The notes under the pieces are model-generated. The model was not told the origin of the DNA. It saw only the letters and a list, made by a program, of their open reading frames with translations, and did not search any database. From IMG/VR virus record IMGVR_UViG_3300008012_000096, positions 1-31,725 of that record: a stretch of 31,725 bases of DNA; one strand, written 5' to 3'. Numbering within the stretch: position 1 is the first letter of the stretch; every line of letters begins with the position of its first letter. Source of the DNA: a virus (Duplodnaviria > Caudoviricetes). The position numbers and the translations under genes were made by a program. Shown here in pieces: positions 1 to 31,725 of the stretch.

Positions 1-1
1 A

Positions 2-184
2 GGCTCTAGAGTTCATAGTAATAGCGAAAGCAGAAGAATGACTGGTGGTGTTGTTAATAATTATAATATAACAATTAACGCTAAAGATACTTCTAAGGCA
101 GAAATGAGAAGAATAGCAGATGAGATAGGTAGGATGGTATCTTCTAAAATAAATAGAAGAACATCTAACAGGTCTTCGATGTGA
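2..184 (+). CDS. C-terminal fragment of probable tail tape-measure protein (5' truncated)
   Basis: Open frame GSRVHSNSESRRMTGGVVNNYNITINAKDTSKAEMRRIADEIGRMVSSKINRRTSNRSSM*; the 'NNYNITIN...IADEI' ending is typical of tape-measure C-termini; lies directly upstream of tail genes. Confidence 0.6.
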   Translation, partial: GSRVHSNSESRRMTGGVVNNYNITINAKDTSKAEMRRIADEIGRMVSSKINRRTSNRSSM

Positions 185-189
185 GGTGA
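183..189 (+). promoter_or_regulatory. Archaeal-type Shine-Dalgarno GAGGTGA (representative; the motif recurs before many genes on both strands)
   Basis: GAGGTGA 4 nt before GTG 194; similar GAGGTGA/GGTGA sites before 863, 10926, 11499 and, on the minus strand, before 18965, 23212 and 30577. Confidence 0.8.
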
Positions 190-193
190 TTAA

Positions 194-853
194 GTGGTAG
201 ATTATGTCTATTTGAAACTACAAAAATTTAGTGGAACTGATTTGAATGTGGACACCATACCATTAAAAGTTCAATCTGTAAGCGTAGCAGTAGAAAAAAC
301 CGTTCCTAACATTAGCATTCCCTTTGCGGGATTAGCAACTGGTGAGTCGGAAAAAATAGCGTTAGATTTAGGAATGGCAACTAAAAGATTAACACTAACC
401 GGATTTATATTAGATACACAAATAAAAAGAAGCCACACAGAAACGGGCGACCCTGCCACACCCATAGCATTAGAATTTACTGCTCAAGAAATAGCACAGT
501 TGATTGCTTCAGGTGTGGATGCTACAGGATTAACTAGATACCAAGCGTTCAATGAATTATTAGTTTATATGGATTCTAAAGTAAATGAAAATTATGAAGA
601 TAGAGGTAAAGCGGCTGACTCCAATGTTGATAAATTAGGAACTATTATAGAAAAAATACCTCTTACTTTTGCCGCTAGGGGAGATGCTTTCAGTAAAGAT
701 AATACTAATATTGTTAGACCGACTTCATTTCCTTCTGCGAATTCAACTACGGGAATCAAAGGATTCGTTTCATCATTCAGTTATGATTTGAATGCGGAAT
801 CAGTAGAGATTAGTTTTAATATGGAATTTACAATAGCCACAGTATTGCCTTGA
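194..853 (+). CDS. Putative distal tail / tail-tube-initiator-like structural protein
   Basis: 219 aa after the tape-measure gene; beta-rich pattern 'DLGMATKRLTLTGFI' and 'GFVSSFSYD...ISFNMEFTIA'; SD present. Confidence 0.55.
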   Translation: MVDYVYLKLQKFSGTDLNVDTIPLKVQSVSVAVEKTVPNISIPFAGLATGESEKIALDLGMATKRLTLTGFILDTQIKRSHTETGDPATPIALEFTAQEIAQLIASGVDATGLTRYQAFNELLVYMDSKVNENYEDRGKAADSNVDKLGTIIEKIPLTFAARGDAFSKDNTNIVRPTSFPSANSTTGIKGFVSSFSYDLNAESVEISFNMEFTIATVLP

Positions 854-862
854 GGTGAATAG

Positions 863-2104
863 ATGTCATACAGTATATTTGCAGGAAAACAAAAAAGTTT
901 GGTTTTTCCTATAATGTGTAATGGTTTCTTAACAATTGATTATGCAAAGAATGTTCCTGATGCTACAACATCAGCAGATACTAGTGATGATATTCCTTAT
1001 GGTATTTGGGCGCATAGAGGTTCATTTACATTTGAGGCTATAGTAACGCCATATGATATTAATGGGTCGGGAACATATACTTCTAATCAAGTTCATTTGC
1101 CTCAAAATTTCTCTAAAAAAATATTTCCCGAAAGCGCACAAACAGCCGGATTTGTCTCAACAGAAGAAAGCAGTTTGTATATGTATAAAGGTGAAAGACT
1201 AGACCACAGAATGACATTATTCTATAGCCCAACTTTTCAAGTATTTCTACAGAATGTATCTAAGCATAACTATAGAAATCCGGCAGAATACAAAATAGTC
1301 GTAAAATTAAAACTCGGCAGTAATTCTATTGAAACATTTACTAGCCCTATAGCAATACAGCCAACCAAAGACACATATGTAAAATATTCATCTTCCGATA
1401 CTTTCAATGGATTAGATGCAAACGGCAGAACTGCATTTATAAAATTAGGAGAGTCTGCCGTAGGTTCTTTTGGCTATACCGGAGGAAATATGAATGGAAC
1501 ATTTGTAGTGCATAATAGTGCATTTCCTGTCAATTCAACTGTTCATGGGGCGCAGGATGTATTTGTTAAGGATGGAGATTCTTATTTTCAAATAGGAACA
1601 CTAAAGAATCTAGCCACTACTTTTCTTTCTATTCATCCTAATAGTGGGCCAATTACAGACTATACTTCTCTATTGAATTCCGGAGCAGAAATATTTATTG
1701 AAGCCGAAAAAGATTGTGCATATGTAAATAATCTTTTTCATGTTGCCTGTTCTTATGATGATACCGATAAGAGAATAAATATATTTTTAGATGGTAGTTT
1801 AATATTTACAGGCACTAGTTCTAATACAGAAACATTTGAGTTTTTAAGAGAAAATATGTATATTGGTGCTAATGCTACTGGAACACATGGCGGTGCTTTT
1901 AATGCTATCTTAGAAAATAGGGGAGCAAGAGGGGGAGGAACGAATGCCGATTCTAGTGCAGTAACCAATGAACAATTTATGGGGGAATTACATGAGATGT
2001 CTTTTGTAAATATAGTTAGGAATCAATTTTCTAGTATAACCAATCTCACACCCAACTATGCTAATACTTTGCTTTACCTTAGATTCGAGGAGGTTGATGT
2101 CTAA
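863..2104 (+). CDS. Virion protein with concanavalin-A/LamG-like beta-sandwich
   Basis: LamG-like motifs 'SFTFEAIVTP', 'FHVACSYD...INIFLDG', 'MYIGA', 'FMGELHEMSF'. Confidence 0.7.
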   Translation: MSYSIFAGKQKSLVFPIMCNGFLTIDYAKNVPDATTSADTSDDIPYGIWAHRGSFTFEAIVTPYDINGSGTYTSNQVHLPQNFSKKIFPESAQTAGFVSTEESSLYMYKGERLDHRMTLFYSPTFQVFLQNVSKHNYRNPAEYKIVVKLKLGSNSIETFTSPIAIQPTKDTYVKYSSSDTFNGLDANGRTAFIKLGESAVGSFGYTGGNMNGTFVVHNSAFPVNSTVHGAQDVFVKDGDSYFQIGTLKNLATTFLSIHPNSGPITDYTSLLNSGAEIFIEAEKDCAYVNNLFHVACSYDDTDKRINIFLDGSLIFTGTSSNTETFEFLRENMYIGANATGTHGGAFNAILENRGARGGGTNADSSAVTNEQFMGELHEMSFVNIVRNQFSSITNLTPNYANTLLYLRFEEVDV

Positions 2105-5100
2105 TGGCTATAGATGTAAGTCCTAATACACAGGCCAACAGGGATGAGTCTCCAACAAACCCTAAATTTGCAGATTCATCAATCAGTAATGGAGATTTAA
2201 TGGCTGTTATAATTCAAACACATCCAAGCGGAAATCCTATCTTTACTATAGGTAGTGAACTTTCTAATAAAGCGAATACCAAAGGATTTAGAATAAAACA
2301 TGATATTGATGGTAGTAATCTATTAACTCTATCTTCTTTTGGAACAGTTGATTATTTTGTTTTATTATATTCGGATGACCCTGCTAAACATCATTTTGCT
2401 AAAATAACTAATCTAATAGTAGAAGATAATGGAAACGGAACTACTACTGGAGATGCCTTTGAGTTTGAACCGAGAATGGGTAATGAAATACCAAAAGGAA
2501 CAAAATATAGAGTTATCACCGGAGTAAATAATGATACTCATAATAACTCTATAGTTGCGCTATCAATCGGTTTAAAACAAGAAACTACTTACAATTTAAA
2601 GAATAATATTGTTTGTGCAAGACCGCATTTTTATTTTTATAATAATAGAGAACTAGGAACTTACGCAAACCCTCCGATAGCGGGAGAAAATTCTCACGGT
2701 AAAATAGATAAGGAAAATGAACTAAATCATAATTATAAATACATGGCGACTATAAATTCTAGGACTGGAAACGGAACAATACAAATGGGAGTGAATATTC
2801 CTAATTTTCAGGTAACAGGAACTACGGGGATAGTATTTAGAACACAACAGGATTTTGGTAAAAGAATCATTGATTACAGCAAATTTGGATTGAAGGTAAC
2901 AATGACAGATGTATTAAGAAACATAGATGAAGATGGATTCGGAACAACATCTTCGGGTTCTACTCTACTTAATTATAGTTACAATTTGGGTCAAAGTAAT
3001 ACTATTACTACAGACTATACCGACTATGCAAAAGCATATCCAAGTGCTAAAAGAGTTGCCTCTAATTCTTTAGGTTCTTCTTCTGCTAATCCTAACCTAT
3101 TCAATGCCGGAGAAATTAGATATTTACACTACGATACTTCTCCGAAAAGTGCTAACATAGTTACGGGAGTTTCTCAACATGAGACAGAAGATTCAATAGA
3201 GCAGGGTAGTTTTTCCGAAACTAGAATTATAGATAATGCTAGAATTATGCGAAAAAAGATAGAGGAACATACTCTATACCAAACAAAGCAATTAGTTCAC
3301 ATTGGTAACTTAAACGACTTTGTTGATTTAAAGGCCACATATTCTTCTACTTCATCCACGAATGTATTTGTCTTTGATACTGAATACAACTTACAAACAG
3401 TATTAGGAGTTGGAGACGAAATAAGATTAGGAACTACAATTATGTTAGTAGAGACTGTTAGCGGTTCTTCAATAACAGTAAGAGCAGAAAAAAGAGAAGC
3501 AGGAAAGAATACATTTACTTCTGTTGCTTTTACTCCAACTGTAGGAGATACTCTACAAAGAAGGGCTTTAGATTATACAAACCAAAGAATATTCACAACT
3601 ATGGATTTAAGTGGTGGAGTTGATAAATTAGAAATACTTTTTACATCTGGAAATCTTAGAAATTTATTTGGAGAAGTCACAGCAAAGAATATTGACCAAT
3701 CAACTTTAACTTTTAATGGTCTTTTAGAAAATAATGACTTTAAAAGTTATTATGGGGTAGAAGCAGTTAAGTTTGCTAAAGGAGAATATAGAGTATTTTC
3801 TACAAGATTCACTGGAGAAGTAGAAGAGATTAATCAAGTAAAAGAAGAAGGTCAAACCTATTTAGATATAAAAGGAAGAGACTCGATGAATAAACTTCTT
3901 TCTCCTGTAGTGAATAAAGATACAGTATTTAGTGAGGACATTATTTATTCTAGTAATAGTCCGTATAATAAGTTAGGTAATATAAAAAGCGGAAACACAT
4001 ACAGTTTATCCCTCGGTGCGACTACTCTTGATACTAATATATTAGACGGTGCAAATAATTCATTAAATGGTTCTAATTTCGACAACTATCCCGTTGTTGG
4101 AAGTGATTTATTTAGTGAAAATGGATATATAGGTAGAGTAACTGCTGTTGATGTCCATAATACGGATAAGGCGAGTTTTACCATAACTAGAGCATTAACT
4201 AGAGTCATAAATGAACCAATTTATGTAGAAACCGAAAGAAACTATATATTTACAAAGGCATTGGGTTCTTCTCATATTACTTCAATCTCGCCCACTTCAC
4301 TAATAGGTTCTTCAAACAAGGGGGTTATTTTTACAGCAGGTAACATAGCAGGAGACTTTGATACTGATGGAGATAATTCTGTTGATACTGACGAAGGCGA
4401 TACCTTAGTCAATGCCTCTTCTTTTGGTTCATTTAACTTTACTACTGGAAAATACACCACTACTGATGAAAGGGCTGTAGGTTTTCAAATCCATGAACCA
4501 TCTAGTATAGCAAATGACAATGCATTTCAATGTAAATTAAAAGATGAAATGGGTAATAATGGATTCTCTAGTTTTAACACAGTAGATACTTTAATAGATT
4601 TTGAAGTTGTTTCTACGACTAAAAAAGATAACATAACTGAAATAGAATTAGCACCATATATGCCTTTATCATTGGGTAGAAAAATAAGATACGAAGGGGC
4701 AGTTAATGATAGAATAGAAACAACATATGTTCAAGCAGGGATAGTTTCATCAATAAACAATGTCGGAAGAGTTAGTTCTTTTATAACGAATTCTCTACAT
4801 GCTTCAGTAAAAATAGGCGACCCGCTATATGCTCAAAATTTTGACCAATCACAAACCTTAGACAAAGGTTTTATTGGATATGTTCAAGATATAATTGTAT
4901 TAGATGAATCTGCTAATCTAAGAGGCTCAAATAATCCTTCAAGCAATACTGCAAAACGACGAGTTATATTAGACAGAACAAATATTAACGATGCCGATGG
5001 TAATTTAATATTAGAATTTGATATTAATGATGTTATTTTCGCTTCTGTTAGAAAAAGAAATCATATGAATTTTATAAATTCAGCACATCTTTGGGGAGGT

Positions 5101-8100
5101 AAAATGGTGACGATACCTCATCTAAGAATTTCTCAAGATACAGGTGTTGGGCTAGTTCCTTTCAATATGAATTTAAACTCTAGTGATTTAAATAAAGAAT
5201 TAGGTATGTTGATATACAAACCATTCAATTCCGATACTAGAAGACTAGGGCATGAAAAATATTCATTTGTAGAACAACCCGCTTCTACTAATATAACGAG
5301 AAATCAAATATATGATATTAGAGAACATAACTTTACTAAAAACTTTACATCGTATCAGTTTAAACCAAATGTTAATTCCGGATTAAATAATGTTATTGAA
5401 GAAAATAAAACAGACAGTAATAATAAAATACCATACGATATGAGAGGAATGAGTAGTCCGTTTGGTTCTAATGTTACTGTTCATAATAGAGTAAATAGAG
5501 GTGCTAATTTTAGTGGTGCGCCCATTCAAACCCGCATAGATTCGTTCTCTCCTATAAATTACATTTATGAAAGTAAAGACCATTCATTTTCTAGATTATT
5601 TTTATATGTAACTACAGATATTCTACCTCCTCATATAAGCAGAAATACTAGTTTGTTTTCTAGTAATAAGACTATTAATAATTATAAACTTCTATTGACT
5701 GATAATACTAATAAAACTAACAATGATAATATAATTTTACAAGATTCTAATTATCAAAGTCTTTCCTTTACTACCGATGTTGTTCTTTCTAATCTTGTTA
5801 GTTTCAATTTGATGAGATTAACTGAATGCGTATATGATGAAAACTTTATTTTGATTAATCCTGAAAAAAAGACAGATGATATTCTTATTAATACTCCTTC
5901 TACTTTTGAAGAGAGAATATATCAAAGAAGCCAAATAACAGGAAATAGCATAAATTCTATTGATGGAACAACCGACCAAATATCTTTTGTTAATCCAATA
6001 TCTTTTGATGGAGGTGAAACTATTTATTCTGCTGATGGTAGTTTTATTGGTGTTGTTAGTGGCCAACATAATAATCAAACGACCATACAATGTGACACTA
6101 GTTTCAAAGTTCACACTCCTAATTTCTCTCAATCTCATTCCAATCCCGTTAAAGTTAAACAATTCGCAATAGCAACAGTTAGAGGGAGAGATAAAACAGA
6201 CAGTATAGATGCGTCTCCTACCAATAAATACCATCCATTAAAAGGTGCTATTATTCCTAAAGATTTCGATAGTAGTCATCCACAAAATTCTAATTACGAT
6301 TATGGAGAATTTAGCGGTGACTATGCCTATGCAAAAAATGGAGGTAGTGCAATAACATTACTTCAAAATTCGGAAGTAGTATTGCCTAGTATTTATCCCA
6401 ATGGATTATTTACTAGTAGTTCTTATGTTTCTACTACAAATGGAGCAGTAATAGTTCCTAGAGGTGAAATGCTACAAAGTAGCAAAAACAATCCATATGG
6501 AGGAACAATAGGTGTTATTTTAGATAGATACGGAATAGAAGATTCACACCATAAGTTAGAAGCAGGTAATTGCACAGGTGTTTTAGGAAATAGTGTAGGC
6601 GGAACAGCAATAGGAAGCATTGGCGGTTCGGGAGTAGAAATAGTTACAGTTAGGGCATCTACTCATTTTAAGCAGTTTTTTACATCTAGCGATACTAGCA
6701 CACATGATTATGGGACTAGCGATTACCGTTCTCCTGCTGATGGTGCTTATTTAGGATTTAAACTTAGATTATTTTACAATTCTTCTTTATCGGGTATGTC
6801 AGCAAGTGTTCCACATATTTCGTCTTCGGGTAATATATTTAAAACTGCTATAAGCCCACAACATTCTGTTAAAAGTGCTTGGCTAGCATATGTTGATTTA
6901 ACCGGATGTTACTTAGTTCCCGAAAGCGGTTCACCGACAGAAAACTCGGTAGATTCTATAATAGGAGTGAAGACAACCCCAATTTATGTCTATGCTCATG
7001 AAGTAACAGCAGGAACTACAACAGTGGAACTTTATACAGAATCGGCATTAACCAATGGTACTGCATATAGAATAATGCAACCCAATCCAGTTTGTATGTA
7101 TGAATTTTCTCCCGAAACTATTGAATTATTCGTTCCTAGAGGAGAATACACAAAAAAAGCAAATAGTGATGAAATGTATGGGAAGCAAGAAAATAACTAT
7201 TTCTTTAACGAAGGTAGTAGGCAGTTTGAAACCACCAACGAAGCCGTTTTGTCTATGTATGTTCCTTTAGATATACATAAGAATGTAGGAGGCACTACTA
7301 TTTTATCCGACATAGTTCCGAAAGGAGATTATGATTTATTGTTCAGTGATGGCGATGAGTCTTTTAAGTCGCCCACTAAAATAAATATCATAGATTCTGC
7401 TAAAACACTGACAATCAAAGACAAAAAGAAACTAAACGGAGTAATATCGGTTTCCGAAACCTTTGTAGTGAATTCATTAGAAGAATTAAAAATAAATCCA
7501 AAAAGAGCGTGTATCGGCTCTACTGTTACAATAGCCGACGAAACAGAAACTATCATTAATGAGATATTTGAAGAAGAAGGTATAGAATTTACTAACACTG
7601 TTCCCACATATCCATTATTTATAGCACCGGAGTTTAGAGGGGTTTCTGCTTTTACTGCTATTAATTTCCTACTTAAGAGAAAAGACTTAAGGTTATTAGA
7701 AACAGAAGGGGTCTTTTCTGTAGTTCCTCATAGGGATTCTAGTCTAGTAACAAACATACTTATTGATGATGATAAGTTGATAGAGTTTCAATCTACTAAA
7801 ACAACATTTGACTTTTATAATGAAGTTATTGTTTATGGTGCGTCGCATAAGGGTATTAAAAGAAATTTGAACAGTATAAAGAAAATAGGTAGGAAAACTT
7901 TGGAAGAAGTTGATTCTAGTTTAATTACCCAACAAGATGTAGACGAACAGGCTTCTAGGCTTTTAGACTTACACGGTAATCTAAACATAAAGCACAAAAT
8001 AAAGGTAATACCAACAGGTGTAGAACAAGTAAAAGCAGGAGATATAATACAATTTGAATCTAAACAAGAAAATATCGGACTATCTAATTTCTTAGTATTG

Positions 8101-8421
8101 AATGTAAATCACGAATTGTTCGGCTTTGTTACTTTAGAAATAGGAAGATACTCTAAAAGATTAGAAGATGTATTTTCAGAACTATTACTTAAAACGCAGA
8201 ATAATGCGAATAAAAACAGGTCACAAGACTATATATCAAAAACCCCTTCTTTAGATTTCTTAGAAAAAATTAAGGTTAAGCCAATCTCTCTAACCATTAG
8301 AAAAAGAGAAACTTCGGGAACAACACTAGGGTTTACAACAACACTAAATACAAACACAACCCCACTAGGTATAGGTGGTTCTAGCACAGCAACCTTGCTG
8401 AAAGAGGAGGACTTGATATGA
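2104..8421 (+). CDS. Very large tail tip / baseplate hub-like protein (2105 aa)
   Basis: Hub-like segments 'FTGEVEEI...LDIKGRD' and C-terminal 'YNEVIVYG...VKAGDIIQF...FLVLNVNHE...TLEIG'; Ser/Thr/Asn/Gly-rich beta inserts; located in the tail module. Confidence 0.65.
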   Translation: MAIDVSPNTQANRDESPTNPKFADSSISNGDLMAVIIQTHPSGNPIFTIGSELSNKANTKGFRIKHDIDGSNLLTLSSFGTVDYFVLLYSDDPAKHHFAKITNLIVEDNGNGTTTGDAFEFEPRMGNEIPKGTKYRVITGVNNDTHNNSIVALSIGLKQETTYNLKNNIVCARPHFYFYNNRELGTYANPPIAGENSHGKIDKENELNHNYKYMATINSRTGNGTIQMGVNIPNFQVTGTTGIVFRTQQDFGKRIIDYSKFGLKVTMTDVLRNIDEDGFGTTSSGSTLLNYSYNLGQSNTITTDYTDYAKAYPSAKRVASNSLGSSSANPNLFNAGEIRYLHYDTSPKSANIVTGVSQHETEDSIEQGSFSETRIIDNARIMRKKIEEHTLYQTKQLVHIGNLNDFVDLKATYSSTSSTNVFVFDTEYNLQTVLGVGDEIRLGTTIMLVETVSGSSITVRAEKREAGKNTFTSVAFTPTVGDTLQRRALDYTNQRIFTTMDLSGGVDKLEILFTSGNLRNLFGEVTAKNIDQSTLTFNGLLENNDFKSYYGVEAVKFAKGEYRVFSTRFTGEVEEINQVKEEGQTYLDIKGRDSMNKLLSPVVNKDTVFSEDIIYSSNSPYNKLGNIKSGNTYSLSLGATTLDTNILDGANNSLNGSNFDNYPVVGSDLFSENGYIGRVTAVDVHNTDKASFTITRALTRVINEPIYVETERNYIFTKALGSSHITSISPTSLIGSSNKGVIFTAGNIAGDFDTDGDNSVDTDEGDTLVNASSFGSFNFTTGKYTTTDERAVGFQIHEPSSIANDNAFQCKLKDEMGNNGFSSFNTVDTLIDFEVVSTTKKDNITEIELAPYMPLSLGRKIRYEGAVNDRIETTYVQAGIVSSINNVGRVSSFITNSLHASVKIGDPLYAQNFDQSQTLDKGFIGYVQDIIVLDESANLRGSNNPSSNTAKRRVILDRTNINDADGNLILEFDINDVIFASVRKRNHMNFINSAHLWGGKMVTIPHLRISQDTGVGLVPFNMNLNSSDLNKELGMLIYKPFNSDTRRLGHEKYSFVEQPASTNITRNQIYDIREHNFTKNFTSYQFKPNVNSGLNNVIEENKTDSNNKIPYDMRGMSSPFGSNVTVHNRVNRGANFSGAPIQTRIDSFSPINYIYESKDHSFSRLFLYVTTDILPPHISRNTSLFSSNKTINNYKLLLTDNTNKTNNDNIILQDSNYQSLSFTTDVVLSNLVSFNLMRLTECVYDENFILINPEKKTDDILINTPSTFEERIYQRSQITGNSINSIDGTTDQISFVNPISFDGGETIYSADGSFIGVVSGQHNNQTTIQCDTSFKVHTPNFSQSHSNPVKVKQFAIATVRGRDKTDSIDASPTNKYHPLKGAIIPKDFDSSHPQNSNYDYGEFSGDYAYAKNGGSAITLLQNSEVVLPSIYPNGLFTSSSYVSTTNGAVIVPRGEMLQSSKNNPYGGTIGVILDRYGIEDSHHKLEAGNCTGVLGNSVGGTAIGSIGGSGVEIVTVRASTHFKQFFTSSDTSTHDYGTSDYRSPADGAYLGFKLRLFYNSSLSGMSASVPHISSSGNIFKTAISPQHSVKSAWLAYVDLTGCYLVPESGSPTENSVDSIIGVKTTPIYVYAHEVTAGTTTVELYTESALTNGTAYRIMQPNPVCMYEFSPETIELFVPRGEYTKKANSDEMYGKQENNYFFNEGSRQFETTNEAVLSMYVPLDIHKNVGGTTILSDIVPKGDYDLLFSDGDESFKSPTKINIIDSAKTLTIKDKKKLNGVISVSETFVVNSLEELKINPKRACIGSTVTIADETETIINEIFEEEGIEFTNTVPTYPLFIAPEFRGVSAFTAINFLLKRKDLRLLETEGVFSVVPHRDSSLVTNILIDDDKLIEFQSTKTTFDFYNEVIVYGASHKGIKRNLNSIKKIGRKTLEEVDSSLITQQDVDEQASRLLDLHGNLNIKHKIKVIPTGVEQVKAGDIIQFESKQENIGLSNFLVLNVNHELFGFVTLEIGRYSKRLEDVFSELLLKTQNNANKNRSQDYISKTPSLDFLEKIKVKPISLTIRKRETSGTTLGFTTTLNTNTTPLGIGGSSTATLLKEEDLI

Positions 8422-8759
8422 TAACAGAAAAAATGAGAGAATTTATTGCTACACAATTAAACAACGCATTAACTGGTGGTTCGGGGGCTGTTGGACAAGG
8501 AGGAAACTCGACTAACCCAACTAACAATATATTAGATGTTCCTCTTGTAACAGGACTTTCGACAACAGTTAGTCAAACAGGAGGCGTTATAGATGTTAAA
8601 TTAACAGTTTCCGGTTCTGCATTAAGTGGAAAAACAATTAGAGAAGTTGGTCTTTTTAATTCTACACCCGATATGCTTCAAAGAATTAATTTTGACGCAG
8701 TTGGGCCGATAACAAATAGTGAAATTCTTGAAATTTTTATAACAATGGAGGTAGAGTAA
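8418..8759 (+). CDS. Small tail-collar / fibre attachment protein
   Basis: 'TIREVGLFN' motif typical of phage tail-collar fibre N-terminal domains; ATGA overlap with the upstream gene. Confidence 0.6.
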   Translation: MITEKMREFIATQLNNALTGGSGAVGQGGNSTNPTNNILDVPLVTGLSTTVSQTGGVIDVKLTVSGSALSGKTIREVGLFNSTPDMLQRINFDAVGPITNSEILEIFITMEVE

Positions 8760-8760
8760 A

Positions 8761-10176
8761 ATGGTAAGTAACCCTAATTTTTTCAGCACATCAAGTAATG
8801 GAACCCCGCTTAATCAAATAAGAGACGCAGTAGATTTTCCTCATACTGGATTAATTAAAGCACTAAACGGGGCTATGTCGGATAGGGCTATTATTAGTGG
8901 GTGTGATATTACTATAAGTAATTCTTCTGCACAAGGAAGCACTGGAAATAATTTTGTTACTGTTACTGCGGGAATAGGAATAATAGAAGGAAAAAGGTGC
9001 GGTATAACTGGTAATGCTCAAACTATAGCGGCTGCTCCTCCGGTAAATAGTTTTCATTTAGTGGTTGCACCTAAACCATCTTCTAGTGGTTCTACACAAA
9101 TAGTTTTGAGAACTTCTACTACCACAAATACAATACCTGATTTAACCGCAGGAGATACCATAGTAGCAGTAATAAAATATTTAGGAGGTTCTACCGCACC
9201 GGAAATACAATACTTAACTGCGGATAAAAAAACTAACAGTTTGAGTATTGCTAGAGAAGATTCTAGTGTATATACAGAAGGATTAACAATACAGTCCACT
9301 ACAAATGGAGATATAGAAATAGAAGGAAAAGAACAAGATAAAGATATTATTTTCAAAGCAAATGATGGAGGAACACCAACCGAAGTGATGAGAATTGATG
9401 GTTCTACATCAAGGATTGGAATTGGAACTAATACTCCTGCTACTATGTTGCATTTAAAAAGTAGTGGAACAGGAGAGCCTAAAGTTACTTTGGAAAATAG
9501 CAACGATGATTCACAAGAACCACAATTAGAGTTTAAGAAAAACGGAACATCTCCTGCCAATAGTGATGATTTAGGAATTATTAGATTTGTAGGGGATGAT
9601 AGCAACGGTTCAGCGCATCTTTATGCTTACATGATGTCAGATGCCGAAAATGTTACAGCAGGAGCAGAAACAGGAAGAATTTTCTTTTTTGTATCTAAAG
9701 CAGGAACAACCGTAGAAATGTTAGGTTTATCACACGATGAAATAGTTGTTAATGAAGCCGGAGAAGATACTAATTTTAGAGTAGAAAGTGATACTAATGC
9801 AAATATGTTGTTTGTAGATGCAGGAAATGATAGAGTAGGAATAGGGACTAATACTCCATCTGCTACATTAGAAGTTGCTACCGGAGGAACATTTAGAACT
9901 CCTAGATTACCTACTGTTGGTATAGGAAGTCCCACTACTTTAACAGAAGCAACCCACGCAGGAGCGTATTTACTTTGTGGGGCAAATGTAACTTTACCTG
10001 CTACTTCGAGTCAAGGAGAACATTATACTATTCTAAATACAACAACTGGTAATATTACTGTTGCTAGAAATGGTAATAATATTAATAATGCGGCTTCCGA
10101 TATTACAGTTGCTACACATAATGGTGTGACTTGTATCGCTGTCGGTCAAAATGATTGGATTGCATTAGGAGTTTGA
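8761..10176 (+). CDS. Tail fibre protein
   Basis: Two 'R(I/V)GIGTNTP...L(H/E)' repeats; 'EVMRIDG' and C-terminal 'VTLPA...YTILN...ITV...W' segments typical of phage fibres. Confidence 0.75.
   Translation: MVSNPNFFSTSSNGTPLNQIRDAVDFPHTGLIKALNGAMSDRAIISGCDITISNSSAQGSTGNNFVTVTAGIGIIEGKRCGITGNAQTIAAAPPVNSFHLVVAPKPSSSGSTQIVLRTSTTTNTIPDLTAGDTIVAVIKYLGGSTAPEIQYLTADKKTNSLSIAREDSSVYTEGLTIQSTTNGDIEIEGKEQDKDIIFKANDGGTPTEVMRIDGSTSRIGIGTNTPATMLHLKSSGTGEPKVTLENSNDDSQEPQLEFKKNGTSPANSDDLGIIRFVGDDSNGSAHLYAYMMSDAENVTAGAETGRIFFFVSKAGTTVEMLGLSHDEIVVNEAGEDTNFRVESDTNANMLFVDAGNDRVGIGTNTPSATLEVATGGTFRTPRLPTVGIGSPTTLTEATHAGAYLLCGANVTLPATSSQGEHYTILNTTTGNITVARNGNNINNAASDITVATHNGVTCIAVGQNDWIALGV
9409..9876 (+). repeat. 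Two-copy protein repeat in the tail fibre (SRIGIGTNTPATMLHL / DRVGIGTNTPSATLEV)
   Basis: Copies near 9409-9456 and 9829-9876, sharing the nucleotide core ACTAATACTCC. Confidence 0.75.
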
Positions 10177-10181
10177 TTACT

Positions 10182-10916
10182 TTGTATAACGCTATTGCGG
10201 GTTCTTGTGCTGAACAAGAGGCTAATGCAGGTGGTGGCGTTCCTCCTCCGGTTCAAATTCCTTTTACAATAGCGGTTGATGCTTCTAGTGGGGCTAATAA
10301 TGCCATGACAGGAGCATTACACAATCAGTCACAAAGTAACGCAGGAGGTAATATTGGAGTGTATATAGATTTTGCAGATGGAACTTCGGGAACAAGTGCA
10401 GGTCAATCTACTTATGGAACAGCATCAAGTCCTACAAGAACAACTCAAATTGCTCATGTTAGAACAAGTGAAGTTGCCGCTTCTTACAATACTGCTCCCG
10501 TATTTGGTATGTTTTTATTTTTTGGAGGATATATTAGACAAGGAAATATGGGGACAATAAGTAATATCCATTGGCAAATACCGAGTAGTGTTACAAGTTC
10601 ATTAAGTAATGGCACATTTGTTGTCCCTCCGAATGAAGTTTCGGATACTAATGAACATAATCAAAACAATATATTAATAGATGGCCCAAGCACAAATAGT
10701 GGCACTTTTACTTTTATTCCTCAAGGAATTTATGGTAGTATGGCTAAAAGCATTGGTAGTAATTTTCGTCTATTCGGTTTAAGTTGGGGAGGAGGTAGAG
10801 GAAGCCCTACATTCCCTGCTGTTAATGATACAATATCATTTATATTTACAGTAGATGCTGATATAAGCGGAACTACTCACACAGTAAGGCATGAATTTAT
10901 TATAAAATTTATTTGA
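10182..10916 (+). CDS. Putative fibre-associated / receptor-binding protein
   Basis: Gly/Ser/Thr-rich beta protein directly after the fibre; TTG 10182 preferred over track start 10155 because it avoids overlap. Confidence 0.5.
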   Translation: MYNAIAGSCAEQEANAGGGVPPPVQIPFTIAVDASSGANNAMTGALHNQSQSNAGGNIGVYIDFADGTSGTSAGQSTYGTASSPTRTTQIAHVRTSEVAASYNTAPVFGMFLFFGGYIRQGNMGTISNIHWQIPSSVTSSLSNGTFVVPPNEVSDTNEHNQNNILIDGPSTNSGTFTFIPQGIYGSMAKSIGSNFRLFGLSWGGGRGSPTFPAVNDTISFIFTVDADISGTTHTVRHEFIIKFI

Positions 10917-10925
10917 GGTGATAGA

Positions 10926-11489
10926 ATGACAAGAATACAAGTTAATATTCCGGAGGGAGTTTCGGGCAATTTTGAAGTAGCACATTATACCGACCAAACA
11001 ACTGATAATCAATGGCAAATATACTTAGAATTGAAAGATGAAAGTCATTCTAACTACTGTGTTTTAATTAAAGATAGTTGCCCTATGCCTATTATGCAAG
11101 ACTCCGAAGGAGAATATAGAGAACACCAATGGCTATGGGATAACGCAACAGGAGACATATTAATTGGTGGTTTGGGAATAGGCATGGTAAATGAATTTTT
11201 AATCAATGCCCCCAATATTAATTCTGTAACAATTATTGAAAACTCACAAGATGTAATAGATTTAGTTTGGCCTTACTGTGCTAGAGATAATAGATTTACT
11301 TTAATCAAGGCAGACATAGAAACTTGGACACCTCCTCCTAATTCACATTGGGATGTTGCATGGTTTGATACTTGGTGTACGGATAATGTCATATCTTGGA
11401 GGGGCTATCAAACCGCTATGACTAACAGATATTCGCAATATTGCGACGCTATGGGTTTTTGGGGAAGCCTGCCTCCTCCTGCTAATTAG
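10926..11489 (+). CDS. Class I SAM-dependent methyltransferase (spermidine-synthase-like fold)
   Basis: Motif I 'DILIGGLGIG', motif II 'VTIIENSQDVIDLV', 'LIKADI', 'WDVAWFD'. Confidence 0.8.
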   Translation: MTRIQVNIPEGVSGNFEVAHYTDQTTDNQWQIYLELKDESHSNYCVLIKDSCPMPIMQDSEGEYREHQWLWDNATGDILIGGLGIGMVNEFLINAPNINSVTIIENSQDVIDLVWPYCARDNRFTLIKADIETWTPPPNSHWDVAWFDTWCTDNVISWRGYQTAMTNRYSQYCDAMGFWGSLPPPAN

Positions 11490-11498
11490 GTGATTATT

Positions 11499-11729
11499 TT
11501 GAAAATAAGAGCAGGTAAAAAATTAGCAATACTAAGCATAATGGATATAGTAGGAGACAATGAATTAACAACTAAACAAATACATGATAGATTATCTAAC
11601 GGTTCTTATAAAAAGGCAGAATTAACATTTAGGCAATTAACAAATGTTTTGAGTAGTTATTTTGATAAAGCAGGATATGATAATAAAACTAAATGTATAA
11701 TATGGAAAAAAAGAGATGACCAACAATGA
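11499..11729 (+). CDS. Small winged-helix DNA-binding protein, paralogue of 26286-26516
   Basis: 'ELTTKQIHDRL...TFRQLTNVLS..FDKAG...IW' pattern; GGTGA at 11489-11493 favours TTG 11499 (track start 11490). Confidence 0.65.
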   Translation: MKIRAGKKLAILSIMDIVGDNELTTKQIHDRLSNGSYKKAELTFRQLTNVLSSYFDKAGYDNKTKCIIWKKRDDQQ

Positions 11730-11839
11730 TAGGTTGGTTTTTATTTGGTTTTATTTTAGGCTATTTGACTATAACTATTGATTTTAAAGGCAAAGAAACA
11801 ACAGGTGTTGTTTTTCTCGAAGAACACGAAATTCCCTGA
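11726..11839 (+). CDS. 37-aa membrane micro-protein (not in ORF track)
   Basis: MIGWFLFGFILGYLTITIDFKGKETTGVVFLEEHEIP*; ATGA overlap with the wHTH gene; hydrophobic N-terminus. Confidence 0.65.
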   Translation: MIGWFLFGFILGYLTITIDFKGKETTGVVFLEEHEIP

Positions 11840-11878
11840 TTTTTGCCTAATAAAAAAAATTATAGTCGCCAAAAGACC

Positions 11879-11908
11879 AAAAAAAAACTAGAGAGGCCGA
11901 AGCCCCTC
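11879..11908 (-). terminator. Hairpin + U-tract terminator of the leftward replication block
   Basis: Minus strand GAGGGGC-TTCG-GCCTCTC-TAG-T9 at the last stop codon; further T tracts downstream; site of strand convergence. Confidence 0.8.
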
Positions 11909-12050
11909 ATATTGTTTTTTCTGACCATATGCCTTTACAGCGACGACATTCCCACAATTTTATTTGCTCATCCGAACCGACATAAAACCCTAGTAGTCTT
12001 TTTGCTATGGTTTGTTCTTTGCAGAACTTACACTTCTGTTTTAATGCCAT
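11907..12050 (-). CDS. 47-aa zinc-ribbon protein with TFS/TFIIS-C-like spacing (not in ORF track)
   Basis: MALKQKCKFCKEQTIAKRLLGFYVGSDEQIKLWECRRCKGIWSEKTI*; C-x2-C-x24-C-x2-C-x3-W; fills the gap between the previous gene and the terminator. Confidence 0.75.
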   Translation of the reverse strand: MALKQKCKFCKEQTIAKRLLGFYVGSDEQIKLWECRRCKGIWSEKTI

Positions 12051-12054
12051 TTAA

Positions 12055-12207
12055 TCACGGAACTTTTTTGTTTTCGTTCATCAAACGCTTCATATATTCT
12101 TCAACGCTTTCATCAGTGATATTAGTTCCACCGAAAGCGGCAAAGAAAAGAAGCATCAAGATAGTAACGAAAATAAACAAGCCGAACCATTCCCAACCTG
12201 TCACCAT
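12055..12207 (-). CDS. Small single-pass membrane protein
   Basis: MVTGWEWFGLFIFVTILMLLFFAAFGG...; start overlaps the exonuclease stop (track extends it to 12285). Confidence 0.65.
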   Translation of the reverse strand: MVTGWEWFGLFIFVTILMLLFFAAFGGTNITDESVEEYMKRLMNENKKVP

Positions 12208-12794
12208 TTCACCTCCAAATCTACATGCTTTGCTTTTTCTAAAGAAAACCCCTTTACTATTCCTTTGTCTTGACCATACTTCCACAGGTCATATACTAGT
12301 TGAGTATCTTTCATGCAATATTCTACTACTTCGTCATATTGTCCCATTTTCCATAACTTAGGAGCATCAGCACTATCCATTAACTTGTAATCGTTCATTG
12401 TGCATTTAACTAAATTTTTGAGTTGATATCTTTCACCATGTTCTTTAGTTAAATATTTAGAAGTATCAATATACTGTTCTTCTGCTAAGTATTTATTTAT
12501 GCAATATATATCCAATGAGTCTCTTAGAATGGGTAAATCAAAAGCCCTAATGTTGTGGCCTAGAAGTTTCACTCCTTTTGAAAAGTTATCATCTAAATCA
12601 TATTTTAATTCTCTAATTGATTTAATAATATGACCCGACTTAGCAAAACTATCTACAGGCTCATCAACATAAACTGTTCCTGTTTTACCATCCCATGTGG
12701 CAACAGTAGAGACTTGAAACATATGGGTGTTACCAAAACCGCCTATGTCATGTGACATATTTTTGGTTTCCAAGTCAATTGCTAGAACTGACAT
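12201..12794 (-). CDS. RNase H-like DEDD 3'-5' exonuclease (YprB-like)
   Basis: ExoI 'AIDLET', ExoII 'GHNIRAFDLPIL', ExoIII 'YCMKDTQLVYDL'. Confidence 0.85.
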   Translation of the reverse strand: MSVLAIDLETKNMSHDIGGFGNTHMFQVSTVATWDGKTGTVYVDEPVDSFAKSGHIIKSIRELKYDLDDNFSKGVKLLGHNIRAFDLPILRDSLDIYCINKYLAEEQYIDTSKYLTKEHGERYQLKNLVKCTMNDYKLMDSADAPKLWKMGQYDEVVEYCMKDTQLVYDLWKYGQDKGIVKGFSLEKAKHVDLEVKW

Positions 12795-12799
12795 TTATA

Positions 12800-13027
12800 T
12801 CATTCCGTTGCAGACCAAAGTTTAGAAATCTTTTCTTCTTCCTTATTGACTTTAGGTTTCTCATCTAAGTCTGTTCTTCTTTTTAGAAAACAAACTATTT
12901 GAGAACCCGCTACAATAAGTTGAGAACAACATTCCCAACCATCGTTTCCATATGTGTTTAATGTATCAATTATTACTTTCGGCCCCTTTGCTACTTCAAA
13001 TACTAAGTATGTATTTTCCCATTTCAT
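12800..13027 (-). CDS. DUF4177-like small protein
   Basis: 'MKWE...LNTYGNDGWE...FLKR' signature. Confidence 0.7.
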   Translation of the reverse strand: MKWENTYLVFEVAKGPKVIIDTLNTYGNDGWECCSQLIVAGSQIVCFLKRRTDLDEKPKVNKEEEKISKLWSATE

Positions 13028-14496
13028 TCATCATCACCTTTTATTAGTTTAATATATGTCTTGTTGTTTGACTCTTTTTGTTCTATAAATTTGTGCCTTA
13101 TTACATCGTAGTGTCTGTATATTTGCGCTCTTGATTTTTGTGCTTTATCTTTCACTTCTGTTAATAATAGTGTTTTGTTTAGGAATCCGTCGCTGTCTTT
13201 CTCTAGTTTATTATAAGCATCAATGAATAACGACTCTAGCGAATTTTCGGCTATGCTTTGTCTCTTAACCTTTAGGCTTCGTTCTAACCAGTCTACCAAT
13301 GTCATATAACATCTTCGGACAATATTGGCCGCTTGGCGAACATTATGCCCTGTAACAACGAACCGTTCATCTTTATTTTCTATGGATGGTGCGGAGGCTA
13401 TGCTACATAATACCGACATTTTGTATAGTATTTTCATTAGCCTAGTTGTGAAGTTAGAAGCAATTGCTGATACATCTGTTCTAGTATTCTGTAGAAATCT
13501 TCTCATATTTTCATATTCTAGTTTTAGAACTTGGTTGAAATCTTTGGTATATTTCATTGTCTTCAGTGGGTCGCCATTTACTTCTAGGAATCTTTCCTTA
13601 GTTATTTTGTATAACTCAAATAGCGCATTGGCGAACCTATCAACAGGCTGATTGACTTCTTCTATAGTTCCGGCCTTATCTATTTGTTCTAGCCTCATTT
13701 TATGTTGAATGAACTCCGGAACTTCCCAAACATAAAGAAGCATTCTTTGCAGAACACCCTTTTCTGCCATGACTGTATTTAGATTACTAGGAGGATAGGT
13801 CATAGCCAACACTGAACGCTCACAATAACATTTCATTATTTGATTATCATATGATGCCAGTGCTTTCTTAATTATCCATGAATCTCCCGAAAGACTATTC
13901 ATTAGAGTATTCAAATATACAATTGCCTTTTCTTGGTGTTGGCTTTGTTTGAATACACCGGAGTATTCGAATTCATCCCAATGGGCTAATCCGTTTCCTT
14001 CTAATATTCCTTTGACTCTAGTATAAGTCGGTTCATCCCCTCTTTCTTCCGGTTCATCTTTTGCGAACTTTCCGATTAGAACAGAATCAGTATAGTCTGT
14101 TAAACTAAAAGTATCAAAGATTCTTTTCATCGGTATTCCTTCATCGTTACGCAAAGAAGGATGTTCATTTGTTGCGTTAATTTTTTCAAAGGTTTGATTA
14201 GCAACCTTACCAACAAAATTCCACAATGTAGATTTTCCTGTTCCCGAAGTTTGAACCCAACAAAAATGTATTCGGGTATCTTCGTGATTTCTTCCATTTG
14301 TAATAGTAACGAAATCCTTTACGATTTGTCCTAGTATATTAAAGAAAGAAATAGCCGCAGGGACATCATTGTAATGTGATACCTTTACTGCTGACTTTTG
14401 AAACTCTTGAACTACTTTCGGTAGACTTTCGCTAAAGTGTCCAGTATTGCTTTCTAATTCATTCATATATTCTTCTTCATTTATATCATTATTCAT
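13024..14496 (-). CDS. MCM/YfjI(DUF3987)-like AAA+ replicative helicase
   Basis: Walker A 'QTSGTGKST', Walker B 'HWDEF', Arg finger 'VLQRM', sensor-2-like 'TTRLMKIL', 'VTGHNVRQA'; probable C-terminal wHTH. Confidence 0.75.
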   Translation of the reverse strand: MNNDINEEEYMNELESNTGHFSESLPKVVQEFQKSAVKVSHYNDVPAAISFFNILGQIVKDFVTITNGRNHEDTRIHFCWVQTSGTGKSTLWNFVGKVANQTFEKINATNEHPSLRNDEGIPMKRIFDTFSLTDYTDSVLIGKFAKDEPEERGDEPTYTRVKGILEGNGLAHWDEFEYSGVFKQSQHQEKAIVYLNTLMNSLSGDSWIIKKALASYDNQIMKCYCERSVLAMTYPPSNLNTVMAEKGVLQRMLLYVWEVPEFIQHKMRLEQIDKAGTIEEVNQPVDRFANALFELYKITKERFLEVNGDPLKTMKYTKDFNQVLKLEYENMRRFLQNTRTDVSAIASNFTTRLMKILYKMSVLCSIASAPSIENKDERFVVTGHNVRQAANIVRRCYMTLVDWLERSLKVKRQSIAENSLESLFIDAYNKLEKDSDGFLNKTLLLTEVKDKAQKSRAQIYRHYDVIRHKFIEQKESNNKTYIKLIKGDDE

Positions 14497-15185
14497 ATTT
14501 TCACCTTCTCTTCCGAGTTTAATGTGGTAAGAATTCTTTTGGCTAGGGTCTTACCAATACCTTCAATTGCCTGTATTTCGAATTCGGAGCATTCTCCTAT
14601 TTCCATAATAGAACCGAATTCCTTTATGAGTGCTTTTGCTTTTTTAACAGATAGCCCTTTAATGCTAGTTAGTGTGTCTATTCTCATATCATCAGTTGTG
14701 ATTCTTTTGAATATTTGAGGGGCTATTACTTCTCTAGTTATAGGTTTCATTTTACAAACTGTAGTTATAATAGATGCCGCATCTTTTTCATCTTTTACCC
14801 AAAAGGGTTTAACATCCATATCTAGAGTTATTTTACCTAATGCTCCATAGAACTTATTATTCATTAATACTGCTCTAGCCTTTGGAGTTAATTTGCTTTT
14901 AGAGTTTTCAATAATATTTGCTATTGCTAAATCTAAACAGCCGTAAATAATTACTATATTCGTTTGATAATGTCTATCCATATTATCTAACTGTGTCCAA
15001 AGTCTTTTTGACATTACGGAGTTAATGAAATCAATTACTGATTTTGCTTCGAAACAAACATCATCAAAGACATAATCTCCTATTTCTAAAAACCGCCTTT
15101 CATTAGAAATTAAAAGCGACTGTGCTTTCTTTTCAACTAAGTCGGATAAAGTAGAATTTTCTCTAGAATCAATTACTAGCATCAT
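14493..15185 (-). CDS. xpf: XPF/ERCC4-family structure-specific endonuclease with HhH2 domain
   Basis: 'VIDSRE', 'LEIGDY...FEAKS..DFINS...RL..Q'; HhH motifs 'IKGLS' and 'IEGIG'; start refined from track 15221. Confidence 0.88.
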   Translation of the reverse strand: MMLVIDSRENSTLSDLVEKKAQSLLISNERRFLEIGDYVFDDVCFEAKSVIDFINSVMSKRLWTQLDNMDRHYQTNIVIIYGCLDLAIANIIENSKSKLTPKARAVLMNNKFYGALGKITLDMDVKPFWVKDEKDAASIITTVCKMKPITREVIAPQIFKRITTDDMRIDTLTSIKGLSVKKAKALIKEFGSIMEIGECSEFEIQAIEGIGKTLAKRILTTLNSEEKVKI

Positions 15186-16209
15186 TATACCTCCAACACT
15201 TTCCAACGCAGAATCCCTCACTAATTAATTTATTACAATGAGGAGTATTGTAATTATTGTAGACAGTAAATTTAGCATGTTTCTTAGTTTCTCTTTTGTC
15301 CCAATCTAGCCAAATAGAATCCGAATCAGCAAACACTCTCTCCAATTCTTCTACAACTAAATTCAATGTCTTTTCTTTTTCTTCATTTGTTTCTAAGTTT
15401 CGATAGCCCGATATCATATCCCTATACCATGAAACAAGATATGCTCTTGTTATGTGTGTTGGATTTTCTACCATTACCGCATTGTGTAAGCAAGGAAGAA
15501 TAGGCAGATTGCCAACAGTTTTGGGAACTGAAACAGAACCCTTCATGGCCTCGATGGGTTTTGCTTTAGGAAAAATCACCTTTTTGCTTCCCTCCATTTT
15601 GAAAGGGAGGTATCGAGGGTTTATAGACAAAGTGAGTATTTCCTCTACTGTTAAATCTAAATCATCTATTCTCAACGGAATACAATATAGAGCATTACCA
15701 TTACCATCGGAAGATGACATATTAACTGTATTCGGGACTCTTCTAAGCCTAGATATCTGCCCGACCCTATCATCTAAAGTAATGTCTTTGCCAACCTTAG
15801 AAATCAAATACTCTTTTATCTCTCTAAATAAGACTTGAACTTCACGCATATTCTTAGCAGGTTCACCAAAAATGAACATATGAAATCCTCTTCCCGAAAA
15901 GAAAAGAGTGTGTTCATAATCCCTTTTAATTACTAATTCCATAACTTGCTTTACATCACGCCATGCCTTATCTAGAGTATCTTCATGAGCATCAAAATCA
16001 AGAAAGATTCTATCAATAATAACTGTGCTTTCTATTGGCATCTTTTCTGAAAAATGCTCAAAATCATAAACAGTAGTATAGACATTTGTTCTATTATTGT
16101 GGGCTTGAACGAAATTTATGTAATCATTTCTTGTTGTCATCTTTTTTCTTTTCATCTGCGGGGCGTTTTTTATTTGACTCCCCGCCCAAACCATTCTCGG
16201 ATATCTCAT
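15169..16209 (-). CDS. priS: Archaeo-eukaryotic primase: PriS catalytic domain fused to a PriL-type C-terminal Fe-S domain
   Basis: 'FLDFD', 'FSGRGFH', 'DDRV...RLRRVPNT'; C-terminal LPC...H..R...PHC...FCVGKC (4 Cys); start refined from track 16224. Confidence 0.88.
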   Translation of the reverse strand: MRYPRMVWAGSQIKNAPQMKRKKMTTRNDYINFVQAHNNRTNVYTTVYDFEHFSEKMPIESTVIIDRIFLDFDAHEDTLDKAWRDVKQVMELVIKRDYEHTLFFSGRGFHMFIFGEPAKNMREVQVLFREIKEYLISKVGKDITLDDRVGQISRLRRVPNTVNMSSSDGNGNALYCIPLRIDDLDLTVEEILTLSINPRYLPFKMEGSKKVIFPKAKPIEAMKGSVSVPKTVGNLPILPCLHNAVMVENPTHITRAYLVSWYRDMISGYRNLETNEEKEKTLNLVVEELERVFADSDSIWLDWDKRETKKHAKFTVYNNYNTPHCNKLISEGFCVGKCWRYNDASN

Positions 16210-16495
16210 TATTATTACCTCCAAAATTTACTGTTGCCGAATTAAGCATTTGCTTAACTACTTCTGCCATATCTGCCTGTATTTGTATTAAACCTATATC
16301 TCTAAACATATCTTCATATGTTCTTCCTATCATATTTTCATTTATTCTAATATCTCTAACCAATTCGAATCTTTCCTGTAGAGACAGTTCAATGTATATT
16401 TCATTTGCCAATGAACTAATAGAGTTGGCTAAATTGCTAACTTCTAGAAAAGACCATTTCTTAGATAATACTTTTTTCTTAATCAATTCTTTCAT
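16124..16495 (-). CDS. Hypothetical helical protein
   Basis: In operon; GAGG upstream of ATG 16495; charged tail overlaps the primase 5' end. Confidence 0.6.
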   Translation of the reverse strand: MKELIKKKVLSKKWSFLEVSNLANSISSLANEIYIELSLQERFELVRDIRINENMIGRTYEDMFRDIGLIQIQADMAEVVKQMLNSATVNFGGNNNEISENGLGGESNKKRPADEKKKDDNKK

Positions 16496-16499
16496 AATA

Positions 16500-16667
16500 T
16501 CAAACCTCATCTGTTGCTGACATACATAATTCATGTATTTTTTCACAATGCTCACATTTTATTGTTACATTTACTAGTGCTTCAAATTCATTACCATAGT
16601 TAGATATTGAATGAATATCAACTCCACCCCAAACAAACCATTCGCACATTTCACATTCTTTACTCAT
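16500..16667 (-). CDS. Small zinc-ribbon protein
   Basis: MSKECEMC...KCEHC, 55 aa; start refined from track 16781. Confidence 0.65.
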   Translation of the reverse strand: MSKECEMCEWFVWGGVDIHSISNYGNEFEALVNVTIKCEHCEKIHELCMSATDEV

Positions 16668-16671
16668 ATTA

Positions 16672-17586
16672 TCACACCCATGTATCTTGTAGAGCATCTT
16701 CACAAATACCGAAGTAAGAACAATTGGTGCATATATTTGCATAGAACTGTCTAGCCTTGAATTGTTTTTGTTCATAGGCACGAATTAGTTTCGCTATATT
16801 ATGCATAACTGCTGTAGTGGAACGCTTTTGGACTTTTTCTGTAAAAACAAAATCCGAAGCAGGATAATACCAACCCCAATGTGTTACTTCCATATCTTTA
16901 GATAGTCCATATTTTTCTAGTATTTCTTCTTCACAATTCTCAATCATAAGTTTATAGAAAGCCATTTCTTTCCTCATAGAAGTTTTCTTTGCAGGACTAG
17001 TAGACCAAGCCCCTGTTTTATATTCAAATGGTATTAAATTACCATCTTCTATAAACACCCTATCAATGATACCTTGAAGATGAACAACATAATCTCTTTC
17101 TAATGTAAATTTAGGATGTATGTCTTTTGGTATTGTTATTTCACAATCAAATAATTCTTCATTGATTATCGGCAAATACTCATGAACTTTTCCTTCTGTT
17201 CTTGCATCTAAGTATCTTTGCGCTTCAAAAGCCGCTACTGTTAGACTAATATCAAAATAGTCATCTACAGGCATTAGGCTAGTGCAGTAATCCAATACTT
17301 CAGTTGCATTCATGGCTTCTGCCTTTTTAATATCAAATACATCAAAGAATTCCTCTCTAGAGTTATGCAGAATAGTTCCCTTCTTCATGGCTTCTGTTTG
17401 GTCTTGTGGCCTTCTTTCAATATAATTAAATTGATACTTTTTAGCACACCAATCGAAACTACCCAAAGAAGATTTACTTATCTTCAATATTGGCTGTGAC
17501 GGGTCTTCGTAATTTTCCGGTTGCCAATCATAAGTATATTCTTTCATGCTTGCTATTCTTGCTTTATATTTTTCATCGTTATTCAT
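16672..17586 (-). CDS. Cas4/AddB-like PD-(D/E)XK exonuclease with Fe-S cysteines
   Basis: 'ISKSSL..FDWC', 'GTILH', 'GIIDRV', 'EYKTG', C-terminal 'CTNCSYFGIC'; ATGA-coupled start 17586 (track 17631). Confidence 0.88.
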   Translation of the reverse strand: MNNDEKYKARIASMKEYTYDWQPENYEDPSQPILKISKSSLGSFDWCAKKYQFNYIERRPQDQTEAMKKGTILHNSREEFFDVFDIKKAEAMNATEVLDYCTSLMPVDDYFDISLTVAAFEAQRYLDARTEGKVHEYLPIINEELFDCEITIPKDIHPKFTLERDYVVHLQGIIDRVFIEDGNLIPFEYKTGAWSTSPAKKTSMRKEMAFYKLMIENCEEEILEKYGLSKDMEVTHWGWYYPASDFVFTEKVQKRSTTAVMHNIAKLIRAYEQKQFKARQFYANICTNCSYFGICEDALQDTWV

Positions 17587-17816
17587 TTTAATTCCCCTCT
17601 CGGTTTGCTTATTCCACCGGCTAATACCCAATCGTTATAATTTTCTTTATCTCTATAATCTTTAATTTCCCATTCAAGAAAATCAATTGTCATTAATAGA
17701 TGGTCTATAAATGAAAATTCACCCAAATGGTTTTCTGTATCTTCAACTATTATATCTTCATAATGTTTCATCATTCTCTCTTTTAATTTATTTAATTCTT
17801 CTCTATTCAAAACCAT
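17583..17816 (-). CDS. Hypothetical protein
   Basis: Fills the gap between PolB-C and the nuclease with overlaps at both ends; start uncertain (track 17867). Confidence 0.55.
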   Translation of the reverse strand: MVLNREELNKLKERMMKHYEDIIVEDTENHLGEFSFIDHLLMTIDFLEWEIKDYRDKENYNDWVLAGGISKPRGELK

Positions 17817-18700
17817 TCCTCCAGTGTCTTTTGTGTTTTTCCTGTTCTTATCGCTGATAAATCCCAACCCATAGCCTTGTAAATCGGTTTTGCTTTATCT
17901 ACTATTTGTTCAGCATAGTGTTTATAATCAGGATTATAACTTTCAAAGTCTTTTAATTCAACACCTGCTACATATTCTACTTGTCTGTTTTCTTGAGTCA
18001 AAGGATGAGTAAAGGTATCTCTTACACCAGTTACTTTCATAGAAAGATAAGAGTCATCAAAATCTTTATTCTCTTTTTCCCAAGCAAACAGAACGCCCGC
18101 TATTCCGGAACCTATTGATGGTTTTTTTCCCTCTAGAGTTTGAAACCTAGTTGTCGGAGTGGAGCATTTATTACAAACAGAATATTCTAATTTAATACAA
18201 TCTTTAAGATGATATTTAGTTCCACATTCCGGACATTTGACATTAAATCTATTAGCCCGTAGTCTGCTTCTTTTTACAATATCCTTCAAATCAATATTCC
18301 CCGACAAAGCACTATCATACCTATCATGAAGGGCTTTATTGATTTGTTCTCTTGATTCAGCATTTACCCATCTTTTCAATACATCCAATTGAGTATCTTT
18401 AGCAAAGCCAGTTTCACTGACTCTTTTGGCAGTAAAGCCAGTCATTGTGAATTCCGGCTCATCTAACCATTCGCCATCTTTCCAAGTAATCATTCCTGCG
18501 TTTCTGTTTTTAGTTGTTCCCACTCCTAAAGAGGAATAGTATTTTTCAAACTCTAATACTACAGGATGTTCGTTCAATCCCATAATATTGGGGAAGTGTT
18601 TTCTTACACTATCCTGTATATCCGCACAAATCATTTGTGCTTTCGCTACAGAATCTACTTGAACATAGATTGAATCTGTGTGTCCGTAAACTACTTTCAT
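17807..18700 (-). CDS. polB: Family B DNA polymerase, C-terminal subunit (motif C, palm/thumb, Zn-finger insert, PIP box)
   Basis: Starts MKVVYGHTDSIYV; 'LEFEKYY', 'KNRNAG', 'DYKHYAEQI'; ends with PIP box QKTLEEWF. Confidence 0.92.
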   Translation of the reverse strand: MKVVYGHTDSIYVQVDSVAKAQMICADIQDSVRKHFPNIMGLNEHPVVLEFEKYYSSLGVGTTKNRNAGMITWKDGEWLDEPEFTMTGFTAKRVSETGFAKDTQLDVLKRWVNAESREQINKALHDRYDSALSGNIDLKDIVKRSRLRANRFNVKCPECGTKYHLKDCIKLEYSVCNKCSTPTTRFQTLEGKKPSIGSGIAGVLFAWEKENKDFDDSYLSMKVTGVRDTFTHPLTQENRQVEYVAGVELKDFESYNPDYKHYAEQIVDKAKPIYKAMGWDLSAIRTGKTQKTLEEWF

Positions 18701-18704
18701 ACTA

Positions 18705-18965
18705 TCACTTCTTAGAGTAAGTTAGTATAGGGAAATAGTGCGCTTCAAAACCATTATGTTTCTTATTTAGATAATCTTCAATTTCTAAAACTGCCTTCTT
18801 AACTCGCATGGCTTGTTCTAGTTCTTGGCTAACATCATCTAAGTCGCTTTCCAATACTCTAATTTTCTTTTCTAGTCTTTCAGTTTCCTTTAAGGAAAAA
18901 TTTGTTAATCTTTCCATTTTCTTTTCCAATTCTTCTATTTTCTTTTTCATTTCTTCGTTATTCAT
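18705..18965 (-). CDS. Coiled-coil hypothetical protein within the polB split
   Basis: 86 aa with heptad pattern; GGTGA SD; ATGA overlap. Confidence 0.7.
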   Translation of the reverse strand: MNNEEMKKKIEELEKKMERLTNFSLKETERLEKKIRVLESDLDDVSQELEQAMRVKKAVLEIEDYLNKKHNGFEAHYFPILTYSKK

Positions 18966-19093
18966 ACTATCACCGTTACTATAGTTATGATGGTTGCTAT
19001 GTTTACGATATTTACCATCATCAATATCTTGTTACTTCTTGCTATCATAGCGAGCAATTCTTCTAATAATTGATTAGTTCTGTCCATCATCAT
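18962..19093 (-). CDS. 43-aa tail-anchored membrane micro-protein (not in track)
   Basis: MMMDRTNQLLEELLAMIARSNKILMMVNIVNIATIITIVTVIV*; GAGGT SD; coupled to the next gene. Confidence 0.65.
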   Translation of the reverse strand: MMMDRTNQLLEELLAMIARSNKILMMVNIVNIATIITIVTVIV

Positions 19094-19223
19094 AATGATA
19101 CCTCGCTTTAAGTGAATTAATTTCTTTTTTCAAATCATTGATTTCTATACTTAGTTCGCCTACCCATTTCCATAGCCTTTTAATTTGGGCTTCATGGCTT
19201 AAACTATCTGCTACATTACTCAT
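19074..19223 (-). CDS. 49-aa coiled-coil micro-protein (not in track)
   Basis: MSNVADSLSHEAQIKRLWKWVGELSIEINDLKKEINSLKARYHYDDGQN*; GGAG upstream; overlaps both neighbours. Confidence 0.6.
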   Translation of the reverse strand: MSNVADSLSHEAQIKRLWKWVGELSIEINDLKKEINSLKARYHYDDGQN

Positions 19224-19374
19224 TTTTATCTACTCCTTGTTCGATATCAATGATAACAGCATTACGCTTCAAATTATTCATCATTTGAAATATCTCCTCT
19301 ACTTCTTGTAGAGTAATTTCCCATGTTTCTTGTGTGTCATAATTGACTTTTACTGTTACATATTTGGTTTTCAT
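19216..19374 (-). CDS. 52-aa micro-protein (not in track)
   Basis: MKTKYVTVKVNYDTQETWEITLQEVEEIFQMMNNLKRNAVIIDIEQGVDKNE*; GGTGGTGA SD and ATGA overlap. Confidence 0.65.
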   Translation of the reverse strand: MKTKYVTVKVNYDTQETWEITLQEVEEIFQMMNNLKRNAVIIDIEQGVDKNE

Positions 19375-19574
19375 GTCACCACCCTGTATCTGTTTTCTTT
19401 TATTTTCTCCACATTATCTAATCTAGCGAGATACCACCCTATTGCTGAAACTGAACCAATATATTGGCTTGTTCCATATTTAGATACTATCTCTTCCAAT
19501 ATCTTATTAGAAGAAAATACATCTTCTCTAGTTCCTACTGCTTCTCTTATCCATCTTTTAAAAAAACTATTCAC
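19371..19574 (-). CDS. Small putative winged-helix protein
   Basis: 67 aa; helix-helix-helix-wing pattern 'FSSNKILEEI...SVSAIGWYL...VEKI..NRYRV'; GTGA overlap. Confidence 0.55.
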   Translation of the reverse strand: MNSFFKRWIREAVGTREDVFSSNKILEEIVSKYGTSQYIGSVSAIGWYLARLDNVEKIKENRYRVVT

Positions 19575-19693
19575 TCTTCTTCACCACACTTTCTTGATTC
19601 AATTAAATCCAAAAACGCTTCATGTTCACATCTTTTACAATGATACTTTCCTTCAAATTCAGGTCTGTGTATTTTTGGTTTTTTACATTTCAT
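19571..19693 (-). CDS. 40-aa Cys/His zinc-finger micro-protein (not in track)
   Basis: MKCKKPKIHRPEFEGKYHCKRCEHEAFLDLIESRKCGEEE*; stop/start overlaps at both ends. Confidence 0.65.
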   Translation of the reverse strand: MKCKKPKIHRPEFEGKYHCKRCEHEAFLDLIESRKCGEEE

Positions 19694-19944
19694 TCATTTT
19701 CCTCCTTTGGAATTAAAGGTGTAGGTACTCCGTCTATTATAGACCAATGTTCAAATTCTTCATTTGGGTCAGGATTAATTACAGGAATTAAGTTAGAAAA
19801 CTCTCTAAGAGAACATTTCATGCAATAACCGTTCATTAATCCTTTAATAATCCATGAAGGGGAATCTTCCCCCATAGACATAGGCTCACCTATTATTCTA
19901 GTTTCGCAGTTTTTGAATCTGCATTTTCTACCTTCTAGTTTCAT
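19690..19944 (-). CDS. Cys-rich hypothetical protein (putative Zn finger)
   Basis: C-x4-C ... C-x2-C; ATGA overlap with the PolB-N stop. Confidence 0.65.
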   Translation of the reverse strand: MKLEGRKCRFKNCETRIIGEPMSMGEDSPSWIIKGLMNGYCMKCSLREFSNLIPVINPDPNEEFEHWSIIDGVPTPLIPKEENE

Positions 19945-21605
19945 ACTTCCAACTCCTTAGCCTTGAATGCGGCTAATCTAATTGCTTCTCTAGCACTAGC
20001 AGTAATACTAGCGGCTAGAGTAACATTAGCCCAACTAAATCCTTGAAAAGCAACAATGCCATAAAAAGATGCCATTAGTCTCTTAACTGCCATTTGATTA
20101 TTGTGCCATTTCATATACTCACCGTTTGGCTTCCCTCTAGCCTCTTTCATTTTGGCTTTATAATCATTCCTAAGTTCCTTCAATTCTAATACTGCTTTTG
20201 GTAATAGACCCATTTTATCAGTTTTGAAATAAACCATTTGTTCTTGGGTTGTTTCACTAAAATCTCTAGGTGTTAGAATATTCACACCAAAGGCTGTTGG
20301 TTCTTCGCTAATAGTTTCCCAAGATATATTTCTTGCTATCATCATAGAAGGATATAGTCCGGCAAAATCAAAAGCGGCTACATTGAAATGTAATCCATTT
20401 GTTTCTTCACTTAATGGGTCGTAAATCATAGCGCCTTCATATTCTTGTCTTTTCTCTACTCTTTGTCCTGTTGGTGCTTTCCACCAAGCATTTCTCATAA
20501 AATAAATAGAACCCATATGACTAGCATAAAAACAAGCATCAAATGGTGCTTTTAGTAGTCTTTGTAAAGAAACAATAGCATCACTACAATAATTCTTTTC
20601 ATCTAGTTCTACAATAAGTTCTACATCTTTTAAAGCATATTCAAGATAAGTTTCTGTATCTTCTAACCAACCCCTACGATAAAACTCATTTGTATCGCTA
20701 AACTTTTCGGAAACCAATTTCTTTTTATTGAGTGCTATTTGTCCAATATAATCAAGTGCTAAAGAAGGTAGCGTTCCCCTTTGAGAATCATTCCACTGTC
20801 GCTCAAAAGCCAAGTCTAAATCGAGGGTTATGCGGCCTCCTATGGGCTGTTCTATCGGGGAGAATCCTTTGTCGGCATAAGCAAAACTGTAGCCTTTCTT
20901 GGTCTTTTTAACACCCTTAATTGTGCCAATTGGAGACATTATGTTAGGGTTTAATCCTAAAGCACATGCCCTGTCCAATAACTTAGGAACATCAGCGAAG
21001 TTACCAAACCATGCAATTAACATATCGGGGTCTTTTACAACCATAGTTGTCATAAAGGATTGAATCATGTCTTTTTCATTATCATACAAAAATAGTTCAT
21101 TATTTTCATAATCGGTGTAAACTGATAAATCAAACTCTTGATTAGGACACCATACCCACTGGTAATATTTCTTATCATAATTATCATACATTACAATAGT
21201 AGTAATCTTATCGTGGTGTTCTCCGCCTTGTTGCCATTCCATATCCCAATACCATTTTCTCAAATTATATTCGGGCATATCATCAATACAATCAACTGCG
21301 TATCTAAAATGAAAAGGAACATCTGCTTCATAAGTTCTTTTAAACATATTTTTCGCTTTGCTAACATCGAAGGATGATTCTACTATTACCTTCTTTAGTT
21401 TAACACCATCTAGATTTACCCAATCACCACGAATATACTCAAAGTCTCTAGTAATATATTTAGAGGCTTTATAGGATGGAGGCTCTCTAGAATCTTCTTC
21501 AACATAAAAGTAAGGAGCAAAGGAAACAGTCTTGTGTTCCTTTTTACCGTTTTCTCTCCACGAAAGATATATCTTATCTCCTTCATTTGTTCTGCTTATA
21601 ATCAT
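19941..21605 (-). CDS. polB: Family B DNA polymerase, N-terminal subunit (N-domain, 3'-5' exonuclease, motifs A and B)
   Basis: 'PYFY', 'YEADVPF..RY..D', ExoI 'DMEW', ExoIII 'YALKD', motif A 'DFAGLYPS', motif B 'KRLMASFYG'; ends before motif C. Confidence 0.93.
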   Translation of the reverse strand: MIISRTNEGDKIYLSWRENGKKEHKTVSFAPYFYVEEDSREPPSYKASKYITRDFEYIRGDWVNLDGVKLKKVIVESSFDVSKAKNMFKRTYEADVPFHFRYAVDCIDDMPEYNLRKWYWDMEWQQGGEHHDKITTIVMYDNYDKKYYQWVWCPNQEFDLSVYTDYENNELFLYDNEKDMIQSFMTTMVVKDPDMLIAWFGNFADVPKLLDRACALGLNPNIMSPIGTIKGVKKTKKGYSFAYADKGFSPIEQPIGGRITLDLDLAFERQWNDSQRGTLPSLALDYIGQIALNKKKLVSEKFSDTNEFYRRGWLEDTETYLEYALKDVELIVELDEKNYCSDAIVSLQRLLKAPFDACFYASHMGSIYFMRNAWWKAPTGQRVEKRQEYEGAMIYDPLSEETNGLHFNVAAFDFAGLYPSMMIARNISWETISEEPTAFGVNILTPRDFSETTQEQMVYFKTDKMGLLPKAVLELKELRNDYKAKMKEARGKPNGEYMKWHNNQMAVKRLMASFYGIVAFQGFSWANVTLAASITASAREAIRLAAFKAKELEV

Positions 21606-22397
21606 TTAATCACCACTAACGAAAGGTGCTTTCAATAGTAGTCTATCATTTGAAACAATCAGTAGTGGGAATTCGTCTTTCATGTATATGTTTAGCATTT
21701 GGCCTTTTTGGAAAAACTTGTGAATAGGGCTTGAAAATTCTAATGTTGCCCCACCATCACCTGTTCTAAATACTGGTGTAATAATTTCATCATATTTATT
21801 TGTAGCATTTTGTCTAGAAGAAACTTCGAGTGTTCCTGCATATGGTTCTTCTTTAGATTTATTAAAGTCAAATTTATAGACACCTGTTTTTACAAGTTCA
21901 CAAGTTTTAATTGCATCATTCAACTGTTCTTGAGATATTGTAAATGCTACCTCAAACTTAGACTTACCAAAATTGAATAATACATTCGGGTTAGGGGTAT
22001 AGTTGATGTGAAGTAGCATATTCTTTAATGTCTCCAAAGCCTGTTCATTAGGATGATTTGTAATCAAAGGAACTGAAGCCTTCTTTCTACCACTAGATAG
22101 AGACATGAAGTCATCAACATCTACTACTGTATTCTCTCCAAAAGAATTTAGGTAAGGTATAACCATACTAACATCTACCACACAATCGCCATCTCTTTCT
22201 CCTTCTACTGTTAAGGCAATCTTAACGCAAAAGGTAGAATCTCCATTCCATATTTGTAGAGTATTTCCTGCCAAAATAATATAAGCACAATGGCCTAAAC
22301 TAGTAATACCAAAACCATTGTTGGTTGTGGACTTACCCTTTACCTGTATGCTATTAATTGCTTCTTTTAGTATTTTACTATCTACTGTGAATTTCAT
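21606..22397 (-). CDS. pcn: DNA sliding clamp (divergent PCNA-like)
   Basis: 263 aa; 'MKFTVDSKILKEAINSI' start, repeated 'FTISQEQLNDAIK', 'PLLI...LLLKAP' end; adjacent to polB, with RFC genes and PIP boxes in the cluster. Confidence 0.72.
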   Translation of the reverse strand: MKFTVDSKILKEAINSIQVKGKSTTNNGFGITSLGHCAYIILAGNTLQIWNGDSTFCVKIALTVEGERDGDCVVDVSMVIPYLNSFGENTVVDVDDFMSLSSGRKKASVPLITNHPNEQALETLKNMLLHINYTPNPNVLFNFGKSKFEVAFTISQEQLNDAIKTCELVKTGVYKFDFNKSKEEPYAGTLEVSSRQNATNKYDEIITPVFRTGDGGATLEFSSPIHKFFQKGQMLNIYMKDEFPLLIVSNDRLLLKAPFVSGD

Positions 22398-23212
22398 ATT
22401 TCTCCCTCTCTCAATTCCTTAATTCCATTCCATTCTACTTTGCCACTACCAACAATTAGAGTTTCCCAAGAAGTTCCAACTAGGGATGTATTTGTTTTAC
22501 TACTCATAAGAGTCGCTTTGTATGCTACATCGCCTTTCTTTAGAATTCTTTTTGTGTTGATTATTTGGTGTAAGAAATCACCCCAATTGTGCCAATTAGG
22601 TTTTGTTCCTATTACTTCACCTGTTGCGCCATAATCAGCCTTAGCGTGAGTAATGTAAATTTGGTCACAATTAAGATTCTTGCACATAGCCAATAAAGAG
22701 TAAAATGGTGCATTTCTTTTACCCCACTCAAACTTCATCTTCTGTGGCTTACCAATCTTAGAACTTCCTGTAACATGAAGTGTGCAACAGTCTAGCCATT
22801 TATCTACTCCATCAAATACAAACAAAACATCTTCTCCTTTTTCGATTTGTTCTTTTACAAACAAAACAAAATCTTCGGAGTTTGCTTCGGACTTTTGTAT
22901 ATCTAGTTCGCCATTTTGGTTTCTTACTTCCGGATTCCATAAAGTAATTCTGTCAGTCATTTCATGATTTTGTCTCCATGTTGGTTCGCAACCATCATCC
23001 CAATCTAAAACATAAATTTTCTTATCGGGAAAATCCAATGCTAATCCACTCTTGACTGTTTTAGGTTCTCCCCAAATACCACATACTAGGCGACTATTTC
23101 TTTGTAGTCTACCTTCTGTTTGGGTTTTTAGTTTGTCTCTAAATGCTTCTACTCTTCTGTTATTTCCTGCTTTTTCTATCATTTCTTTATTTATATTATT
23201 TGTTAATCCCAT
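22394..23212 (-). CDS. RecA-superfamily ATPase, Sak4/AAA_24-like single-strand annealing protein
   Basis: 'GIWGEPKTVKS', 'VLDWDDG', Walker B 'VFDGVD', 'YITHAK'; GGTGA SD favours ATG 23212 (track 23221). Confidence 0.72.
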   Translation of the reverse strand: MGLTNNINKEMIEKAGNNRRVEAFRDKLKTQTEGRLQRNSRLVCGIWGEPKTVKSGLALDFPDKKIYVLDWDDGCEPTWRQNHEMTDRITLWNPEVRNQNGELDIQKSEANSEDFVLFVKEQIEKGEDVLFVFDGVDKWLDCCTLHVTGSSKIGKPQKMKFEWGKRNAPFYSLLAMCKNLNCDQIYITHAKADYGATGEVIGTKPNWHNWGDFLHQIINTKRILKKGDVAYKATLMSSKTNTSLVGTSWETLIVGSGKVEWNGIKELREGEI

Positions 23213-23217
23213 ATATA

Positions 23218-23688
23218 TCACCTATACATTTTCCATAATTCTATTATTTCATTTATTTCTTTTTTATCATTCATCCAAAACCTAAGAAACTTAGAACCGG
23301 AATGCAGTTTAACCATATAATTCAGGCTCTCTTCATCTTGTCTCCAAGTTATGAAATCTGTAGTTGCTAAATCAGTAACCCATGCTCTTTCTTTCTTTAC
23401 AATCCCATCTTCTATTGAGATGCGTTCTCTTTTGTTCAAATTAAAGGATGCAGAAGAAGAATCTCTCCATTCTATCGGAGGAGGTATCTTTCTATTCATA
23501 TAGAATACCTTTACTTCTTCTAATTCTTTTTTAGACATTTCTTGTATTATTTCTTTGTCTTCTTCGCTAAAATGTATTTTAACATCATAAACACCGTCTT
23601 CGATGTGCGCCCATGAAATATGGGTTACACAATTAATGTCTGTAATTGCTCTATCTGTTTCTAAATAATTCTTTTCAATTTTTATCAT
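23218..23688 (-). CDS. Hypothetical protein made of two tandem ~62-aa repeats
   Basis: IKIE...RAITD...ISW...YDVKIH...KKELEEV versus ISIE...RAWVTD...ITW...YMVKLH...KKEINEI. Confidence 0.7.
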   Translation of the reverse strand: MIKIEKNYLETDRAITDINCVTHISWAHIEDGVYDVKIHFSEEDKEIIQEMSKKELEEVKVFYMNRKIPPPIEWRDSSSASFNLNKRERISIEDGIVKKERAWVTDLATTDFITWRQDEESLNYMVKLHSGSKFLRFWMNDKKEINEIIELWKMYR

Positions 23689-23804
23689 ATCTATTCCTCA
23701 TAAGGATAGGCTTCGCACCTAGTCGAGTATCAATCTTTTCCCACAAGTTCACACTTACACTTGTAATGAAAGCGGGGCATGCTCAAAACCCGCTTAGGAA
23801 TTAA
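23689..23804 (-). ncRNA. Candidate structured intergenic RNA / cis-regulatory leader
   Basis: Longest non-coding gap in the cluster; three inverted repeats (AAGCGGG/CCCGCTT, ACAAGT/ACTTGT, TAGG-TGCGAAG-CCTA). Confidence 0.5.
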
Positions 23805-25022
23805 TCAAAACCAATCGAAATTAGATTCTACTGGTTGTGATACTTCTACTGCTGAACCATGCTTTTCAGTGCAATAAAGCCCCGAAACATTTAGTGTAGC
23901 AGGTTGAGTACCTTCATCATTAATTGATTGACTGGTTCTACCAACAACAATAACTGTAGAACCTATGCCGAAATCTAATGATAGATGTTCCGGAATCCAA
24001 CAGGTTGTTGTTCCCGAATCACTTTCATAATCTAATTCAGCATCTAAGTCTGTAAGATTAATGATTCTATTACCGTTAGATGTCGGAGTCATATTCATAT
24101 TACAAACTGTTCCATCTGTAATAATAAATCTCTCCTTAACAGGTAGAGATTGCCTAACTATATGCTCTTTGTCCATATCAACTAATGGTATTAGGTTGCT
24201 CTTGAAATGTTCTTTTAGGCAATCTTCAAAACTAAAGTTTGACATATCTCTAAACAAATCATTATCAGGATTCATTTCATTATTTAGACTTAAACTATTA
24301 ACAGTTAAATCCTTAGCACCATAAATATCAGTTCCGTTATCATTAGCAACACATAGGAAATGCACCCATTCAAAAGTGTTAGGAGCAAAATCAACTCCTG
24401 CCTGCCCTTTGTAAGAGAAGTAGTATGGTTTCATTTCACCATTAACTCCAATTGAGCCAAAGAAAATTCCACTTCTTCTCATCAATTGAGCAGGCAAAGG
24501 TCTACCATAGTTTTGATTCTTTTCGCCACTCATATAAGATTCAGTAGAATCAAGTGGAATATAGATTCTTCCATCTTCTAATGTTACTGCCCCTTCGGGA
24601 AGTTCCGGCATTACCTTTTCTCTATATTCACCGTTATGGTATCTAGATACAGTATATTTTCCTAGTGCATTTTCTACAGCCACAGCAACAATACCTTTCT
24701 CTAAAGCATTATCTTCATTTCTTAGGTATTCTTCTTGTGCTTTCATTCTGTTCCATGCCATACTATCTCTAGGTGCGTCTAAAGAAACAAAGAATCCAAA
24801 TGCCGCTTTATACCATGATTCACCCGAATCTTTGGTTTCTTTCGTCTCTTGGCTTCTTCTTGCATTAGCAACATAGTTTCGCCAAATACCCTTAGCAATT
24901 GGGTTTGTTGGCTCAATACCATTTTGTTCGCATACTTCCACGAACTTTGCTTCTGCTTCTTCAACGCTCATACCGATGTATTGTGCGCTCTTTGCTATTT
25001 CATTTTTCATATCTTCGTTCAT
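23805..25022 (-). CDS. rpa: RPA-like OB-fold single-stranded DNA-binding protein
   Basis: Archaeal RPA-like N-terminus 'GMSVEEAEAKF'; C-terminal OB fold 'GTVCNM...INLTD...TCW...GSTVIVVGRT...LNVSGLY'; acidic-aromatic tail. Confidence 0.68.
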   Translation of the reverse strand: MNEDMKNEIAKSAQYIGMSVEEAEAKFVEVCEQNGIEPTNPIAKGIWRNYVANARRSQETKETKDSGESWYKAAFGFFVSLDAPRDSMAWNRMKAQEEYLRNEDNALEKGIVAVAVENALGKYTVSRYHNGEYREKVMPELPEGAVTLEDGRIYIPLDSTESYMSGEKNQNYGRPLPAQLMRRSGIFFGSIGVNGEMKPYYFSYKGQAGVDFAPNTFEWVHFLCVANDNGTDIYGAKDLTVNSLSLNNEMNPDNDLFRDMSNFSFEDCLKEHFKSNLIPLVDMDKEHIVRQSLPVKERFIITDGTVCNMNMTPTSNGNRIINLTDLDAELDYESDSGTTTCWIPEHLSLDFGIGSTVIVVGRTSQSINDEGTQPATLNVSGLYCTEKHGSAVEVSQPVESNFDWF

Positions 25023-25053
25023 ATATTTTCACTCCTGTATTTTTGCTCCAATT

Positions 25054-25962
25054 CTATATATTTCCTACTAACCATGAGGCTAGCACTTTAGGGGTCATAG
25101 TAGTGGAACGCCATTCGCTTTCCCCTATAGTTCTAAGGAATTTAAATTTAGTAGTGCTGTCTAGTTCATCCATTTCAATTACAGCATCGTGTAATCCTAA
25201 ACATATTTCTTTCATTGAAAGTCCGTAATATATCATATCGTGAATATCCCCTAATGCACTAGTATTTCTTTGATTCATTTTCATTATCAATTTTTTGAAG
25301 TCATCTAGTGAAGCCGACACTTGTTTCTTGAGTGTGGTTCCACTTGACTTGGCGGCCTGTAATTCGGTTATCGCTCTCCTCATATCACCGTTCATAGCAT
25401 ATATAAAGGAGTCTAATTCTTCATCCGAAAACCTATCAATGTTCTCTTTTGACAAAATAGACTTTAAGACTTGTTTTACCGAATTGTTGCTTAATGGTTT
25501 AAAATGATAATTAGCACATCTACTTTGTATAGGAAATACAATTTTGTTTCTGTTATTACAAGTAATAACAAAACGAATATTATTTGCATATCTTTCCATA
25601 ATTCTTTTCAAGGCATTTTGTGCGTCTCCAGTCATTCCATCCATTTCATCTAACAACATAATTTTGAAAGGAACACCGCCAATTGAACGGCTTTGTGCTA
25701 CTTCTTTGATAGTGGTTCTAACCATTTCTAATCTTCTGTCATCGGAAGCATTTACTTCATAGAAGTTTTCTTTGAAACTATCTTTCAGTATTTCTTTTCC
25801 TAAGACTATTCCTGCTCCTGTCTTTCCATTACCTGCATTTCCATAAAGCAAAACATTAGGCATGTTGTTTTCTTCTACCCATGTTTTAGCATCTAAAACA
25901 AAATGCTCTTGTCCGATAATGTGTTCTAATTTACTTGGTCTGTATTTTTCTGTCCATAACAT
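25054..25962 (-). CDS. rfcS: Replication factor C small subunit (clamp loader)
   Basis: 'WTEKYRP', 'GNAGNGKT', 'EVNASDDR', 'LLDEMD...AQNAL', 'IQSRC', 'GDMR'. Confidence 0.96.
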   Translation of the reverse strand: MLWTEKYRPSKLEHIIGQEHFVLDAKTWVEENNMPNVLLYGNAGNGKTGAGIVLGKEILKDSFKENFYEVNASDDRRLEMVRTTIKEVAQSRSIGGVPFKIMLLDEMDGMTGDAQNALKRIMERYANNIRFVITCNNRNKIVFPIQSRCANYHFKPLSNNSVKQVLKSILSKENIDRFSDEELDSFIYAMNGDMRRAITELQAAKSSGTTLKKQVSASLDDFKKLIMKMNQRNTSALGDIHDMIYYGLSMKEICLGLHDAVIEMDELDSTTKFKFLRTIGESEWRSTTMTPKVLASWLVGNI

Positions 25963-26174
25963 TATATCCTCTCCAATTTAGATTCTATTTCTTGTATTTT
26001 TTTCTCAACATCATATATTGCTTGAGACAATTCCATACCTATGTGATGGGGTTTGTAAATATCAACCCAATCTAAGGTTTCATAAATAGTGTCTATTTCT
26101 TCCAATTCCTTTAATAATTCCTTGTAGTCTTTTAATCTGTTTTCTATTTCTTTTATTCTTTCTGACGCTTTCAT
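25962..26174 (-). CDS. Small helical-hairpin / coiled-coil protein
   Basis: 70 aa; GAGGAGG SD; TAATG coupling to rfcS. Confidence 0.65.
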   Translation of the reverse strand: MKASERIKEIENRLKDYKELLKELEEIDTIYETLDWVDIYKPHHIGMELSQAIYDVEKKIQEIESKLERI

Positions 26175-26176
26175 TT

Positions 26177-26293
26177 TTATTCCTCCTCAAATTTAATCAG
26201 TTCTTGTTGTATTGGTTTAAACTCCGGCATCAATAGCCCGCCTAACCAATAACAAAATGCAAAAAATACTGCTGTTAATATTACCTCAAGCAT
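26177..26293 (-). CDS. 38-aa membrane micro-protein with PIP-box-like C-terminus (not in track)
   Basis: MLEVILTAVFFAFCYWLGGLLMPEFKPIQQELIKFEEE*; fills the gap, overlapping the wHTH stop. Confidence 0.62.
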   Translation of the reverse strand: MLEVILTAVFFAFCYWLGGLLMPEFKPIQQELIKFEEE

Positions 26294-26516
26294 CTTTATT
26301 CCTCCATATTGTTTGTGTCACTTGATTACAAAATCCTGCTTTCTCATAATGTATTTTAAGAAGCATTTGTAATTGATGTGTAGATGGCATTCCTTTCTTT
26401 ACAGGCGTGCCTTTCTTAGTCTTAGCATTCCAAAGACCTTCTTTGATTTGCCCTGTAGTCATTTCTTTATTATTCAACATTTCTTTTATTCTCATATGCA
26501 TCCATTTATTTTTCAT
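26286..26516 (-). CDS. Small winged-helix protein, paralogue of 11499-11729
   Basis: 'EMTTGQIKEGL...STHQLQMLL...YEKAGF...IW'. Confidence 0.65.
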   Translation of the reverse strand: MKNKWMHMRIKEMLNNKEMTTGQIKEGLWNAKTKKGTPVKKGMPSTHQLQMLLKIHYEKAGFCNQVTQTIWRNKDA

Positions 26517-27382
26517 AAAAATTCCTCTATACTCATTTGTTTTACTGTTATTTTTTCTTTCTTTTTGGGCTTTTTCTTTTCTCCCAAATTAAGAAGCCTA
26601 CACTCGCTATGAGATAGTTTCTTCTTGAAATGGTCTTTCAACATATTATCTTTACATAGTTGTTGAAAAACTCTAACATCTTTCACTTTCAGTTTTCTAG
26701 ATAAACTACGAAAGTTATCTTTGATTCTTTTATCTTCCTTTGCTTTATCAGTTCTAGGTTTTCCTCTAGGTATAACTGCTACGCCACCGCCTTCATGACA
26801 ATAGGCTAACATTTCATAAAAATACCTTTTATGCCACCTTCTCTTTACAGTAGAGTCTATCAAAATTAGCCTAGTCGGGTGTAATACTTGAACTAATAAA
26901 TTAAGAATGCTGTAATCTTTAGGCTCATTGTAAAGAAGCAAATCCTTAATCTTGTCTCTATTCTTGCTTTTCATAAAGGGATAGATTAATTCAAACTCTC
27001 CCTTTTCCATAAGCATCGGAGGTTCACTATTTGGTGCTACTTGTTTTATTTCGTTTTCTAAATGCTTAGTAGAACCTGCTAGTTTTACTTGGCACATCGA
27101 ATGAACCCACTTTACAGATTTCTTATTTATAGAAGTCAAAACCACTTGACCACGATACTGTCTTATGATATTCTTTATCATATCCTTTCGGGGCTTGTAA
27201 TGTATATCTTCTATGATAATACCCCTTTCCACAGGAAATGAACCTAAATCAAAATTTATTTCATCGCTACCATAGAAAATAATAGGGTCATTCACAAATG
27301 TTTTCGCTTTTGTTGTTTTTCCTGTCCCTGTTTTTCCTACTACCAATATTGCTCTTTTTTTATTTATATTTTTTAATCCCAT
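26513..27382 (-). CDS. rfcL: Degenerate RFC large subunit-like AAA+ protein
   Basis: Walker A 'ILVVGKTGTGKTT', altered Walker B 'IIIEDIH', Lys-rich linker and terminal PIP box QMSIEEFL. Confidence 0.7.
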   Translation of the reverse strand: MGLKNINKKRAILVVGKTGTGKTTKAKTFVNDPIIFYGSDEINFDLGSFPVERGIIIEDIHYKPRKDMIKNIIRQYRGQVVLTSINKKSVKWVHSMCQVKLAGSTKHLENEIKQVAPNSEPPMLMEKGEFELIYPFMKSKNRDKIKDLLLYNEPKDYSILNLLVQVLHPTRLILIDSTVKRRWHKRYFYEMLAYCHEGGGVAVIPRGKPRTDKAKEDKRIKDNFRSLSRKLKVKDVRVFQQLCKDNMLKDHFKKKLSHSECRLLNLGEKKKPKKKEKITVKQMSIEEFL

Positions 27383-27777
27383 TATAAAACTCCCTTTATT
27401 TTCATTATTGTTTCTAATCCGTTTAATTGTTTATGCTTGCCTTCTATTATGATTTTTAGTGCTTGTTTAAAACCCTCTAACTTATCGTTAGCATCAGGTA
27501 AATCTGGAATTAGTGCAATTGTGTTAGTTATGTTATTTAACCCAGTTATTTTTAATATAGGTCTTGGGCTATTATTGGATTCTTTTTCTTTTATATTACA
27601 ATCCACTAAATGCTGTTTCAAAGAACGGCTGATTGCTTCTAAGAAACTCATGTTTCCTCTTATTATTATTTTAGGGCTTATCCTATATCCTATGGAAAAC
27701 CTGTTGTTTTCTTGAATAGAAACTGAAAAATTGCCTTTGCTCAATAAGATTCCTACTATCATATCTTTACTATACAT
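27382..27777 (-). CDS. Single-motif LAGLIDADG-fold protein, probably catalytically inactive
   Basis: 'MIVGILLSKGNFSVSI...IGYRISPKIII...FLEAI', late 'H....GLE.I..IK'; acidic active-site residues missing; start refined from track 27786. Confidence 0.68.
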   Translation of the reverse strand: MYSKDMIVGILLSKGNFSVSIQENNRFSIGYRISPKIIIRGNMSFLEAISRSLKQHLVDCNIKEKESNNSPRPILKITGLNNITNTIALIPDLPDANDKLEGFKQALKIIIEGKHKQLNGLETIMKIKGVL

Positions 27778-28132
27778 GACTATCACACAAATGATATCCT
27801 AAATATTCGTTCTTAAACCTCAAGAAATCTAATCCGTCTGCCACTAATTTCTTAATTGTATCTTCTATCATTAGAACTTCTCCACCGAAAACAAAAGAAA
27901 CACTCGTTCCTTGAAATGATTTCATAGCAACGGCCTTTTCTTCATCAATTTCATCAGTTACAATTAGCATGGGACAAGGATAACTTTGCTTATCTTTTAG
28001 CAATTGAAACATTACTCCTCTCATTAACATAGTAACATCCTCTTCTTTTATTATTCCATAAACTATGAAATTGAAACTAGTAGCGTTACCATACAAATCT
28101 ATCCATTCAATGATAGTTTCATCATCATACAT
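27770..28132 (-). CDS. Hypothetical protein
   Basis: 120-aa ORF in operon with GGAG SD. Confidence 0.65.
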   Translation of the reverse strand: MYDDETIIEWIDLYGNATSFNFIVYGIIKEEDVTMLMRGVMFQLLKDKQSYPCPMLIVTDEIDEEKAVAMKSFQGTSVSFVFGGEVLMIEDTIKKLVADGLDFLRFKNEYLGYHLCDSHV

Positions 28133-28137
28133 GGCAA

Positions 28138-28575
28138 TTACTCCTTAAAGAATACTTCATTATCCTTCCAATATCCTCTAGGTAAATTGTTTGTTTCTAG
28201 CCAAAAGAGGTCTGCGGCTGTTATTCGTTTCTTACCACGACTTATAGCATTTTTCTCACCGTTTGCTATTAGATTAGCAACTGCGGTATCTACCCATTCT
28301 ACTAAAAACCGCTTTGCTGTATTCGATACTGTCATGTCTGTGCTTTCTTTTACAATCTTAGATATGTTTATTCTAGTTACCATCCTTTTCTTCTTCGGTT
28401 GTTCCGGAACAATCAATTCATTGTCCTTGATATAAGGACAAAGTTCTCTTTTTTGCACTAATGCTCTACCTTTGTCATGTAATATGTTTTTTAGATAAAC
28501 ATTATCATCACTATCTATTCTAATACAACGGTATGTCGTTGTGCCTATTATTGTCATATCTCCTACTTCTATCAT
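28138..28575 (-). CDS. Histone-fold protein with an N-terminal beta domain
   Basis: C-terminal 'ISKIVKE...TVSNTA...A..RGKKRITAADL' aligns without gaps to the archaeal HMf-type histone fold as recalled. Confidence 0.75.
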   Translation of the reverse strand: MIEVGDMTIIGTTTYRCIRIDSDDNVYLKNILHDKGRALVQKRELCPYIKDNELIVPEQPKKKRMVTRINISKIVKESTDMTVSNTAKRFLVEWVDTAVANLIANGEKNAISRGKKRITAADLFWLETNNLPRGYWKDNEVFFKE

Positions 28576-30104
28576 TCTAATGCCTCCACATCTTGTAGAG
28601 TATTAATATCAGCAACGAATTTATCATCTCTAATTCTAATACATCTTGGGAATCTTAAGCCTAGATTATTATTCTCATCTCTAGAAACTAAATCAGCAGT
28701 AACTTCTAGAATAACTTTAGGTGCTAACTCAAATGTTTTATTTTCAAAGGAAATAACATTTCTTCTTAGTGTATTTGTTAGTTTGATTAAATCTTCATCA
28801 CTAAAGCCGGAACCTACACTACCAACTGAAACAAATTCAGTATCATTTTTAACTGCTATCTCAAATGTTCCAAATACATTTGACCTATTGCCTTGACCAT
28901 ATTTAGCCTTAACAATTACAACATCGAGATTTATTCTAGGTGGTTTATACTTAGCCCACCCGATACTTCGCTTTCCTGCTTCATAAGGTAGCGATGAATC
29001 TTTAACTATGATGCCTTCAAATCCATCATTAATGGCTTGGTTATAGAATGCTAATGTATCACCATCTTCGGCCATTCTGTGTGCTTGGTCGGGTAATTTA
29101 GACATTTTTAGCACTCTTTTAGAGTAAGGTAATTCCATTATAGTTTCTAATCCGATTTTTAGGCAATCAAAAATAACCCATTTAACAGGGACTTTTTCTC
29201 TTGCTTCTGCATGGTCTTTAGAGTGAACTCTTGTTCCCATTAGTTTATGTTCAGCAGGTGAACCATCATCTTTGATTGGATAAATCTCTCCATCTAGAAT
29301 ACAATCAATATAATATTCTCTAACTGATTCTACTACATCTTGGAATTGTTCTGTAACAATAGAACCTTTACGATTAAAGATAATTACATTATCTCCTTGC
29401 TTATGTATTTGGTATCTATTACCATCATACTTGTAATCTACAATTCTATTTGTTGGCCACTTATCCATAGGGACTTCTTTGGCTAGCATTGGTTTTACAA
29501 ATTTACCATGCGTTAAATTACATGGCGGGTCTTTTGACTGATTATAATGATACACTACTACATCTAAACTATTGAAATTCAAATGTTTCTTAACTTCTTT
29601 TACAGGTTTATTGTATTGCTTGGCCAGTATTTTAGTTACGATACCTTCATTGATTCCGTTTCTAGGTTTTCTAATCCAATATCTAACAAACCATTGTCTA
29701 GCATTAGCAGACATATTCGGTAGTATTTCTTCTAATAGTTTGAAGCAATTAGAATCAATAGTTCCGGTGTCCATTATTAATAAATCATAAACTTGTTTTA
29801 GAGAGTATTGTTTTTTACATTCTGCTGAAGGCTCTAAGTAATAAATAGCCGAACCTAAACAATTATGTGCGGCATAAAGACCATCAATTTCACTTTCAAA
29901 TACTTCGAAGATTTTTGCTAACCACTTTTTTGCTCTAGACAATCCAATATTATTGCTTGGTAAATTATCCTTATCTAGAATAGGTAATACTCTATTCGTC
30001 AGCAATCCGGAGTTTCTCAAACTTCTAACTATTCCATTTATTTGCTGTGTTTGTGCGATAGAATCATTTGATTCTAACATTCGGCTCATTATTTCCCATG
30101 TCAT
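28572..30104 (-). CDS. lig: ATP-dependent DNA ligase (archaeal type)
   Basis: 'KPMLA', 'KYDGNR', 'ILDGE', 'EGIIVK', 'WAKYK', 'VGSGFSD', 'LRFPR..RIR.DK'. Confidence 0.96.
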   Translation of the reverse strand: MTWEIMSRMLESNDSIAQTQQINGIVRSLRNSGLLTNRVLPILDKDNLPSNNIGLSRAKKWLAKIFEVFESEIDGLYAAHNCLGSAIYYLEPSAECKKQYSLKQVYDLLIMDTGTIDSNCFKLLEEILPNMSANARQWFVRYWIRKPRNGINEGIVTKILAKQYNKPVKEVKKHLNFNSLDVVVYHYNQSKDPPCNLTHGKFVKPMLAKEVPMDKWPTNRIVDYKYDGNRYQIHKQGDNVIIFNRKGSIVTEQFQDVVESVREYYIDCILDGEIYPIKDDGSPAEHKLMGTRVHSKDHAEAREKVPVKWVIFDCLKIGLETIMELPYSKRVLKMSKLPDQAHRMAEDGDTLAFYNQAINDGFEGIIVKDSSLPYEAGKRSIGWAKYKPPRINLDVVIVKAKYGQGNRSNVFGTFEIAVKNDTEFVSVGSVGSGFSDEDLIKLTNTLRRNVISFENKTFELAPKVILEVTADLVSRDENNNLGLRFPRCIRIRDDKFVADINTLQDVEALE

Positions 30105-30234
30105 CTATAATCACTTCCATATTATTATTTAATTTGATAACCACTTCTTTTAGAAGGCGGGATATCTCACCTTCATGTTTTTCGGAGTATGTCCACATAG
30201 CATTTGCTAAGTAAATCCATTCACTCTTCTTCAT
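30064..30234 (-). CDS. Small hypothetical protein
   Basis: MKKSEWIYLANAMW...; GGTGA SD; overlaps the ligase start. Confidence 0.55.
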   Translation of the reverse strand: MKKSEWIYLANAMWTYSEKHEGEISRLLKEVVIKLNNNMEVIIDDMGNNEPNVRIK

Positions 30235-30577
30235 TAGATTCACCATCTAAATTAACTAATAGCCGAACAAAGTTTCCTATCAGTTGTTCTACTACTTGGA
30301 CTTCTTCCAACTTATTTTGTTCAGCAAACCTATGTAACATATGTATCATAGTTGCTTGAGTAATAGCAGGAGCAAGCCTTGCTAAATCATTACTAGTATA
30401 TATTTCCCAATAACAAACAAAAGACGCTCTAACCAAATAATTACCACCGGAAACTTCTCCGTATGCTTGATTAAAAGCATCTAATGCAATCTCTTGTCCC
30501 TTTAGAGTCTTCTTTACTTTCTTAGCCCACTCATGAAATTTCTTATCATTGGTGGTAATCAAAAACAATTTATTCAT
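30221..30577 (-). CDS. Hypothetical helical protein
   Basis: In operon; GGTGA SD before ATG 30577 (track 30589). Confidence 0.65.
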   Translation of the reverse strand: MNKLFLITTNDKKFHEWAKKVKKTLKGQEIALDAFNQAYGEVSGGNYLVRASFVCYWEIYTSNDLARLAPAITQATMIHMLHRFAEQNKLEEVQVVEQLIGNFVRLLVNLDGESNEEE

Positions 30578-30851
30578 TTGTCTCACCATCCATAAATTCT
30601 CTCATGGCTTGGTAAAACTTACCATAGCATAATTCTACATGGTTAGGTTGAACTCTACAACCTCTTCCGCCACCCGCAGGTATTGTCATTTCTTGTTCTA
30701 CAAACTTAGCAAATAAATCTACTATCTTACTTGAGCAGGTAATAAATTTGGGTAATGCCCCTTGTCCGTATTGTCTTTCTTTGTTTGCTTTGCGAACACT
30801 TTTCTTTGCTTGCACTTCACTTATTCTTTTATGTATCTCTCTTTCTGTCAT
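30570..30851 (-). CDS. Probable second, divergent histone-fold protein (H2A-like loop motifs)
   Basis: Short helix - 'ERQYGQGA' - long helix - 'RVQPNHVELC' - helix. Confidence 0.5.
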   Translation of the reverse strand: MTEREIHKRISEVQAKKSVRKANKERQYGQGALPKFITCSSKIVDLFAKFVEQEMTIPAGGGRGCRVQPNHVELCYGKFYQAMREFMDGETNE

Positions 30852-31051
30852 TCCAATTCCTCTTTTAATATCTGTAATAGTAATTTTGCTTCATCTCTAT
30901 TTAGACGAAGACCTCTTATTGAGGGTTTATCATTTTCATGTTGCCTTATGTCTATTACATCGTAGACTGTCCATCTACCCTTTTTAACAACATATTCTAT
31001 CTTTTCATTTCTAATAATAGAACCTATTTTTTCTAGAGTCAATTCATCCAC
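30848..31051 (-). CDS. PC4/YdbC-like ssDNA-binding protein
   Basis: 'VIDIRQH...PSIRGLRLNRDEAKLLLQIL' matches the PC4-family DIR...KGI.L..E...L pattern. Confidence 0.7.
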   Translation of the reverse strand: MDELTLEKIGSIIRNEKIEYVVKKGRWTVYDVIDIRQHENDKPSIRGLRLNRDEAKLLLQILKEELE

Positions 31052-31437
31052 CCCTGTTTGAATTTATCTAATTCACTTCTAGACTTGAAGTATCTTGGGG
31101 ATTCTAAAGAATCTAATCTATTTACTACCCAACATGCCCCACCTAAAGAAGATACTTGGACTATCTCATACTGTCCTTCATTAACAACAATTACTTCTTG
31201 AGTGTTAATTTCAGGAACTAATCCATACATTCTAGTTATCTCTCCCGCTATATCATGTATATTATCTACAACATACTTCACAATATGCGCTCTTTGTATT
31301 GGTATTTTTGGGGCTACATCTATTTTTAGTGTTCCCGTCATTTTACAAACATGGCACTTATTGCCTTCACAAATAGGACATTTAATTTGTGATTTATGGG
31401 GAGCAGGTAATGTCACTGTTACGGCTTTCTTTTTCAT
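31039..31437 (-). CDS. Hypothetical protein with DnaJ-type CxxCxG zinc motif
   Basis: 'CPICEGNKCHVCKMTG'. Confidence 0.65.
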   Translation of the reverse strand: MKKKAVTVTLPAPHKSQIKCPICEGNKCHVCKMTGTLKIDVAPKIPIQRAHIVKYVVDNIHDIAGEITRMYGLVPEINTQEVIVVNEGQYEIVQVSSLGGACWVVNRLDSLESPRYFKSRSELDKFKQGWMN

Positions 31438-31649
31438 TATTCATCACCTAAATGTTCATCTATAATCTGTTTAGCAATTTTATGTGCCTGTCTTAGAGTA
31501 TGACAATAACCATGATGTTCAATATCAAAAGAAGGGTCATCGCCTTCATAAAAAAATATTTTTAGAAAGGGTTTGCTTACCTTATTTTCTGCGGATATTT
31601 CATAAGTTATTCCTCTATATTCTCCCTGCCAATCATCCGGTGTTATCAT
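31437..31649 (-). CDS. Small hypothetical protein
   Basis: 70 aa; coupled at both ends. Confidence 0.6.
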   Translation of the reverse strand: MITPDDWQGEYRGITYEISAENKVSKPFLKIFFYEGDDPSFDIEHHGYCHTLRQAHKIAKQIIDEHLGDE

Positions 31650-31723
31650 TTCTTTTCACTCTCCAAACAATATTTACATTTACCAAATCTTCTAGCATAA
31701 TATTCTTGCATGCTTCTCCAACA
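31646..31723 (-). CDS. 3' fragment of a Cys-rich micro-protein (runs off window)
   Basis: ...CWRSMQEYYARRFGKCKYCLESEKK* with ATGA overlap. Confidence 0.5.
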   Translation of the reverse strand, partial: CWRSMQEYYARRFGKCKYCLESEKK

Positions 31724-31725
31724 AG

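Follow-up and report, generated by a model that had tools for sequence, protein, structure and literature searches.

A DNA polymerase that is split within its catalytic domain was published in 2017 for the group B1 magroviruses (Philosof et al., PMC5434244). In the available parts of that paper, the legend of Fig. 2 provides an arrow for genes between the halves, and the gene numbers of Fig. S3 imply that 0 to 5 called genes are located there. Other family B polymerases (PolBs) also function as two chains. The PhiKZ DNA polymerase (DNAP) is a 1:1 complex whose motif A and motif C aspartates are on separate chains (bioRxiv 10.64898/2026.09.30.755723), and the accessible text of another report describes 1:1 dimers for the Mth PolB and for split Pfu (PMC3061061).

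The locus described here encodes the replicative PolB, in split form, of a magrovirus of the group B1 type. It is located in a stretch of 31,725 nucleotides (hereafter the window) that corresponds to IMG/VR record IMGVR_UViG_3300008012_000096, and every feature discussed below is on its minus strand. The initial annotation noted that split PolB has been described in magroviruses, and the available text of the 2017 paper bears this out. The virus is a marine archaeal virus, and the literature points to Marine Group II (Poseidoniales) as its probable host. Its archaeal-type replication module includes a clamp, a clamp loader, a RadA-like protein, nucleases, an ATP-dependent ligase and a DnaQ-like exonuclease, which together were used to recognize the module. 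There are Pfam matches for RFC, ERCC4, PD-(D/E)XK, ligase and RNase_H_2, and PHROG matches for a processivity factor and a Sak4-like protein. The module may also encode a primase, an SSB and a helicase, none of which is firmly matched. Matches to a phage collection are to haloviruses only.

We assign a probability of roughly 0.85 to the overall reading that this is a B1-type split PolB acting as a non-covalent heterodimer, in which passengers drawn from the pool of the replication operon occupy the gap. Because the split itself is known, the main value of the analysis is clarification: the break appears from sequence comparison to be exact, old and of single origin, and its intervening genes appear to be passengers.

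The two halves of the polymerase

PolB-N (19941..21605) encodes 554 amino acids ending in AAFKAKELEV, and it carries the N-terminal domain, the 3'-5' exonuclease, motif A, the fingers with motif B and the helix preceding motif C. It matches PF03104 (E 6e-10), PF00136 (E 1e-20) and positions 16-560 of the phrog_262 profile. PolB-C (17807..18700) encodes 297 amino acids beginning with MKVVYGHTDS, and it carries the motif C hairpin, the remaining palm, the thumb and a C-terminal QKTLEEWF, which we take to be PIP-box-like. It matches PF00136 (E 6e-8) and phrog_262 positions 574-729, shares 38% identity along its length with the C part of the fused relative P0122, and has a dN/dS of 0.13. The PF00136 profile is thus divided, with positions 38-193 on PolB-N and 222-350 on PolB-C. 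The split is real as first annotated, with 1240 nt and seven open reading frames (ORFs) between the two genes.

The two catalytic aspartates do reside on different polypeptides. Asp413 of motif A (FDFAGLYPS; 20367..20369) is on PolB-N and is invariant among 40/40 aligned N halves, and Asp9 of motif C (YGHTDS; 18674..18676) is on PolB-C, where it aligns via P0122 with D542 of chain 1qht_A. A histidine occupies the place of the first Asp found in many PolBs, and H7, T8 and D9 are invariant in 40/40 aligned sequences.

Position and history of the break

There are 191 related loci, including 124 that are split, 23 that are fused and 44 that are too short for judgement. In each of the 124 split loci the break falls at the same Gly turn, which precedes motif C and is equivalent to G533/F534 of chain 1qht_A as counted on the alignment. 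The fused junctions KVKEMGYEICYGHTDS (P0122) and KAQELGYEVIYGHTDS match both half-ends residue for residue, and alignments with fused forms show that the halves are complementary, with nothing missing and the catalytic residues intact. These comparisons uphold the earlier claim that essentially nothing is lost between the halves and the prediction that the split point is fixed while the content of the interval varies. Fused forms were recovered from the representative library only. A search with PolB-C for longer homologues was weak and nothing scored, and the best 120 of 840 near-length PolB-N matches are all 539-561 amino acids long.

In a C-half tree that samples 16 of the 104 split forms, the split C-halves are monophyletic and constitute one clade (UFBoot 100) with the fused P0122 as its sister (98). 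The N-half tree supports the group of split forms plus P0122 (100), and places P0122 among deep split branches at UFBoot 48-60 only. Identities of N and C halves correlate (r 0.89 over 4560 non-independent pairs). A single, exact and old break is the history that these sequences suggest.

Exchange of halves between lineages was also considered. The strongest case is L077, whose N half is 97% and C half 55% identical to those of L075. However, this was dropped as evidence because the reciprocal pair is located on one 185-kb contig that is probably an assembly chimera; L077 was retained among the 104 intervals. Another crossover, in L172, is inside PolB-N and not in the gap.

Genes between the halves

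As initially annotated, the gap is tiled by ORFs of 84, 40, 67, 52, 49, 43 and 86 amino acids, which cover 1236 of its 1240 nt. Pooled dN/dS is 0.03-0.31 across six of these seven families, where the 84-aa value comes from one pair and the 49-aa ORF is left out as a singleton. The 84-aa Cys4 protein (19690..19944), a possible zinc binder, is rare cargo that is found in 3/104 related intervals, a deep branch included, and Pfam and PHROG searches with it gave no match. The 40-aa Cys/His protein (19571..19693), a possible zinc finger, is present in 41/104 intervals and elsewhere in the operon in two loci (dN/dS 0.18). The two zinc fingers proposed initially are suggested by Cys spacing, and Pfam gave no match for them.

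A structural model supports the probable winged-helix fold predicted for the 67-aa protein (19371..19574, GTG start), which is found in 61/104 intervals (dN/dS 0.19). Its AF2 model (pLDDT 90) has three helices and a hairpin, and Foldseek gives weak matches to the winged helices of Rok, forkhead and cullin (best E 0.017). The conserved 52-aa protein (19216..19374; 69/104 intervals; dN/dS 0.12) has an extended-helix-extended model, for which a fold search returned nothing clear (best Z 5.8). Single-linkage clusters suggested kinship between this protein and genes near the RadA-like gene, but a profile search did not confirm it and we rejected it because it rested on one BLAST link (E 5e-5). ESM Atlas searches with the 43-aa and 52-aa proteins gave hypothetical clusters only (best scores 0.88 and 0.78).

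The 49-aa coiled-coil ORF (19074..19223) occurs in 1/104 intervals. It arose by a recent insertion of 130 nt (19094-19223), placed right at the start codon of the gene that follows, which forms a clean indel relative to L002, and run X4 contains a co-occurring variant without it (joint 19093-19253). The last gene, for an 86-aa coiled-coil protein (18705..18965), belongs to a fast-evolving family (dN/dS 0.31) that is found in 70/104 intervals and matches phrog_3550, which is of unknown function (E 1e-5).

The commonest cargo gene (18962..19093; 88/104 intervals; dN/dS 0.10) encodes a peptide of 41-43 amino acids with an amphipathic helix and a C-terminal membrane helix. Its proposed role as a membrane anchor is favoured by a hydropathy of 2.34 across 19 residues in the near-identical L001 copy.

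The gap as a cargo site

Gaps in the 104 related intervals range from 118 to 2819 nt and hold 1-10 ORFs from 76 families, none of which is universal, and their frame offsets are spread over all three frames (38/33/33). The prediction that the split point is a hotspot for gene acquisition is borne out, as this is the richest interval compared in 54 loci (5.3 ORFs and 65 families, versus 2.2 and 29 for the next-richest). Furthermore, no inserted ORF is found in 103/103 split loci at the junction between PolB-N and the sliding-clamp (PCNA-like) gene directly upstream (21606..22397; phrog_947, E 1e-7). The absence of intein or homing-endonuclease motifs holds for the gap of the window, in which no nuclease gene was found by Pfam or PHROG. 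Some relatives do carry nuclease genes there: HNH or T5orf172/MUG113 genes are present in 9/104 related gaps, and in 7/9 they are first in the chain.

The cargo genes seem to be passengers that can be exchanged, not components of the polymerase. Their make-up is nevertheless not random, as most close relatives share an inherited core of four small genes. This core is under strong purifying selection, which indicates that the genes do something useful, possibly in replication. Moreover, empty gaps are found in 0/124 split loci, which counts against the passenger view because pure neutrality would allow them. The 104 gaps also provide a compact record of micro-genes entering and leaving an archaeal-virus operon that is tightly packed.

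One of the conserved micro-proteins might instead be an accessory polymerase subunit, for example the membrane peptide as a replisome tether or the 52-aa protein as a bridge between the halves. The membrane peptide has a mean column identity of 88% in 21 rows, and when it was used to find 78 new loci, 67 had the peptide between the halves, 9 were cut on one side yet consistent, and 2 lacked PolB. However, it is absent from 16/104 intervals, the deepest branches included, is located between other genes in L081 and L082, and was undetected by profile search anywhere in two split-PolB records that are 96% and 100% complete. A profile search of fused loci at E 1e-3 found none, and a broader profile gave weak homologues (E 1e-4 to 4e-3) in 3/3 fused-PolB records. 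The 52-aa gene is absent from 35/104 intervals. We therefore regard a subunit role as quite improbable.

Translation junctions

Seven of the eight junctions from PolB-N to PolB-C overlap, with spacings in order of -4, -4, -4, -4, -8, -20 (-17 or -14 with a later Met as the start) and -4. The stop/start chain that was first described therefore holds except for its last step into PolB-C, which is a 4-nt gap preceded by its own SD-like site (18696..18712, including the gap and the ATG). Thirteen nucleotides of this SD/ATG site recur in identical form where the 86-aa gene starts (18961-18973). An SD match of at least 4 precedes PolB-C in 84/104 intervals, compared with 298/2080 random positions. 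An unbroken SD-led chain from the PolB-N stop to PolB-C is found in 59/97 real intervals versus 1/485 shuffled ones, as judged by a caller that is biased toward short junctions. A promoter and terminator scan with a bacterial model gave 13 promoter-like sites where 19 were expected.

The initial annotation suggested that coupling along this chain sets the stoichiometry of the subunits, a role that would be compatible with a heterodimer. Junctions are indeed tight (648/658 called junctions are within -30 to +10 nt, and 391 are -4 or -1), short overlaps are enriched for subunits of complexes, and reinitiation in Haloferax is lost by a spacing of about 22 nt (PMC10666635). However, under the same strict test an unbroken chain is as frequent at the RFC-RFC interval (35/61), and other junctions of the operon reach 65/82 (Cas4-like to 143-aa gene) and 85/101 (RadA-like to clamp). 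In addition, the chain varies from 1 to 10 genes, its final junction is a -4 or -1 overlap in only 41/104 intervals, and PolB-C usually has the SD-like site noted above. Because such chains are no rarer at other junctions of the operon, this role is unsupported and we consider it improbable. The chain is ordinary architecture of the viral replication operon.

A probable two-chain enzyme and its alternatives

The interpretation of the halves as a non-covalent heterodimer is the most likely one because readings that invoke an intron, an intein or misassembly found no support, and it is made probable by the precedents of PhiKZ, Mth and split Pfu. One such reading is that the gap is a group I, group II or archaeal bulge-helix-bulge intron, or a gap in the coding sequence that is removed by splicing or skipped to yield a single polypeptide. 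In its favour, the halves meet exactly, the gap of the window has a 13-nt near-repeat at its two ends (18691-18703 and 19935-19947), and nuclease genes do occur in some related gaps. However, the near-repeat is an SD, an ATG and a Lys codon whose collapse would yield an ATGA overlap and not an in-frame fusion. For the same reason, as an SD+ATG sequence that is out of frame, it was rejected as a target-site duplication or a signal for ribosome hopping. At gathering thresholds Rfam gave no match in the window, and pairing between cognate junction ends is no stronger than between non-cognate ends (-9.45 versus -9.75 kcal/mol). Gap length and frame are unconstrained, the gap is tiled by variable protein genes, the PolB-N tail is variable (33 distinct strings of the last six residues in 104), and PolB-C is equipped with a start and an SD of its own. 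Two of the four RNA runs provide 6 and 3 short contigs with pieces of both halves, none of which reaches the junctions. On the sequence evidence, an intron or bypass is very improbable.

Protein trans-splicing by a split intein, a pseudogene or an assembly artefact is scarcely credible. Fractured PolB genes with split inteins exist, according to the available text of PMC2677866, and one related contig looks chimeric (L077/L264). However, PolB-N ends 0-4 residues past the last homologous residue and PolB-C starts on a homologous residue, which leaves no room for intein parts. The same break recurs in 124 loci, there is purifying selection, and a single 2546-nt contig of run X4 spans 17456-20001, and thus the gap, with one differing letter.

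On the preferred heterodimer reading, comparison of the loci shows that one ancestral break put a stop and a new start in place of the Gly-Tyr turn that joins the last palm helix to the motif C strand. Both halves would be translated from a long replication operon in which an SD-like site serves each gene separately, and termination-reinitiation at the short overlaps would probably assist. By precedent, they would then fold into a non-covalent 1:1 heterodimer, in which PolB-N would supply the exonuclease, motif A Asp413 and the fingers, and PolB-C would supply motif C Asp9, the remaining palm, the thumb and a clamp-binding tail. The break would also have created a new stop/start junction, where small genes have since come and gone, as their turnover shows. 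Gain and loss probably occurs via recombination at short SD+ATG microhomologies, sometimes with nuclease genes. The gap genes would be real proteins of the viral replication-operon pool and not polymerase subunits.

A cysteine-rich insert in the thumb

PolB-C has a Cys4 insert of about 40 amino acids in the thumb (Cys156-Cys179 span, 18164..18235), which is a gap in the alignment with fused P0122 and has weak Zn-ribbon matches in Pfam (E 0.018-0.036). By an alignment-based count, it is present in 95/97 split C-halves versus 0/24 of the closest (magrovirus-like) fused forms, and in 1/66 other fused PolBs. The insert and the split map to one and the same branch, and the insert might clasp the halves.

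One tentative, rather unlikely extension is that the split and the insert are one innovation, in which a zinc ribbon clasps C to N and frees the break as the main gene-landing site, opened by nucleases. The ribbon might contact the N-half exonuclease or palm, or DNA, to replace the lost covalent link, much as could be said of the mobE-derived tails of Aeh1 NrdA. Free-standing nucleases located directly behind the PolB-N stop might have first opened the landing site and might still revisit it. If the ribbon does hold the halves together, it would show how an essential enzyme can survive a break through its active site with neither splicing nor extra tails. It would likewise offer a clean, naturally occurring site at which to cut PolB for two-part constructs.

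Comparison with known split enzymes

The B1 magroviruses of PMC5434244 share the catalytic-domain split, the genes between the halves and the same replication module; gap content, gap turnover and the thumb Cys4 insert are not described in the available parts of that paper. Our search, which had few subscription papers within reach, found nothing on gap anatomy or the insert beyond it.

Aeh1 nrdA/mobE, as described in the accessible portion of PMC3045599, is likewise an essential enzyme in two pieces without splicing, with a mobile nuclease gene between them. However, new tails at the break are essential there and the break in the window has no such tails, and most gaps of the present group (all but 9/104) lack a nuclease. 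The remaining PolB comparisons draw in part on the available text of PMC3061061. The bicistronic gp43 of T4-like phages has halves that are separated by 2 bp to 3 kb of diverse DNA, which Petrov et al. read as an insertion hotspot, but its split is at the finger tip, in several positions, and its hosts are bacterial. PolB1 and PolB2 of Methanothermobacter thermautotrophicus also divide the palm and give an active 1:1 dimer when co-expressed. However, this split is about 83 residues past Pfu 467, and so near 550, whereas the break in the window is near 533, and the two genes are 85 kb apart without coupling.

DNAP-N and DNAP-C of PhiKZ and other chimalliviruses likewise form a two-chain PolB with the motif A Asp on N and the motif C Asp on C. 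That complex is stable, active and 1:1. In PhiKZ the fingers belong to the C chain, and both chains contribute to a large palm insertion that wraps around the split. In contrast, the break in the window follows the fingers and adds almost no residues, and the only clade-wide addition observed is in the thumb.

The divided polymerase and its surroundings

The two halves of the split DNA polymerase B are encoded on the minus strand of the window. PolB-N (19941-21605) is a 554-aa protein whose C-terminal end reads AAFKAKELEV before the stop codon, and PolB-C (17807-18700) is a 297-aa protein that starts with MKVVYGHTDS. Pfam places the exonuclease domain and positions 38-193 of PF00136 on PolB-N, and positions 222-350 of PF00136 on PolB-C. 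The catalytic aspartates are found on different chains (motif A Asp413 in PolB-N and motif C Asp9 in PolB-C), and the catalytic residues are invariant in 40/40 aligned PolB-N and PolB-C halves. The gap of 1240 nt between the halves is tiled, for all but 4 nt, by seven ORFs of 84, 40, 67, 52, 49, 43 and 86 aa. There are seven overlapping junctions (-4, -4, -4, -4, -8, -20 and -4 from PolB-N onward), and the last junction, into PolB-C, is a 4-nt gap with an SD-like site ahead of it. Coordinates, Pfam halves and the positions of the motif aspartates all agree with the initial annotation, which described a PolB split before motif C with seven ORFs between its halves.

The locus is not a misassembly, because a single contig from run X4, which is not flagged as a possible source of the window, spans positions 17456-20001 and differs from the window by one letter. 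The split PolB is a real feature, and it is a further case of an arrangement that is already known: Philosof et al. (PMC5434244) report that the DNAP gene is interrupted inside its catalytic domain in seven group B magrovirus genomes. Motif C itself (18674-18685, minus strand) reads YGHTDS, with His replacing the first Asp, and this is the same in split and fused relatives; two deep loci carry YAHTDS instead.

The Pfam matches of the PolB neighbours include a clamp-loader ATPase, ERCC4 and PD-(D/E)XK nucleases, an ATP-dependent ligase and a DnaQ-like exonuclease, and PHROG matches add a processivity factor and a Sak4-like ATPase. Together these genes make up an archaeal-type replication operon, in agreement with magroviruses. 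Fourteen runs from 9 studies, one of them a possible source, each contain at least half of window positions 17500-22000; they are labelled freshwater metagenome (11), aquatic (1) and marine (2). The freshwater labels are unexpected for a marine-archaeal virus, and perhaps reflect brackish samples. Two further genes lie upstream in the operon. One (28138-28575, minus strand) encodes a 145-aa protein that weakly matches a histone fold (PF00808, E 0.009), and the other (27382-27786, minus strand) encodes 134 aa and is LAGLIDADG-like (PF00961, E 0.006). A 2105-aa protein (2104-8421, plus strand) that lacks a PHROG match lies in the oppositely oriented block, which is probably structural.

A fixed break point

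Related loci were collected in four polymerase-query scans of viral contigs (best 80 of 557, all 4, all 27 and best 80 of 556). Among these 191 loci, 124 have separate halves (two of them, with YAHTDS, entered by hand), another 23 encode a fused protein, and the remaining 44 are too short for judgement. The break point is identical in 124/124 loci with separate halves, and fused relatives align across the junction, which bears out the earlier claim of a fixed split point with nothing missing. P0122, a fused relative 49% identical to PolB-N, reads KVKEMGYEICYGHTDS across the junction, and an alternative among fused relatives is KAQELGYEVIYGHTDS. In place of the Gly-Tyr turn of the fused proteins, split forms have a tail of 0-4 residues, a stop and a new Met. 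Counted on the alignment via P0122, the break corresponds to G533/F534 of chain 1qht_A, eight residues ahead of Asp542.

In a tree of 27 C-half sequences, the 16 sampled split forms group together with a UFBoot of 100, and P0122 is their sister (98). The N-half tree groups the split forms with P0122 at 100, and the placement of P0122 within that group lacks resolution. The best reading of these trees is a single origin of the split. Mosaic polymerases also occur: in L172 the donor changes inside PolB-N near residue 350, the N and C halves of L049 are nearest to different relatives, and L077/L264 look like an assembly chimera.

A cysteine-rich insert in the thumb

PolB-C carries a Cys4 insert in its thumb, at about residues 150-190 (Cys156 to Cys179 at 18164-18235, minus strand), which is also visible in pairwise alignment. 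There are 46-71 residues after the thumb KRSRL motif in split C-halves versus 11-12 in fused magrovirus-like proteins, and at least four Cys are present in 95/97 full-length split C-halves, 0/24 of the closest fused forms and 1/66 other fused PolBs. Across 40 aligned rows, C156 and C159 are invariant while C176 and C179 are nearly so. This spacing, together with weak Pfam hits, suggests that the insert may bind zinc. Because the split and the insert both mark one branch, their match amounts to a single event and does not demonstrate that either caused the other. It is doubtful, though conceivable, that the insert is a clasp holding the halves together. No mention of it was found in the literature searched, which included passages of PMC7544198 and PMC10160649. 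A pattern count also reveals a second Cys4 insert just ahead of motif A in the polymerase P0121 and in 31/104 split N halves; the window does not have it.

Genes of the gap

A chain caller that favours short junctions yields 554 ORFs (median 57 aa) in 104 distinct gaps, with 1-10 ORFs per gap, 76 families and 80 arrangements. Pooled dN/dS values of 0.03-0.47 in the 12 families tested, calculated from non-independent pairs, show selection, and the ORFs behave as real genes. The most common are a membrane peptide (88/104 gaps), a coiled coil (70/104), a 52-aa protein (69/104) and a winged helix (61/104). None of these is universal, the deepest branches lack them, and some gaps are filled by one unrelated gene.

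Also present are DNA methylase, GNAT and CoiA-like genes, and 9/104 gaps hold HNH or T5orf172/MUG113 genes, which are first of the chain in 7/9. Such genes, among them L029:3777-4505, L083:4185-4802, L151:7719-8546, L039:8654-9241, L186:7965-8588 and L158:8086-8574, mostly lie directly behind the PolB-N stop, in distant branches, and may be a case of intronless homing. In two lineages that are distant from each other (L082:8929-11136 and L055:5980-7671), the gap is occupied by a protein of 563-735 aa for which Pfam gives no match.

Gene turnover is also evident at close range. Relative to locus L002, the 49-aa ORF of the window represents a clean insertion of 130 nt at the start codon of the next gene, and run X4 holds a variant without it. 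Short SD+ATG repeats occur at gene starts in the gap and might provide a route for gene gain and loss. Joints in run X4 that skip the 86-aa gene (18700-18961) fall on a 13-nt SD+ATG repeat; they may reflect a variant with a deletion, sequence from a relative, or an effect of mapping.

The proposal that the split point is a gene-acquisition hotspot is upheld by the 54 loci in which the compared intervals are all covered. Their PolB gap averages 5.3 ORFs (65 families), versus 2.2 (29 families) in the next-richest interval, between the clamp-loader genes, 1.0 (19 families) behind the Cas4-like gene, and none from clamp to PolB-N. Fused relatives bear similar gene clusters at other operon sites, with 4.1 ORFs from clamp to PolB (14 loci) and 5.9 between the loader genes (8 loci). 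A small conserved gene located directly upstream of fused PolBs, after the clamp (L085-L108), has a homologue in the L021 gap, and their 63-77% identity indicates that cargo genes move from one operon site, and one lineage, to another.

In 59/97 PolB gaps the SD-led chain is unbroken, versus 1/485 shuffled gaps. In Haloferax, reinitiation is driven by short overlaps and disappears once the spacing reaches about 22 nt (PMC10666635). Other operon junctions score 35/61, 65/82 and 85/101, and the operon is not uniformly chained because some score far lower (0/57 and 3/76). The coupling chain is real and probably used, yet such chains are not peculiar to the split, and the idea that it sets subunit stoichiometry is left unsupported.

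Rejoining, accessory subunits or a heterodimer

Rejoining of the halves by splicing is disfavoured, and we regard it as highly improbable. No Rfam match was found in the window. Gap length (118-2819 nt) and gap frame (38/33/33 over three frames) are free among the 104 gaps, and pairing between cognate junction ends is no stronger than between non-cognate ends (-9.45 versus -9.75 kcal/mol). Moreover, an SD match of at least 4 letters precedes PolB-C in 84/104 gaps versus 298/2080 random positions. RNA contigs reach neither PolB junction, which leaves splicing a small probability. In line with the initial annotation, which saw no intein motifs, neither end of the break leaves room for intein parts.

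It is also quite unlikely that a gap micro-protein serves as an accessory polymerase subunit, even for the widespread membrane peptide. This peptide is encoded at other operon sites in L081 and L082, is not detected in two split records that are 96% and 100% complete, was found once in four partial records, and has matches in 3/3 fused records, although these are weak (E 1e-4 to 4e-3) and a narrower profile did not recover them. With caution for the weak matches, the peptide is thus neither required for the split nor limited to it.

The favoured reading is that PolB-N and PolB-C form a non-covalent heterodimer, as proposed from the start. This assembly is predicted from precedent, at a probability of about 0.85. 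Both halves would be translated from one polycistronic RNA and would assemble 1:1 via a shared palm sheet. The C-terminal QKTLEEWF of PolB-C, which resembles a PIP box, might then bind the clamp.

There are several precedents for polymerases of this kind. The structure of PhiKZ DNAP, an active PolB made of two chains, has been solved (bioRxiv 10.64898/2026.09.30.755723); like the PolB of the window, this enzyme has its motif A and motif C aspartates on separate chains. Mth PolB and split Pfu are further two-part PolBs, and T4-like gp43 is split with inserts of 2 bp to 3 kb (PMC3061061). Similarly, Aeh1 nrdA carries a nuclease-made split that is rescued by added interaction parts (PMC3045599).
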